A stretch of DNA of 64,000 bases from Thainema sp. (GTDB lineage Bacteria > Cyanobacteriota > Cyanobacteriia > Phormidesmidales > Phormidesmidaceae). The translations under genes were made by a program, and so were the position numbers. A model generated the notes under the pieces. It worked only from the letters and a program-made list of their open reading frames with translations. It was not told the DNA's origin and made no database searches. The stretch's first letter is position 1, and each line of letters starts with the position of its first letter. Shown piece by piece: positions 1 through 64,000 of this stretch. Location of the stretch: positions 96,001 to 160,000 of the forward strand of contig JBQLZK010000005.1 in assembly GCA_052168235.1 (NCBI GenBank), written 5' to 3'.

Positions 1-770
1 CTCACGCCCAAAAAAATGGAATTGACATTACGGCTCTGGGTGGGTTTTCATCGATTATTTTTGAGAACTTCAATCTCCAGCGGATTCAGCAGGTTCGCAA
101 CGTTAAGCTCGACTTTCGCCGCTTTACGACCGGGAATACCCACACAGCCTACGTGATCTGTCGTCAGGTTGAGCAGGCTGCAGAGCAAGTTGGCATCAAG
201 CTAGCTGAGGCAACAGTGGCTGTTTGTGGTGCAACGGGTGACATTGGCAGCGCCGTTTGCCGTTGGCTAAATGCGCGAACGGATATCGCTGATCTGCTGC
301 TGGTGGCTCGTAATCAAGAGCGGCTACAGCTACTGCAAGATGAGCTGGGGCGCGGCAAGATCCTGCCAATGGAAGAAGCTTTACCGCAAGCCGATATCGT
401 TGTTTGGGTGGCCAGTATGCCGAAGGGCGTTGAGATTGATCCATCGACTCTGAAGCAGCCCTGCTTGATTATTGACGGTGGCTATCCCAAAAATATGGGC
501 AGCAAATTTGACCATCCTCACATTCACGTCCTGAATGGTGGCATCGTCGAGCATTCGCTGGATATCGACTGGCGGATTATGAACATCGTCAATATGGATG
601 TGCCTGCCCGCCAGATGTTTGCCTGCTTTGCCGAATCAATGCTGCTGGAGTTCGAGAAGTGGCATACGAATTTTTCCTGGGGCCGCAATCAAATTTCGCT
701 GGAAAAGATGGATATGATTGGTCAGGTTTCGATTAAGCATGGTTTCCGGCCATTGCTGCTGGGACGTTGA
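1..770 (+). CDS. aar: Long-chain acyl-ACP reductase (alkane biosynthesis), 5'-truncated by the window edge
   Basis: Frame is open from position 3 ([23 protein letters not shown]...[10 protein letters not shown]); [11 protein letters not shown]ossmann motif; ends FACFAE...NFSWGRNQI; directly upstream of accA as is usual in cyanobacteria. Confidence 0.95.
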
Positions 771-823
771 TAGCTTGAGGTGTTCACCTTTCACCTTTCA
801 GCCTGGTTGGAAGTGTTAGGAAG

Positions 824-860
824 GGTTGATGGTTGATAGTTGGTGGTTAATGGTTGGTGT
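824..860. repeat. Degenerate heptamer tandem repeats (STRR-like, GTTGATG/GTTGATA/GTTGGTG/GTTAATG)
   Basis: About five 7-bp units between aar and accA; the reverse complement of the same unit occurs at ~28615-28642. Confidence 0.6.
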
Positions 861-1002
861 GCGATCGCACTTTCTCCGCACCTTCCTCTCCTGACGTTTT
901 TGCTCATTGTTGCTCATCTGCCGACACTTTTTGATAGGTTAATAACTAGGTTTCTATACCTAATGCTCTTGTTCACCCTCGTTGTGATACACAATCCGCT
1001 TC

Positions 1003-1989
1003 ATGGCTACTTCGACTCGCCGACCCATCCTCTTAGATTTTGAAAAGCCGCTGTCCGAACTGGAAGCGCGGATTAATCAGATCCGTGACTTAGCGGAAGA
1101 GAATGATGTAGATGTGACCGATCAAATTCGGCAGTTAGAGGCCAGAGCTGAACAACTGCGGGAGGAGATCTTTAGCGGTTTGTCGCCCGCTCAGCGGTTA
1201 CAGGTGGCTCGTCATCCCCGGCGACCCAGCACGCTGGATTACATTCAGGCGATTACCGACGAGTGGATCGAGCTGCATGGCGATCGCAGTACGGGCAAGG
1301 ATGACTCGGCCATTGTCACAGGTATTGGACGGCTGAACGGTCGCCCGGTTGTTCTGCTGGGACACCAAAAAGGGCGGGATACCAAAGACAACGTGGCGCG
1401 TAACTTCGGCATGGCCTCCCCCAGTGGCTATCGCAAAGCCATGCGAATTATGAATCACGCCGATCGGTTTGGTATGCCAATCATTGCATTTATCGATACA
1501 CCTGGCGCATTTCCTGGCCCGGAAGCCGAGCGGTTGGGACAGGGCGAGGCAATTGCTTACAACCTACGCGAAATGTTTCGGCTGAATGTACCGATTGTCT
1601 GTACTGTAATTGGTGAAGGCGGTTCCGGCGGTGCGTTAGGCATTGGAATTTGCGATCGCTTATTGATGTTTGAGCATTCGGTATATACCGTTGCTAGTCC
1701 AGAAGCCTGCGCCGCCATTCTCTGGAAAGATGCCGCTAAAGCACCTCGTGCGGCTGAAGCGCTCAAAATCACAGCCAAAGACTTGAAAGAACTGGGCATT
1801 TTAGATCAGCTTCTACCAGAACCGATTGGTGGAGCGCACGCCGATCCGGTGAAAGCAACTGAAACTCTCAAAACCGCTTTGATTGAGAATATCAATGAAC
1901 TGAGCCAGCTAACGAACGAAGAGCGAAAAAATCTGCGCTATCAAAAATTTCGGCAGATTGGTCGATTTACGACCGAACCCGTTGCTTAA
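1003..1989 (+). CDS. accA: Acetyl-CoA carboxylase carboxyltransferase subunit alpha
   Basis: [40 protein letters not shown] motifs. Confidence 0.97.
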
Positions 1990-2008
1990 GTAGTTTGAAT
2001 AATGCAGT

Positions 2009-2065
2009 AAAAGAGTGATGAGAGGCGAAGTGAGCTAAGTTCACTTCGCCTCTCATCACTCTTTT
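2009..2065. terminator. 25-bp perfect inverted repeat after accA (terminator or palindromic element)
   Basis: AAAAGAGTGATGAGAGGCGAAGTGA-gctaagt-TCACTTCGCCTCTCATCACTCTTTT. Confidence 0.75.
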
Positions 2066-2721
2066 GGCTAAATTGCTACAGTCATAGCCATGCAAGATAA
2101 CTGCCAACGAAAATTTAAGCAACCTCTAAGGCTAATGACGAAATTCAATGTAAGCTGAAACCTATGGTAATCCTTTAGGAATCTAGTCGGAAAACCGAAT
2201 TCAGCCAAACGTACCTAAAGAGAAAATCAAGTGCTAAAATGAGAGGCGAAACATAACTTAATACTTGCCGATCAGCAAACAGTAGCAACCTTGAGGCTGA
2301 TCCATTTGGGTTAGCATATTCAACTTGATGAATCAAACATAGAGTTTTCTCAATTTGCCAAACTGCCAGCCTACTGTTATCAACTAGTGGTGAAGCATTT
2401 TAGATTTTAATCCTTGTTTTCTTGCTTCTTGAGCACATCAGAATCGTAGTATCAAATAATTAATTGCTTAGTTAATTACTGCGATACTATCAGCGCTGGC
2501 ACAATCAATTAAGTTGATTAAATTTACCGTTTTGTTTGATTGCTAGTGTTTCTTGATATATCAAGAAACCGCATATTGCTTGAGCTATGTAGGGCAACAT
2601 TAGCTGTTAGTATTGCTCTATTTGAAGCGGGCTCAACTATTTAGTTAATCCCAATGGTTATGACAAGAAGCTAATTTAGTTTGAGTCAAGTAGTGATCAC
2701 AGCCGCACATTCAGTAATTTC

Positions 2722-3447
2722 ATGACTTTATCCAAGACACAGCGTGTCCTTATCACTGGAGCCAGTAGCGGAATTGGCAAAGCGACTGCGATCGCATTTG
2801 CTAAAGCCGGATTCAATGTGGTTCTAGTCAGTCGATCTACCGACAAGCTTGAAGCTGTTGCTAAAGATGTACAAGCGGCAGGGAGAACAGCCCATATCTA
2901 CTCGTTGGATTTAGCCAGCGTTGAGCAAGTCAAACCTCGCATGATGGCAATTGTTGAGGAAAGCGGCGGCATCGACATCTTGGTCAATAATGCTGGCATG
3001 GGCTACACCAACACGATTGACGACACGTCGCTAACAGATTGGCAGCAGATACTTGATCTAAACCTAACCAGCGTTTTTCAGTGTATTCAGGCCGTTCTGC
3101 CCGGCATGCGTGGCCAACAGCGCGGCATGATCATCAATGTTGCTTCGATTGCAGCAAGTAGTGCGTTTCCAGGATGGGGAGCCTACAGCGTTAGCAAAGC
3201 GGGGCTAGTGACCTTATCGAAAATCTTAGCCGCAGAAGAGCGGAGCAACGGCATCCGAGTCGTCACCATCTCTCCTGGCGCTGTGAATACACCGATTTGG
3301 GATACGGATACGGTGCAGGCTGATTTTGATCGGTCTGGTATGTTGACGCCGGAAATCGTAGCCCAGTCCATTCTTCATGCAGCCTCGCTGCCCGAGCAGG
3401 CTGTCATTGAGGATTTAACCGTGATGCCGAGTGCTGGTGCACTCTAA
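2722..3447 (+). CDS. Short-chain dehydrogenase/reductase
   Basis: TGASSGIG, NNAG and YSVSK (YxxxK) motifs; precedes folE. Confidence 0.93.
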   Translation: MTLSKTQRVLITGASSGIGKATAIAFAKAGFNVVLVSRSTDKLEAVAKDVQAAGRTAHIYSLDLASVEQVKPRMMAIVEESGGIDILVNNAGMGYTNTIDDTSLTDWQQILDLNLTSVFQCIQAVLPGMRGQQRGMIINVASIAASSAFPGWGAYSVSKAGLVTLSKILAAEERSNGIRVVTISPGAVNTPIWDTDTVQADFDRSGMLTPEIVAQSILHAASLPEQAVIEDLTVMPSAGAL

Positions 3448-3516
3448 ATCATCGGCTCGTCCAGTTCAGTTTACGTTTACTCATTTGACTTCGGAGAACT
3501 TAGGTTCCAATTTGCT

Positions 3517-4266
3517 ATGACTATCGCTTCTAATTATTCCAATGGTACGACCTCTAATGGTGCAGGTAACAACGGCCCTCGTCTAGAAGAAGAACTGTCC
3601 TCTGCAAAAGAGGCGTTGTTGAATAAATCTGCCGAAACTCGTCCCGATCGCAACACCAGCCACGGGAAAGAGTCTCAGCCGCGTCCGACCACCGAGACGG
3701 CCAACGCAGAGATGATGGATGCCGTTCGCACCATGCTCCTGTCCGTTGGCGAAGATCCAGAACGGGAAGGTCTGCTCAAGACTCCAAAGCGGGTAGCTGA
3801 GGCGATGCGGTTCCTCACCAATGGCTACAACCAGTCACTTGAGGAACTGGTGAATGGAGCCATTTTTGATGAAGGTCACAACGAAATGGTACTGGTGCGG
3901 GACATTGATGCCTTTAGTCTCTGCGAGCACCACATGCTGCCGTTTATGGGTAAAGTGCATGTCGCCTATATTCCGAACCAAAAGGTTGTTGGCTTGAGTA
4001 AGCTGGCCCGAATTGTGGAAATGTATGCTCGCCGCCTGCAGGTGCAAGAGCGTCTAACCCGTCAAATTGCCGAAGCGGTTCAAACTATCCTCGATCCGCA
4101 GGGCGTTGCGGTCGTTATGGAAGCTAGCCACATGTGTATGGTGATGCGCGGTGTCCAGAAGCCTGGCTCATGGACGGTAACTAGCGCCATGCTGGGTGTC
4201 TTCCAAGAGGATCAGAAAACGCGTGATGAATTTCTCAGCTTGATTCGTCACAAGCCCTCGTTCTAA
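3517..4266 (+). CDS. folE: GTP cyclohydrolase I
   Basis: [54 protein letters not shown]. Confidence 0.97.
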
Positions 4267-4337
4267 CGACTCCTGCGTAAATTGCGATGCGGCGTTTCGT
4301 ACTATCTAACGCATGCGATGCAGGACATTTGAGCGAT

Positions 4338-4400
4338 AAACCCCAATAGAGAGAAGGACTAGCTCGTGGCGCGAGCTAGTCCTTCTCTCTATTGGGGTTT
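4338..4400. repeat. 29-bp perfect inverted repeat overlapping the last codons of rnc
   Basis: AAACCCCAATAGAGAGAAGGACTAGCTCG-tggcg-CGAGCTAGTCCTTCTCTCTATTGGGGTTT; the right arm encodes the rnc C-terminus and stop. Confidence 0.9.
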
Positions 4401-5083
4401 TCATCTGCTTGTTCGGTTAGCATTTGTAACGCATTGGCGGCGGCTTGTTTTTCTGCGTCCTGCTTGCGCTTGCCAGTCCCCGTGCCAAAGGGTTGTCCTT
4501 TTACGCTGACAACGGCTGTAAACGTCTTATCGTGGTCTGGGCCAGATTGATGGGCAATGGTATAGACTGGATTCTCGCCAAATTGAGCCAGTGCCCAGGC
4601 TTGAAAGCGACTTTTGACGTTATCAAAGGTAGGGGTCGTGTCAAGCTGTTCTACTGCTGACTGAAAGAGCGGCTGCATATAGGTTTTGATGGCCTGAATA
4701 TTAGATCGAGTATCCAGCAGGTATGCACCAATCATTGCTTCAAATGCACTGCTCAGCAGATTTGAATTGGTTCGTCCACCAGTTTGTTCGGTGCCTTTGC
4801 CCAGACGCAGATAATTACCCAGATCGAGCGCGATCGCAAATTTCGTTAACTGAATCTCATCAACAAGCGCCGCCCGCATAGAGGTCAGCGTACCTTCTGG
4901 ATAGTCTGGATAGCGCTGGTAGAGAAACTCGCCAGCGATGTAGGTCAACACCGCATCCCCTAAGAATTCTAACCGTTCATTATGATCGCCATCGTCTGGA
5001 TATTCATTCACGTAGGAACGATGGGTCATGGCCTGCTGGAATAGGTGGGGAGATTGAAACGGGGGCAGTTGCAGCATGATCAA
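4376..5083 (-). CDS. rnc: Ribonuclease III
   Basis: THRSY...NERLEFLGDAVL signature, FEAMIGAY, C-terminal dsRBD (SGPDHDKTF...GKRKQDAEKQAA); start could be 5077. Confidence 0.93.
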   Translation of the reverse strand: MIMLQLPPFQSPHLFQQAMTHRSYVNEYPDDGDHNERLEFLGDAVLTYIAGEFLYQRYPDYPEGTLTSMRAALVDEIQLTKFAIALDLGNYLRLGKGTEQTGGRTNSNLLSSAFEAMIGAYLLDTRSNIQAIKTYMQPLFQSAVEQLDTTPTFDNVKSRFQAWALAQFGENPVYTIAHQSGPDHDKTFTAVVSVKGQPFGTGTGKRKQDAEKQAAANALQMLTEQADENPNREKD

Positions 5084-5115
5084 GCAACAAAGTTGAGTAC
5101 AGGGGCAAATCGATA

Positions 5116-5158
5116 GTTTGGAAAAACAGGTTGGGGAAAAACTCCTGTTTTTCCAAAC
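5116..5158. terminator. 15-bp inverted repeat between the Mn-exporter gene and rnc
   Basis: GTTTGGAAAAACAGG-13 nt-CCTGTTTTTCCAAAC. Confidence 0.6.
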
Positions 5159-5194
5159 ATAAATTCCAACATAGATTTGTTTGACTACAAGTGG

Positions 5195-5809
5195 CTACAT
5201 AAATTTCGTTAGCGAAACAATGCCAAAGATCATGAACAGGCTGCCGCCCAGGGCTGTGACAGTTCGTTCTGAGATGCGACCCGCAATTAAACGCCCACAT
5301 AAAACTGCGATCGCAGCACAGATGGTGTGGCCCAGAATCGCGCCGATAGTCACACCCAGCGGATGATAGGCCGTTGCCAGCATGACCGGAGCAATTTGAG
5401 TGCGATCGCCCCATTCGGCAACAAAGGTCAGCGTAAACGCCTTGGAAAGGATCTGCATCGCTTGCTTAGGAACGGTCTTCGACTCGGCTGCTTCTACGGT
5501 CTGAATCGCGGCTTCCTGCTCATCGACTGGCGGCTGATCGGTCATTTTACTCGCGTCGTATAGTAATTTTAGACCAAATCCCAGGAACAGTAGCACCTCT
5601 GCCACTCGCACCCATGTCGTCGGTAACTGGGCAACCGCTTGTCCCAACGCCACCGACAGCAGCGTCATCGCCGCCAAGGCTAGCACGACGCCAAGCAGCA
5701 CCCAGCGCCGCGCATGGCGCATGGCTAAAATAGCTGCGATAAAAAACGTTTTATCGCCTAACTCGGAAATGGTGATTAAGGTTAATCCTGCTGTAAATGC
5801 CGCTAACAT
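5195..5809 (-). CDS. TMEM165/GDT1 (UPF0016) family Mn2+/Ca2+ transporter (Mnx-like)
   Basis: Two family motifs, ELGDKTF and EWGDRTQ; about 6 TM helices; ATG at 5809 chosen; Mn riboswitch upstream. Confidence 0.92.
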   Translation of the reverse strand: MLAAFTAGLTLITISELGDKTFFIAAILAMRHARRWVLLGVVLALAAMTLLSVALGQAVAQLPTTWVRVAEVLLFLGFGLKLLYDASKMTDQPPVDEQEAAIQTVEAAESKTVPKQAMQILSKAFTLTFVAEWGDRTQIAPVMLATAYHPLGVTIGAILGHTICAAIAVLCGRLIAGRISERTVTALGGSLFMIFGIVSLTKFM

Positions 5810-5942
5810 CGCCTCAAGCTCCTCTAGGTCGGTGGATGAAGTGACCACTCGATTGTGAGCTTGAAGGAGGACTACGGGAAACTGGCGAACTCCACCAAGC
5901 CCACATCGATACGTGATTTGTGGTCACGATTCAAGTGAACTT

Positions 5943-6090
5943 AGTGAAGGTCTCGCTTTCAAACTAATCGCTGTTCGTTGAGCAATGCTCAACTTAAGCC
6001 GAACGCGATTAACTTGCCACCTAAGCCAGGTTCATCACCAGCATGTTGACCTAGGCGTACTGGCTGAGCCAGCAGCTACTCCCCTTCTAC
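5943..6090 (-). promoter_or_regulatory. yybP-ykoY manganese riboswitch
   Basis: Minus strand reads AAGGGGAGTAGC...GGTCAACA...GCGAGACCTT, the conserved blocks of this riboswitch class, in the leader of a UPF0016 transporter. Confidence 0.88.
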
Positions 6091-6189
6091 ATCCCAAAAT
6101 ATACCAGGTTGTGGGTGGTTAAGTGCGATCGCAACTCCAAATATCGGCAACTCATGAAAAAACGATGTCGGTTTGGTCAAACAACCGTT

Positions 6190-6236
6190 GTAGGGGCGAA
6201 TGGCCATTCGCCCCTATCCTGGCCATTCGTCCCTAC
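6190..6236. repeat. GTAG-type REP palindrome plus partial duplicate
   Basis: GTAGGGGCGAATGGCCATTCGCCCCTA followed by GGCCATTCGTCCCTAC; near-identical copies at 55136, 57251 and 59325. Confidence 0.85.
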
Positions 6237-6258
6237 CCAAAATTTTGGAAATGACAAA

Positions 6259-9200
6259 TCACGTCAGGTCAAACTCATCGAAGGAGACGGTTGGCAAATC
6301 CATTGGCAGAACGTCACGGTTAAAGCTCGCTTTCTGGCTTTGGCGCTGGGTGGCGACTTCAACCGTAACGGCCTCAATTTGCACTTCCAGGCAACCCTTG
6401 GGCACAATTAGTGGTACCACGGTTTCTAGGTAGCCTTGACCATCCGGCTCTAAATCCGCTAGCCAGCGGGGGCCATCTAGAATAATCCGCATTTGGCGAT
6501 CGCTCATCCAAAACTTGATGTAAACCCGCAGTGGATGGGACGGCAAGCGCACCTGCACATCGAGCGCTTCGCCAGCTTTGAGATCGCCTGCTGGAAGCTT
6601 CAACTGGGGCACAGGTAGAGGCGGCAGATTTGACCAGCTATCGATATCGGGTTCGATGGCGTCATTGATCGGGTTGGGATGGGTAGAGTTTGCGATCGCA
6701 GGTGAACCCGACGGGGGCACAACGTCAGCCTCAACATCATCGACAACGATTTCATCGTCATAGATTACGACTTCATTGGCCGTCAGTTCCGCTTCTCGCG
6801 CCAGTTCCTCCGCACTTGGAGATGAATCAAAGTCGGGCAAAAGCGACTCGGCGGGTAACGAAGCGGAATCATTGTCGTTGGGTTGGCCTTCCCTATCAAA
6901 CGACTGAAATTCGCTGAGCGCATCGAAATCAACTCCGTGCGGGCGATAGGCGGTCGAATCCTCGATTTGCTGCATTTGAGCCGCCTGAGCATCAAACGCT
7001 AGAGCCGAGAGCCGAGAGAAGAATCGATCCTGTAGGTTGAGCGACAAAAACGACTGTTCCAGTGGATTCGCAGGCGCGGGTTCAGCGGTTATATCGAGTT
7101 CAAACGTCGGCTCTTCACCCGCTTCATCCATTGCGTCAGCTTGATCCGCAAAATCTAGATCAACTTCGCGAACCGTTACGTCTTCCTCGATCTCTGCATC
7201 ATCGCTCAGGTCATCTGCACGAACTGAATCGATCTCACTCGAGTGATTGACCTGCGGATCGGCTGGTACCTCAAATGGATCAAAACCGATATCAGTCAGT
7301 GACTCATCGCGTGACTCATCTGTTGGCTGCGGTCGATTAGAGCCAGGAACTGCGGATGGAGCAAATTCATTCGCTTGGTCGTCCAGATCCGCTTCAGCCA
7401 ATGATTCGTTATCGGCTAAATCATCTGCGCCGTTATCGACTGAGATCGCATCCTCTCCGTACAGGTTAGCAGTAACCGAATCATCACCATTCGCTGCATC
7501 AACGGAACTCACGACATCCGAAGAAGTCTCCTCTGGATTGGTCGCCACCTGATTCTCAGGCTCATCCCCATTCGCCTGTGCAGTCCCTTGAGCCTGAATC
7601 GGACGCAGAGTCGGGAGTTTGGGCAATAGCGGCTCGAATCGGTTTGAGGAATTAGCGGGAGCAGGTTCAGTTGGCTGGGGGGCTGGCTGCGCTGGAGTCA
7701 ATGCACTGGATTGATCGGTTGATGGCGCACGATTAGCCGAAGCGGCACTGGAACGAATTTGGGGCGGCAGCGACATGCCCAGTTTGGGCTGAAAGAGGGA
7801 GGGCTGGAATGGAATCGCCTGTGGTGGTTGAAACTCGATTTTCGGTTTAGCCGCTGTTTCGCTAGTTGCAGTCTCGCCGCTAGCGGTCTCATCAGCATCT
7901 GCTGTAGCCGATGGCCTCTCTTCATCTGTATTGAGAAATGGTGCCGCCACATCGACAGGTGGCGCGTCAAAATTGAACAGCTCAATCGGGTCAGCCGCTT
8001 CCTCTGCCGCAAACATATCCTGATTGGCGATCGCATCCAGCAGTTCATTCAAATCCGTGGTGATCGAAAACTCCTGAGATGCCGAAACGAGTAGCTGTCC
8101 GCCAACCTCAGCACTGAGGGTCAATTCACCCAGGATGAGATGTGACCGATGGGCAGGCGGTGCGATCGCAACTTGGAAGGTCGCGGGTAAAGGCTGTGCC
8201 GGAACGGTCTGCTGAATCCGATCAATGGTCTGGGCGGTTTGCGGATCAAACAGGCGAATCGTGAGGACGCTTTCGGGCAGCTGGGGCGAGTCGGCCTGAT
8301 CAGCAGATGAATCGGTATTTGGATCGGCAAGTGCGATCGCGCCCGCTAACTGGACGGGCCGACCACCTTTAACAATGTAGGCATCGGTCTGGAGCTGGAG
8401 CTGAACGGGCCGATCAGCTAGCGTTAGCTTACCTGCTGCGTCAGAGGGTAAGGTGCGATCGCGATTCGCCCCCGAATGCTGAGCGACATCCCGCTGCGGA
8501 TCAATGGCGGACTCGACATCTAAAAACGCCTCGTCAACTACATTCTGCGACATCTGCTCGGCCAGGGAACGCCAGTCGGCATGAGTCGGCAGCGGATCAT
8601 GCGGCATCGTAGTTTCAGACGACGGCATGGCTCCATCCCAGTTGTTCGCTGGCGTAACTGTTGCCGAATCAGCCGCAGAATACTCAGCCGGATCGGAGGC
8701 AGAAGCGTCCAAATTGGGCTGCATCTGGGCTAGCTCTGATAATTCAACTTCTAGATCGACATCATCCGCTTCCGCTTCTAACGGAGGCTCTAGCACTACA
8801 TTATCTGCGGCAATTTCTTCTGGCTCATCGACACTAGCTGTCTCCGCATAGGCAGGAACATCAACCTCTTGAGCATCCCGGTCTGACAACGGTAAATCGG
8901 CTAAATCTAAATCGGGTTGGGCATTAGTAGAGAAGGAAGCATCCGGGTCTAAGTCACTGGTAACAGCAGCATTGAGAGCAATTTCATCAACGCTGATATC
9001 TGGATCAGGACGGGACGCATCAACGACTGGGCCTGACCAATCTTCGTCGGTCATCTCCTCATGTGCTACCACTTGCAGCTTGACGGCGTACAGCCAGCGC
9101 TCACCGACAAAATCAGACATTAAGTCATTGGTGCAGCGCAATTCCCACATGCCGGGGCGAAAATGAACAAACGGCACGATAGAAACTAAGCCGGAATTGT

Positions 9201-9408
9201 TGGTATGTCCAGAACGTTTTTTAGTATGCCAGCGGGGCGGCACGTCTTCTGGAGAGGTGTGACGGATTTGAATCTCAACTGGGGTGTCCTTGCGGCTGGA
9301 ACGAGCCACAATCCGATAGCGTCCTTCTAGAATCTCCACATCGGACGATTCCAGCGGGAGCCATGAGCGATCGCCTTTCTTTTGAAGCAAAAATTCCCAG
9401 TATTCCAT
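6259..9408 (-). CDS. Large acidic hypothetical protein (1049 aa); globular-looking N-terminal, middle and C-terminal segments joined by D/E/A/P-rich linkers
   Basis: Long ORF; the N-terminus MEYWEFLLQKKGDRSWLPLE resembles a cyanobacterial hypothetical family I recall. Confidence 0.85.
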   Translation of the reverse strand: MEYWEFLLQKKGDRSWLPLESSDVEILEGRYRIVARSSRKDTPVEIQIRHTSPEDVPPRWHTKKRSGHTNNSGLVSIVPFVHFRPGMWELRCTNDLMSDFVGERWLYAVKLQVVAHEEMTDEDWSGPVVDASRPDPDISVDEIALNAAVTSDLDPDASFSTNAQPDLDLADLPLSDRDAQEVDVPAYAETASVDEPEEIAADNVVLEPPLEAEADDVDLEVELSELAQMQPNLDASASDPAEYSAADSATVTPANNWDGAMPSSETTMPHDPLPTHADWRSLAEQMSQNVVDEAFLDVESAIDPQRDVAQHSGANRDRTLPSDAAGKLTLADRPVQLQLQTDAYIVKGGRPVQLAGAIALADPNTDSSADQADSPQLPESVLTIRLFDPQTAQTIDRIQQTVPAQPLPATFQVAIAPPAHRSHLILGELTLSAEVGGQLLVSASQEFSITTDLNELLDAIANQDMFAAEEAADPIELFNFDAPPVDVAAPFLNTDEERPSATADADETASGETATSETAAKPKIEFQPPQAIPFQPSLFQPKLGMSLPPQIRSSAASANRAPSTDQSSALTPAQPAPQPTEPAPANSSNRFEPLLPKLPTLRPIQAQGTAQANGDEPENQVATNPEETSSDVVSSVDAANGDDSVTANLYGEDAISVDNGADDLADNESLAEADLDDQANEFAPSAVPGSNRPQPTDESRDESLTDIGFDPFEVPADPQVNHSSEIDSVRADDLSDDAEIEEDVTVREVDLDFADQADAMDEAGEEPTFELDITAEPAPANPLEQSFLSLNLQDRFFSRLSALAFDAQAAQMQQIEDSTAYRPHGVDFDALSEFQSFDREGQPNDNDSASLPAESLLPDFDSSPSAEELAREAELTANEVVIYDDEIVVDDVEADVVPPSGSPAIANSTHPNPINDAIEPDIDSWSNLPPLPVPQLKLPAGDLKAGEALDVQVRLPSHPLRVYIKFWMSDRQMRIILDGPRWLADLEPDGQGYLETVVPLIVPKGCLEVQIEAVTVEVATQRQSQKASFNRDVLPMDLPTVSFDEFDLT

Positions 9409-9734
9409 TTCAATCCTCAGAGGATGCGCTGCCGATGCATCTAGTGGTCTGTCAGGTCACTGTTTGGGATTAACGCAGGATTCCCCTCAACAGTCAACCG
9501 CGTGCTGTATTCGTTCGAGACTAGCAACCATAGTGTAAGCGAAGCATCCAATCTTGGATCATGCCAATAAAATTTAAGGTTTCTTTGGTATTACAGTTGC
9601 GATTCGTTTCGACTTCTTTGGGCGCGATTTAAATCGTCCATCCACTGTGGGTGGTTTATACCAATCCCATGGGTCACAGCTACAGAGATCTTGCACTGGA
9701 CGCACAACCAGACATTTTTACAGGAAACGATTTA

Positions 9735-9800
9735 TAGGGATGGGTTTTGGCAATCAACTTTAATTGAGACCCATAAGTGGAATGCTAAACTTGCCCCTAC
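9735..9800. repeat. Degenerate GTAG-REP with long spacer
   Basis: TAGGGATGGGTTT...AAACTTGCCCCTAC; same layout as 39387-39453. Confidence 0.55.
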
Positions 9801-9828
9801 AAGGGTTTATCTGCATCTTCGAATTTCT

Positions 9829-11079
9829 CTAACACCAAGTAGTAACTGGCGGTGTTGTCTCCACTAACCGCTTCCCCTTAGAAATCACGTGAGTGACCGT
9901 AGCGCGACGGCGAATTGCTTCATAGGGACTTTCAGCATTCAGCACGATCAGGTTCGCAGGCTTACCCACTTCAATGCCGTACTGATCTTCGATTTTGAGC
10001 GTTTTGGCTCCGTTCGTCGTCACCATGTTGAAACACGCTTCAATCTCAGGCATACCCGTCATTTGCGACACATGCACCGCCATTGCCGCTACGTCGATCA
10101 TGTTGCCCGTCCCTAAGCTGTACCAGGGATCTTGGATATCGTCGTGGCCAAGACTGACGTTGAGGCCACGCTGCCATAGTTCCTTCACTCGCGTCACGCC
10201 CCGTCGTTTCGGGTAGGTATCCATCCGTCCCTGGAGCGTAATATTCACCAGCGGATTGGAAATAAAGTTCATCTGCGATCGCACTAAGTTGCTCATCAGC
10301 TTGAAGGCATAGGCATTGTTGTAGGAACCAAACGCGGTTGTATGACTGGCCGTGACCCGCGACCCCATGCCGGAGCGAATTGTACAGGCCGCCATCACTT
10401 CCACAAAGCGGGACTGCTCATCGTCAATTTCGTCGCAGTGGACATCAATTAGCTTGTCGTATTTCTCGGCTAGTTGGAAAATACGTTGAATTGAGTTAAC
10501 ACCATCTTCGCGGGTCAGCTCATAGTGAGGAATTCCGCCGACGACATCCGCGCCCAACTTCAGGGCTTCTTCGATTAGCTCATCATTGCGCGGACTGCCA
10601 TAAATGCCGTCTTGGGGAAACGCCACCACTTGCAGCGTCATCCAGTCTTTGACCTCTTCTCGCACTTCCAGCAGCGCTTTCAGTGCCGTTAAAGTTTGCT
10701 CACTTACATCGGCATGACTGCGGACAAAGAGCACACCCTGCTGAGCCTGAAGCTTTAAAGTTGCGATCACACGTTGCTTCACGTCCTCCAGCGACAGCTC
10801 CTGCTTACGCTCTCGCCAGATTTCAATGCCCTCGAATAGAGTCCCGCTTTGATTCCAGCGGGGCTGTCCGGCTGTCAGCGCTGCATCAAGATGGACATGA
10901 GACTCAACAAAGGGTGGACTGACCAGTTGACCATTGATGTCGATGACTTCGGCTGTATCGTCGGGGGAAAGGTGAGGTGCGATCGCGCTGATTTTGCCTT
11001 CTCGAATTTCAATATCTACTAAATCGGGCTGCCCCAAAACACGACAGCCACGTAAGACCAGAGCAGCCGCAGTAGACAT
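9829..11079 (-). CDS. codA: Cytosine deaminase (amidohydrolase family)
   Basis: PFVESHVHLD, WNQSGTLFEGI, DVHCDE, TASH, LGHDDIQDPWY. Confidence 0.93.
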   Translation of the reverse strand: MSTAAALVLRGCRVLGQPDLVDIEIREGKISAIAPHLSPDDTAEVIDINGQLVSPPFVESHVHLDAALTAGQPRWNQSGTLFEGIEIWRERKQELSLEDVKQRVIATLKLQAQQGVLFVRSHADVSEQTLTALKALLEVREEVKDWMTLQVVAFPQDGIYGSPRNDELIEEALKLGADVVGGIPHYELTREDGVNSIQRIFQLAEKYDKLIDVHCDEIDDEQSRFVEVMAACTIRSGMGSRVTASHTTAFGSYNNAYAFKLMSNLVRSQMNFISNPLVNITLQGRMDTYPKRRGVTRVKELWQRGLNVSLGHDDIQDPWYSLGTGNMIDVAAMAVHVSQMTGMPEIEACFNMVTTNGAKTLKIEDQYGIEVGKPANLIVLNAESPYEAIRRRATVTHVISKGKRLVETTPPVTTWC

Positions 11080-11176
11080 AGCTGAACACCTCGCAAAACG
11101 ATGCCCTGACTATAGCAAGAGTCGCTATGAAAAAATGTAAGTTCAGATCATATCCAAGCCTGTGTATAAGCATCCA

Positions 11177-11215
11177 TTTTTGTGAAATGCCTGCTTCGCA
11201 GGCATTTCACAAAAA
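11177..11215. repeat. 18-bp perfect palindrome with triloop (core of a longer repeat element)
   Basis: TTTTTGTGAAATGCCTGC-ttc-GCAGGCATTTCACAAAAA; related to 12822-12868. Confidence 0.85.
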
Positions 11216-11251
11216 CAAACTAGTGTTTTCGACCCACCTGAACCATAAGTT

Positions 11252-12727
11252 TTATTCGGGAACCCAGACCGAAACTGAACCAGCCGCACAGCAAAAATCA
11301 GCCCATCCTTCATCATTCGTTGTGACTGGTTCGCTGATGTGTTCTGTGATGTCGATATAGGTGCAGTTCGGCTGACCTACTTCCATCCACTTGGTTCCCG
11401 CATCGCCGTTGCTGAGCACAACCGCCATGCCGCTGGGATGTTCTTCATCACCTAACCGCGTCCAGCCAATCGTATTGGCATGGTCAAAATAGTCATACTG
11501 ATCGCCATAGGCGTAGGTTTGACGAGCATGAAGGAATTTATCAATCAGCCACTGATGGCTGTCAAGCCAGATTTCGTACTCATTGCCGTCGCGTCCGGTA
11601 TCGGTGTAGTGAGCACCATAGTAATCAGCATAGAAAATACAGGGGTAGCCCTCGCGCCGTAGCAGAATGAGTGCATAGGCTAGGGGTTTGAACCAGCCCT
11701 CGACCACCGACTCTAGCGCCTGCAATGGTTGAGAATCGTGATTATCAACCAGCGTAACGGCTAAGGCGGGCTGATGCTGCACCAGGGTGCCATCGAAAAT
11801 TTGCCGCATGTCATAGTTGTTGCCCTGGGTGCTAGCAACCCTGAAGTTGTAGTGCAGCGGCGCATCAAACAGCATCACATCGCCACCTGTCAGCCCGATA
11901 AAGTGGTGCAAAGCCTCAACATCGTAAGACCAATATTCACCCACCGCAAAGAGGGGTCGGCCTGCTTGTTTGCGACAGTGGACTAACCACTGGGGAAAGA
12001 AACCCGCTTTGACATGCTTGACGGCATCAAACCGAAATCCGTCTACATCGGTTGTATCGACGTACCAGGCTCCCCACTGCTTTAGCTCATCCTGAACGTC
12101 AGGATCCTCCATGTCGAGATCGCAACCCATCAAATAGTCAAACGCGCCTTTTTCCAGGTCAACATTGTCATCAAATTTCTTGCCTTTAAACAGGTAAATC
12201 GCGTCTTGGCCTTCGTCATAGGCGTTGTAATCCACGGCATCGAAATGCCACCAGTGCCACTCAAAGTCGGAATATTTGCCCTCGCGACCGGGAAAGGTAA
12301 AGTGCGTCCAAACTTTAACGGTTTGCATCTCGCCAATGGGCTGATGGCGATCGTCAGGATTAAAGGGAGTCGCTTCTACCTCTTCCGCCTCATCTGCTCC
12401 TAGTTTGTGGTTGAACACGACATCGGCGTAGACACGCATACCAGAAGTTTTGGCAGCCTTGATCGCAGCGAGATATTCATCTTTGGTGCCGTACTTTGTT
12501 CGGACGGAGCCTTTTTGATCAAACTCGCCCAAATCATACAGATCGTAGACTCCGTAGCCAACATCGTATCCACCTGCTGTGCCTTTATAAGCAGGCGGTA
12601 ACCAAACCGACGTGACTCCAGCATCAGCTAATTCTTGAACTCTATCTGCGAACTCATTCCAAAGACTGCCATCGGGTGGAATGTACCAATGGAAGTACTG
12701 CATCATCACGCCATTCAATTGAGCCAT
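11252..12727 (-). CDS. amyA: Cytoplasmic alpha-amylase (GH13)
   Basis: NGVMMQYFHWY, VWLPPAYKG, DVVFNH, DGFRFDAVKH, VGEYW, VDNHDSQ; start at MAQLNG, since the upstream extension runs through a palindrome. Confidence 0.93.
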   Translation of the reverse strand: MAQLNGVMMQYFHWYIPPDGSLWNEFADRVQELADAGVTSVWLPPAYKGTAGGYDVGYGVYDLYDLGEFDQKGSVRTKYGTKDEYLAAIKAAKTSGMRVYADVVFNHKLGADEAEEVEATPFNPDDRHQPIGEMQTVKVWTHFTFPGREGKYSDFEWHWWHFDAVDYNAYDEGQDAIYLFKGKKFDDNVDLEKGAFDYLMGCDLDMEDPDVQDELKQWGAWYVDTTDVDGFRFDAVKHVKAGFFPQWLVHCRKQAGRPLFAVGEYWSYDVEALHHFIGLTGGDVMLFDAPLHYNFRVASTQGNNYDMRQIFDGTLVQHQPALAVTLVDNHDSQPLQALESVVEGWFKPLAYALILLRREGYPCIFYADYYGAHYTDTGRDGNEYEIWLDSHQWLIDKFLHARQTYAYGDQYDYFDHANTIGWTRLGDEEHPSGMAVVLSNGDAGTKWMEVGQPNCTYIDITEHISEPVTTNDEGWADFCCAAGSVSVWVPE

Positions 12728-12821
12728 GTACAGCCTCGACTTTTTAGAGAGGAAAAAGAAAACGAGATGAAAAAAGACGCGAAAACGTGTAATCAGATGA
12801 AATCCAGTTAGAAACCTATTA

Positions 12822-12868
12822 TTTGTTTTTGTGAAACGCTTGCTAAGCAAGCGTTTCACAAAAACAAA
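12822..12868. repeat. 22-bp perfect palindrome with triloop
   Basis: TTTGTTTTTGTGAAACGCTTGC-taa-GCAAGCGTTTCACAAAAACAAA. Confidence 0.85.
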
Positions 12869-13072
12869 CAGGGTTCTCATACACGGATTTGATATCAGAT
12901 GACTATACTCTGAGAAAATCTTTTCCGTCTCTCTATCGGCGGGCAGAGCTAATACTATTTCTTGATGGTGCTACAGATCAGATCAGCGTTGGGTGCGTCG
13001 GAGCCAGGGAGCGAAGGAGCTTTCATTTGTAGCCACAACTGCGAAAATCGCTATATGAGTCATACAAACAGC

Positions 13073-13111
13073 AAAAGCTCCCATCGATACTGGAACAACG
13101 ATGGAAGCTTT
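13073..13111 (-). terminator. Probable intrinsic terminator of ndhH
   Basis: Minus strand AAAGCTTCCATCG-loop-CGATGGGAGCTTTT. Confidence 0.55.
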
Positions 13112-13189
13112 CTTAGAAATTATGAACGGGTTAGAAATTTAGGAATAATAGATTGCGATCGCAACCCACCAACCCATAAACTTAGCGAC

Positions 13190-14374
13190 CTAACGGTCAA
13201 CCGATCCCATAATCACGTCGATGCTGCCCAAGATAGCCATAATGTCGGCTACCTTCACACCCTTGAGCAGGGTTGGCAGAATTTGCAGGTTGTTGAAATC
13301 GGGTGGACGGATCTTCCAGCGCCAGGGGAAGACATTATCGTCACCAATGATGTAGATACCGAGTTCACCCTTACCCGTTTCCATACGGACATAGTGCTCA
13401 CCCGCCGGAATTTTGAACGTCGGCGCAATTTTCTTACCAATGAACTGGTAATCAAACTCGTTCCATTCCGACTTGGGCCCAGACGCCATCCGCTTGGCTT
13501 CTAGGTTCTCAAACGGACCACCCGGAATCATGTCGCAAGCTTGGCGAATGATTTTGACCGACTCGCGCATTTCGCGGATTCGCACGGCATAGCGAGCAAA
13601 GCAGTCGCCAGCGGTTTCCCACTGCACTTCCCAATCAAAGTCGTCGTAGCACTCGTAGTGATCGACCTTACGCAGATCCCACTTCACGCCCGAACCGCGC
13701 AGCATCGGGCCAGATAGTCCCCAGTTAATCGCATCTTCGCGGGTAATGGTGCCAATCCCTTCAACTCGGCGACGGAAGATGGGGTTGTCAGTAATCAGCC
13801 GCTCATACTCGTCCACCTTCGGCAAGAAGTAATCGCAAAAATCGCGACACTTATCCAGCCAGCCGTAGGGCAAATCGGCAGCAACGCCACCAATCCGGAA
13901 ATAGTTGTTATTAATCAGACGCTGACCTGTTGCAGCTTCCCACAGGTCATAGATCATCTCCCGTTCGCGGAAGATATAGAAGAACGGCGTTTGAGCGCCA
14001 ACGTCCGCCAAGAAGGGGCCAAGCCACAGCAGGTGATTGGCAATCCGGTTTAACTCCAGCATAATCACTCGGATATAGCTGGCTCGTTTCGGCACTTCAA
14101 TGTCGGCCAGTTGCTCCGGCGCATTCACCGTGATGGCTTCGTTAAACATGCCCGCTGCGTAGTCCCACCGACTGACGTAGGGGACAAACATGACGTTGGT
14201 GCGGTTCTCGGCAATTTTCTCCATACCGCGATGGAGATAACCAATTACGGGTTCACAGTCAACCACATCTTCTCCATCCAGGGTGACGATTAGTCGTAAA
14301 ACCCCGTGCATGGAGGGATGGTGAGGCCCCATGTTGAGAACCATGGGTTCGGTTCGAGTCTCAATCCTAGGCAT
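13190..14374 (-). CDS. ndhH: NAD(P)H-quinone oxidoreductase subunit H
   Basis: [27 protein letters not shown], ends [11 protein letters not shown]. Confidence 0.98.
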
Positions 14375-14702
14375 AGGTGTTGTTGTGTATCGGCTAGGAA
14401 ACGAATGAAATAGAGTTCAGTCCTAGATTAAAGTAGCTCAATCCGAGCCGCTGGTCTAATAAATACCGAATTCGCCAGAAAACCGAGATTGGTTTGATCA
14501 TCAGAACTCGTATTGACACGTGAACTCTCAATTCGTATAGATTTGTTGCACTCTTTCTACTATAGGAGATCTCGGTCAAACCGTGCCGTCATCCAGTCAG
14601 CCGTCTAGCGATTTTGGCCATAGTTAATCGGATTGAAACGATGCAGAATTCTTATGGTTTGAGCAAATGATTTGAGCAAATTCGTGGAACTGGTGTTACT
14701 TA

Positions 14703-14801
14703 GGAAGGCGGATTTAATAAGGTGAAATCTTTGAGGTAGGGACACGGCAGTGCCGTGTCCCTACGGATGAAACGGTTTACAGGCTATTTAATCCACAATC
14801 C
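14703..14801. mobile_element. 99-bp MITE, copy 1 (TTA flanks, imperfect TIRs, internal GTAG-REP)
   Basis: tta|GGAAGGCGGATTTAATA...GTAGGGACACGGCAGTGCCGTGTCCCTAC...TATTTAATCCACAATCC|tta; differs from copy 2 at 3 positions. Confidence 0.85.
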
Positions 14802-15592
14802 TTAGCTGACTGCTGACCAAACTGCTGTTCCCAGCGATCGTGATTTTCGCGAGCCACCTGCACAACGGGCGACGCGGAAACGAGCTTGAAGGCCAGCTCA
14901 TTGATCCAAGACAGCGGAGGACGCAGCGGACGGGCAATATCCAGGAACAGAACCGCTCGGTAGCCGTTTGTCTCGTTCCAGACCTCGTGGTAGAAGGTGT
15001 CGTCAAAAATCAGGCTTTTGCCTTCTTCCCAGTGAGTAATTTGTCCGTTGACGCGGATACGGCATTTATCTTGGGGTTCCGGTACGCGCAAACCTAGGTG
15101 ATAGCGCACCAGTCCTTTATGTTTGCCTCGGTGTTCGGGAATATGCTTACCGGGAGCCAGGATGGAGAAGAACGCCACCTTTAGTCCGGGAATGTCCTTA
15201 ATTAACTCCCAGGTTTGGGGACAGCGATCGCAGTTTCCCTTGGCCACATAATCGAAGGCGCAGAAGAAGTAGGTTTTCCAGAGGTTATCACCCGCGATTC
15301 GATTTTGCCGGGGCGAGATGTCCTGAAAGTTGGGTAGCGCATCGGCATATTCCAACACCTGATCCAGTTCTTGGCGGATCACCTGCCAGTTGTCTTCCAG
15401 AGACTGCGCCCAGGGAAATTGTTCGGTCTCAAAAAAAACGCGATCGCCCACTTTTGAGAACGAGCAGACAAATCGCTCAAACTGGCGATATAGCGCATGG
15501 TCAAAGACCGGATGCAAAGGGGTTTGGGGATCGAGCGGGGCGATGGGTATCGCTGCCTGGGGTTCAATTTGATTAACAGTTAGGCGGGTCAT
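14777..15592 (-). CDS. Aspartyl/asparaginyl beta-hydroxylase family Fe(II)/2OG dioxygenase (LpxO/OlsC-like)
   Basis: LEDNWQVIRQE, CPQT, FSILAPGKHIPEHRG, RYHLGL, WEEGKSLIFDDTFYHEVWN, RAVLFLD. Confidence 0.9.
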   Translation of the reverse strand: MTRLTVNQIEPQAAIPIAPLDPQTPLHPVFDHALYRQFERFVCSFSKVGDRVFFETEQFPWAQSLEDNWQVIRQELDQVLEYADALPNFQDISPRQNRIAGDNLWKTYFFCAFDYVAKGNCDRCPQTWELIKDIPGLKVAFFSILAPGKHIPEHRGKHKGLVRYHLGLRVPEPQDKCRIRVNGQITHWEEGKSLIFDDTFYHEVWNETNGYRAVLFLDIARPLRPPLSWINELAFKLVSASPVVQVARENHDRWEQQFGQQSAKDCGLNSL

Positions 15593-15619
15593 AGATTCGG
15601 AGAAATGCCAGATCTCGAA

Positions 15620-17326
15620 TTAAAGCAAAATGGGAGTCGGTTGAGCAAATCGAGGTAACGTCACCGTCTGTTCAACCACAAAGTCCGCCAGCAGGTTGCG
15701 ATCGCAACTAATGTGCGGAAACTTGAGCTGCGAGTTTTCCACTCCCGGTCGCAGCGGACGCTGACGCAAAATGTCAAAACTGCCCGCTGCCAGAATATTC
15801 AACTGCGGTGCCGGAATATCGTTATTTAGACGCTTCACCTCATAGGAATGGTTGTGCTGACACATCAGCTGGTCAAACATCGCCAGAAACCGCTCCGAAT
15901 GAGTCAGTATTTCACCCTCGGCTAATTCGATATTGAGGATATAGTGCGATCGCAGAATGTCCTCTGACAGCGTCACACAAAAATCTTCCAGTTGGATATC
16001 AAATTCCTGCTGGAGTAGCTTCAAAACCTGAATCACCTGATACTCAGAGGTTTTCTCGGTTGTGGCAGACAGGACACCGCCCTGCCGATAGCGAAACACA
16101 ATCAAAGGGGTTTGGTTATAGAACCCTTCAACTTGCACGACATCGCCAATATCGTAGCGATAGAAGCCCGCATAGTTTGTGATCAAAATCCGGTAGCGCT
16201 CTCCTACTTGTAATTCGTGTGGCAACAGCGTTTGGGGCTGATCTATGTCCCACTGATCTTCGGGAATGAACTCAAAAAAGTTGCTGCTGAGCGCTAAAAC
16301 CGTGCCATCGGTATTGAAATTGTGGTGAACGCCATAGGTCGATTCTGATGACGCATACGTACCACCGAAAATCGGCGTCTCGCCAAAGTACTCAGGGAAG
16401 CGCTCAAAATAAAAATCAGACGTGCCGCCACGGGCCGTGATGATACAAGATAGATCCGGCCAAGCAAACTGGGGAGTTAGCCGTCCTTCTCGATTCAGCA
16501 CTTGAGCCAGTTCTTTGGCCCGTTGGGGTGCTGCCCTGAACTGCCGCTGAAGTTGCGATCGCTCTTGAGGCGTCAGCGCAATATGACGTGAAATTTGACC
16601 ACTAGCTAGATCCTCTATCAGCCAATCCCCCTGACGCTCTAACTCATCACACAGTTGAAGCGCAATAAGCGGAAATGTAGCCGCAAATACACGCAGATGG
16701 GCATTCCGCAGCGCAAACAACAGCGACGTATAGTTACGCGCCTGAGTATCCTTGACCAGCATGGTCTCAAACGGCTGGGCAAAAATCTGACGGTATAGAC
16801 CATTGGCAAGCTGCACCGAGCCACCGCTGATATGACCGTAGTCAATACCACCGCTAGTCTTGCCAACTTTGCGCGCTGATCCCGTCAACAACGTCTTACC
16901 TAAGGGCAAATCCCGGCGCTGAGCCGCTTCAAACAGATAGCCCATAGCGCTTTGATTCGCTCGTCCAATAAATCGCTTTGAGCGTTTCGTTACCGGAATC
17001 ATCTTTTGGCTACCCGTTGAACCACTCGTCATATTGATATAAATCAGCGGATCAGGAGTGACGACGTTTTGCTCACCAGCCGCAGCCCGTTCCAGGTAAG
17101 GCTCATAGACACCGTAGGGCAAAATTGGTACTCGCTGACGAAATTCTGCCACCGTCGTAATACGATCCACGCCAAACGTTTGCCCCAGTTCGGTTCCTGA
17201 CTGAATCTTGAGTAAAGACTGTAAAAATTGTGCTTGAGCCTCAATCGATCGATACGTTTGCCGCTCTAGGTTAGCCTTGGCCCGTTTAGCCGCTAACCCA
17301 ATTAGCGAAAAGATTGGATTTTCCAT
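15620..17326 (-). CDS. GH3 family acyl-acid amido synthetase
   Basis: TSGSTGSQKMIP P-loop, YASSE, FFEFIP, GFYRYDIGDVV: the GH3/ANL motifs. Confidence 0.9.
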   Translation of the reverse strand: MENPIFSLIGLAAKRAKANLERQTYRSIEAQAQFLQSLLKIQSGTELGQTFGVDRITTVAEFRQRVPILPYGVYEPYLERAAAGEQNVVTPDPLIYINMTSGSTGSQKMIPVTKRSKRFIGRANQSAMGYLFEAAQRRDLPLGKTLLTGSARKVGKTSGGIDYGHISGGSVQLANGLYRQIFAQPFETMLVKDTQARNYTSLLFALRNAHLRVFAATFPLIALQLCDELERQGDWLIEDLASGQISRHIALTPQERSQLQRQFRAAPQRAKELAQVLNREGRLTPQFAWPDLSCIITARGGTSDFYFERFPEYFGETPIFGGTYASSESTYGVHHNFNTDGTVLALSSNFFEFIPEDQWDIDQPQTLLPHELQVGERYRILITNYAGFYRYDIGDVVQVEGFYNQTPLIVFRYRQGGVLSATTEKTSEYQVIQVLKLLQQEFDIQLEDFCVTLSEDILRSHYILNIELAEGEILTHSERFLAMFDQLMCQHNHSYEVKRLNNDIPAPQLNILAAGSFDILRQRPLRPGVENSQLKFPHISCDRNLLADFVVEQTVTLPRFAQPTPILL

Positions 17327-17771
17327 GCGAATCAAGTCCTCACACCACCTCAAACGATGCACTTGCTACTGATTGAACTGGATTTACAGAAATACATCAA
17401 TTTTTGTATCTTGTAATCCACTAGCCTTATCGATACAGCGCCCAATCATCTGAGCCTGAATGCATCACTCTGATAACCGATCACCGATTCGTCATTCCGG
17501 AAATTGTCACCTTTACACCAACTGGGATTTGGGTTTTAGCGGGAACAATCTCAGCCGAAATAGCCAAGCACCGTACTTGAGCAGAATGGCGATACATTTC
17601 TTAAGCCTAGGGTGGCTTCAGATCAAATGAAACAAAACATGGGCCAGATAGTGAATCGTCTTTCGTTGGCCTGCTCTCTTTATTCGCTGCAATATTCCAC
17701 CAGAACCGTTAGCTAACTCAGCTAATTTGCTCTGTATGATGAAGAAATATTGCAGATACTGCGACAGCGAG

Positions 17772-18263
17772 ATGACAACAATGGCCACAACTCAGATTCA
17801 AGAATTTCTATTTAATGGTGCCAACTGGTTTGCCTTACCCTTTTGGACACTGATGATTTTTCTGCCAAAGTGGCAAGTCACGAGGCGGGTGATGGCTTCC
17901 TATCTGCCATTCGTGGCGCTGGCAAGCGTGTATAGCTATTTCTTCACTACGAGTTTGGATCCACAAACCGCCGAAGCCTTTTCTGATCCTCAGCTTCAGC
18001 TCTCAACTCTAGCTCAACTGTTTTCTCAAGAATCAGTCATGGCAGCCGGTTGGGTACATTACATCGTCATGGATTTGTTTGTCGGGCGCTGGATTTATCA
18101 ACAGGGTCAGGCAACAGGCGTTTGGACAATTCATTCACTGATTCTCTGTTTGTTTGCTGGCCCCTTGGGTTTGCTGTCCCACATTCTGACTCAGTGGATC
18201 ACTCAAACGTTCTTCCCATCCTCTACTCAAGCAGATGCTGAACCTCAAGGAGAAGCAGCATAG
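17772..18263 (+). CDS. ABA4-like (DUF4281) membrane protein
   Basis: LPFWTLMIFLPKW, GWVHYIVMDLFVGRWIY, LCLFAGPLGLLSH. Confidence 0.88.
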   Translation: MTTMATTQIQEFLFNGANWFALPFWTLMIFLPKWQVTRRVMASYLPFVALASVYSYFFTTSLDPQTAEAFSDPQLQLSTLAQLFSQESVMAAGWVHYIVMDLFVGRWIYQQGQATGVWTIHSLILCLFAGPLGLLSHILTQWITQTFFPSSTQADAEPQGEAA

Positions 18264-18281
18264 CTAGGCTACTACCAAAGC

Positions 18282-18327
18282 AAAAGGGCAATTTATCACC
18301 ATATCACGATGACAAATTGCCCTTTTG
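18282..18327 (+). terminator. Intrinsic terminator after the ABA4-like gene
   Basis: AAAAGGGCAATTT...AAATTGCCCTTTT. Confidence 0.65.
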
Positions 18328-18412
18328 AGTTCCAAGCTCTAAATCGCAGGATGATAGAAATGGAGGTGCGGAATATGGCTAATGCTACTGACCGTCTTGC
18401 AATATCCTTTTA

Positions 18413-18511
18413 GGAAGGCGGATTTAATAAGGTGAAATCTTTGAGGTAGGGACACGGCATTGCCGTGTCCCTACAGATGAAACGGTTTACAGGTTATTTA
18501 ATCCACAATCC
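18413..18511. mobile_element. 99-bp MITE, copy 2 (same orientation as copy 1)
   Basis: tta|GGAAGGCGG...CCACAATCC|tta; near-identical to 14703-14801. Confidence 0.85.
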
Positions 18512-18548
18512 TTAGACCGTGAGTAGATAAGCCGAATCAACAAGATCA

Positions 18549-18728
18549 TCAACGTAGCGAATCTTGGATAACAGCTTCAGGCGCGAACCGACCACCTGCA
18601 CCACTTGTTCCACCTGGAAATTGATCTGGGGGACTCCCATTCGCTTGCGCAACGTTTGCACTTAAACCAACAGTAAACAAAGCAATTCCAATTCCTGTAG
18701 CCAGTAATCGACAATGACGAACGTACAT
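18549..18728 (-). CDS. Putative small secreted peptide (59 aa)
   Basis: Basic N-terminus, hydrophobic core and AQA cleavage site, then NGSPPDQFPGGTSGAGGRF... Confidence 0.55.
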   Translation of the reverse strand: MYVRHCRLLATGIGIALFTVGLSANVAQANGSPPDQFPGGTSGAGGRFAPEAVIQDSLR

Positions 18729-19368
18729 TTTTCCAAACCCGGTAGATGACCACTGAATCCTGAACATTGATCTCGACGAAATTCTCCGTGAACAAGTGGA
18801 ACTTATTCAGCACCATGACTCTTCTAAACAAGAGTATTCAGGGAGACATTTTCATCGAGTCATACAAAGTAGATGATGAAATGAGTCAGCATGTACTATT
18901 GAGTCTGTTTGGATAGGGCCCTATTCTTATTTAGACGCAATGCATCTGCTCCACATTTACAACTTAATAGTTGAAACTTATGGTAGTCAGCCGTGGCATC
19001 ACCTAAACGAAATTAAAGCCTCGGCAAACTTTCTGTAAACTCGGCTGAGGTAAGTTGGACCCCAAGCAAGTTCAGCTCAAACACAATACATATGGCATAT
19101 TACGTCCTGGGACAGAATGCCAAAATGATTTTGGGTGATTGATTTTATGATTAACCTTCGGCTAATCTTGGGCAGTTAAACTTTTGCGATCGCAAAAATC
19201 CAACTCCACAACTAACCTTAAAAATCGACCACACCAATCAATTGCAACAATCATTCTGGGATTTTACTGAATCAAATTCCGTATATAAAAGCAATCTCAG
19301 ACGACTGATAGTGCGACATTGTGAAGCTGAAATATCGTGAATGTGATGTTGTGAATATCATATTGTGA

Positions 19369-20346
19369 ATGCCAAATATAAATGCCATTCGGTTTGAGCA
19401 GGTGACGCTACAGTTTCCGTCAGCATCTCAGCCTGCGGTCAAGAACTGCACAATTGATGTGGCAAAGGGGCAACTCGTTGTTGTTTTGGGGCCGTCGGGC
19501 TGCGGTAAAACTACGCTGCTCAAAATGGTTAATCGCCTCTACGAGCCAACTGAAGGTCGCATTTACATTAATGATCAGGATATTCACCAGCAATCAGCAA
19601 CCGCACTACGACGACAAATTGGCTATGTGATCCAGCAATCTGGGCTTTTTCCGCACATGACGGTAGCCCAAAATGTTGCTGTTGTCCCCAAATTGCTCGG
19701 TTGGTCAGGTGTCAAAACTCAGGCACGGGTAGATGAACTGCTGATGCTGGTAGGGTTAGCGCCTAAAATCTATCGCGATCGCTATCCGGCCCAACTTTCG
19801 GGCGGACAACAGCAGCGGGTCGGAATTGCGCGAGCATTGGCTGGTGACCCGGATTTGCTGCTGATGGATGAACCGTTTGGTGCCATTGATGCGATTACCC
19901 GCACCAAGCTACAGGATGAACTGCTCGCGCTTCAGCGTCGGCTGCACAAGACAATTCTGTTTGTGTCGCACGATGTGGAAGAAGCGCTACGCCTCGCAGA
20001 CAACATCTTGATTCTGCGGGCGGGAGAAGTGGTGCAGTACGATACGCCTTTCAAAATTCTGACTCAACCTGCCGATGATTTTGTGCGGCAGCTTGTAGAT
20101 GCGGATGATATGGTGCGGCAGCTTAGCCTGCTACGCGTCGAAACAGCAATGATCAGTAACACTAACTATTCAGCATCTTCAAACCAACCTGCGATCGCAC
20201 AAAATCAAAATTTGCGGGCGGCTCTCTCGTTGATCCTGCGGACGGGCGTTCACCAGTTAACGGTCGTTGATCCGGAGCAGGGATATCCAGTCGGTGTTCT
20301 CACACTTGAACATATCCAAGATTCGGCAGTTAATCACCATAGTTGA
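19369..20346 (+). CDS. Osmoprotectant (OpuC/ProV-like) ABC transporter ATP-binding protein
   Basis: [48 protein letters not shown]-like tail. Confidence 0.9.
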   Translation: MPNINAIRFEQVTLQFPSASQPAVKNCTIDVAKGQLVVVLGPSGCGKTTLLKMVNRLYEPTEGRIYINDQDIHQQSATALRRQIGYVIQQSGLFPHMTVAQNVAVVPKLLGWSGVKTQARVDELLMLVGLAPKIYRDRYPAQLSGGQQQRVGIARALAGDPDLLLMDEPFGAIDAITRTKLQDELLALQRRLHKTILFVSHDVEEALRLADNILILRAGEVVQYDTPFKILTQPADDFVRQLVDADDMVRQLSLLRVETAMISNTNYSASSNQPAIAQNQNLRAALSLILRTGVHQLTVVDPEQGYPVGVLTLEHIQDSAVNHHS

Positions 20347-20996
20347 ACGCCCTTTCCATCAGCCTTGCAATGCTTTATCTTCTACAAAATTTTGGCACCA
20401 TTCTGACCCTGACCTGGCAGCATCTCCAAATGACGCTGGTGACGCTGGCAGTTGCGATCGCAGTTGCCGTACCGCTATCGCTGGTGATTGTGCGCTATCG
20501 CTGGCTGGCTGTGCCCGTCCTGGGCCTTTTGGGAACGCTGTATACGATTCCGAGCTTAGCGCTGATTATTTTACTCGTGCCGCTTTTTGGCCTCAATCGG
20601 CTATCAGTGATTATTGCAATGGTGATCTATAGTCAGGTGATTCTCGTCCGCAATTTGACGGTGGGGTTAAACGGTATTTCCACCGCTGTTATGGAAGCGG
20701 CTCGCGGCATGGGAATGAATGGTTGGCAGCGCTGGTGGCAGGTTCAGGTGCCTTTAGTCCTACCTGTTTTTCTGGCCGGAATCCGAATTGCCGCTGTTGT
20801 CAGCGTTGCGATCGCAACAATTGGGGCTAAATTTGGGGCCGGTGGCCTCGGCGTGCTGCTGTTTGAAGGCATCGCCCAAGCAGGTCGCTATGACAAAATC
20901 TGGGCCGGTGCGATCGCAGTTTCCATCCTGGCGTTTGCCCTTAATACCAGCCTGCTAGCCCTAGAACATCGCGTGAATCCAGCCCGAAATACGTAG
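20343..20996 (+). CDS. Osmoprotectant ABC transporter permease
   Basis: YTIPSLAL, EAARGMGM (EAA loop), GAGGLG; start 20343 (TTG) or 20370. Confidence 0.9.
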   Translation: MNALSISLAMLYLLQNFGTILTLTWQHLQMTLVTLAVAIAVAVPLSLVIVRYRWLAVPVLGLLGTLYTIPSLALIILLVPLFGLNRLSVIIAMVIYSQVILVRNLTVGLNGISTAVMEAARGMGMNGWQRWWQVQVPLVLPVFLAGIRIAAVVSVAIATIGAKFGAGGLGVLLFEGIAQAGRYDKIWAGAIAVSILAFALNTSLLALEHRVNPARNT

Positions 20997-21063
20997 ACAC
21001 GTCTGCATGGCCGCGATTTTATGGAGTTCAATCATCTATGACATTAACCTGCAAATTCGGAAA

Positions 21064-22119
21064 TCAAAGCCGCGCTGCATAGAGCGACGCTCCAATCAGA
21101 CCAACCTGGGGATTCAGTACCACATATACAGAAACCCGCTTGAGTAAATCCGTCATCCGTCCTTTGTGCAAAAACGAAGACAGGAAGGGGCCTTCTTGAA
21201 TGAGCGGCAAATTCTTAGCTGCGATTCCTCCCGCAACGTACAGGCCACCATAGGGCAGCAGCTTCAGCGCTAAATTTCCGGCCTCTGCACCATAGGCGGC
21301 CACAAACAGTTCCATCGTTCGGCGGCAGAGCGGATCGCGATTCTCAACCGCAGCTTTAGAGATCACAGCTCCCGGATCAACACTTTTTTCTGCCAGTCCG
21401 GCTTCCCGTTCCCAGAGGCGAATGGCTTTTGCAATGTCAGTCGATTCGCTCATGTGCTGGCGATCGCGCAAAAACTGATAAATGGCGACAATCCCCTGAC
21501 CAGAGACCACTCGCTCAACGGAAACACGAGTAATTTGATGACGATCCAACAGATAGTCGAGCAACTCAAACTCAACCTGGGAGCGTGGCGCAAAATCAGC
21601 ATGCCCCCCTTCCGAGGGATAGACAAAATAGCGGGACTGCTGCTGAATCAAGAATCCTTGTCCTAAGCCCGTGCCCGCCCCAATAATGGCAATTGGTGCA
21701 TCGGTTTTAATCACTCCAGTCTGCAAAGTGTACAGATCCTGGCTCGTTAAGCCCAATACGCCGTAGCCAACCGCCTCAAAATCGTTGATCAACTGCACCT
21801 GATTCAAGTTCAATTCCTTAGTCAGTCGGTCTGCCGATAGTGACCAGGATAGATTGGTCAAGGCTGACGTATTGTTCACCACTGGGCCTGCGATCGCAAA
21901 ACAGGCCGCCTGCGGCTGTGGAGTTTGGCCCAACTGATTTGCCGCGCTTTGCAGAAAAATCTGCACCATTGGCACAAGATCAGGAAATTCTCGGCTAACA
22001 TACTGCTGCTCATAAAGCGCCTGCTGTTCGAATCCAGCTTTATTCTGCGCTGGCATCGACTCCACGAGTCGAAGAATGGTCTTTGTGCCACCAATATCAC
22101 CTGCAATCTGTTGGGCCAT
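21064..22119 (-). CDS. glk: Glucokinase
   Basis: AGDIGGTKT, FAIAGPV, LINDFEA, GAGTGLG, SEGGH, GGLYVAGGI. Confidence 0.95.
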   Translation of the reverse strand: MAQQIAGDIGGTKTILRLVESMPAQNKAGFEQQALYEQQYVSREFPDLVPMVQIFLQSAANQLGQTPQPQAACFAIAGPVVNNTSALTNLSWSLSADRLTKELNLNQVQLINDFEAVGYGVLGLTSQDLYTLQTGVIKTDAPIAIIGAGTGLGQGFLIQQQSRYFVYPSEGGHADFAPRSQVEFELLDYLLDRHQITRVSVERVVSGQGIVAIYQFLRDRQHMSESTDIAKAIRLWEREAGLAEKSVDPGAVISKAAVENRDPLCRRTMELFVAAYGAEAGNLALKLLPYGGLYVAGGIAAKNLPLIQEGPFLSSFLHKGRMTDLLKRVSVYVVLNPQVGLIGASLYAARL

Positions 22120-22337
22120 GAATCTTCATTAATCAAGTTCTGCTTGTTATCAGGATACCTTTGCGCTCCGTAATCTACGCCGAATCTCTTCCCGATGAAG
22201 GAGTAGCGTAATTTGGTCTGATCAGCAAAACCCATAATTTAGTCTGTTTACGTGAGGCGCTTGACCTGCGGTGAAAGACTAAATTATGGGTTTTTCAGGT
22301 TGACGCACTGGGATCCGGCTGCAGCTTTAGCTCCGGT

Positions 22338-22640
22338 CTATGAGTCAGAAGACTCGCGGCGCTGGTTATCTGGAGCATCATACAGCGCATCAAGCTGGTT
22401 ACGGGCATCTTCCAACGTCATAGACTTCATCACCAGCAGAGGTTCACGAATCACCGAGCCAGCATCATCTAGCATTTCTGGATGGGTCACGGTTGGCGAT
22501 GCCTTACGTCGTTTGGGAGCAGCCCAATCCGATGCCGGTCGATTGACATCAGAACTAAACATCAGCAGATTGCGAATCAAATTACCAACGGCCAGAAACG
22601 CAAGTACTGTAAAAGCCAAAATATAGAGGAGCTGTAACAT
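22338..22640 (-). CDS. DUF2973 family protein
   Basis: MLQLLYILAFTVLAFLAVGNLIRNL, HPEMLD, EPLLVMKS, DARNQLDALY. Confidence 0.8.
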   Translation of the reverse strand: MLQLLYILAFTVLAFLAVGNLIRNLLMFSSDVNRPASDWAAPKRRKASPTVTHPEMLDDAGSVIREPLLVMKSMTLEDARNQLDALYDAPDNQRRESSDS

Positions 22641-22903
22641 GGTTCTTTACTTGAGGAATGTGATGGATTTGGAGCAAGGAGCAGATCAAAATCGAGAGTT
22701 ACACCCAGGAGTAGGCAAGACTTAATCCAATATCACGTTAGTCCCCGACCTCAGTTCGTCTGACTGGTCGGTTCGTCTGACTTGGAATTATTGTCTCACT
22801 GTGTATTACTGTGCGTTTAAATTGCATTTAAATTCTGCATTCAAGTTTTGTCTTATATTAATGTTTCCATTTTCTCAGATTTCTCCCTGAGATCCTAGAC
22901 ATC

Positions 22904-23230
22904 CTAATCCTCAATTCGCCGATTGGCTCGATGGCGCATGGCCACCTGCCAGCATTCTGTCACCAGATGATGCCATGAAAGCAGAACGGACGTATCAACT
23001 CCTGCCTGATTATCCATTAGTTTAACCATAGTCTGCGTCGCACGAACCAGCTCTGCCGCTGACTGCACGCGATGGAGCAAATCTGTTTGTTCTGCATCAG
23101 ACAAAAACTCGATTCGCTCGCTTTCCAGTAGCGATCGCGATCGGCCAAACCAATACGTAAAGTCGTCGAGCAGCGGTTCAAGCACGTTTTTTAGCAGTTC
23201 TGAGGATTCAGACGAATTGGAATTGAACAT
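22904..23230 (-). CDS. DUF2605 family protein
   Basis: LLKNVLEPLLDDFTYWFGRS...WHHLVTECWQV; adjacent to the DUF2973 gene. Confidence 0.8.
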   Translation of the reverse strand: MFNSNSSESSELLKNVLEPLLDDFTYWFGRSRSLLESERIEFLSDAEQTDLLHRVQSAAELVRATQTMVKLMDNQAGVDTSVLLSWHHLVTECWQVAMRHRANRRIED

Positions 23231-23534
23231 AATTAACTTTGGATGATTATCTCTGACAAACAGGAGCAAAACTGAGCAATATCTTATCTATTGTTTATAT
23301 TTCTTAACGTTAGTCTAGTTGTTTTTTATCAAACTTGCGACCGGCGTTGCATCGCCCGGCAGACTGAACAGAGGAAACTCGCTCGAGTCACTTTCCCCCG
23401 ATGCTCTTACCGCTATCGCTATCGCCTTTTTGCTGAAAGAGTTGTTGAGATAGTTACAGTTACACCATCAACCGTTCAATTAATTGAACGGTTGATGGAT
23501 TTCCCAATGTCCTAATCCATGCGAGTTGGGTGCT

Positions 23535-23783
23535 TCAACTGAGTGGCGACTGTTCTTGTTCAGAAAGTGATTGCCAACCCGCCTGCCACAGTCGTCGATT
23601 CTTTAAAAGGCTGGCATTAATCCAAAAGCGCACCTCTGGATCACAGGCCGCCACTAGTTCCGCAAAAACCCATTTCCCCTGATTTTTACGGTTCATCACC
23701 TGAAAATGACGCCAGCCCAGCATGGTTTGGCAGGCTGTCCACTTTGAACCAACAAGATGGGGAAATTTCTTCTGCTTCGGCAT
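23535..23783 (-). CDS. TIGR02450 family Trp-rich protein
   Basis: LVGSKWTA, GWRHFQV, RFWIN, LKNRRLWQAGW. Confidence 0.8.
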   Translation of the reverse strand: MPKQKKFPHLVGSKWTACQTMLGWRHFQVMNRKNQGKWVFAELVAACDPEVRFWINASLLKNRRLWQAGWQSLSEQEQSPLS

Positions 23784-23921
23784 AACAAAAATAGATGGCT
23801 GGGCATACTACGGATGGAGTCTTCCCTTGGATAGATATTCCACCATTTCAAATTGCGATCGCACCACTGCACTGTCGCAACATCGTGTTCCCTGAGTCAA
23901 CTTTGGATCAGATTGAAAGGT

Positions 23922-25820
23922 ATGCCCGCATTTCGAGTGCCAACGTCTCGCCAGTTTTTAGAACAAGCTGCAACGCTCACGGCTTCCATAACAACGTTGC
24001 CCAGACTATTAACAGGAGCTGTGGTTGCGATTTGTATACTGCCTTTTATCCTAAACCAGCTTGGAGTTGATTTCGGCTCAACTTCGCCGAGCGTATCAAA
24101 CGGATCCATTGAGGCATGGCTAGAGCAATCACCAGATCAGGTGATTGAGCAATTGCACAACACGCTATCGGGCAGCTTTATTCATACGATTTTAGAGTGG
24201 AGCGCATTTTGTGCGGCTCTATTCACAGCGACACTCGCCTTTTCTCACTTCAGCATTAAGCGAGACGCAACCACCCCAGTGATTGGGGTGGCGCTGCTAT
24301 GTGCTGGGTTAATGGATGCTTTTCATACGCTAGCAGCGGATCATTTAATTACCGCCGTACCTGACCCCCAGAATCTAATTCCATTCACCTGGGCCATCTG
24401 TCGCATGGCTAACGTCTTGTTGACAATTGCGGGGATTGGTATTTTCCTCATATTCAAACCTGCACGGTGGCAGCGCAGTCTGACGTTTGTATTAATCACC
24501 TGCCTGGGCTTCGGTGCGATCGCATATAGCGTTATCTATTTTTGCGCCACGAGTGAAACTCTACCAACGACGCAATTCCCCAATTCGTTGATTACTCGTC
24601 CTTGGGATGTTGCACCCTTAGTTCTGTTTGCGTTGAGTGGCCTGTTCATTTATCCCCGCTTTTATCGGCAATATCCCAGTCTGTTCTCCCATGCGCTGAT
24701 GATCAGTGCAATCCCCAATGTCGCCACACAGATCTACATGGCATTTGGATCATCCACACTGTTTGACAATGCCTTTAACATCGCCCACTTTTTAAAAATT
24801 TTGGCTTATCTGGTTCCCCTCATGGGCCTAGTGCTGGACTATTCACTGACCCACCAGCAATCCAAACTGATTACCGCTGGACTAGAGCAGGAAATCTATG
24901 AGCGTCAACAGGCCCAGCTTGCGTTGGAACACAGTGAGGCTGAAGCTCAGGAAAAATCACAGCAGCTTGAACAAGCGCTAATAGATTTGCGCCAGGCTCA
25001 AGCCCAACTGATCCACAGCGAAAAAATGTCGAGCTTGGGTCAGCTTGTGGCCGGAATTGCCCATGAAATCAACAATCCGATCAACTTCATCTACGGCAAT
25101 ATTATTCACGCCACCGATTACGCCGATGATCTGTTACGGCTCATGCAGGTGTATCAAGCTGAATATCCTCAGCCCAATGCAAACCTACAGCGACAAATTG
25201 ACAAGGTTGATGTGGAGTTCATTGCCGAAGATTTACCGCGACTGATGGCGTCTATGCGAGTTGGCTCCGATCGAATTCGGCAGATTGTGGTGTCACTCCG
25301 CAACTTTTCGCGGCTGGATGAGGCCGATTTGAAGGCTGTGAATATCCACGATGGGCTGGACAACACGCTGATGGTGCTGAAAAGCCGACTCAAAGCCAAG
25401 CGCGATCGCAGATCCATCCGCGTCATCACCCAATATGACGATCTGCCATCTGTGGAATGTTACCCAGGACAGCTCAATCAGGTGTTTATGAATCTGCTCA
25501 ATAACGCAATCGATGCGCTGCGCAGTTGCCCCCAGTTAGAAGATCCCTGCATCAAAATCCAAACGCGACTGCTACCCGATAATCAGGTGCAGATCTCGAT
25601 TCGCGACAACGGCCCAGGTATTCCCCAAAAGCTGCAAACACGCATCTTTGACCCATTTTTCACAACTAAACCTGTGGGACAGGGAACAGGACTTGGGTTG
25701 GCCGTTAGCTATCAAATTGTGGTTGACAAACACGGTGGATCGTTGATCTGCTGCTCTCAACCGAATGAAGGGGCTGAATTTATTGTGCAGATTCCGTTAG
25801 CGGTCGCTGGGGTAAGGTGA
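23922..25820 (+). CDS. Membrane sensor histidine kinase (MASE3-like multi-TM sensor, HisKA, HATPase)
   Basis: About 8 TM helices; EKMSSLGQLVAGIAHEINNP H-box, QVFMNLLNNA, DNGPGI, FFTTKPVGQGTGLGL; start uncertain. Confidence 0.92.
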   Translation: MPAFRVPTSRQFLEQAATLTASITTLPRLLTGAVVAICILPFILNQLGVDFGSTSPSVSNGSIEAWLEQSPDQVIEQLHNTLSGSFIHTILEWSAFCAALFTATLAFSHFSIKRDATTPVIGVALLCAGLMDAFHTLAADHLITAVPDPQNLIPFTWAICRMANVLLTIAGIGIFLIFKPARWQRSLTFVLITCLGFGAIAYSVIYFCATSETLPTTQFPNSLITRPWDVAPLVLFALSGLFIYPRFYRQYPSLFSHALMISAIPNVATQIYMAFGSSTLFDNAFNIAHFLKILAYLVPLMGLVLDYSLTHQQSKLITAGLEQEIYERQQAQLALEHSEAEAQEKSQQLEQALIDLRQAQAQLIHSEKMSSLGQLVAGIAHEINNPINFIYGNIIHATDYADDLLRLMQVYQAEYPQPNANLQRQIDKVDVEFIAEDLPRLMASMRVGSDRIRQIVVSLRNFSRLDEADLKAVNIHDGLDNTLMVLKSRLKAKRDRRSIRVITQYDDLPSVECYPGQLNQVFMNLLNNAIDALRSCPQLEDPCIKIQTRLLPDNQVQISIRDNGPGIPQKLQTRIFDPFFTTKPVGQGTGLGLAVSYQIVVDKHGGSLICCSQPNEGAEFIVQIPLAVAGVR

Positions 25821-26074
25821 GGCAAGAGGCGAGAGGCGTAAGAAACAAAGCAAACTTCATGACAATCCGAAATCCAACATCCAACATCTAAAATCCCCCA
25901 CCGTTGGATCAAACTGTTACGAGTTGCTTAAGAGAATCCTTTAATCCGCAAGCATTACAGAGCGCAGGCTGAGAATGGAGCTAGCGATCGCAACTTTCGG
26001 TCTTTGATTAACCTGACCGGAATGAATACGAGACTAAATGTGCGATCGCATTAGCACAGATTCAAGAGGACACG

Positions 26075-26422
26075 ATGAGCGACTTTCAAGATTTTCTACG
26101 GATTAAAACCGCTTACGTTGCTAAGGGTGAATTCAAGCCGGGTAAATTCAACGAAGCTAAGCAGCTTTATGCCGAGGCTGTTTCAACCTATGGTGCCGGA
26201 TTTCAAGGAGCTTATCTCCTACAGGAACCGGGCACCGATCGCGGCATTGCCATAATTCTGTGGGAAAGCGTATCAGATATGGCAGAAAATCAGGACGATG
26301 CCCACGAAGCTGTGTTGCAAAAGATGAATCCCCTATTTGCTGGCAAACCAGAAACGGCGTTTTACGACGTTGTCTGCGATATCCAACCCAATGAAACCCA
26401 TGCTGCCACTGAAGTTCGGTAG
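26075..26422 (+). CDS. Dimeric alpha/beta barrel (ABM-like) protein
   Basis: GEFKPGK, GFQGAYLL, IAIILWES pattern; GAGGA ribosome-binding site upstream. Confidence 0.7.
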   Translation: MSDFQDFLRIKTAYVAKGEFKPGKFNEAKQLYAEAVSTYGAGFQGAYLLQEPGTDRGIAIILWESVSDMAENQDDAHEAVLQKMNPLFAGKPETAFYDVVCDIQPNETHAATEVR

Positions 26423-26540
26423 CAGGAGTGATCAAAGTTGGACGATATGACAGCCGTTTGCAGTTCGCACTCCGGAATGGTCAGCACCTGGGATATCGAC
26501 GGGGAAATATCAAATGGTGTGAGTTGTTGTGAGGAACTAA

Positions 26541-26780
26541 TCATGCTTTGTGACACCTGTACTCGCCAACGTCGCTGCCCACCGTGGCAGCTTGCCCAGC
26601 GCGATCGCAAAATAGCAGCCATGCTTGAGCAACTGAAGCGCTGTGCATTGCGGATTCAAGTTGCATCCCATGTATCTCAACCTTCTCTTCATCCTCCTGC
26701 TCGATGAGTAGGCCAAAAGGGTCAAACTTGACTGCGAGGTTGACCAAGGGATAAACATTCAGCTCACTAAAAGCATCCAT
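26541..26780 (-). CDS. Possible small hypothetical protein
   Basis: 79-aa ATG ORF filling the gap; no recognisable motif. Confidence 0.3.
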   Translation of the reverse strand: MDAFSELNVYPLVNLAVKFDPFGLLIEQEDEEKVEIHGMQLESAMHSASVAQAWLLFCDRAGQAATVGSDVGEYRCHKA

Positions 26781-27051
26781 ATGGAGGATGCGAAACAGGG
26801 GATCGGTTTGGGTAGGCTAAGAGCAGTATCGTTAAGCCAAAGGGTCTGAACTCCATATCTGACTCGATTTGAATTTTCTCATCACTCAGGTTCATCTCGC
26901 CTGATTTTATCTGGTGACTTCATGTGGGTGGATGCTGAAATGTTTAATCTCGTGCTAATCTCATGTTAAGAAAGGTAACAATTTTACCAGCAGGACTTGA
27001 TTCCGTTGAGGATACTTGTCCGCAAGTTGTTGTGGTGAGGATCAAACACTC

Positions 27052-27591
27052 GTGACTTTAGCTGTACCATTCACCCAAGTTGCAGAAACTCCGCTGATTG
27101 TCAGCTTCTTCCAGCGGTCAGAAGGGAACTGGCGTTCAGAACGTCGCTATTACACCCTGCCCGATGGCGAAACCAAGGAAATGGTAAGCCACATTACGGT
27201 GGAGTTTTTAGAACAAGGATGTCCTGAACTGCGGCATCTAGCAGAACTTCATGAATTGCAAGACCTCAATGCCATGATCTGCGGCACCAAGGTCAGTTGG
27301 CAAAGTCATGAGTCAGCCACAGGACGCAAAAAGTCCAAAGGCTCAACCCTGTTTGGCGCTTTAGGCGATACGCTCTATCGCGATCGCGGTTTTGCTACCC
27401 TAAAGCCAATCACGGCTCAGTTCTATTTCAATAATCCTGAAACACTCTGTCTCCGCACCGAGTATGACGGCTCGATGTTTGAGGAAGAACTGAAGCTTGT
27501 GGGCAGTCAGTATCGCACCCGCCAAACTATCATTTCCCGCGCGGGTGAACAGCAAATGATTGGTCAATACCTAGAAAAGCGCGTAGTGTAA
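27052..27591 (+). CDS. CpcS/CpeS family phycobiliprotein lyase
   Basis: FFQRSEGNWRSERRYY, LYRDRGF, FEEEL, RTRQTII, QYLEKR; GTG start after GAGG. Confidence 0.85.
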   Translation: MTLAVPFTQVAETPLIVSFFQRSEGNWRSERRYYTLPDGETKEMVSHITVEFLEQGCPELRHLAELHELQDLNAMICGTKVSWQSHESATGRKKSKGSTLFGALGDTLYRDRGFATLKPITAQFYFNNPETLCLRTEYDGSMFEEELKLVGSQYRTRQTIISRAGEQQMIGQYLEKRVV

Positions 27592-27596
27592 ATCCA

Positions 27597-27649
27597 ACCC
27601 CAAAAGAGCCGTAGGCCGCCGTAACGGCGGCCTACGGCTCTTTTGGGGT
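27597..27649. repeat. 25-bp perfect palindrome with triloop
   Basis: ACCCCAAAAGAGCCGTAGGCCGCCG-taa-CGGCGGCCTACGGCTCTTTTGGGGT. Confidence 0.9.
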
Positions 27650-27684
27650 CTCGTACGAAATCTGCTCATAAAAAACCAGTTCTC

Positions 27685-27727
27685 ATTTTGTGCAAAAGTC
27701 AGGCTGTGCCTGACTTTTGCACAAAAT
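27685..27727. repeat. 20-bp perfect palindrome with triloop
   Basis: ATTTTGTGCAAAAGTCAGGC-tgt-GCCTGACTTTTGCACAAAAT. Confidence 0.9.
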
Positions 27728-27736
27728 AATTCGGCA

Positions 27737-28453
27737 TTACATAGAGCCAGTTGATGAGGCAAATTCAGTCAGCGGTTTCCACATCATTACGGTGTCAAAC
27801 AGCGACCGATAGCCCTCTACATTCGGATGAATTCCATCCTCACACAGCCGCGACTGCCACCAGTCATCTCCCTGACTCAGCCAGTGATCGAAGATATCCA
27901 GGTAGGGAACATGCAATTGGCGACAAATCTGCCGCGACGCTTCCTTATAGCGATACTGATCGCGATGGGAATAGTAAAGACAACCCGCGTAAGGCATCTT
28001 ACGCTCGTCCACAGGCGGCATTCCCACCACCCAAACTGGGCAAAACTGTTTTGCCTGCTCGAGTAAGCGGGACATTTCTTGCTCAAAAACATCCAGCTCG
28101 ATCATTGCCCGACCGTCAGGCCGACTCACGCGCGCCGAATCATTCAGCCCAACGCCCAGTAAAATCCCGTTCGGCAACCGATTGCGTAATTCGCCCCGAC
28201 AGCTAAATTCCGTCTCTAATCGCTGGGCAACCTGCTGCACACCATTACCTCGCACACCCAAGTTATAAACAATCACGCCTGGATCATTGGGGTTTTCAGC
28301 AAACATCCAGTAGCGGCGCAGCCGCTCTACCCAGCCACCGCCTTCCGGATCGCCATAGCCGTAGATCAAACTATCTCCTAAAGCAATCAGTTTGCGCGGA
28401 TGGGCAATCACGGTCGATTGAGATCGCAATGGCACAGGACTGATAAGCGTCAT
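27737..28453 (-). CDS. SGNH/GDSL hydrolase
   Basis: ALGDSL, NLGVRG, GVGLND, DGIHP blocks. Confidence 0.9.
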   Translation of the reverse strand: MTLISPVPLRSQSTVIAHPRKLIALGDSLIYGYGDPEGGGWVERLRRYWMFAENPNDPGVIVYNLGVRGNGVQQVAQRLETEFSCRGELRNRLPNGILLGVGLNDSARVSRPDGRAMIELDVFEQEMSRLLEQAKQFCPVWVVGMPPVDERKMPYAGCLYYSHRDQYRYKEASRQICRQLHVPYLDIFDHWLSQGDDWWQSRLCEDGIHPNVEGYRSLFDTVMMWKPLTEFASSTGSM

Positions 28454-28642
28454 AAGCGCGAATAATTGATTTCAACGCGACATCAGTTGGCTTGGCTCGA
28501 TTAATCAAACCTACCTAGCCAAGGAGATTAGCATTTCTATGGCTAACTTTGCAATTCTTGATAATCAACTCAATTGAATTTACATCCTAGCCAACCGATG
28601 AACACACTATCAACGGAACACCATCAACCACCAACTATCAAC

Positions 28643-29596
28643 TTATGACTCATGCCGCTCATAGGCCGCCACAATTTTCTGCACTAGCGGATGTCGCACT
28701 ACGTCAGCTTGGTTCAGGTGGCAAAACGCAATTCCCTCAACGTGCTCTAGAATTCGATGCGCTACGGCCAATCCAGACTGTTGATTCAGCGGCAAATCAG
28801 TTTGGGTAACATCCCCTGTCACCACCATCTTGGATTTGAAGCCCAGCCGCGTCAGCACCATCTTCATCTGGGCTGGAGTTGTATTCTGTGCCTCATCCAG
28901 GATGACAAAGGCGTTGTTGAGCGTGCGGCCTCGCATATAGGCCAGCGGCGCAACTTCAATCACGCCCCGCTCCATCAGACTAGGAATTTTGGCCGGATCA
29001 ATCAGCTCATGCAGTGCATCGTAGAGCGGTCGTAGGTAGGGATTAATTTTTTGCTGTAGGTCACCAGGTAAAAAGCCGAGCCGTTCACCCGCTTCAACGG
29101 CAGGCCGAGTCAAAATCAGCCGCTCAAATTCCCCTGCCATCAGCGCTTGCACGGCCACCATTGCCGCCAGAAACGTTTTTCCGGTTCCGGCGGGGCCAAT
29201 GCAAAACGTCATATCGTAGCGACGAATCGATTGCACATAGCGACGCTGACGAAAGGTTTTGGGCCGAATGGTATCGCCACGCCGCGTACGGGCAATGACA
29301 TCTCGCTGTAAATTCTGTAAATCATCTTGCCGCTGGGTATCGAGCGCTTGCTTCGCAGTCAAAATATCAGGACTGCTAACCGTTTGTCCCTGGCCCCAAA
29401 TTTCCTCCAGCGACTGCACCAGCCGACGGCATAAATCAACCTGATTTTCCGTACCGGATATCAAAAGCTCCTGTCCCCTCATGACGGCAGTTGCGCCAGT
29501 CTGATGAGACAAGAGCTTCAGGTTTTCTTCTTGATATCCAGCCAGTGCGATCGCAGATTCTAAACTAGGCAGTTCTAGCGTAGTAGTGATTGTCAT
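28643..29596 (-). CDS. phoH: PhoH family ATPase
   Basis: GPAGTGKT, RPAVEAGERLGFLPG, YMRGRTL, DEAQN, VVRHPLV; start 29596 or 29608. Confidence 0.95.
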   Translation of the reverse strand: MTITTTLELPSLESAIALAGYQEENLKLLSHQTGATAVMRGQELLISGTENQVDLCRRLVQSLEEIWGQGQTVSSPDILTAKQALDTQRQDDLQNLQRDVIARTRRGDTIRPKTFRQRRYVQSIRRYDMTFCIGPAGTGKTFLAAMVAVQALMAGEFERLILTRPAVEAGERLGFLPGDLQQKINPYLRPLYDALHELIDPAKIPSLMERGVIEVAPLAYMRGRTLNNAFVILDEAQNTTPAQMKMVLTRLGFKSKMVVTGDVTQTDLPLNQQSGLAVAHRILEHVEGIAFCHLNQADVVRHPLVQKIVAAYERHES

Positions 29597-29640
29597 GAAA
29601 GACGTCAAGCTTGTTCAAGAACATTTGAACTCATTCTAAT

Positions 29641-30066
29641 TCAGTTATCACGAGGTTTGGGTCGCGACCTGCGCCCTGAATCAGGCCGAGGTTTCGAGCG
29701 GTGGTTGGATGAACTACGGTGCGATCGCTCCCGTGAATCACCGTCATTGCCGCTGGAAGAACTACCATGTACATCTAAGTGAGCAGAATAGCCCGATAGC
29801 TGAGCTACGGCTCCCAAAATCGTTCTCACAGCCTGAATATTGCGCCCGCCTCGGCCAAACACCCGCCCCTTATCTTCACCATCGAATGCAACTCGAATTA
29901 AAACCCTGCCTCGGGTTGCTGAAGCCTCACAGTCAATCTTCAGCGAATCAGAAGATTCAACCAGAGGCTCCAGCAAAAAGCGAGTCAAGGCCGTGAAGTC
30001 AACGGGTGAAGAAGCCGCAACAACTGAATTTTCAGCCGATTCAGGCTTTGAGTTGTTCGAAGACAC
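29641..30066 (-). CDS. khpA: KH-domain RNA-binding protein
   Basis: [17 protein letters not shown]xxG motif; follows rpsP; start uncertain. Confidence 0.85.
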
Positions 30067-30289
30067 TAGCTTTCTCAAGAATGCTACGGACAGTATCAGT
30101 GGGCTGTGCACCCTGCTTTAAGCGGCGCACAATTGCGGGCACATCCAAACGTGTTTCGTCGGTTCTGGGATTGTAGAAACCCAGTTCTTCTAGAGGGCGA
30201 CCATCGCGGCGATCGCTGCTGTTCATAGCCACAATGCGGTAGCTAACTTCCCGCTTTTTGCCGTATCGCTTGAGCCGTAACTTAATCAT
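30041..30289 (-). CDS. rpsP: 30S ribosomal protein S16
   Basis: [35 protein letters not shown]. Confidence 0.98.
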
Positions 30290-30521
30290 CCTGAATCAGA
30301 CTACTCCTTAAAAATTTGCCAGTGAAGCGACAGATATTTCAGCTTCCTTCTGAATTCACAATTTTATCACAACAAACTCGACAGCTTGCCCCAATAAGCC
30401 AAGCTGTCTATTTGCCGCAATCGCATTGAGACAGAATAACCAAATATCTTAGAGGCATTCCACTATCCGGTTCTGTCTCGGTTATGTAAAGGCTCAGATA
30501 CCAGTTAGAATGACTCAGATT

Positions 30522-30653
30522 TTAATCTTCATGATCTTCAAAGGGATCGCTGAGCTGCTTGGCCGGTGGGCCAAATGCCGTATAGACGCCAATTCCGGTA
30601 ATAACGACCAAAATGGCTGCGATGGAAATACTAAGAACTGTTGCAGGTTCCAT
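30522..30653 (-). CDS. psbN: Photosystem II assembly protein PsbN (not in the ORF track)
   Basis: Own translation: [43 protein letters not shown]; divergent from psbH. Confidence 0.96.
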
Positions 30654-30730
30654 AGGTTAAATGAGAAAGATAAGTGACCTTCTCCTATAATATTACGGAT
30701 CATTAAAATAGATTTCAGTACAGGATAGCT

Positions 30731-30925
30731 ATGGCACAACGGACTCGGTTGGGAGATTTGCTCAAGCCTTTGAACTCCGAATACGGTAAAGTTTCCCCTG
30801 GTTGGGGCACAACGCCGTTAATGGCTGTGTTTATGTTGCTTTTCTTAGTCTTCTTACTCATCATTTTGCAAATCTACAATTCGTCGCTGCTCCTAGAATC
30901 CTTCAACATGGATTGGAGGGGTTAA
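30731..30925 (+). CDS. psbH: Photosystem II protein PsbH
   Basis: [31 protein letters not shown]. Confidence 0.98.
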
Positions 30926-30945
30926 ACCCAAGCAACGGGCTGCTT

Positions 30946-30982
30946 GTCTCCCCCTGCGGTGCGCCGCGCGGGGAGACTTTTT
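30946..30982 (+). terminator. Terminator after psbH
   Basis: GTCTCCCC...GGGGAGAC followed by TTTTT. Confidence 0.65.
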
Positions 30983-31117
30983 GTATGATGTCAGTGGCAA
31001 AAGCCCTAACATGGTTATAGTGACATTTGGTGAACTGACGCTCTGCTGGGTTCTAGTGCCCTAGATGTGAGGAGCAATACACCGTAACGAGACACAGTAG
31101 CTACAGGAGGACACAGC

Positions 31118-31486
31118 GTGAATATCTTTGGCATCGGTCTGCCGGAAATGGCGCTGATTTTTATCGTTGCCCTACTCGTTTTTGGCCCCAAAAAGCTACC
31201 TGAAATTGGTCGCAGCCTGGGTAAAGCCATTCGTGGATTTCAAGATGCATCCAAGGAATTTGAAAACGAGTTCAAGCGAGAGGCGCAAGAGATCGAAAAA
31301 AGCGTGCAGATGAAAGCTACGATTGAACCACCCCAACGCAAAGCTTTACAGTCTGATGCCGTGCCCTCAGCCGAAGAGGTAGATAAGGCAGCGGAGCCTA
31401 CTGCTGAAACAGTGGCAACTGAATCTCAAGCAGATACGACAGAAGAGGTTGCTGCAACTCCATCAGAGCAGCCATCTAATACTTAG
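31118..31486 (+). CDS. tatA: Twin-arginine translocase TatA/E
   Basis: FGIGLPE, LVFGPKKLPEIGRSLGKAIRGF. Confidence 0.95.
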   Translation: MNIFGIGLPEMALIFIVALLVFGPKKLPEIGRSLGKAIRGFQDASKEFENEFKREAQEIEKSVQMKATIEPPQRKALQSDAVPSAEEVDKAAEPTAETVATESQADTTEEVAATPSEQPSNT

Positions 31487-31505
31487 TATTTCTAAGCGAT
31501 TTTGA

Positions 31506-32174
31506 GTGAAAATGATGAATGTGTCTGCTCAACCAGAATCCCAATCTATGGGCGATGCAACTGAGGCTTTAGTCATTCCTGAACTGATTGTAGGTTTGGG
31601 CAATCCAGGATCGAAATACGAAAATACCCGTCACAATGTTGGCTTTCAGGTAATTGATGCCTTGGCGAAACGGTGGCAGGTAAACTTATCCGAAAATCGT
31701 AAGTTTCAGGGCTGGTATGGCGAAACGACGGTTGGCAGTCAGCGCAGTAAAGTTCGGTTGCTGAAGCCGACCACATATATGAATCGTTCCGGGCAGTCGG
31801 TTCGAGCCGTACTGGACTGGTTCAAAGTTTCGCCTGCCAAGATCCTGGTGGTCTATGACGAGATGGATTTGCCGCTAGGTCGAATTCGGCTGCGTCTCTC
31901 GGGTTCAGCGGGGGGACACAACGGCATGAAGTCGATTATTTCCCATGTGAATACTCAGGAATTTCCCCGCCTGCGAATAGGCATTGGCTCACCCAAAGAT
32001 GAGAATACAGTCACCAAAGATGCAGTCGGGCATGTGCTAGGCCAATTTTCCAAAGACGAACAGCCAATTTTGTCAGAAGTGCTGTATTTGGCTCAAGACA
32101 GCATTGAGCTGAGCCTCAAACAGGGCGTAGAAAAAAGCATGAGTCTCTACAACGGTCGAGCGGTTGAGATTTAG
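31506..32174 (+). CDS. pth: Peptidyl-tRNA hydrolase
   Basis: IVGLGNPG, TRHNVGF, KPTTYMNRSG, GGHNGMKS, RLRIGIG. Confidence 0.96.
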   Translation: MKMMNVSAQPESQSMGDATEALVIPELIVGLGNPGSKYENTRHNVGFQVIDALAKRWQVNLSENRKFQGWYGETTVGSQRSKVRLLKPTTYMNRSGQSVRAVLDWFKVSPAKILVVYDEMDLPLGRIRLRLSGSAGGHNGMKSIISHVNTQEFPRLRIGIGSPKDENTVTKDAVGHVLGQFSKDEQPILSEVLYLAQDSIELSLKQGVEKSMSLYNGRAVEI

Positions 32175-32189
32175 AGCATTCTCAAGCAT

Positions 32190-33926
32190 CTAGAAACCCA
32201 AGTCCGCTTTGGCTGATTCCGCTGCTTTGAATACGGCAGCGGTCGGCATTTCTTCCCAAGCCGTATCGCCAATTTCGGCATAGAAGCTTTCGTCATAGGG
32301 ACGAGTCCGCACCACTACAGGCATCGGGACCGCGTGACCCAGAATCAGTGCTTGCTGTTTGGAATCTAACTTGGCCAGCACCGATCGTAAACTTTGGCTG
32401 CCTGCAACTCCGGTAAAAATTGCGTCAATATCTTTCTCGTCATTCAGCAATGCCGTAATTCGCGTGCCGACTTGGGACATCACTTCATTATCAATTCCAG
32501 AGGGTCGCTGATCGACAACGAGCAAGGTGACAAAGTACTTGCGCATTTCTCGCGCAATCGTGCCGAAAATCGTTTGCCGAGCGGTCGCCGGATCGAGAAA
32601 GCGGTGGGCTTCTTCAATCGTGATCATGAGCTGACGGGGGCGATCGCAAATATTTTTGGTTTGCAAAAACTTCTCAGCTTTACGCACATAGCTGGCGTGA
32701 ATTCGCCGCGCAATCACATTGGTTGCTAGCATGTAAGACAGCATGTTGGACTGAGAGCCAAATTCCACTACGACATGCTTCCCTGCATCGATCGCTTCGA
32801 GAATCTGGCCGATGTAATTATGAGGACAGGTGTTGCGGGTGTACTTCAAATCATCAAGTCGCGTCAGCTTGCGTTGAAGCGCCATAATCGATGACTTGCT
32901 GCCCATCTTCGTTTCACAAAACTCCTGAATTTCCTCATTGTTGAGGGTCAGTAGCCGCGAAATCCAAGATTTGCCAAATTCGTTACGCAGGATAATGGCA
33001 TTTTCTAAGCTGGCCTCAGAAAGATTCAGTTCTCCCCGCACCAGCATCAGATCCTCCACGTCAATTTGGTCATAGCTGATGTAAAGCTCTTGGGCATCCC
33101 GGACGCCCCGCCGCTTCGTCGATTCCGGGTCGAGCGTAAAAATCTGCACCTGTCCCGGAAAGAGCTGCCGCAGTCCTTTGACCGTGCTGAACTGCTTGCC
33201 CTCACTGGCCGCTTCCCAGCCATATTCCGAGTGCATATCAAAAATCAGATTTACCGCCGCCTGTTTGCGAATCACGCCGGATAGCAACAGACGCGTCAGA
33301 AAAGATTTTCCCGTACCCGACTTACCGAAAATGCCGTTGCTGCGCTCTACAAACCGATCGAGGTCAATACAAATCGGCACGTCCATATCAATCGGTTTGC
33401 CAATGGAAAAATTGCGCCGATGGGGGTCGTCTTCCCAGCCGAATACGACGCGGAAATCTCGCTCAGAGGCATCATAGACCTGGCTAAAGTGACTTGGAAT
33501 CGTCTTGACAGGCAGCAGCTCGACAGGTTCACTACTCTGAGCTTGATATGATCCAGCCTGAGCCTTCGTTGAATGGGATTTGGATTGATTACTAGAAGAA
33601 TCGCGCGACTTGTCCTGGTGGTGCTGGGTCTGAGGCGTAAACATCAGCATGGGCGACAGCGCAATCGTGCCGTAGGTGCCGGAACCGGCTAAGACTTCCT
33701 GCAAAAACAGATTATCAGGATCGGGCGGATTGGCGATAATTCGCTGGCTTGAAGTGCCGAGCGTGACGTCGGTAAGCATGCAGAAAAAGCGCGATCGCAT
33801 CCCCTGCACGACCAGAAACTTGCCTACCCGCATTTCTTCCACCGAGACATCAGCGTGTAGACGTACCTCTAGACCTTGGCTGAGAGAACCTTGAATGACA
33901 GAACCCAGCGGCTTTTCTAAATCCAT
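32190..33926 (-). CDS. HerA-like (DUF87) ATPase/helicase
   Basis: N-terminal barrel region, GKSGTGKS, FDMHSEY, IEEAHRF, AREMRKY, DQRPS. Confidence 0.88.
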   Translation of the reverse strand: MDLEKPLGSVIQGSLSQGLEVRLHADVSVEEMRVGKFLVVQGMRSRFFCMLTDVTLGTSSQRIIANPPDPDNLFLQEVLAGSGTYGTIALSPMLMFTPQTQHHQDKSRDSSSNQSKSHSTKAQAGSYQAQSSEPVELLPVKTIPSHFSQVYDASERDFRVVFGWEDDPHRRNFSIGKPIDMDVPICIDLDRFVERSNGIFGKSGTGKSFLTRLLLSGVIRKQAAVNLIFDMHSEYGWEAASEGKQFSTVKGLRQLFPGQVQIFTLDPESTKRRGVRDAQELYISYDQIDVEDLMLVRGELNLSEASLENAIILRNEFGKSWISRLLTLNNEEIQEFCETKMGSKSSIMALQRKLTRLDDLKYTRNTCPHNYIGQILEAIDAGKHVVVEFGSQSNMLSYMLATNVIARRIHASYVRKAEKFLQTKNICDRPRQLMITIEEAHRFLDPATARQTIFGTIAREMRKYFVTLLVVDQRPSGIDNEVMSQVGTRITALLNDEKDIDAIFTGVAGSQSLRSVLAKLDSKQQALILGHAVPMPVVVRTRPYDESFYAEIGDTAWEEMPTAAVFKAAESAKADLGF

Positions 33927-34067
33927 CGAAAACGCCCAATTAGCTCAATACATTTGATCGCTTTGGCCTATCGTAACTCAGTTATTGTCTGTAATACGAG
34001 CGTTCTATTTGCATTTTGTAAGATATTTCCCCCTCAGCAGGCAGGTTCCGTCGCGATTTGGATTTAA

Positions 34068-34159
34068 TAGTCTGTAAGTTAAGTTTTGATGGTTGATGTG
34101 CCGCGCGGAGCGCGGCACATCAACCATCAAAACTCATTAAAACTAAAGTTGACAGACCA
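34068..34159. mobile_element. MITE-like palindromic element with 25-bp perfect core
   Basis: Core AGTTTTGATGGTTGATGTGCCGCGC-gga-GCGCGGCACATCAACCATCAAAACT (34082-34134); imperfect outer ends GTCTGT...ACAGAC. Confidence 0.65.
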
Positions 34160-34292
34160 TTTAACGAGTTCACGGAACTTTTACCAGTGCTGTTCATAAT
34201 GGAAGCTAGGAAAATGCGATCGCAGATTTGTAGTCAACGTCAGACAGGGGCGCACCGTTGCTACCTGTAACTACTAACTATTAGGAGGCTCA

Positions 34293-34841
34293 ATGTTAAT
34301 CACACAGCCATTTTTGGAAACTGAGCGCCTAATCATTCGCAGATGGCAGCCTGAGCAAGATGCTCATCAAGCATTTGCCATTTATAACGATGCAGAAGTG
34401 ACACAGTGGCTCAGCAATCGCAGCGTAGCTGAAACAGTTGCCGATGTGAAAGAGCGGTTGCAGCGGTATGTGGAGCGCTTTTATGAACGCGATCGCAATT
34501 TCGGCTGTTGGGCAGTGGTTGAAAAAACATCTCAAGACATCATTGGCAACCTACTCTTAATCCCATTGCCGGATGCGGAACACGAACCAACAGATGATTA
34601 CGAAATCGGCTGGCACTTTCGCCGCCAAAGTTGGGGATATGGCTTTGCCACCGAATCGGCTCGCCGCCTGATGGATTACGGATTTCAGCAGTTACATTTA
34701 CCCATGTTGTATGCCGTCACCAAGCCCAATAATCTCCGCTCAATCGGCGTTATGGAACGACTCGGCATGCAGCGAATGGGCCTAACACGACAGTACTACG
34801 GCGGTCACGAGCTGCTGCTGTATTGCACTGATATGAAATAG
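34293..34841 (+). CDS. GNAT family N-acetyltransferase (RimJ/RimL-like)
   Basis: LETERLIIR, EIGW, WGYGFATE, NLRSIGVMERLGM. Confidence 0.9.
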   Translation: MLITQPFLETERLIIRRWQPEQDAHQAFAIYNDAEVTQWLSNRSVAETVADVKERLQRYVERFYERDRNFGCWAVVEKTSQDIIGNLLLIPLPDAEHEPTDDYEIGWHFRRQSWGYGFATESARRLMDYGFQQLHLPMLYAVTKPNNLRSIGVMERLGMQRMGLTRQYYGGHELLLYCTDMK

Positions 34842-34844
34842 AAA

Positions 34845-34873
34845 GAGAAGGGCAGTGACTGCCCTTCTCCTTT
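34845..34873. terminator. Terminator between convergent genes
   Basis: GAGAAGGGCAG-tga-CTGCCCTTCTC followed by CTTTT. Confidence 0.65.
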
Positions 34874-34933
34874 TAGAGGCCGTATCTTGAGTGTTGTTTG
34901 ATATCGGGTGTTTTTTATGTCATTCAGTGAAAT

Positions 34934-35131
34934 CTAGCGCAGTGCAGTTGCATTGAAATCATTCCGAATTAAACGTTCTAAGCTTGCAACCTGTAGACCA
35001 CGACTCCGGCGGTGACTGAGATCGCTGGGTAAATCCGGCATTTCCTGCCAGCAGTGGGAGCAAAACCAGTAAACATCAGCGCCACGTGCATGACGGAGGA
35101 GAGAGTTAGAGCAGCATGGACATGTTGTCAT
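34934..35131 (-). CDS. Small zinc-ribbon-like protein (CPCC...WFCxxCWQEMP)
   Basis: Two CxxC pairs; resembles a small cyanobacterial protein family I recall. Confidence 0.8.
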   Translation of the reverse strand: MTTCPCCSNSLLRHARGADVYWFCSHCWQEMPDLPSDLSHRRSRGLQVASLERLIRNDFNATALR

Positions 35132-36064
35132 CTTTTATTATTTCAACCTGATACTGTTGCTTAGGTGAGTTTGGAGGTAGAGAAGTCTATCGTTCAATTG
35201 ATTGTTCAGTTGACTGCTTATAGAGATTTAGAGAGAACAAATCAGACTTGAATTTCTAAAGCTTTCTTCGAAGACATTCGCGTTCTTTATATAAGGTCTC
35301 AAACTTACCCTTAAACTACAACCTGATAAATACCCGGATCAATAGGGAACTCCCCCCTTACTAAATGTAAAGCGCCTCTGTGATCATGCGGATAAACCCA
35401 TTAAAAAATGTATATTGTAGCCATAAACACAATTTATTTTTAATAGTAGATTATAAGTTTTTATTCTATTCAGCCAGAAACAATAAGTACTTGTAACCCT
35501 TTAACAAAAAGAGTTTCAGCACAATCAGCGTCTCACGAATTTGTGACATTTGTTCAATCGGCTAGCTCGCATCAAGAAAATGAACCACAATTGCAATAAA
35601 TATTTTTGTATCGCAGTTTACGTCTTTTGACAGATGTTTTTCTTATCTAGAAAAAGCTTTTACTAACTTTTTAGTAACTGTTGATTAGAGCTGTATTGAT
35701 GGAGTTTACTTACTTATTTATTTACTTTTATGACTTTATTCGATTTAGCTTACTCATCTAGCCCAACTGCCCATCTAAGTAACCTTTGTAACCCAGCAAA
35801 AATCCTCTCTAGGAAGATGGGCGAATCTTTTCATCGCTCATCGCGAAACCTGAGTCTACGTTGGAGTTGACCTTCGATTCATACTCCACACGGCTGATGG
35901 GCTTTATTGCAGCAAACGAGATAGCTGATGTCTCAACTAACCCTTTAAGTGCAATATAAGTCCAGTGGGTAATACCGAATTTTGACCGTAATCATGTCTA
36001 TCTGTGTTGTATCTAGAATTTAGTTAGATGCACAGCCCATATTCAACGAGGGTAGAAACCATAT

Positions 36065-36313
36065 ATGGCACAGCTTAAACGGTGGGAATCGCCCCGCCGC
36101 AAAGGACGGAACCGCAAAGGTCGAGGCGGTTCAGCGCGGCAGCGACAGTTAATCAAGCGACAAAAGCAGTTGCAGAAGAAGCTGAAGCAGCAAACTGACC
36201 GAGATTCATCAAACCAAGGCTCAACCCAAAATCCAAGCTCAAAGCGAAAGGCGAGAACCGAGTTCTCGCCTTTCGCTTTGAGCTTGGATTTTGAATCTGT
36301 AACTAGACTTTAG
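36065..36313 (+). CDS. Small highly basic hypothetical protein
   Basis: [32 protein letters not shown] upstream; C-terminal third encoded by a 32-bp palindrome. Confidence 0.65.
36227..36293. repeat. 32-bp perfect palindrome with triloop
   Basis: CAAAATCCAAGCTCAAAGCGAAAGGCGAGAAC-cga-GTTCTCGCCTTTCGCTTTGAGCTTGGATTTTG. Confidence 0.9.
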
Positions 36314-36854
36314 ACATCGCTGGAAGATAGCCCATCTCTTCTAGTTTGGATAGTACCTTGCCCACACTTTCTTCCAGGGTTTCTTCATGAGTTCTGCAGT
36401 TGACCTCTGGGTTGGTGGGTGGCTCGTAGGGATCATCGATACCTGTGAACTGCTTGATTTCTCCAGCCCGTGCCCGCTTATAGAGTCCTTTGACATCTCG
36501 CTCTTCACAAACTTCTAGAGGAGCACTAACGTAGACTTCCATGAAATCGCCAACTCGCGCTCGGACTTCTTCACGGATTGCACGGTAGGGCGAAATCGCA
36601 GACACTAATACGATGACACCGTTGCGGGTGAGTAGATGCGAAACAAAGCCAATGCGGCGAATGTTTTCATCCCGGTCTTCTTTGCTGAACCCCAAACCTT
36701 TGGTGAGGTTGGTGCGGACGATGTCGCCGTCTAAAACCTCTAGTTTGCAATTGCGCGATCGCAACTCTTCAGCCAGTGCCTCGGTAATTGTGCTTTTGCC
36801 TGCGCCGCTAAGACCTGTGAACCAAATCGTTACGCCACGGTGTTCTTGACTCAT
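36303..36854 (-). CDS. cysC: Adenylyl-sulfate kinase
   Basis: [49 protein letters not shown]. Confidence 0.97.
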
Positions 36855-37423
36855 AAATCGCGTCCTCTTGTGTAATGACGGGCCGAGAGCGTTCAAATCA
36901 CTCCTGAGCCACTTTACTTCCTTTTGTAAACCTACGTTAATGTTGCCCCACTGAAAAGATAAACATCAACAGAGGTTGGGCTGTGCTTCACTTAATCTTT
37001 GACTTTGAGCTGCTTTAAGCTAGCTAAATTTACGTTGCCCTAAATTTGGGCAAATTTAACATGAGTCGCCTAATTGGCGTCATCTCATTGCACCAAATCC
37101 GAAAAGATGATGTGCCGCCACTATGTGCTCACAACATCACCTCTTCGAGTTCTTCGTTTACGTGATGCAAGATACTCGTGATGTCACGACCACGCCACAA
37201 CTTGCACCTGCTTCAAGGATCTGCGGATAACTCTACATCTAGCGTGATCATCCTCACACCCGAATCCTGAAGTGAACTGTTAGAGTAAAAGAGAACATCA
37301 GTGAGATCTGGTGCTACAAGTCTAAGAGCATAAATGCCGCTAAAGCGTAGATTTCGATGGCAAAACTCATGCTCCTAGTACAAAAAATTGCTATTAGCAA
37401 TCTGCATAATTTATTGTCACTAA

Positions 37424-37790
37424 CAGACTAAGATAGGATTGTCTCTTGCTTGAACCTATTTCAAGCTCACTTTGAGAAAGGTTGAAAGACATTGGAATTT
37501 CCTGCACTTGTTGGATACCCCTGGCGACCCTTGTGGTATCTGGATGTCAAATTGAAGCGCAAGCGGGAAAGCAATCCGGGTCTATCCTGGCTTGACCGAT
37601 GCGAAGCTCCCAGTATGAGCTGATCAGTCCACGACGAATCATCCAGACTCGTTCAGTGGCGCTACACCTAGTAATCCCGTAGCGTCGAGTCAACTTTATT
37701 CACCACACGGATGACTTCAGGATTGATCAGTTTGCTCAGTTTTTAGTCTGACCTGAATCGGTAGGTAGTGCTTTTGGGTACTGCTGGGTA
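37424..37790 (+). ncRNA. Candidate structured ncRNA (family not recognised)
   Basis: ORF-free; closing helix 37424-37433/37741-37750 encloses several nested helices (see findings). Confidence 0.35.
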
Positions 37791-38154
37791 ATTGACTGAA
37801 AAACTCTGCTTATTTTCTAAACCTAGATTGGCGCAGTTTGATTTGAAGGCTCCAGTTGCTCCCAAGCGCGTGAAGCACTCCTGAGAAGGACGTTTCATGA
37901 ATGCTGAGCTGAGTTTTTATGAGTGAGTTTTCATTGACAGATTGGGTTGTTCCTGCGATTGGCACAAGCTCCACATGCTGGAGGTAGGCCAATTGGATGC
38001 TGTCTAGGTATGGGATGGGCTAATAGGGATGTTTGTGAATGTGCGATCGCACATTCGATCTAGCCCTGCGTTTTGAGTCATGACACCACCGCTTCTGCGT
38101 CATGCTGTTGCCGCCTGCACGCTATTTGTCATTCAGTTTGAAAGGATCGACCCG

Positions 38155-39375
38155 ATGAAGAATTTATTCAGCAAAAAGATTGCACCCAACCCCATGCCCT
38201 CTGAGATCAGTGTGGTGGACTTGGTGAATCAGTATTTCACGGCATACAACTCGGCTCGGCTGCGGGAAGTGTGCCAACTGCTTAGCCAAGAGGTGTTCCA
38301 AGCGGGCGTGACCGTTGGCATGAGCCTCTCTGGCGCGATGACGCCCGCTGGTTTTGGCACATCTGCGATCGCGCCGCTGATGCGGCAGGGCTTTGTTGAC
38401 TACATCATTAGCACCGGGGCCAATCTGTACCACGACATTCACTATGCGCTGGGACTAGACCTGTATGCCAGCCATCCCCTAGTAGACGACACGAAACTGC
38501 GAAAAGAAGGACGTGTGCGGATCTACGACATCGTCTTCGGCTATGACGTTCTGCTGGAGACCGATGCCTTTTTGCGTAAGATTCTCTGGGCCGAGCCGTT
38601 CCAGCGGCGCATGAGCACGGCGGAGTTTCATCACCTGCTGGGTAAGTGCATTTGGGACGTGGAGCAGCAGCTAGGGATTCAGCATTCCAGCTTATTAGCA
38701 ACGGCTTACGAGTGCGGCGTCCCCGTTTATACCTCATCCCCTGGCGATAGCTCCATCGGCATGAACGTAGCTGCGATCGCACTGGATGGTTCTAAGCTGG
38801 TGATTGATCCGTCGCTGGACGTGAACGAAACCGCTGCCATCGTATACGGCGCACGGGAGTCCGGCATTGAGGGTGTTACAGGTAAGAGCGCGGCTCTGAT
38901 CCTCGGTGGCGGTAGTCCCAAGAACTTCCTGCTGCAAACGCAGCCCCAAATTCATGAGGTGCTGGGTTTGGAAGAGCGCGGCCACGATTACTTTGTGCAA
39001 ATTACCGATGCTCGGCCCGATACGGGCGGTTTGTCCGGTGCAACCCCGAGCGAAGCCGTCAGCTGGGGCAAGGTTGATCCGAACGAATTGCCCAGCACCA
39101 TCGTTTGCTACACCGACAGCACGATTGCGCTGCCGCTGTTAACGGCCTACACCATGAATCAAACTTCTGCCCGTCCGCTGAAGCGTCTGTACGATCGCCG
39201 AGGCGAGCTGGTGCAGCGGCTGATGCAGGATTACCAACAGCAGAAGCAACTGTCAGAATTAGCCGATTCATCTACTGAGCCAGCTAAAGATTTAGTCGGT
39301 TCCGCCTCTGGATCAGCTAAGGGAGACGTACCTCGCTATCCCTGTGGGACACCGATCTCTCCCCGCGATCGCTAA
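38155..39375 (+). CDS. Deoxyhypusine synthase-like protein (homospermidine biosynthesis)
   Basis: SGAMTPAG, STGANLYHD, SPGDSSIG, GGGSPKNF, DTGGLSGATPSEAVSWGK, YTDSTIALP. Confidence 0.9.
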   Translation: MKNLFSKKIAPNPMPSEISVVDLVNQYFTAYNSARLREVCQLLSQEVFQAGVTVGMSLSGAMTPAGFGTSAIAPLMRQGFVDYIISTGANLYHDIHYALGLDLYASHPLVDDTKLRKEGRVRIYDIVFGYDVLLETDAFLRKILWAEPFQRRMSTAEFHHLLGKCIWDVEQQLGIQHSSLLATAYECGVPVYTSSPGDSSIGMNVAAIALDGSKLVIDPSLDVNETAAIVYGARESGIEGVTGKSAALILGGGSPKNFLLQTQPQIHEVLGLEERGHDYFVQITDARPDTGGLSGATPSEAVSWGKVDPNELPSTIVCYTDSTIALPLLTAYTMNQTSARPLKRLYDRRGELVQRLMQDYQQQKQLSELADSSTEPAKDLVGSASGSAKGDVPRYPCGTPISPRDR

Positions 39376-39386
39376 TTCAAGGCTCT

Positions 39387-39453
39387 GTATGGGCGGGTTT
39401 TGTTCATCATTTTGGGCTTCGACCAACCATTTGACGGCTAAACCTGCCCCTAC
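39387..39453. repeat. GTAG-REP variant with long spacer
   Basis: GTATGGGCGGGTTT...AAACCTGCCCCTAC. Confidence 0.6.
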
Positions 39454-39551
39454 GCAACGTTTTAGTACGCCATTCATATTGAAATCCAGAAGGGGGGTTA
39501 TGATGCCACATCGCGACACAATCCCCCTTCTGAGTTTTGGTGCTACCCGAA

Positions 39552-40859
39552 TCAATTGAACATTCGGCTCAGCAGTACAGGGCAGTTGGCGTGGTGAATT
39601 ACATAGTCAGCCGTTGCCGTCAATCGCAGCAGCCGTCGTCGTCCAATTGGTGTAGACGGAGAGGATTTGCTACGTTTGGGGTTGGCATCGCTGCCGATGA
39701 TGATCAGATTAGCCTGACGCTGTTCCGCCACCTGGCAAATGAGCGAACCGGGTTCTCCCGTTTGTACCAGCATTTCCAGTTCCACATCCAGATCCGATAG
39801 TGCTAATTCGGCCTGCTGCAAAATGGCTTCGCTTTGTTCACGCTGAGCGGCTTGTAGGGATTGAGTTAATTGCCAGCTTGGATTCGGGGTGGCAAAGGGG
39901 CCGAAGAGATAGTGAGATGTCAGCGGCGGTTGAACACACAGTACCGTCAGTTGCTGAATGCCAATGGGGACAAGCTGACGGGTCAGCGCGATCGCACTTT
40001 GGGTAGATAGTTCTCCTGTAACCACTAGTAAGACATGCTGCCAGTTGGGTTGAGCGGGATGCTCCGGCTCCGCGCTGCGAGCAATCAGCACATGACTGCC
40101 TGCATAGCGAGCAATCTCTGCCGAAACGCTACCGACTAGCATTTCCCGCGCGCCGCCTGTGCCGTGACAACCCAGCGCAATCAGGCCCGCTTGAGACTGA
40201 CTGGCCTGTTTTAGAATCTCAGTGGCAGGTCGTCCTTGAGCAGCCACTAGGCTAGTGGAAACCTTATGGTTACTGCGCTCTAGTTCAGCCTGTAGAACCG
40301 CCAAAGCAGGCGGTAAGTCGGCAATCGCTGGCAGAGCACCCGTGGGAGGAGTATCAGTGGCATCCACTCCAGAGGATGCTTCAGTTGGCGGTGCAGGCTC
40401 AGCAGATTCAGGAGCAGATGCGGAAGATATCGTCTCGTCAGATGAGGCTTGAGCGGGAGTACTGCTGGATGCTGCCGAGAAAGTTGTGGTCGGTTCCGGT
40501 TCAAGTGAGGCGGCGGCGGTTTGACTCGCGGGCGGTTCTTCTAAGTTATCAGGTGTCGCTGACAATGACGTAGCTGGCGAGGTCATGGCAGACGGCTCAG
40601 GCGCTAGATCCTCTGAACTGCCCAGACTCCGCCCAGGGCGACGAAAGCGACTGGGTTTCGGCTGCACATGGACGGCAATGAAAGCGGGTTTGGCCTCTGG
40701 TTCGTTATCTAGTTCGGCATCTGGAGTTTGGGTGGGCGATCGCAAGGCTAAATGCTGCACAATCGGCATAACCAGTTGTTGCGCTAATACGGCTGTGGGC
40801 GAACCGTCTGTCGCTAGCAGGATTGGCAAATGCAAAATAGGTGAAAAGGGTTGATTCAT
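39552..40859 (-). CDS. Universal stress protein (tandem Usp domains) with a low-complexity insert
   Basis: ILLATDGS, GRPATEIL, LIALGCHG...LVGSVSAEIA, GEPGSLIC, ADYVIHHANCPVLL. Confidence 0.88.
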   Translation of the reverse strand: MNQPFSPILHLPILLATDGSPTAVLAQQLVMPIVQHLALRSPTQTPDAELDNEPEAKPAFIAVHVQPKPSRFRRPGRSLGSSEDLAPEPSAMTSPATSLSATPDNLEEPPASQTAAASLEPEPTTTFSAASSSTPAQASSDETISSASAPESAEPAPPTEASSGVDATDTPPTGALPAIADLPPALAVLQAELERSNHKVSTSLVAAQGRPATEILKQASQSQAGLIALGCHGTGGAREMLVGSVSAEIARYAGSHVLIARSAEPEHPAQPNWQHVLLVVTGELSTQSAIALTRQLVPIGIQQLTVLCVQPPLTSHYLFGPFATPNPSWQLTQSLQAAQREQSEAILQQAELALSDLDVELEMLVQTGEPGSLICQVAEQRQANLIIIGSDANPKRSKSSPSTPIGRRRLLRLTATADYVIHHANCPVLLSRMFN

Positions 40860-41127
40860 TGCGATCGCAGATAGCAGATGAGCAGATTAACGGGGCGTTT
40901 TGCCGAGTTCCAGTGTACAGCGATTTTCAATTGCCTCAAATTCAGCCACTTGAGCAGACTAAACTTTCTAGAACGAGGAAAAACGTTATCCCAAATCCAC
41001 CAGTGAGAGTTAAGTTGAATCTTTGTGAGTGTTTGTGAATCGCGATCGGCATTTGCGCTTCACAAACATGACTACATCAAAATATTTTTGATCGGTGGAT
41101 TGACAGCGCTATGCACATTGGTTCAGT

Positions 41128-41163
41128 ACGGTGATGTGGGGCGTGTATGCCCCACATCACCGT
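41128..41163. repeat. 15-bp perfect inverted repeat in a divergent intergenic region
   Basis: ACGGTGATGTGGGGC-gtgtat-GCCCCACATCACCGT followed by TTTT. Confidence 0.7.
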
Positions 41164-41335
41164 TTTTGTACTTAATGCGGTTGCAAACCGCTATATATTT
41201 GAATCTATTTCGGCCATATTTGAGCCATATTTCGGTTTGGCGACAGATTTTGCCCCTCTCGTTCCACGTTAAGATGGCAAACTGCGCTTGGGCTACGTTG
41301 ACCTCATCGCATCTCGGTGTACAAGGAGCAAATAC

Positions 41336-42523
41336 ATGCGGATTCTGGTGTTAGCTTGGGAGTTTCCCCCCCGGATTGTGGGCGGGATTTCTCGTCATGT
41401 CGCCGAACTGTATCCTGAACTGGTCAACTTGGGACATGAGGTGCATTTAATGACCGTTGAGTTTGGCACCGCTCCTCATTACGAAGTTGTGGATGGCATG
41501 CATGTGCATCGCGTGAAGGTAGGACCAAGCCACGACTTTTTTCACTGGGTCAACAACATGAACCAGAGCATGGGGCATCAGGGCGGCCAGCTTCTGCTCG
41601 ATCAAGGCCCGTTTGATGTGATTCATGCCCATGATTGGCTAGTGGGTGATGCTGCGATCGCACTTAAAGAGCATTTTAAAGTACCGCTCATTTCCACGAT
41701 TCACGCTACGGAATTTGGTCGCTACAATGGCCTGTTTGACCCGACGCATCACTACATTGCCAGTCGAGAAGGGATTTTAATTTACAACTCGTGGCGCGTG
41801 ATTGTCTGCACTGACTACATGCGACGAGAAGTGGAACGTGCTTTAGCTTGCCCCTGGGATAAGGTAGACGTGATCTACAACGGCATCCGACCGGAGAAGA
41901 AACACACGCCACCGGACTTTGATCACGCCGCTTTTCGAAGTAAATTCGCTGGAGCCGACGAAAAAATTGTCTACTATGTGGGGCGGATGGCCTACGAGAA
42001 AGGTGTCCATGTCTTGGTGGAAGCGGCTCCGAAAATTGTGTGGGCAATGGGCGGTCAGGTCAAGTTCGTCATTATTGGCGGCGGTAATACCGATCATCTG
42101 AAGCGCATGGCCTGGGATATGGGCCTCTGGCACAAGTTTTATTTCACGGGCTTTATGCCGGATGATGTTTTGGACAAGTTTCAGGTCGTGGCCGACTGCG
42201 CGGTGTTTCCTAGTCTGTATGAACCCTTTGGCATTGTGGCCTTAGAGAGTTTTGCCGCCCGCGTGCCTGTCGTCGTCTCTGACACGGGCGGTTTACCGGA
42301 AGTGGTACAGCACGGCAAAACGGGTACGATTACTTACACGCATAATCCGGATTCGCTGGCCTGGGGCATTCTCAAGGTGCTGAAAGATCCGGACTATGCC
42401 CAACATCTCGTGGCAAATGCCTACGCTGATTTGGATCAGCGCTTTAGCTGGCCGAAAATCGCCAAACAGACAGAATCGGTTTACAAACGGGTGGTAAAAG
42501 AGCGATTGCGATCAGATTGGTAA
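41336..42523 (+). CDS. Glycosyltransferase family 4
   Basis: MRILVLAWEFPPRIVGG, HAHDW, VGRMAYEKG, PSLYEPFGIVALE. Confidence 0.93.
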   Translation: MRILVLAWEFPPRIVGGISRHVAELYPELVNLGHEVHLMTVEFGTAPHYEVVDGMHVHRVKVGPSHDFFHWVNNMNQSMGHQGGQLLLDQGPFDVIHAHDWLVGDAAIALKEHFKVPLISTIHATEFGRYNGLFDPTHHYIASREGILIYNSWRVIVCTDYMRREVERALACPWDKVDVIYNGIRPEKKHTPPDFDHAAFRSKFAGADEKIVYYVGRMAYEKGVHVLVEAAPKIVWAMGGQVKFVIIGGGNTDHLKRMAWDMGLWHKFYFTGFMPDDVLDKFQVVADCAVFPSLYEPFGIVALESFAARVPVVVSDTGGLPEVVQHGKTGTITYTHNPDSLAWGILKVLKDPDYAQHLVANAYADLDQRFSWPKIAKQTESVYKRVVKERLRSDW

Positions 42524-42570
42524 ATCATTCGACAGATAAACCCCACATTTCGATTTTCAACCCATACCCC

Positions 42571-42641
42571 GTAGGGGCGATGCATTTGGCCGATACGTTT
42601 ATTTTTAGAAACGAAATGTCGCCCAAATGCATCGCCCCTAC
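42571..42641. repeat. GTAG-REP with long stem-loop
   Basis: GTAGGGGCGATGCATTTGG...CCAAATGCATCGCCCCTAC. Confidence 0.8.
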
Positions 42642-42697
42642 AGTTCTATCCTCTTTGCGTTTTAATGAGGGCAGATGCACACCGGGGGAGGTGAGCA

Positions 42698-45241
42698 ATG
42701 GAACATGCAGAACAGGTGCAGTGGCTACGAGAAAGCACCCTTTTTCAGTCGCTATCAGACGAAGCATTAGGTGCGATCGCACATTCTTACATCGAAGAAA
42801 CCATTCAGGAAAATCGGCGCTTAGTCTTGGAAGACACGCTGCCGGAAGCGCTGTATATCCTCAAAGCAGGCTATTTGGAGCAATATCGCACGACGAAAGA
42901 TACTCCAGCGCAGGTGATTAACTTGCTGCCCGGATCGGTACTGTATCTCAAAGAACTGGTGCTGGATCAGGCGGCGGAGCAAACAACAGTGACGCTGACG
43001 GACTGCACGTTTTGGAAAATTCCGCGTGATGCCGTTAAAGAATTGGCGGAACAGTATCCTGCGATCGCACAAATTGTCACTCGTCAACTAGCCCAAAAAT
43101 TAGATGAAGTCTCGGCGCAGCTTTCCTATGAGCAGGAGCGCCAAGCTGAGCTACGTCCATATCTGGTTCCCAAAGCGGATCGGGGCGTCGTAGGTTCTAG
43201 CCGCTACGCTAAACGGTTACGGCAGGAAATCAAGAAGGCTTCGGCTCAAGGGGAGGAACCGGGAAAGCACAACGTGCTGATTTTCGGTGAACCCGGTTTG
43301 AACAAAGATGTCCTAGCGGCGCTGATTCACTTTGGCTCGAAGCGGCGACGCGAACCGATGATCAAGCTTAACTGCGAAACGCTACAGGCCAGCGGAGCTG
43401 AACTGTTCGGTCGCGCAGGCGGCAAACCGGGGCTGATTGAATGGTTAGGTGACGGGACGCTGTTGCTCAACAATATTCAGGAAGTGCCAAAGGAGCTGCG
43501 GCCCAAGCTGCTTAACCTGTTGGAAACCGGAACCTATCAGCCTGTTGCTCGCCCCGACAGTCCACCGCCGTCAACCAAAACCTGTCAAGCCCGTATCCTG
43601 ATGACGGCTGAGCGGATTTTGCCGGATTTTGACTGCAAATCACGGGTTGAGCAAACAATTAAAGTGCCACCGCTGCGGGTTCGAAAGGCCGATATTGCCA
43701 CCCAAGCGCAGTATTACCTCAGTCTGTTTTGCCGCACCAAAAGCATTGCAAAACCCCGGATTACCCCCGAAGCGATTCGTCGTCTGCAAAGCTACGATTT
43801 TCCCGGTAATTCGTCTGAGCTAAAAAGCCTGATCGAGCGGGCAGTGATCCAGGCCGATGGCGCGACGGAGCTGACCGAAGAAGTCTTTTGGTCAACCAGT
43901 CCCAAGGGCCGCCGCTTTCGGTTCAATCTGCTCAATGGCTATCCTAAACTGCGCCAGTTCTTACGCAGCCCTTGGTGGCCGGATCGGATTAACTACTGGT
44001 TTGTCACAGTAGCGTTTGCGCTAGTCGTTGTCATTTTGTTTCTGGGGCCGCAGACCCGCGAGGCCAATATTGGCCTAAACCTGTTCTGGGCCTGGTGGTG
44101 GCCCGTGATGCTGCTGATTTTTCCTTTTCTAGGTCGGATTTGGTGCTCGGTTTGCCCATTCATGGTCTACGGCGAAATTGCCCAGAAGGTATCGCTCAAA
44201 TTCTGGCCGCGTCGGCTCAAACCCTGGCCGCGTCAGGATGCCGATCGCTGGGGCGCATGGTTCCTGGTTAGCCTCTTTGCGCTGATTTTTCTGTGGGAAG
44301 AACTGTGGAATTTGGAGAATACCGCTTACCTGTCGGCTTGCTTACTCTTGCTGATCACTGCCGGAGCCGTTATTTTCTCGCTGCTGTTTGAGCGGCGGTT
44401 TTGGTGTCGCTATCTCTGTCCTATCGGCGGCATGAATGGCCTCTACGCCAAGCTGTCGATGACTGAGCTGCGGGCACAACAGGGCATTTGCTCCGCTTCC
44501 TGCACAACTTATCAGTGCTACAAAGGTGGCTCCGAAAAAGGCGAGGGTCAGGCCACTGGCGGCTGTCCCATCTACTCCCATCCAGCGCAACTGGTGGAAA
44601 ATAAGGACTGCGTTCTCTGTATGACTTGCCTGAAAGCCTGTCCCCATCGGTCAGTGGAACTGAACCTGCGGCCACCAGGGATTGAGCTGTGGACAACCCA
44701 CAAGCCCACCTATGCCGAAGTGGCGCTGCTGTTTTTACTCTTTGGCGGCATCTTTTTGCATCGCCTGCCCGAAATTGAGCAGCAGTTTGGCTGGAACCTG
44801 CATTTGCAGAACTTTGCGGCTCACGCTGGGGTTTCCCTAGCCGTTTTGTTTGTCCCGGTCGCAGTTGCCCTACTGGCCTACGGCCTCATGCGCGGTGTCC
44901 AATCCAGGCCCAAACCGTTTATTGAACTCGCCTACGGCTACTTGCCGCTGGTGCTCTGCGGTACGCTAGCACATTACTTACGCTTAGGCTTATCCGAAGC
45001 TGGCCGAGTTGTTCCGGTCACCCTCGCGACGTTTGGGCTTAATGGAGTGGGAATGCCAATTGCGATCGCAGATCCAATTATCATCGCCTTTCTGCAAGGC
45101 GTAGTACTGATCCTCGGCGTTTGGCTCACCATCTTTCTCAGCCAGAAAATTGCCCGTCAATCATTCTGGCTGATACTGCCTCAGCACCTAGCTGCGATCG
45201 CGCTCGGCACAACTCTCTGGAAAATCATCGTCGGCTGGTAA
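42698..45241 (+). CDS. Fusion of cNMP-binding domain, sigma54-activator-like AAA+ domain and membrane 4Fe-4S (NapH/RdxA-like) domain
   Basis: N-terminal CRP-like domain; IFGEPGLNK, PPLRVRKADI, YDFPGN; GRIWCSVCP, RFWCRYLCP, CVLCMTCLKACP; many TM helices. Confidence 0.87.
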   Translation: MEHAEQVQWLRESTLFQSLSDEALGAIAHSYIEETIQENRRLVLEDTLPEALYILKAGYLEQYRTTKDTPAQVINLLPGSVLYLKELVLDQAAEQTTVTLTDCTFWKIPRDAVKELAEQYPAIAQIVTRQLAQKLDEVSAQLSYEQERQAELRPYLVPKADRGVVGSSRYAKRLRQEIKKASAQGEEPGKHNVLIFGEPGLNKDVLAALIHFGSKRRREPMIKLNCETLQASGAELFGRAGGKPGLIEWLGDGTLLLNNIQEVPKELRPKLLNLLETGTYQPVARPDSPPPSTKTCQARILMTAERILPDFDCKSRVEQTIKVPPLRVRKADIATQAQYYLSLFCRTKSIAKPRITPEAIRRLQSYDFPGNSSELKSLIERAVIQADGATELTEEVFWSTSPKGRRFRFNLLNGYPKLRQFLRSPWWPDRINYWFVTVAFALVVVILFLGPQTREANIGLNLFWAWWWPVMLLIFPFLGRIWCSVCPFMVYGEIAQKVSLKFWPRRLKPWPRQDADRWGAWFLVSLFALIFLWEELWNLENTAYLSACLLLLITAGAVIFSLLFERRFWCRYLCPIGGMNGLYAKLSMTELRAQQGICSASCTTYQCYKGGSEKGEGQATGGCPIYSHPAQLVENKDCVLCMTCLKACPHRSVELNLRPPGIELWTTHKPTYAEVALLFLLFGGIFLHRLPEIEQQFGWNLHLQNFAAHAGVSLAVLFVPVAVALLAYGLMRGVQSRPKPFIELAYGYLPLVLCGTLAHYLRLGLSEAGRVVPVTLATFGLNGVGMPIAIADPIIIAFLQGVVLILGVWLTIFLSQKIARQSFWLILPQHLAAIALGTTLWKIIVGW

Positions 45242-45267
45242 ACCCACATTTTGTACCAAAACCCGAA

Positions 45268-45308
45268 GAGAGCATTTTGCCGCCGCAATGCGGCGGCAAA
45301 ATGCTCTC
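45268..45308. repeat. 19-bp perfect palindrome with triloop
   Basis: GAGAGCATTTTGCCGCCGC-aat-GCGGCGGCAAAATGCTCTC. Confidence 0.9.
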
Positions 45309-45428
45309 CTGGGTTCTTAATTTGCAAAGTGCGCGATGTTAGTAAAACGAGCGTTATGAAGTGCTGAGTGCTGAGTAACTGCAATACGCCTTACTCCTCA
45401 CGCTTCTCGCCTCCCTTTCTAAGCCAAC

Positions 45429-45453
45429 AAAAAAGGACTGGCAGCGCCAGCCC
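45429..45453 (-). terminator. Intrinsic terminator of the 45508-45900 gene
   Basis: Minus strand GGGCTGGC-gct-GCCAGTCC-TTTTTT. Confidence 0.7.
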
Positions 45454-45507
45454 AGAAGTTAGGGGATTGAAAGGAGACTTGAGTTGTTTAGGAGCATCAA
45501 GCAGATA

Positions 45508-45900
45508 TTAGATAATGCCAGTGCCTTTGCCGCGTTCATCATGGCCCATCGTCAATTCACCGTCTTTATCGGTGTCGTTAACTTCTTCCAGTTCTTGCGC
45601 TCGCCGAGCTTCGTCCTCCTGCTCTTCCTGGCGTAGATCACCGGGTTCATTGACATACATTTCCGGCTCAATCGCAAAGTTATCAATCAAGCCTTCTTTG
45701 TCCGTCGTGTAGCCATCGGTGGTATGAACGCTGTCATCATCGGCAGCGGGTTTATCGCCTTCGTTGGGAATATGTTTGTAATTTTGCCCTTCTCGCTCTC
45801 GTCGCGCAGCCGTTTCGGCTGGAGTAATATGGGGATCGTAATTTTCTTGTTGACGAGGCGTCGTACCTGCAGCTTTATCGGGTGTTTGGGCGTTAGACAT
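45508..45900 (-). CDS. Acidic hydrophilic hypothetical protein
   Basis: AAGGAG ribosome-binding site, own terminator; motifs PAETAAR, GYTTDKEGLIDNFAIEPEMY. Confidence 0.85.
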   Translation of the reverse strand: MSNAQTPDKAAGTTPRQQENYDPHITPAETAARREREGQNYKHIPNEGDKPAADDDSVHTTDGYTTDKEGLIDNFAIEPEMYVNEPGDLRQEEQEDEARRAQELEEVNDTDKDGELTMGHDERGKGTGII

Positions 45901-46709
45901 GTATGAAACTCCTTTGGATGTTTCGTGAATTTGTTAAACAGTTGGTGGTGTCTCGGTAATGTTTTTTGCTATGCAAGCTCAGCCTGTACAACGAAATCAT
46001 TACCGATTAGAAACCACTAAAAAGGGAGAAATAAAAGCCATTGCAAAAAATCAGCATAAGCAGTTAGGAAAAATAACTGTATGTGAGACGCAACGTATTA
46101 AATGAGCTTTTGAAAACCAAAAGTTATTGCTTATTTCATCTTCAACAATAGGTTCTTCTACCCAAGCCATGAATCCGTGCAGCGGTAGATCCTGCCCTCT
46201 ATCCTCGGATCAGATAAATTTAGATGTCTCTATGCCTAAAGACCAGTGCGATCGCACTATCCCATCATCCGATCTGATAGCAAAAAACCGAATACATTAA
46301 GGATTACAGGGATTAACTCAGTACAGGCTGTTGCGGAAAGGTCAACCCTTACCGTTTGCTCTGTATCCGTCCAATCTGTAGTCCTTCGGGCTGTTGAACT
46401 GCCCGTATCGGCAGCTCTCAGCAGTGGTGTCATGAGCCAATGTGCTTGAATAGGGTTATCGCCAAAGGTTGCTCCTTTACCATAGAAAGACGGGCTGTGC
46501 TTATCGCCAATGTGTGCGATCGCAATCTTTTGGGCAAACTCCAGCCCATTTGGTAACAAATCATTCAACTTTCAGGGGTTGCTTCTTGGCACTCTAGCGA
46601 GTGTCACCAACCGCTTAAGAAATCGTCATCGCAAAAAAATTGTCCTTGCCAAAAATGCTAAAGTTGACGAAATTTCTGCCTTCCTATCTATTGCCAGTTT
46701 GAATACCAC

Positions 46710-48731
46710 ATGAATGACACTATCCTCGACGTTCGCCATCTCACGGTTGACTTCCAGACTGATGAACGCCTGGTTCGGGCGGTCGATGATGTTTCATTTC
46801 AGGTTAAACGGGGACAAACCGTTGGCATCGTAGGCGAATCCGGTTCAGGCAAATCGGTCACGTCTCTGGCGGTAATGGGGCTGGTGCCAAATCCACCGGG
46901 ACGAGTAACGAGTGGCGAAATCTGGTTCAAAGGGCTGGAAGCCGAGGGCAATGCCATCGATCTGCTGAAGCTGCCGTCTGAAGATATGCAAAAGTTTCGC
47001 GGCGGTCAGATCTCCATGATTTTTCAGGAACCGATGAGTTCGCTGAATCCGGTCTATACCTGTGGTTATCAGCTCGCTGAGGCGATTCAACTGCATCAGG
47101 ATGTAGGCAAATCGGAAGCTCGCCGCAAAGCGATCGCACTTTTACAAGAGGTGCAGTTAATCCAATCCGACGATGAGCTGTGGAAGCAGCACTTGATTGA
47201 GCGGAACTTAGTCAACATTGCCGATGTGGATGAAAGTTTCAGTGCTGAACCGACTGCGCCAGTGGATCCGTTCGAAACTTCCGTACAAGTTGTCGAATCC
47301 GATCGCTTACAAGTCGCAATTGATCGGTTAAGCGATCGCGATCGTACCGAAATCCAGCAAGAAATTAATCGCTACAAGCAATCGTTTCTAGATCGCTATC
47401 CCCATGAGCTATCGGGGGGACAAATTCAGCGGGTGATGATCGCCATGTCGATCTCCTGCAATCCCTCGCTGCTGATTGCCGATGAGCCGACCACGGCGCT
47501 GGATGTGACCGTGCAGGCCCGCATTTTGGACTTGATGCGAGAATTGCGCGATCGCAGAGGCATGTCCCTCATGTTCATCACTCACGACCTCAGTATTGTG
47601 GCCGAAATTGCTGACATGGTGGTGGTGATGTACCAGGGTAAAATCGTCGAGTACGGCACCGTTTGGGATATCTTCTCCAACCCTCAGCACCCCTATACCA
47701 AAGGGCTACTGGCCTGCCGCCCTCAGCCGGATAAGCGCTTGCGCTATCTGCCCACCATTGCCGACTTTATGGAAGAGGTGGAAACGCCCACGGGGAAAAT
47801 CCAAATCCAAGAGCGCCAAATCTCGGTAGCCGAGGCGGAAAAACTCAACGATCCGATTTCCGAAGCCGAAACGCGCCAGCGTCTAGAAGAACTCAAAAAG
47901 CGCGAACCGCTGGTGCGAGTGGAAGATTTCAAAGTAGCCTTCCCCGTACGTGGCTTGTTTGGGCAGGCCAAGCGCCACATCATGGCCGTCGATGGCGTGT
48001 CGTTCCAGGTAAATCGCGGTGAGACGCTGGGACTGGTGGGCGAATCCGGCTGCGGCAAAACTACGCTGTCTCGCGCCTTACTAAAGCTGGTGCGACCGTC
48101 CGGTGGCCGAGTCTGGTTTGAAGGACGAGAAGTCACCAACGTCAGCGGACGGGCGCTGCGGCAACTGCGGCGCGATATGCAAATCATTTTCCAAGATCCA
48201 TTTAGCTCTCTCGATCCGCGCATGACCGTTGGTGCAGCCATCATGGAGCCACTGCGGATTCACGGTGTCGGTAAAAGCAAGCGCAACCGTAAAGAACGCA
48301 CCGCTTATTTACTGGAGCGGGTCGGGCTAAACCCAAACTGCATGAATCGCTACCCCCACGAGTTTTCCGGCGGTCAGCGGCAGCGAATTTGTGTGGCGCG
48401 AGCCTTGGCGCTCAATCCCAAATTTATTATCTGCGACGAATCCGTATCAGCTCTAGACGTATCAGTGCAGGCCCAGGTACTCAACTTGCTGAAAGAACTC
48501 CAGCAGGAGTTTGACCTCACCTATATCTTCATCTCTCACGATCTGAGCGTCGTCGAATTCATGAGCGATCGCATTATGGTGATGAACGATGGCAAGATTG
48601 AGGAAACTGGCCCCGCAGGCGAGATTTACTATCATCCCAGCCAGCCCTATACGCAACGGCTGATTGCCTCCATTCCAGTCGGCAGTTTAGAGCGCATCAA
48701 AGAACAGCAGATGGGCCGCATGGTGAGCTAA
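46710..48731 (+). CDS. Peptide/nickel ABC transporter ATP-binding protein with two fused NBDs
   Basis: GESGSGKS and [17 protein letters not shown] and [17 protein letters not shown]. Confidence 0.93.
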
Positions 48732-48774
48732 TCGAAGTATGTGCTGCCGCGACGCGGCAGCACATACTTCGATT
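48730..48774. repeat. 21-bp perfect palindrome with triloop
   Basis: AATCGAAGTATGTGCTGCCGC-gac-GCGGCAGCACATACTTCGATT. Confidence 0.9.
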
Positions 48775-48902
48775 TTGGGTTTAAGTAGACTGGAGATACC
48801 GCAGGACGATAAGCCCTTCGACCTCCTTTACGATTGGTGCCAGTCCGATTTTGACGCTTTTACCCGACTGACTCTACAGCTCAATTGGCTCTGGCAAGAC
48901 AG

Positions 48903-49361
48903 CTAGCGAATAAAACGATCGAGCGCTGCTTTCAGTTCTTCGATTTCCGCTTCGATATTTCCTTCAGCGGCAGCGCGACCAATACACTCAGAGAGGTGCT
49001 CGTCGAGAATGATTCGCGCCACCCGATCGAGGGCACCGCGCACTGCCGCAATCTGCACCAAGATATCCGGGCAAGGACGACTTTCTTGCACCATTGTCTT
49101 AATGCCGCGAATATGTCCTTCTACGCGCGATAGGCGATTGACGATTTGCCGCAGCGATTCCTCGCTGTGAACATGGGGATGGGTATGGGAATGATGACCA
49201 GTCTCATCCTGCCCAGAGTCAGCATGGATGTGATCAGCAGAGACTGTGCGTTCTTGCCGATCTATAGATTTTGTAGATTTTATGGATTTAGATTTAGCTG
49301 AGGATGCACCACTCCGAGTGGAGGCGATGCGCTCAGATTCGGACGATTTTGAGGTGGTCAT
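48903..49361 (-). CDS. CsoR/RcnR family metal-sensing repressor (InrS-like)
   Basis: His-rich HHSHTHPHVH, NRLSRVEGH, RPCPDILVQIAAVRGAL, HLSEC. Confidence 0.9.
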   Translation of the reverse strand: MTTSKSSESERIASTRSGASSAKSKSIKSTKSIDRQERTVSADHIHADSGQDETGHHSHTHPHVHSEESLRQIVNRLSRVEGHIRGIKTMVQESRPCPDILVQIAAVRGALDRVARIILDEHLSECIGRAAAEGNIEAEIEELKAALDRFIR

Positions 49362-49408
49362 AGAAGGCAGAAAGAGGGTAGGAAAGAATCGGCAGGCCAG
49401 ATGGGGTG

Positions 49409-49897
49409 CTAGTTGCGCTGGATCTCGTAAGCGGTTTCAGGAATTTCGCCCGTAAAGCCAGAGAGTTCTGCCAGTTCTCCGAGCGACTTCACCCCTGGCG
49501 AGAGCTGACCGTTAACTTCCCAGGTGGGATAGCCCTGAATATTCTTGGCTTGACACAACTCGGGCTGAGCATTTTCGCCTTCTGGGTCGCACTCGACGTA
49601 GGGAATTGCATCAACGGCATTGCCAAACTGCGCCTTCTGAGTTTGGCAGTGGGGGCACCAAAATGCACCGTACATTTGGGCTCCGCTTTCGCTGAGATGG
49701 GTCGCCAACTGCATGGGGAATGAATCACCACCAGCTGTTGAGGAGCCGCTAGCGGAACAACTAGCGACTAACCCAATGGCAAAGCCAAGGCTCAAGCCCA
49801 AAAAGCGCCGCCGCGTTTGGCTTTGCCGTCTCGCAGAGAATCGCACATTCAATCCCAGTCGCGAGGGTTGATTGGGGGGTAGTGGGTTCATCTTCAT
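49409..49897 (-). CDS. Thioredoxin-like lipoprotein (similar to the Trx domain of VKOR fusions)
   Basis: RRRFL, hydrophobic stretch and LVASC; MYGAFWCPHC, YVEC, ELC, GYPTW; start uncertain. Confidence 0.8.
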   Translation of the reverse strand: MKMNPLPPNQPSRLGLNVRFSARRQSQTRRRFLGLSLGFAIGLVASCSASGSSTAGGDSFPMQLATHLSESGAQMYGAFWCPHCQTQKAQFGNAVDAIPYVECDPEGENAQPELCQAKNIQGYPTWEVNGQLSPGVKSLGELAELSGFTGEIPETAYEIQRN

Positions 49898-50282
49898 CAG
49901 AACGTAGTTGGGCGTAATTGGGCGTAGTTGGACATCGACCAATGGCGGCAACAATGGCGGAAATCCGAATTGGACGGGTTGCCCATTGATTTGCTATCCA
50001 AGTCAATATGTTTATATCTTGCACCTTGTTATACCCAAGACTGCTACTTTACCGCCGCGTTGCAGCGGCAGAGCGGCCCTCCTGGGTTTTAGGGCAAGAT
50101 GTGAGTAGGAAGTGAATAAGTAAGCTACACATATGACCTAAGAAGCCGGGGGAGCGCCCCGGAGGAGAACTCCCCCGGTTTCTTAGATGCGTTTATTTAT
50201 GCAACCTACTTAGGTTCACTTGCATTTCTTTCTTAGACTATCGTACTGAATAGTCTCGGGTTCTTACTGAATCGCAACTGAG

Positions 50283-51521
50283 ATGACGAAGATGATAACG
50301 AAACAACGGGCTGGAACGCTGTACAGTATGGGACAACTACTAAAACTTGCAACTATGGCAACTCGGTTTCGTCGATGGGTCAGGATGAGCGTTTTGGTGC
50401 TGATGGTTGCGATCGCAACTCTATGCAGCCCTAGCACAGCACAAGCGCAGGTATTAGGCGCAGAAACAAACCCTGAGGCGGCACCGATTGTCCAAGATAG
50501 CTTTGTGGCTGCCGCCGTGCGTCGCGTTGGCCCCGCCGTTGTCCGCATCGATACAGAACGCACCATCACCCGTCAACCGAATCCGCTGTTTGACGATCCA
50601 TTTTTTCGAGGCTTCTTTGGCGCGCCCGAAGGATTCAACGTTCCTCCTCAAGAGCGTACCCTGCAAGGCCAGGGTTCCGGTTTTATCGTGGATTTGAACG
50701 GTGATATCCTCACCAACGCCCACGTGGTGAATAATGCTGATAAGGTGACCGTCACACTCAAAGATGGCCGCACGTTCGAGGGCACCGTGGAAGGGGTAGA
50801 TCAAGTCACTGATTTAGCTGTGATTCGCATCCAAGCCGATGATCCAGATTTACCGATTGCACCACTGGGTGATTCCGACACGATTGAAGTGGGTGACTGG
50901 GCGATCGCAGTTGGCAATCCTCTCGGTTTGGACAATACCGTTACTCTCGGCATCATCAGCACGCTCAAGCGCTCCAGTGCGACGGTCGGCATCCCCAATA
51001 AGCGTCTCGAATTTATTCAAACCGATGCGGCAATTAACCCTGGTAACTCTGGTGGCCCGCTTCTGAATGACCGAGGCGAGGTGATTGGCATCAACACCGC
51101 CATTCGCGCCGACGCGATGGGAATTGGCTTTGCGATTCCCATTAACAAGGCGAAGGAAATTTCGTCTCAACTGATTGAAGGCAAACAGGTTGACCATCCT
51201 TATCTCGGTGTACAAATTGCCACGCTGACGCCCGATGCGGCCAAGCGCAATAATGACGATCCCAATGCGGCCATGATGCTGCCAGAAATTGAAGGGGTTC
51301 TAGTCGTGCGCGTTTTCCCCAATACGCCTGCCGCCGAAGCCGGGATTCGTCGCGGCGATGTGCTGCAATCGATTGACGGGACACCCACTAAAAATGCTGA
51401 AGATCTGCAAAGTCTAATTGATCACAGCCGCGTGGGTCAGCGCCTCCGAGTCCAAGTGCGTCGCGGCCAGCAAACCTTACAAGTCTCGGTTCGCACTGCA
51501 GCGTTAGAAGCCGATAGTTGA
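50283..51521 (+). CDS. HtrA/HhoA family serine protease with one PDZ domain
   Basis: [31 protein letters not shown]; start may lie further downstream (50328/50385). Confidence 0.95.
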
Positions 51522-51565
51522 TGATTAGTCTCCAATCACCAAATCTGATTAGCGCATCGCCCCCC

Positions 51566-51616
51566 GTAGGTTGGCGTTGAGCCTGCGAAACCCAACAGTT
51601 CGTGGCTGTTGGGTTT
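51566..51616. repeat. Degenerate GTAGGTTGG...AAACCCAAC repeat element
   Basis: GTAG-tagged imperfect palindrome followed by AAACCCAACAG...CTGTTGGGTTT hairpin. Confidence 0.55.
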
Positions 51617-51716
51617 TAGTTTATCAAAATCGCAAATGCGGTTTTTGAATATTAAAACTGCGAACTACACTAGGGCTAGTTCCTCAATGGGAAACTATCA
51701 ATGGGAAACTATAGGT

Positions 51717-52091
51717 ATGACTTTAGAGGTTAATCAAAACCCAACAATTATTCGTACAGAGCGTGGTCTAACCGTCTCAGGAACACGTATCACTCTTTAC
51801 GATGTGATGGAATATATCAAAGCGCAATATCCGCCAAAGTTTGTCCGTTCTTTGTTTGATTTAACAGAGGAGCAAATGAATACAGCTTTAGCGTATATCG
51901 AGAAGAATCAGGCTGAAGTTGAAGCAGAATATCAAGTTGTTTTGCAGCAGGCCAAGGAAACTCGGCAGTATTGGGAAGAACGCAATCGTGCTCATTTTGC
52001 TCGTATTGCAGCAATGCCTCCTAGCCCAGACAAAAACGTTCTCAGAGCCAAACTTGAGGCACAGAAGGCTCAACATGAACTAGAAGTATGA
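51717..52091 (+). CDS. DUF433-like antitoxin
   Basis: IIRTERGLTVSGTRITLYDV, LTEEQMNTALAYI; ATGA overlap with the next gene. Confidence 0.85.
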   Translation: MTLEVNQNPTIIRTERGLTVSGTRITLYDVMEYIKAQYPPKFVRSLFDLTEEQMNTALAYIEKNQAEVEAEYQVVLQQAKETRQYWEERNRAHFARIAAMPPSPDKNVLRAKLEAQKAQHELEV

Positions 52092-52483
52092 TCTTCCTTG
52101 TTGATCACAATTTAGGGGGACATGCAGAGATTTTACTTGGCAATATTGCTAGTCAAGGTTGGTTAGACTTACTTCCAATTCGCTTTTTGACTTTCAAGGA
52201 AATGAATCTGCCAATTGACAGCAGCGATCGCGCGGTTTAGAGAACTGCTCAGTCAAACCGAATGGTTTTGCTGACAGCTAATCGCAGCATGAAAGGTGAA
52301 GAATCATTGGAACAGGTTCTGCGTGAGGAAAATACGTCAGAGTCTTGGCCGGTGATCACAATTGGCGATCCTAACCGTTTTCTGGACGATCGCGTTTACC
52401 GTAACCATTGTGTTGACCGTATCCTAGAAATTTTGATTGATGCTGAAAATTTTATGGGAGCTGGTCGTCTTTTTGTTCCATAA
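52088..52483 (+). pseudogene. PIN-like (DUF5615-type) toxin interrupted by an in-frame TAG at 52238-52240
   Basis: MIFLVDHNLGGHA...IDSSDRAV*RTAQSNRMVLLTANR...RLFVP in a single frame. Confidence 0.8.
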
Positions 52484-52594
52484 GCGATCGCAGTTTAAAG
52501 TATTGACGATAAACGAATCAAATTGCTTGTGTGGATCAAGGCGAAACAAGCTATAAGATGTCGCGTCAATAGGTTTATGTTTGAGTGATCGGAG

Positions 52595-53128
52595 GTGCAA
52601 GTGGTACGAGTAAACGCTACAGCCTTGGTACTGGGAACATTAGCGCTCTCTGCTTGCAGTTTATCGCCGCAAAATGAAGCGGATACTAGCCCTGTTGAAA
52701 CGGTACTACCGAGGGCTGCGAATCCAACCGATACACAGGACAGCAATCAGGAGGACAGTGTATCGTTTTGGACGTTCAAAGACATTAATGGCACGACGAC
52801 TGCGATCTATGGCTATGAGGCCAGTGATGCAGTCTTTTCGGTCAGTTGCGATGATTTGGCTGAAGAGTTGGTGTTTTATCGGGCGGCGAATGCACCTGAA
52901 AACAGCGTGATTAACATGAACCTGTTGTTGCCGGAGGGGAACACACTGCTGCGAGCCACTGATACCAGTTGGGAGCTGCCAGGCTACACAGGCCGCATGG
53001 CGAACACCGATCCGTGGTTAGAGCAGCTAGCTGAAGCGGATACGCTAACTGTTGATCTTCAGGGTGAAGATGCGCTGACAGTGGCCGTATCGCCTAAACT
53101 GAAGCGAGTGATTGCAAGCTGTAAGTAG
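52595..53128 (+). CDS. Hypothetical lipoprotein
   Basis: Hydrophobic signal with LSAC lipobox; GGAG overlapping/upstream of the GTG start. Confidence 0.75.
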   Translation: MQVVRVNATALVLGTLALSACSLSPQNEADTSPVETVLPRAANPTDTQDSNQEDSVSFWTFKDINGTTTAIYGYEASDAVFSVSCDDLAEELVFYRAANAPENSVINMNLLLPEGNTLLRATDTSWELPGYTGRMANTDPWLEQLAEADTLTVDLQGEDALTVAVSPKLKRVIASCK

Positions 53129-53167
53129 AAGATCAACTACTGCTTTCATCAGTTACAGGTTAGTCTT

Positions 53168-53683
53168 CTAATGCTGAATTTCCAGGTTCAACACGTAGTG
53201 GCCCAGATGAAGCTGATTAGCCCATAGCTCATACTCTAATCGCAGATGCTCTGGCAGCGGCTCACCGCTCACCGTCAGGCTACGGGTGTAGTTCCGCATA
53301 CGAATCTGCTCAACGTCTTTTAGCTTGGGATGCTGGAGCCAGTAGCGGCTGAGGCCAAAAATTCCCGGCCCCCAAAGATGGCGATAGCTGAAGCGACCAT
53401 TGCCCTGCATGGTCATGATGACTCGATAGGGCGAGATCTCAAACCACAGGAGCCGAGGCGTTTCAACCGTAGAAGTGAGGCCAAAAGGAGTGACTGCCGC
53501 ATCGTTGAGGTGATCTTGACCGAGGCTGGCCTCTTTGATCACAGGTTCAGTTAGCAGTAGATGAAACCGCTGCTCGTCTTTTTGGTAGAGCGTGGCTGCC
53601 GTTTCAATCGTTGACCAGACGGGCAGATCAAACGACAGCAGAGACAAGCTGACGGGCCGATGGCGATGGGTTAGCATGGGCAA
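53168..53683 (-). CDS. Hypothetical protein
   Basis: 171-aa ORF (PRLLWFEISPYRVIMTMQG, SYRHLW, YELW); start 53677 or 53683. Confidence 0.78.
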   Translation of the reverse strand: MPMLTHRHRPVSLSLLSFDLPVWSTIETAATLYQKDEQRFHLLLTEPVIKEASLGQDHLNDAAVTPFGLTSTVETPRLLWFEISPYRVIMTMQGNGRFSYRHLWGPGIFGLSRYWLQHPKLKDVEQIRMRNYTRSLTVSGEPLPEHLRLEYELWANQLHLGHYVLNLEIQH

Positions 53684-53775
53684 ATATTTAGGAGTGTGAG
53701 GAGCAGAATTTGTCGCGAGAGGTGGCTCAAAAACGGGGTAGGATGGCTAGACGAATGCTTGCCTAATTTAGCCTA

Positions 53776-55125
53776 ATGCGATCGCACAAGACTGTCACCC
53801 TCAATTCCGCTGAATCTCATCAATCTTTAGTAATTCATCCACCCACAACCGGATTGGCGCTACGGGGACGCATCCGGGTGCCGGGTGATAAGTCAATTTC
53901 CCATCGGGCGCTGATGCTGGGCGCACTGGCTGAGGGCGAGACAATTATTCAAGGCTTGCTGCTAGGCGAAGATCCGCGCAGTACGGCTGAGTGCTTTCGA
54001 GCCATGGGAGCGCAGATTTCGCCGCTGAATGAAACCGAAGTGCGGGTGCAAGGGCTTGGTCTTGGCCAACTGCAAGAGCCGATAGACGTGCTGAATGCGG
54101 GCAATTCCGGCACCACGCTGCGGCTAATGCTGGGCATTTTGGCATCTCATCCCGATCGGTTCTTTACGGTGACGGGCGATGACTCACTGCGATCGCGGCC
54201 TATGTCACGAGTCGTTAACCCGTTGCGGTTAATGGGAGCCAATATTTGGGGCCGCTGTGGCAGCACATTGGCACCGTTGGCGATCCAAGGCACAGCGCTG
54301 AAAGCAATTCACTACCAGTCACCAATTGCGTCTGCTCAGGTAAAATCCTGCGTCTTACTGGCAGGATTGATGGCTGAGGGGGCAACAACGGTGACTGAGC
54401 CAGCGCGATCTCGGGATCACAGTGAGCGGATGCTGGCGGCGTTTGGGGCCAATATCCAGGTTGATGAGGAAACCTGTAGCTCGACAGTGATTGGGCCTGC
54501 CAAGTTAAACGGACAAACCGTTGTTGTTCCCGGTGACATCAGCTCTGCCGCATTCTGGCTGGTGGCGGCGGCAATTGTGCCGGATTCGGAGTTGGTGATT
54601 GAAAACGTTGGCGTTAATCCCACCCGCACAGGCATTCTAGAAGCCCTGGCGCAAATGGAAGCTGATATCACGCTGGAAAATCAGCGGGAAGTGGCGGGAG
54701 AACCCGTGGCCGATCTGCGGGTGCGCTACAGTCCGCTGAAGCCGTGCCACATTGCTGGGGATCTGGTGCCGCGCCTGATTGATGAAATTCCAATTATTGC
54801 GGTGGCGGCGGCTTTTGCTGAAGGGACAACCGTGATTGAAGACGCAGCAGAACTGCGGGTGAAAGAGAGCGATCGCTTAGCGGTGATGGCAAAACAGCTC
54901 ACGGCGATGGGTGCCAAGGTAGAGGAACGACACGACGGCCTAGAAATTACGGGCAAAACGTCGCTCAGCGGGGCCGCACTGGATAGCTACACCGATCACC
55001 GAATTGCGATGAGCCTTGCGATCGCAGCTCTAGCGGCCTCGGGTTCAACCACCATTGCCCGCGCTGAAGCCGCATCAATTTCCTATCCGGATTTTGTGGC
55101 AACCTTAGAAGGGATCTGTCATTAA
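53776..55125 (+). CDS. aroA: EPSP synthase
   Basis: [44 protein letters not shown]. Confidence 0.97.
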
Positions 55126-55135
55126 TGCAGGTCAC

Positions 55136-55163
55136 GTAGGGGCGAATGGCCATTCGCCCCTAC
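55136..55163. repeat. GTAG-type REP palindrome
   Basis: GTAGGGGCGAATGGCCATTCGCCCCTAC. Confidence 0.9.
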
Positions 55164-55185
55164 AGATAGGTATAGATGGATTGAA

Positions 55186-56031
55186 TTAACGCCGATAGTG
55201 AACGCGGGCATCCATGCCGAAGGCGCGCAGGTAGTTCTCCCAGTTTTGGGCGGTGCCGCGATCGCGGAAGGGGCCAACGCGGACGTGGGAACCCAGATGG
55301 CTACCGATTTGCACCCCGCTAGCTGGGGCATCTAGGGCTAGCTGGGCAACATACTGGCTCATTACTTCCACACTCGCGCCGTTGCTGGGCACGACTACAA
55401 AGTAATTAGCGGAGTCCTCAGAGTCCTCGTCACTTTGATTGGCGGGAATGGGCACACCCGAACTCGGTGCAACCGCGACCGTTGATTGGCCAAACTCCAC
55501 CTCGCGCGGCGCAGAACCACCCGTACCCGCGAACGAATTAGTTAATGCACCGCTAGCGGCAATTTCGACCCGATCCAAACCTGCACCAATGCCGCGCGAT
55601 TCAAGCTGGGCGATTTGCTGATTGGCGTCGTCCTGCTGCTGAAACACGCCAGCATCGATCACAGTGCGGCCCTCATGCTCTCGATAGTCGGCAGACGGAA
55701 CGATAGCTCGCACCTGCTGGAGCATCAGCGGACTATCGCCGTTGACAAAGACAAGGTAGGCGTCCTGTGTAGCGGCTCGACTCGAAGCTGAGCTGCTGCG
55801 ATAGGGAACGGGGGTGGCGGTTGGCAGCGTTTCGCCAAAGGTGACATTCGGCGGTGGCGGTAGCTGCTCCATGACTTGAGCAGCGGCTGGATTGGCTCCC
55901 GACACGCTGGCTGCGATCGCAACTCCGGCTAGCCAGCCGTAGGCAACTGGCGCATCATTCAATCGCAACGAAAATCGAGACGAACGGTTAGACAGCAGCA
56001 TGGCATCAAGCTCGCGGGTAGAGGAATTCAT
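55186..56031 (-). CDS. Secreted protein with two SPOR-like segments
   Basis: Signal ending PAAAQ; YLVFV...AGVFQQQDDANQQIAQL and YFVVV...VGPFRDRGTAQNW...FGMDARV; start uncertain. Confidence 0.7.
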   Translation of the reverse strand: MNSSTRELDAMLLSNRSSRFSLRLNDAPVAYGWLAGVAIAASVSGANPAAAQVMEQLPPPPNVTFGETLPTATPVPYRSSSASSRAATQDAYLVFVNGDSPLMLQQVRAIVPSADYREHEGRTVIDAGVFQQQDDANQQIAQLESRGIGAGLDRVEIAASGALTNSFAGTGGSAPREVEFGQSTVAVAPSSGVPIPANQSDEDSEDSANYFVVVPSNGASVEVMSQYVAQLALDAPASGVQIGSHLGSHVRVGPFRDRGTAQNWENYLRAFGMDARVHYRR

Positions 56032-56426
56032 GATGTCTCCGATGCGATCGCGATTGAAGGTTACGGTCGGGGACATTTGACAACAATATTAAGACTTTTT
56101 CATGACAAATTCCACCAGGGATAGCGCTTTACATATCGCAACATAGGCTTTATACCCTAAATGCAGATTGGGTTGTGATGACCGTAGTTACATCGGTTGA
56201 GTCTATTGGAAAACTCTGAAAACAGGCAAGCGCTGGATTTCGTAGAGGTCTCAATCAAAATGGCAACGGCTATAATGGCGTGTTCTAGATGCAGAGCAAT
56301 GGTTAAACTGGATCATAGATGCTGCAACAATTTTTCATCCTGCAAGCTTTCAATACGTGGCGGATTGCGTGACCACAAGGCATGATGCTGGTCTCAATCC
56401 GTAGCACACCCCCACAACCCAACGCT

Positions 56427-57251
56427 ATGACCGTTCCTGAATTACCGAAAGTCCGCTTCCTAACTCCCACAACGTTAAAACCCAGTCATCCCCTGTTTAT
56501 CTTTTTGCCAGGGATGGATGGCACAGGCGAATTGCTGCGAACTCAGCTAGATGGACTGGAGCGCAGTTTTGATATTCGCTGTCTGTCTGTGCCGGCAGAC
56601 GATTTGACGAATTGGGACGGGCTGGTTGAGCAGGTGGTGCGTTTAATTCGACAGGAAGTGCGATCGCACTTGAAGCGCCCCGTGTATCTCTGTGGAGAAT
56701 CCTTCGGCGGCTGTTTAGCGCTCAAACTTGCGGTCGCCCATCCGACCATTTTTGACCGGATGATTTTAATTAATCCGGCTTCTTCCTACGGCCAACTGCC
56801 CTGGATGCACTGGGGTTCGGGCTTAACGCCGCTGATCCCGAGTCCGCTATACCAGTTGTCTACCTACGGACTCTTGCCGTTTCTTGCGGCCCTGGAGCGG
56901 ATGGATGAGCATGCACGTCAGGCGCTGCTGGAAGCCATGCAGTTTGTTTCGCAGAAAAGTTCGGCTTGGCGGCTGTCGCTGCTGCGCGATTTCCATTTGC
57001 CCAAAACGCAGCTAAAAGCGATTACGCGTCCGGTATTGCTGGTTGCGGGACAGGCAGATCGACTCTTGCCATCGGTGTTAGAAGTGCAGCGCTTGGCTCG
57101 ATATCTGCCCAACGCGAAAACTCGGATTTTGCCCAATAGCGGTCATGCTTGCCTGTTAGAAAAAGATGTCAATCTGCACCAGATTTTGCAGCAAGAGGCG
57201 TTTTTAGTGAGATCGCGCCAGTCACCGTCGTCAACGGCTAAATCGGCCTAG
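56427..57251 (+). CDS. Alpha/beta hydrolase
   Basis: FLPGMDGTG, GESFGG nucleophile elbow, DRLLPS, SGHACLLE. Confidence 0.9.
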   Translation: MTVPELPKVRFLTPTTLKPSHPLFIFLPGMDGTGELLRTQLDGLERSFDIRCLSVPADDLTNWDGLVEQVVRLIRQEVRSHLKRPVYLCGESFGGCLALKLAVAHPTIFDRMILINPASSYGQLPWMHWGSGLTPLIPSPLYQLSTYGLLPFLAALERMDEHARQALLEAMQFVSQKSSAWRLSLLRDFHLPKTQLKAITRPVLLVAGQADRLLPSVLEVQRLARYLPNAKTRILPNSGHACLLEKDVNLHQILQQEAFLVRSRQSPSSTAKSA

Positions 57252-57278
57252 TAGGGGCAAATGGCCATTTGCCCCTAC
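57251..57278. repeat. GTAG-type REP forming the whole gap between two convergent genes
   Basis: GTAGGGGCAAATGGCCATTTGCCCCTAC; contains the stop codon of the SLH gene. Confidence 0.9.
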
Positions 57279-58327
57279 TCCTGCACAACGTATTCTGACT
57301 CGACGGGTTCAGCCTGGCCAATTTGCACCAGTCCCTGATAGACCATTGCTGCAATATCGGCGCGGGTAGCGGGCTGACTCGGTTCGAACTGATTGAGATC
57401 GGGATAGTTGCTGATCAGCCCTGCCTGGGTTGCGGCTGCGATCGCACCACGGGCATAGTCTGGAATCTGATCAGCGTCGCTGTAGCGATTTAGGATGTCA
57501 TCTGGATTTTCAGGGGGCTGCAAATCCAGACCATTGGCGAGGGCAACGATGGCCTCGGCTCGCGTCAAATTCGTATCAGGCCGAAACTGGTTACCGGGAT
57601 AGCCCTTGAGGAATCCAGAAGAAGACGCTTCTGCGATCGCATCTTGCGCCCAAAAATCGGCTGAAATATCGCCGTAGTTAGTTGCCGTCTGCGACTCAGA
57701 TGGCTGGTCAAATGCGCCCGCCAAAATAGCGGCATATCCGGCACGACTGACGGGCTGATCCGGTGAAAAGCTGCCATCGGGGAATCCAGAAATCACATCT
57801 CGCTCAGCTAGTTCAGCGATGAACGGAGCAGCCCAGTATTCACTTGAAACATCGGGAAATGTGACAGCAACTTGGCTCGGTTCTTCAGGAGCCGTTTCGG
57901 TAGTAGCCTCACCTTCGGGAGATGCGGCGGTTCTGGCAGGTAAGACCGTTTCGGTTTCAATTTCATCTGCCTCAGAACGGGTTGGCCGAGCTCCAATTAG
58001 CGGCAGTGCTGAAGTGCGGCGCGACGTTGAAACATTTTCTTCTTCTTCCTCTGGAGCTGGAACTGGAATCAGCGTTGGCAAAGCGGCTTCAGGCTCCTCA
58101 GCTTCTGCGTCCTCGTCATCTTCGGTAATAAACGGCGCAAACAAGCCATCCTGTAGTGAGTCAGATTGCCCAGATAATGGCCCCATAGACAGCAGCGAAC
58201 CCGTCGGTCGCCCCATGCCCCACCACAAAATCGCACCCATGATGGGAAAGGTCACTGCGATCGCAATTAGCTCATCAATGCTTAAGCGACGATTAGATTG
58301 TGGATCGGGAGGAGGGGATTGGGTCAT
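57275..58327 (-). CDS. S-layer homology (SLH) domain protein with N-terminal TM helix
   Basis: FPDVSSEYWA, GFPDGSFSPDQPVSRA, GYPGNQFRPDTNLTRAE, ATRAD. Confidence 0.9.
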   Translation of the reverse strand: MTQSPPPDPQSNRRLSIDELIAIAVTFPIMGAILWWGMGRPTGSLLSMGPLSGQSDSLQDGLFAPFITEDDEDAEAEEPEAALPTLIPVPAPEEEEENVSTSRRTSALPLIGARPTRSEADEIETETVLPARTAASPEGEATTETAPEEPSQVAVTFPDVSSEYWAAPFIAELAERDVISGFPDGSFSPDQPVSRAGYAAILAGAFDQPSESQTATNYGDISADFWAQDAIAEASSSGFLKGYPGNQFRPDTNLTRAEAIVALANGLDLQPPENPDDILNRYSDADQIPDYARGAIAAATQAGLISNYPDLNQFEPSQPATRADIAAMVYQGLVQIGQAEPVESEYVVQE

Positions 58328-58504
58328 GATTAGTTTAGGGCAACTTTAAAGGGCTACGCTTAGGCATAGCGTACAGCATGATTTTCTCGATCCGGCTAAA
58401 AAAAGGCAAGATCTGGTCAGTAAGATCTGACTTCCGATAGAAAGCGCTATCATGCAAGTCGCCTTCGACAGTATCTAATCATCACTCAACCGTAAACCGA
58501 TCCT

Positions 58505-58864
58505 ATGACTTTAGAAATGGATCAAGAAACGCGCCAGTGGGCAATGGCCTGTCATCTCATTTCCCTAATTGGCTTCGCCGGAGTTCCTTTCGGCAATATC
58601 ATTGGGCCGTTAGTGATTTGGTTGATTAAGCGAGAAGAGTCGTCGTTTATCGACGCCCACGGCAAGGAATCGCTGAACTTTCAGCTCACGATGACGCTGT
58701 ATGCCTTTGCCTCGATTATTTTATTTATTTGTGGCATTGGCATTTTGACGCTGATTGGTGTCATCATTGCCGGACTCGTGTATTCCATCAAGGCAGCCAT
58801 TGCTGCGAATCAAGGCCGAACCTACTCTTATCCCGATTTCCTACGATTACGTTTTATTGATTAG
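58505..58864 (+). CDS. DUF4870 family membrane protein
   Basis: WAMACHL, IGPLVIWL, HGKESLNFQLT, YSYP. Confidence 0.85.
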   Translation: MTLEMDQETRQWAMACHLISLIGFAGVPFGNIIGPLVIWLIKREESSFIDAHGKESLNFQLTMTLYAFASIILFICGIGILTLIGVIIAGLVYSIKAAIAANQGRTYSYPDFLRLRFID

Positions 58865-58947
58865 TTTGACTCCGTTTTATGGATGAAACGCGCCAAAAGC
58901 GCATCCTCTAGTTTTCTAAATCCCGATTGCATCAGGAGCGGAAATCT

Positions 58948-59328
58948 ATGACGACATCAGAACTCACGCCATCTGCCCGTATCTGGAGCATGATTTGCCA
59001 CCTGAGTGCCCTGTCGCTGTACTTGGGCATTCCGTTCAGCAATATTTTGGTGCCATTTGCGATCTGGTCGCTGAAACGGGCAGAATCACCGTTTGTCGAA
59101 CAGCAGGGACGCGACGTAGTGAACTTTCAGCTCACTGTTACCCTGGCGCTGTTGGCGGTTGGCATTCTCATGCTGCCGCTATTGGGATCGCCCCTATTTT
59201 TGCTGCTGGCGGCTATGCTGATCGGGGGATTAATTGGGAATTTAGTGGTCGTGATTTTAGGTGCGATCGCAGCTTTCAAGGGAGAACCGTATCAGTATCC
59301 GTTGGCGATTCGATTTATTGACTGGTAG
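58948..59328 (+). CDS. DUF4870 family membrane protein (tandem paralogue)
   Basis: WSMICHLS, VPFAIW, QGRDVVNFQLT, GEPYQYP. Confidence 0.85.
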   Translation: MTTSELTPSARIWSMICHLSALSLYLGIPFSNILVPFAIWSLKRAESPFVEQQGRDVVNFQLTVTLALLAVGILMLPLLGSPLFLLLAAMLIGGLIGNLVVVILGAIAAFKGEPYQYPLAIRFIDW

Positions 59329-59351
59329 GGGTGAATGGTTATTCACCCTCA
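59325..59351. repeat. GTAG-type REP variant
   Basis: GTAGGGGTGAATGGTTATTCACCCTC; its TAG is the stop of the upstream gene. Confidence 0.75.
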
Positions 59352-59354
59352 CGT

Positions 59355-60248
59355 CTACAGCCGATACTCAGATGCCACAATCATTGAGCCAATGCCCATA
59401 TCGGTAAAGATTTCTAGCAGCAGGGCATGGGGAACGCGACCATCGACGATGTGGGCCGCTTTAACGCCTTGGGCTAGCGATCGCACGCAGCAGGTAACTT
59501 TGGGAATCATGCCACCTCCAACAATACCGTCGTCAATCAGCTTGCGAGCTTGCTGAATGTCTACGCGTGGAATTAGTGTTGAGGGATCTTGGTAATCTTT
59601 GAGAATGCCAGCTGTATCGGTCAGCAAAATCAGCTTTTCGGCTCCCATTGCCGCTGCAATTTCGCCAGCCACCGTATCGGCGTTGATATTGTATGCCTGC
59701 CCCGTCTCATCGGCAGCTACGCTGGAGACAACTGGTATATAACCCGCTTCGACCAGTTCCTCTAGCAGCCGCACATTAGTGCTGGTCACTTCACCCACAA
59801 AGCCGATCCCTTCTTGCCCTTGGGGACGAGCCATAATCAGGTCGCCATCCTTGCCGCAGAGGCCAACAGCGGAGCCACCTGCCTGGTTAATTAGCGACAC
59901 AATTTCTTTGTTGACGCGACCAACTAGCACCATCTCCACCACGTCCATTGTGGGGGCATCGGTGACGCGTAAACCGTTCTTAAACTGCGGTTCGATGCCT
60001 AGCTTCCCAAGCCAGGAGTTGATTTCCGGCCCGCCGCCATGCACCAAAATGGGCCGAATGCCCACACAGGCCATGAACACGACATCGCGAATCACTTTGG
60101 CCTTGAGGGACGAGTCCTTCATGGCCGCACCGCCATATTTGACGACAACAGTGCGCCCCCGAAATTGCTGAATGTAGGGTAGCGCTTCACTGAGTACCCG
60201 TACCCGTGTGGCTTCGGTTTCTTGGATGTATTCGCTCTCGCTGCTCAT
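59355..60248 (-). CDS. argB: Acetylglutamate kinase
   Basis: [43 protein letters not shown]. Confidence 0.97.
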
Positions 60249-60371
60249 GGGGCCGTTCTGCTTTTAGTATCTTGAATATCTATCGTGTTGCCAAGCTGAC
60301 AGCAGTGTAAGGGAGGCTACTCGCGATCGCAACGTTATCTAGACGAGAATTCAATCAATGTCAGGAAATGA

Positions 60372-60941
60372 TTATAGATTGGAGTTGGTTTTGCCTTCGG
60401 TCACTTCAGGCCGGAGAACGTGGGGCAGTTCGGTGAGGATGCGATCGCAAGTTTCGCTTGGCGATTCATGCGGCTGAATGGTTATTGTCAAATCGGCTTG
60501 GCTGTAAAGATGTTCGCGCTGTCCTAAGATGGTTTGCAGTGTCTTCTGGGGATCAGGGGTTTGTAGGAGTGGACGGGTCGCATCATCTTGCAGACGTTCG
60601 TACAGCAAATCCACCGCGACATCAAGCCAAACGACAATGCCGTGACGCAAATAGCTCCAGTTCATGCGCTCTAAGACAATGCCGCCGCCCGTGGCAATCA
60701 CCAGATGCGTATAGGCGGAGAGCTGAGAAAGCACCTGAGTTTCAAGCTGGCGAAACGCGACTTCGCCCTCGGTGGCAAAAATGTCGCGAATCGGACGATG
60801 GGCGGCCTGCTCAATCACGGCATCGGTATCAAAGAAACGATAGCTGAGCTGTTCAGCTAAAAGTTGGCCCACCGTGGTTTTACCCGATCCCATCATGCCA
60901 ATGAGAAAGAGGTTCACACCTTGAAGCAAATCAGTAGTCAC
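60372..60941 (-). CDS. aroK: Shikimate kinase
   Basis: LIGMMGSGKTTVG, FFDTD, GEVAFRQLE, ATGGG, RPLL. Confidence 0.95.
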   Translation of the reverse strand: MTTDLLQGVNLFLIGMMGSGKTTVGQLLAEQLSYRFFDTDAVIEQAAHRPIRDIFATEGEVAFRQLETQVLSQLSAYTHLVIATGGGIVLERMNWSYLRHGIVVWLDVAVDLLYERLQDDATRPLLQTPDPQKTLQTILGQREHLYSQADLTITIQPHESPSETCDRILTELPHVLRPEVTEGKTNSNL

Positions 60942-61042
60942 GCGCTTGGTCTTGAATCACTGCACCTGCCTATTGTTGCAGATTGCCTGCACCAAAACCC
61001 AATTACCTAATCCGCTCAACATTGCACTTTGATATCGATTCC

Positions 61043-61129
61043 GTAGGGACACGGCATGCCGTGTCCCTAATCCAGGTGTTGGGTAGGGAGAGGTTAGTTG
61101 TATAGGAACACGGAGTGCCGTGTCCCTAC
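61043..61129. repeat. Two GTAGGGACACGGCA-type REP palindromes
   Basis: 61043-61070 and 61102-61129; same REP as inside the 99-bp MITEs; the second supplies the stop of the PRK-family gene. Confidence 0.85.
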
Positions 61130-62064
61130 TTGACGCGCATGGCCTTGAGCATGTGATAGGTAATCAAGAGCTGGGTTAGTGCCAGTGGATAGCTTTGCAG
61201 AATTTCGCCCGTGGTGCCGACGACTTTACCGATATCGTCATTGCCATCCAAGCTGCAAAACTGGCCCAGATAGGGAACTTCATTGCAGAGCACCTTTTCT
61301 AGCTCCTGCACCTGCTCTTTATTAGCGTGACCATCGACCTGCAACACATCGACGGGTTTACCCATGTCGCGATCGAGTTCGAGTCGAATGGCATCACCTA
61401 AATGACTACCGCTGGCATCTAGAAAATGAGTAAAGTCCGGGTGAGGAATCGTGGGCCGCAAAACCAATCGCACATTGAGCAACAAATCATCTTGTCCTGA
61501 CCCCTCGTCGGGTGGATAGAAGGTCACAACGACGTCAGCCCACTGCCGCTGATGTCGGATATAGGCTTCTGAATCCGATTCTCGCTTGCGGAGTTGTTCC
61601 ATAACTTGTTCGGGTGTGTAGCCCCGCTTACGCGTGTCGCGCTTGATTTTCCAGTTTGCCCGTAAATCTTCGGGTGGAGCAAGGTAAACGCGTACGTCAT
61701 AGGCTTCTCGCATGCCGCGTGTGGAGTAGCCCAGCAGTCCTTCCACGATCACAAACTTGGCTGGTTTGATATATTCGGGCGGATCAAACTCACCTGTACT
61801 GTGGTTATAAATCGGCTTGAGGATGGACTGTCCGGTTCGTAGCAAGCCCAAATGCTGCTGAATAATATCCAAATAGTTACAGTCAGGATGAAGCGCAGAG
61901 ATCCCCATCTCAGCTCGCTGCTTTCGATCGTAGCGATGATAGTCATCCGTGCAGATAATCGTGACGCTGTCTTCGCCGAGAATCTTGGCGATGCCTCGGG
62001 TAAGGGTCGTTTTTCCGGCTGCACTGTCACCAACAATGCCGAGAATGATGGGGCGCTGAGACAT
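61126..62064 (-). CDS. Phosphoribulokinase family protein (non-canonical paralogue)
   Basis: GDSAAGKTT, CTDDYHRYDRKQR, KPIYNHSTG, EGLL, WKIKRDTRKRGY. Confidence 0.85.
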   Translation of the reverse strand: MSQRPIILGIVGDSAAGKTTLTRGIAKILGEDSVTIICTDDYHRYDRKQRAEMGISALHPDCNYLDIIQQHLGLLRTGQSILKPIYNHSTGEFDPPEYIKPAKFVIVEGLLGYSTRGMREAYDVRVYLAPPEDLRANWKIKRDTRKRGYTPEQVMEQLRKRESDSEAYIRHQRQWADVVVTFYPPDEGSGQDDLLLNVRLVLRPTIPHPDFTHFLDASGSHLGDAIRLELDRDMGKPVDVLQVDGHANKEQVQELEKVLCNEVPYLGQFCSLDGNDDIGKVVGTTGEILQSYPLALTQLLITYHMLKAMRVK

Positions 62065-62266
62065 AGGTTAAAACCCAGGTGAGGAAAGGACGAAGGATTG
62101 TAGAGTGACCTCATTATCTCAGGGCAATGCTGAACATGCATCTTTTCGGGAACGAGAAATGCGATCGCGTAATTTTTCGCAATATTTAACAGTTTCACAT
62201 CTGTCCTAAAAACGTGAAGGTCTGCCACCACATCGCGATGACAGACCGTCACAAATTCTGGATTGC

Positions 62267-62500
62267 TTATTCTTTGACTTTGGGCTGGGGCTTTTCAGTA
62301 TCTGCACTACCCACCAAGTACGTCATCTGATAGGGATTATCCACTCGCTGCGAAGCTTTCCGCACTTCCAGTCCAATCACCCGCCCGTCTTCGTCATAAT
62401 CCAGCACGAACCCTGGAGCCATCTGCGTTGTCTCGTATGCCGCGTTGGGCGAAAACGTAATCTGGAGAATGTCTTTGTCGGGGTCGTAGATGATTTTCAT
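62267..62500 (-). CDS. DUF2283 family protein
   Basis: MKIIYDPDKDILQI...VLDYDEDGRVIGLEV..AS. Confidence 0.8.
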   Translation of the reverse strand: MKIIYDPDKDILQITFSPNAAYETTQMAPGFVLDYDEDGRVIGLEVRKASQRVDNPYQMTYLVGSADTEKPQPKVKE

Positions 62501-62602
62501 GACGTGACGGACGAGGCAAGTGAATCTGCTGAATGTTAAGCATATAGTTGAGCGGCGACCATGTGCATGACCGCCGCTCAAATGTCATCGAACCATCACA
62601 CC

Positions 62603-64000
<1,398 letters not shown>

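Follow-up and report, generated by a model that had tools for sequence, protein, structure and literature searches.

Probable membership of a GH3 amido synthetase gene and an adjacent OlsC/LpxO-family hydroxylase gene of Thainema sp. in a co-inherited, ceramide-like gene module

Background

OlsH of Singulisphaera acidiphila, a bacterial GH3 enzyme characterised in 2025, makes N-acyl-ornithine, takes free fatty acids as substrates, and uses hydroxy-palmitate poorly; expressed in E. coli, it yielded no product in vivo (PMC12493201). It is the sole characterised bacterial GH3 in the literature searched, and the statement in a preliminary description of the present locus that bacterial GH3 proteins are largely uncharacterised is to that extent out of date. 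OlsC, OlsD, and LpxO each 2-hydroxylate acyl chains of lipids (PMC12971839). The gene yghO/ECD_02850 is listed as a homolog of the Caulobacter gene for the acyl-CoA N-acyltransferase CC_1154, which is needed for dihydroceramide (PMC9386255). As of 2022, no genetic basis of sphingolipids in cyanobacteria had been reported (PMC8895605). Our literature search, which covered few subscription journals, returned no description of the gene pair or the module reported here; the supplementary genome lists of PMC11334938 and PMC12971839 may include these genes.

Organization of the locus

The window analysed is a 64,000-nt stretch of a Thainema sp. contig. In it, a gene encoding a GH3-family acyl-acid amido synthetase of 568 aa from an ATG (nt 15620-17326, minus strand), with an in-frame GTG at nt 17362 as an alternative start adding 12 aa, was followed after an intergenic gap of 27 bp (nt 15593-15619, minus strand) by a gene encoding a 271-aa Fe(II)/2-oxoglutarate hydroxylase of the AspH/LpxO/OlsC/OlsD family (nt 14777-15592, minus strand). 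The arrangement of two co-oriented genes 27 bp apart given in the preliminary description was thus confirmed, and the two genes likely form an operon, as predicted from sequence. A palindromic dispersed repeat of 29 bp (nt 14736-14764, strand not assigned), present in 57 copies in the genome at no more than 3 mismatches, lies 12 bp beyond the hydroxylase stop codon, and its 13-bp hairpin may terminate or stabilise the transcript. A scan of the locus for promoters and terminators returned sites no more numerous than in shuffled sequences.

The pair is flanked by ndhH and a divergent ABA4-like gene. The latter was rejected as a pathway member, as among loci L001-L036 it stood beside GH3 only here and in a 91%-identical relative (L004). 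A horizontally acquired island was likewise rejected, the GC contents of the two genes (50% and 53%) being in line with those of the genome (50%) and the neighbouring genes.

Features of the two predicted proteins

The product of the first gene matched the Pfam families GH3 (PF03321, E 7.6e-71), GH3_M (PF23571, 7.6e-26), and GH3_C (PF23572, 2.4e-17), and its AlphaFold model (pLDDT 83.6) had plant GH3s as best structural matches (4epl, E 8.3e-38, TM 0.66). The three nucleotide-binding motifs, TSGSTG (motif I, residues 100-105; nt 17012-17029, minus strand), YASSE (motif II, residues 324-328; nt 16343-16357, minus strand), and YRYDIGD (motif III, residues 389-395; nt 16142-16162, minus strand), were all present, with S101, G102, T104, and G105, E328, and R390, Y391, D392, G394, and D395, respectively, invariant in 17 aligned homologs. 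Domains, fold, and motifs therefore place the protein among the GH3 acyl-acid amido synthetases; look-ups in the ESM Atlas restated the GNAT and GH3 families and gave nothing further. The motif I serine, which is essential in OlsH (PMC12493201), was present, but the score against the OlsH profile NF052613 was 114.9 bits versus a cut-off of 620, indicating that the protein is not an OlsH. By tree and residue typing it belongs to a cyanobacterial GH3 clade (about 50% identity), within which it is of the sequence type lacking N149/M220.

The hydroxylase matched Asp_Arg_Hydrox (E 5.3e-52) and no other protein of the genome matched PF05118. It contained HIPEH at residue 150 and FDDTFYHEVWN at residue 196, so that all five motifs described as intact in the two proteins were found. 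H154, D197, H202, and R212 were invariant in 53 aligned proteins and D198 was conserved in 52 of them; by analogy with AspH, we take the His, Asp, His, and Arg to be the Fe(II)/2-oxoglutarate-binding set, and this set of the OlsC/OlsD/LpxO family is intact here. The best NCBIfam profile was that of OlsC (NF052565; 254.4 bits, under the cut-off of 450), and the LpxO profile NF033391 gave 137.5 bits against a cut-off of 500. No membrane helix was predicted, the hydropathy maximum being 1.17 versus 2.42 in Salmonella LpxO. PF13444, presumably a marker of OlsB-type ornithine-lipid synthases, had no match in this genome.

Conservation of the GH3-hydroxylase pairing

The gene-neighbourhood comparison across cyanobacteria that had been proposed as a check was run on 401 genomes of the class, a sample spread over families and not proportional. 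A hydroxylase at least 60% identical occurred in 78 of these, 77 of which also carried the GH3 clade. With 150 of the 164 GH3 matches covered, it followed a co-oriented GH3 gene at a distance of no more than 600 bp in at least 22 of the 78, representing 15 genera and 5 families by hand count, and was within 6 kb of GH3 in at least 10 further genomes; a DNA-pattern search of GTDB genomes returned 3 loci only. The pairing thus exceeds chance and is conserved. It falls short of the compact two-gene pathway originally suggested, since 37 of 114 genomes with the GH3 clade have no such hydroxylase and the majority of hydroxylase copies had no adjoining GH3 among the matches listed. Six of 35 wide loci held the hydroxylase together with synthase, Rieske, or MFS genes of the module described below and had no GH3 within 6 kb. 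The GH3 copies situated no more than 1.3 kb from a hydroxylase were all of one sequence type (17/17; 17 of 39 copies of that type versus 0 of 35), which fits a direct coupling of the two enzymes and is confounded by kinship.

Incidental adjacency of an LpxO-like lipid A modifier and a GH3 conjugating auxin or aromatic acids could be read from the plant structural matches and from a PagL-like gene near the sister hydroxylase clade in L086 and L087. Given the 77/78 co-occurrence, the tight module linkage, the low LpxO score, and a hydroxylase that, unlike LpxO, has no predicted membrane helix, this is highly improbable.

A co-inherited ceramide-like module

Co-inheritance was examined in 80 hand-chosen genomes, 48 GH3-positive and 32 GH3-negative, which are related to one another so that the counts do not represent independent events. 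An alpha-oxoamine synthase, a YghO/bCerS-type GNAT N-acyltransferase, and a reductase were each found in 47/48 GH3-positive versus 1/32 GH3-negative genomes, as was a small di-iron hydroxylase (FA_hydroxylase), for which the single match among the negatives was 49% identical; for a Rieske protein the numbers were 43/48 and 1/32. In the family of the present genome the association was 6/6 versus 0/8. The shared exception (G002) has a contig ending just after the MFS gene, the place at which GH3 stands in L199 and L200. Whole clusters were observed in L200 and in L136, where hydroxylase, MFS, Rieske, synthase, GNAT, reductase, GH3, and FA_hydroxylase genes lie within 20 kb. The module occurred in 114 of the 401 sampled genomes, and in the present one the orthologs of all the genes associated with the pair were found on other contigs. 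Both genes of the pair are therefore very probably members of the module, and the stand-alone pair first envisaged gives way to a set of about eight co-inherited ceramide-like genes.

Of the enzymes that define the ceramide pathway, a YghO/bCerS-type N-acyltransferase was found, the GNAT aligning full-length to YghO proteins with 30-33% identity, whereas no serine palmitoyltransferase (SPT) was. The oxoamine synthase kept the PLP lysine, scored 172.7 bits versus an SPT cut-off of 640 and below every SPT cut-off, and near the substrate site possessed GTSNSSCS instead of the GTGCAGSR of Sphingobacterium SPT. The epimerase-type reductase, encoded beside the GNAT, shared only 24% identity with the epimerase of the Pseudomonas cluster and matched HpnA as best profile. 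Since the synthase falls below the SPT cut-offs with an altered motif and the reductase is distant and closest to HpnA, "ceramide" denotes a resemblance only.

The best NCBIfam match of the Rieske protein was SdmA, a methyl-oxidising enzyme. Five of the 48 GH3 genomes, including three that consist of a single contig, had no ortholog of it, which weakens its candidacy as the obligatory maker of the GH3 carboxyl substrate and indicates that it is not the universal source of that carboxyl; a paralog of 36-38% identity, left in four of the five, was found in module-less genomes as well.

An MFS transporter gene was among the commonest neighbours (29/96 loci), with drug and siderophore exporters as weak best matches, and oxygenase genes in the neighbourhoods were numerous and variable. 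Both features would suit an exported small molecule, such as an amphiphilic signal, chelator, or allelochemical, finished by the GH3 and the hydroxylase in place of a membrane lipid, as would the lack of reports of cyanobacterial ornithine lipids (PMC12971839) and the description of ceramides from two species only (PMC8895605). Such a product is nevertheless distinctly unlikely: the genes for synthase, GNAT, and reductase hardly ever occur in more than one copy and, over 16 families, mostly encode proteins with 60-80% identity, a pattern closer to that of an envelope function; in addition, the GNAT family works in dihydroceramide synthesis, and Moorena producens, a reported cerebroside producer, carries the GNAT at 73%.

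Amino-acid enzymes adjoining GH3 genes

A cysteate synthase gene (TIGR03844, 517 bits versus a cut-off of 324.9) was found in 11/48 GH3-positive and 0/32 GH3-negative genomes, in all 11 cases within about 1.1 kb of a GH3, and genes for a PLP decarboxylase, an Asp/Glu racemase, and another PALP enzyme also flanked GH3 copies. Because GH3 copies adjoin amino-acid-making enzymes, the GH3 nucleophile is likely an amino acid, added as a head group. In the present genome the best TIGR03844 score was 81.7; with cysteate synthase absent here and in a genome of the same genus (G369), cysteate or taurine was rejected as the head group in this organism. The capnine/sulfonolipid pathway consists of cysteate synthase, cysteate-C-fatty acyltransferase, and a reductase. 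The name of the second enzyme is taken from PDB entry 28eh.

These associations bear on a role for the GH3 as a second ceramide synthase or a substitute for an acyl-ACP synthetase, in which it would first activate a fatty acid, which might be the 2-hydroxylated product of the adjacent enzyme, before transferring it to the amine of a long-chain base. GH3 is an adenylating enzyme, and no acyl-ACP synthetase or dedicated ACP recurred in the module neighbourhoods, whereas the Pseudomonas clusters have both. However, a GNAT N-acyltransferase already accompanies 47/48 GH3 genomes and lies in the same clusters as GH3 (L061, L064, L066, L136, and L200), the tie of GH3 paralogs to cysteate synthase implies an amino-acid nucleophile, and OlsH uses hydroxy-palmitate poorly, so that this role is distinctly unlikely.

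Predicted functions of the pair

Relatives of the hydroxylase point to its substrate. Its best plasmid match (53%) and another match of 38% lie within synthase-ACP-epimerase-acyl ligase-yghO-lptFG clusters with no GH3 annotated, and the best proteobacterial match lies in a sphingoid-type cluster without GH3. In a sister clade, FAAL-ACP-synthase-SDR or PKS-synthase clusters were observed in 5 of 10 fetched loci (L083, L086, L087, L192, and L193), and the genomes G558 and G603 lack the GH3 clade. A FastTree phylogeny left it undecided whether the cyanobacterial proteins are nearer to the sphingolipid-cluster or to the OlsC-like hydroxylases (support 0.07-0.31). As sister hydroxylases occur in sphingoid-type clusters without GH3, the enzyme probably places a 2-hydroxyl on a lipid acyl chain without depending on GH3, and the dependence on a GH3 product implied in the preliminary description is disfavoured. 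An Mpo1-like dioxygenase, considered as a degrader of 2-hydroxy acyl chains, was rejected, being present in 1/26 hydroxylase-positive versus 16/22 hydroxylase-negative GH3 genomes.

By the precedent of OlsH, which uses free fatty acids (PMC12493201), the GH3 might instead link an amino acid with a free fatty acid and its neighbour 2-hydroxylate the N-acyl amino acid as OlsD does ornithine lipid, giving an amino-lipid or signal in its own right whose genes are inherited together with the ceramide-like set. Direct adjacency in at least 22/78 genomes of 5 families, the single type of all 17 hydroxylase-adjacent GH3s, the amino-acid-making neighbours of GH3 copies, and the dispensable Rieske agree with this. 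It leaves unexplained the 47/48 versus 1/32 tie of GH3 to synthase, GNAT, and reductase; moreover, neither an OlsI-like hydrolase nor another O-acyltransferase is a recurrent neighbour of GH3 (a PlsC-like gene occurs in L019 and L022 only), and the 6/35 wide loci with hydroxylase and no GH3 within 6 kb and the sister hydroxylases without GH3 also oppose it. We consider it somewhat unlikely.

The reading that we tentatively favour, at slightly less than even confidence, is that both genes, co-inherited with the dispersed ceramide-like set, tailor its predicted sphingolipid-like lipid by adding a 2-hydroxyl and an amino-acid head. The atypical oxoamine synthase would condense an amino acid, perhaps one other than serine, with an acyl thioester, the GNAT would N-acylate the product, and the reductase would reduce the ketone; the small di-iron hydroxylase, Rieske, JmjC, and 2-oxoglutarate hydroxylases would oxidise the lipid in a lineage-specific manner. 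The present hydroxylase would place a 2-hydroxyl on the fatty-acyl chain, the GH3 would adenylate a carboxylate of the lipid with ATP and join an amino acid to it as polar head, and the MFS protein would flip or export the lipid. That the hydroxylase acts on the acyl chain of a module lipid is rather probable; that the GH3 amidates the ceramide-type lipid itself, and not a separate N-acyl amino acid, has a little under an even chance. A hydroxylated amino-lipid, as initially proposed, is still the likely kind of product predicted.

A wider reading, possible but on the whole doubtful, is that amino-acid-capped sphingolipid analogues constitute an undescribed lipid class of many non-heterocystous cyanobacteria. 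The long-chain base built by the oxoamine synthase would then carry a carboxyl group, as it would if made, for instance, from aspartate, which is the carbon counterpart of the cysteate of capnine. After N-acylation, reduction, and 2-hydroxylation of this base, interchangeable GH3 paralogs would cap it, with cysteate or taurine in genomes that have cysteate synthase and with another amino acid here.

The pair opens two questions for testing, namely whether a ceramide-type lipid of the envelope is produced by these cyanobacteria and whether a GH3 is able to furnish it with head groups. If the wider reading is true, no earlier GH3 would have been a head-group ligase for sphingolipids, and phosphorus-free ceramide-type lipids of cyanobacteria would gain a genetic basis. 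Positive answers to the two questions would also make OlsC/LpxO-family enzymes candidates for bacterial ceramide 2-hydroxylation and, in our view, GH3 a candidate for the ATP-dependent taurine transferase of cerilipin, a gap noted previously (PMC12971839). The chemistry of each enzyme is already of a known kind, which limits the surprise.

Comparison with known systems

Plant GH3s of groups I-III (JAR1, PBS3/GH3.12, and GH3.5/3.6) have the fold (TM about 0.66) and catalytic motifs in common with the present GH3, but share about 21-23% identity with it, and no sign of auxin, jasmonate, or benzoate substrates was seen. The GH3 fold and the three nucleotide-binding motifs are also shared with OlsH of the OlsH/OlsI pathway (PMC12493201), and, as there, an ATP-dependent acid-amino acid amide is predicted to be formed in lipid synthesis. 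Unlike OlsH, the present GH3 has no OlsI or OlsG neighbour, adjoining instead the hydroxylase, with ndhH and the ABA4-like gene as neighbours of the pair; no OlsI-type alpha/beta-hydrolase recurred beside GH3 in 96 clustered loci, and the gene is tied to the oxoamine synthase-GNAT-reductase module. OlsC, OlsD, and LpxO (PMC12971839; NF052565, NF033391) belong to the same Pfam family as the hydroxylase and have the same His/Asp/His/Arg set, whereas the present enzyme scores below both the OlsC and LpxO cut-offs, lacks a membrane anchor, and has relatives in sphingoid-type clusters. As in the capnine/sulfonolipid pathway, a true cysteate synthase accompanies the module in some relatives; unlike there, it adjoins GH3 and not the synthase, in 11/48 genomes only and not here. 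The bacterial Spt-bCerS-CerR pathway of Caulobacter and of the E. coli BL21 yghO cluster (PMC9386255, PMC11087976) resembles the module in its combination of an oxoamine synthase, a YghO-type acyltransferase, and an epimerase-type reductase, which in the module are often encoded side by side, and its Pseudomonas copies contain homologs of the present hydroxylase. The module differs from it in the atypical synthase, the distant reductase, and the lack of a dedicated ACP or acyl-ACP synthetase in the neighbourhoods seen, and possesses in addition GH3, MFS, Rieske, di-iron, and 2-oxoglutarate hydroxylase genes.

The GH3-hydroxylase gene pair

The GH3 ORF (568 aa; nt 17326–15620, minus strand) contained three Pfam GH3 domains and was followed 27 bp downstream by the hydroxylase ORF (271 aa; nt 15592–14777, minus strand) with a Pfam Asp_Arg_Hydrox domain; this spacing and the five motifs quoted in the preliminary description were all found in the two ORFs. 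An AlphaFold model of GH3 (pLDDT 83.6, 17-sequence alignment) had plant GH3 structures as its best structural matches, and the hydroxylase retained the His/Asp/His/Arg set of human AspH. The pair, ordinary in GC content, was flanked by ndhH and an ABA4-like gene (PF14108; nt 17784–18263, plus strand) divergent from GH3, an arrangement observed only in the window and L004 among loci L001-L036. Two copies (nt 14736–14764 and 18446–18474) of a 29-bp palindromic dispersed repeat bracketed the hydroxylase-GH3-ABA4-like block, and 57 copies at ≤3 mismatches were present in the genome. The assembly comprised 7.5 Mb in 205 contigs at 99.99% completeness, and both its gene content and its nearest named relatives marked it as cyanobacterial. 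Elsewhere in the window, nt 6259–9408 (minus strand) encoded an acidic low-complexity protein of 1049 aa without a Pfam match.

The same genome (G000) carried a second, broken copy of the clade GH3 (L002, G000:C51:15437-16191), in which the first ~110 and the last ~130 codons adjoined in different frames, the middle being absent; it lay beside a VTT/DedA gene and a TetR-like gene. Two further, more distant GH3 genes were L001 (C19:42466-48402, 29%) and L003 (C8:32412-34295, 26%), the operon partners of the former encoding a haem-oxygenase-like oxidase, an enolase-family enzyme and a peptidase S15.

Conservation of the pair

Across cyanobacteria, the gene-neighbourhood search found the pairing conserved. 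In the phylum sample (301 genomes), all three hydroxylases at 66–67% identity directly followed a GH3. In the class sample (401 genomes), the GH3 clade occurred in 114 genomes (E ≤1e-100) and a hydroxylase ≥60% identical in 78, 77 of which also possessed the GH3 clade; the remaining one was 80% complete and had no PF03321 match. The hydroxylase was absent from 37 of the 114 GH3-clade genomes. On both counts, it is the hydroxylase that depends on something travelling with GH3, and GH3 does not need the hydroxylase. Among the GH3 matches listed, which leave out 14 others, the hydroxylase lay directly downstream of a co-oriented GH3 in at least 22 of the 78 genomes, within 6 kb in at least 10 more, at 6–15 kb in one, and far apart on the same contig in three, while 42 hydroxylases were on contigs, many of them short, without a listed GH3. 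That the adjacency is incidental is highly improbable.

A larger co-inherited module

ORFs were clustered from 96 loci picked around GH3 or hydroxylase matches, hence not random. The commonest recurring neighbours encoded an MFS transporter (29), an alpha-oxoamine synthase (23) and a Rieske oxygenase (22), followed by a small FA_hydroxylase (16), JmjC (12), an amidohydrolase (12) and an Mpo1-like protein (11), and more rarely by cysteate synthase (8), GNAT (6) and an epimerase-type reductase (5). Nearly all of these genes fell inside 20 kb in two loci (L136 and L200). The genome of the window had orthologs of the synthase (77%), GNAT (74%), reductase (67%), FA_hydroxylase (77%), Rieske (60%), MFS (49%) and JmjC (43%), spread over five other contigs; the ortholog search found no cysteate synthase, amidohydrolase or Mpo1 there.

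Co-inheritance was assessed in 80 selected genomes: 26 had both GH3 and the hydroxylase, 22 had GH3 but no hydroxylase, and 32 lacked the GH3 clade. The set includes kin, so that counts are not independent and are given without a P value. Synthase, GNAT, reductase and FA_hydroxylase were each present in 47/48 GH3-positive versus 1/32 GH3-negative genomes, and Rieske in 43/48 versus 1/32; in the family to which the window belongs, the corresponding counts were 6/6 versus 0/8. G002, the sole GH3-negative genome in which synthase, GNAT, reductase and Rieske all occurred, had no PF03321 match, and its GH3 absence is possibly an assembly gap because the cluster stops at a contig end directly after the MFS gene. 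The initial suggestion of a hydroxylated amino-lipid pointed in the right direction, but in place of a compact two-gene pathway there is a module of some eight genes. GH3 and the hydroxylase probably act on the predicted lipid of this module at different positions. We tentatively favour GH3 as head-group ligase and the hydroxylase as acyl 2-hydroxylase: the former would attach a head group to the module lipid and the latter would 2-hydroxylate its acyl chain. With an MFS gene as the commonest neighbour, an exported metabolite might be considered as the product, a quite unlikely outcome in our judgement.

The Mpo1-like gene, which travels with the amidohydrolase, was found in 1/26 hydroxylase-positive versus 16/22 hydroxylase-negative module genomes; this near exclusion possibly stems from lineage history or marks a different way of tailoring. 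A deaminase-like and PlsC-like acyltransferase pair borders MFS-Rieske in L121 (G000:C3:109943-114480), and the same kind of pair borders GH3 in two other genomes (L019, L022), a hint of either a former site of the module or an O-acylation reaction.

GH3 substrates and sequence types

Cysteate synthase (query over the TIGR03844 cut-off) was encoded in 11/48 GH3 genomes versus 0/32 others, in all 11 cases no more than about 1.1 kb from a GH3; five of the linked GH3s fell in one clade (support 1.0) and two in another. Other GH3-flanking genes encoded a PLP decarboxylase, an Asp/Glu racemase and another PALP enzyme. GH3 therefore seems to use an amino acid provided by neighbouring enzymes, different paralogs serving different amino acids. 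In L199:5079-9039 the racemase gene separates GH3 from a cysteate-synthase-like gene, and in L196:6565-9598 the gene for the other PALP enzyme comes before GH3; these arrangements suggest that GH3 uses D- or unusual amino acids.

The 74 aligned GH3 copies formed two sequence types: 35 copies had both N149 and M220, 38 had neither residue and one was mixed. Pairs in tandem or close to each other usually combined the two types. Each of the 17 copies found ≤1.3 kb from a hydroxylase, that of the window included, lacked N149/M220, which may reflect function or descent only. The carboxyl group that GH3 would activate may come from the amino acid of the synthase or, as with OlsH, from a free fatty acid. 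By analogy, Rieske could also create one, since its best NCBIfam match was SdmA (243.6 versus 600 bits), described in part of PMC10202945 as oxidising the methyl group of a sterol prior to decarboxylation; however, Rieske was missing in 5/48 GH3 genomes, three of them closed.

Relatives of the hydroxylase

In 35 wide loci of the module-linked hydroxylase clade, GH3 lay within 6 kb in 23 and synthase, Rieske or MFS occurred in 22; six had the latter without GH3 and six had neither. This clade grouped with a 50–56% identical sister clade in a 53-sequence tree (support 0.999), which did not settle the placing of proteobacterial hydroxylases. Five of ten sister-clade loci contained FAAL-ACP-synthase-SDR or PKS-synthase clusters, recalling the PKS-derived sphingolipids in excerpts of PMC12134224. 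Among 72,556 plasmids, the best match (53%) occurred in two records; in that of Pseudomonas sp. BYT-5, the cluster encoded oxoamine synthase, ACP, epimerase, fatty acyl-AMP ligase, YghO-type acetyltransferase, lptFG and lipid kinase, with no GH3 annotated, and a P. veronii match (38%) sat in a similar cluster. Four other inspected matches (38–41%; Phyllobacterium, Pseudoroseomonas, Novosphingobium, Mycobacterium) were not in sphingolipid-type clusters. The simplest reading is that the hydroxylase 2-hydroxylates the acyl chain of a sphingoid-type lipid, GH3 not being required.

Complete sphingolipid-type clusters, each with an AspH-family hydroxylase, were observed on Pseudomonas plasmids (L182/L186 on conjugative pBYT5-2; L183 in P. 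veronii). A second cyanobacterial sphingoid-type cluster (L192, L193, L083) comprised FAAL, hydroxylase, FAAL, ACP and oxoamine synthase, with three tandem hydroxylases and an SDR in L192/L193; the GH3 clade was absent from these genomes.

Comparison with known lipid pathways

Bacterial ceramide synthesis proceeds in the order Spt, bCerS, CerR (PMC11087976, in part). GNAT aligned end to end (27–36%) with YghO and proteins annotated as dATP pyrophosphohydrolase; yghO/ECD_02850 is given in excerpts of PMC9386255 as a homolog of Caulobacter CC_1154, an acyl-CoA N-acyltransferase required for dihydroceramide. That GH3 itself acylates a long-chain base is unlikely. The closest solved relative of the synthase, the second oxoamine synthase in the genome (distinct from the other one, which is 31% identical and located elsewhere), was Sphingobacterium SPT, and the PLP lysine was retained; however, it scored under every SPT cut-off and differed in motifs near the substrate site. 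The reductase was of the epimerase type, yet only 24% identical to the Pseudomonas sphingolipid-cluster enzyme. On these comparisons, "ceramide-like" is therefore well founded for one step and plausible for two, the ceramide-like product being predicted and unproven. According to excerpts of PMC8895605, a genetic basis for cyanobacterial sphingolipids had not been reported, and Moorea producens and Scytonema julianum were the only cyanobacterial ceramide sources; a Moorena producens protein was 73% identical to GNAT. A Streptomyces plasmid cluster (L184) encoded oxoamine synthase, YghO-type GNAT, epimerase and a condensation-domain protein, its GNAT (34%) and reductase (35%) being closer to the cyanobacterial ones than the Pseudomonas counterparts.

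The literature search, covering the main text of mostly open-access papers, found neither the pair nor the module described. OlsH, a planctomycete GH3, was shown in 2025 to form N-acyl-ornithine from ATP, fatty acid and ornithine, after which the O-acyltransferase OlsI acts (PMC12493201, in part); bacterial GH3 amino-lipid synthesis therefore has a precedent. An OlsH-like N-acyl amino acid subsequently hydroxylated by the neighbouring enzyme is a possible, less favoured alternative to head-group ligation. OlsH was the sole NCBIfam match of the window GH3, which scored 114.9 bits where the cut-off is 620. The hydroxylase matched OlsC (254.4 versus 450 bits) and LpxO (137.5 versus 500 bits), which with OlsD 2-hydroxylate lipid acyl chains (PMC12971839, in part), and, unlike LpxO, it had no strong hydrophobic helix. 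Judged by these profile scores, the two proteins fall outside the OlsH, OlsC and LpxO equivalogs.
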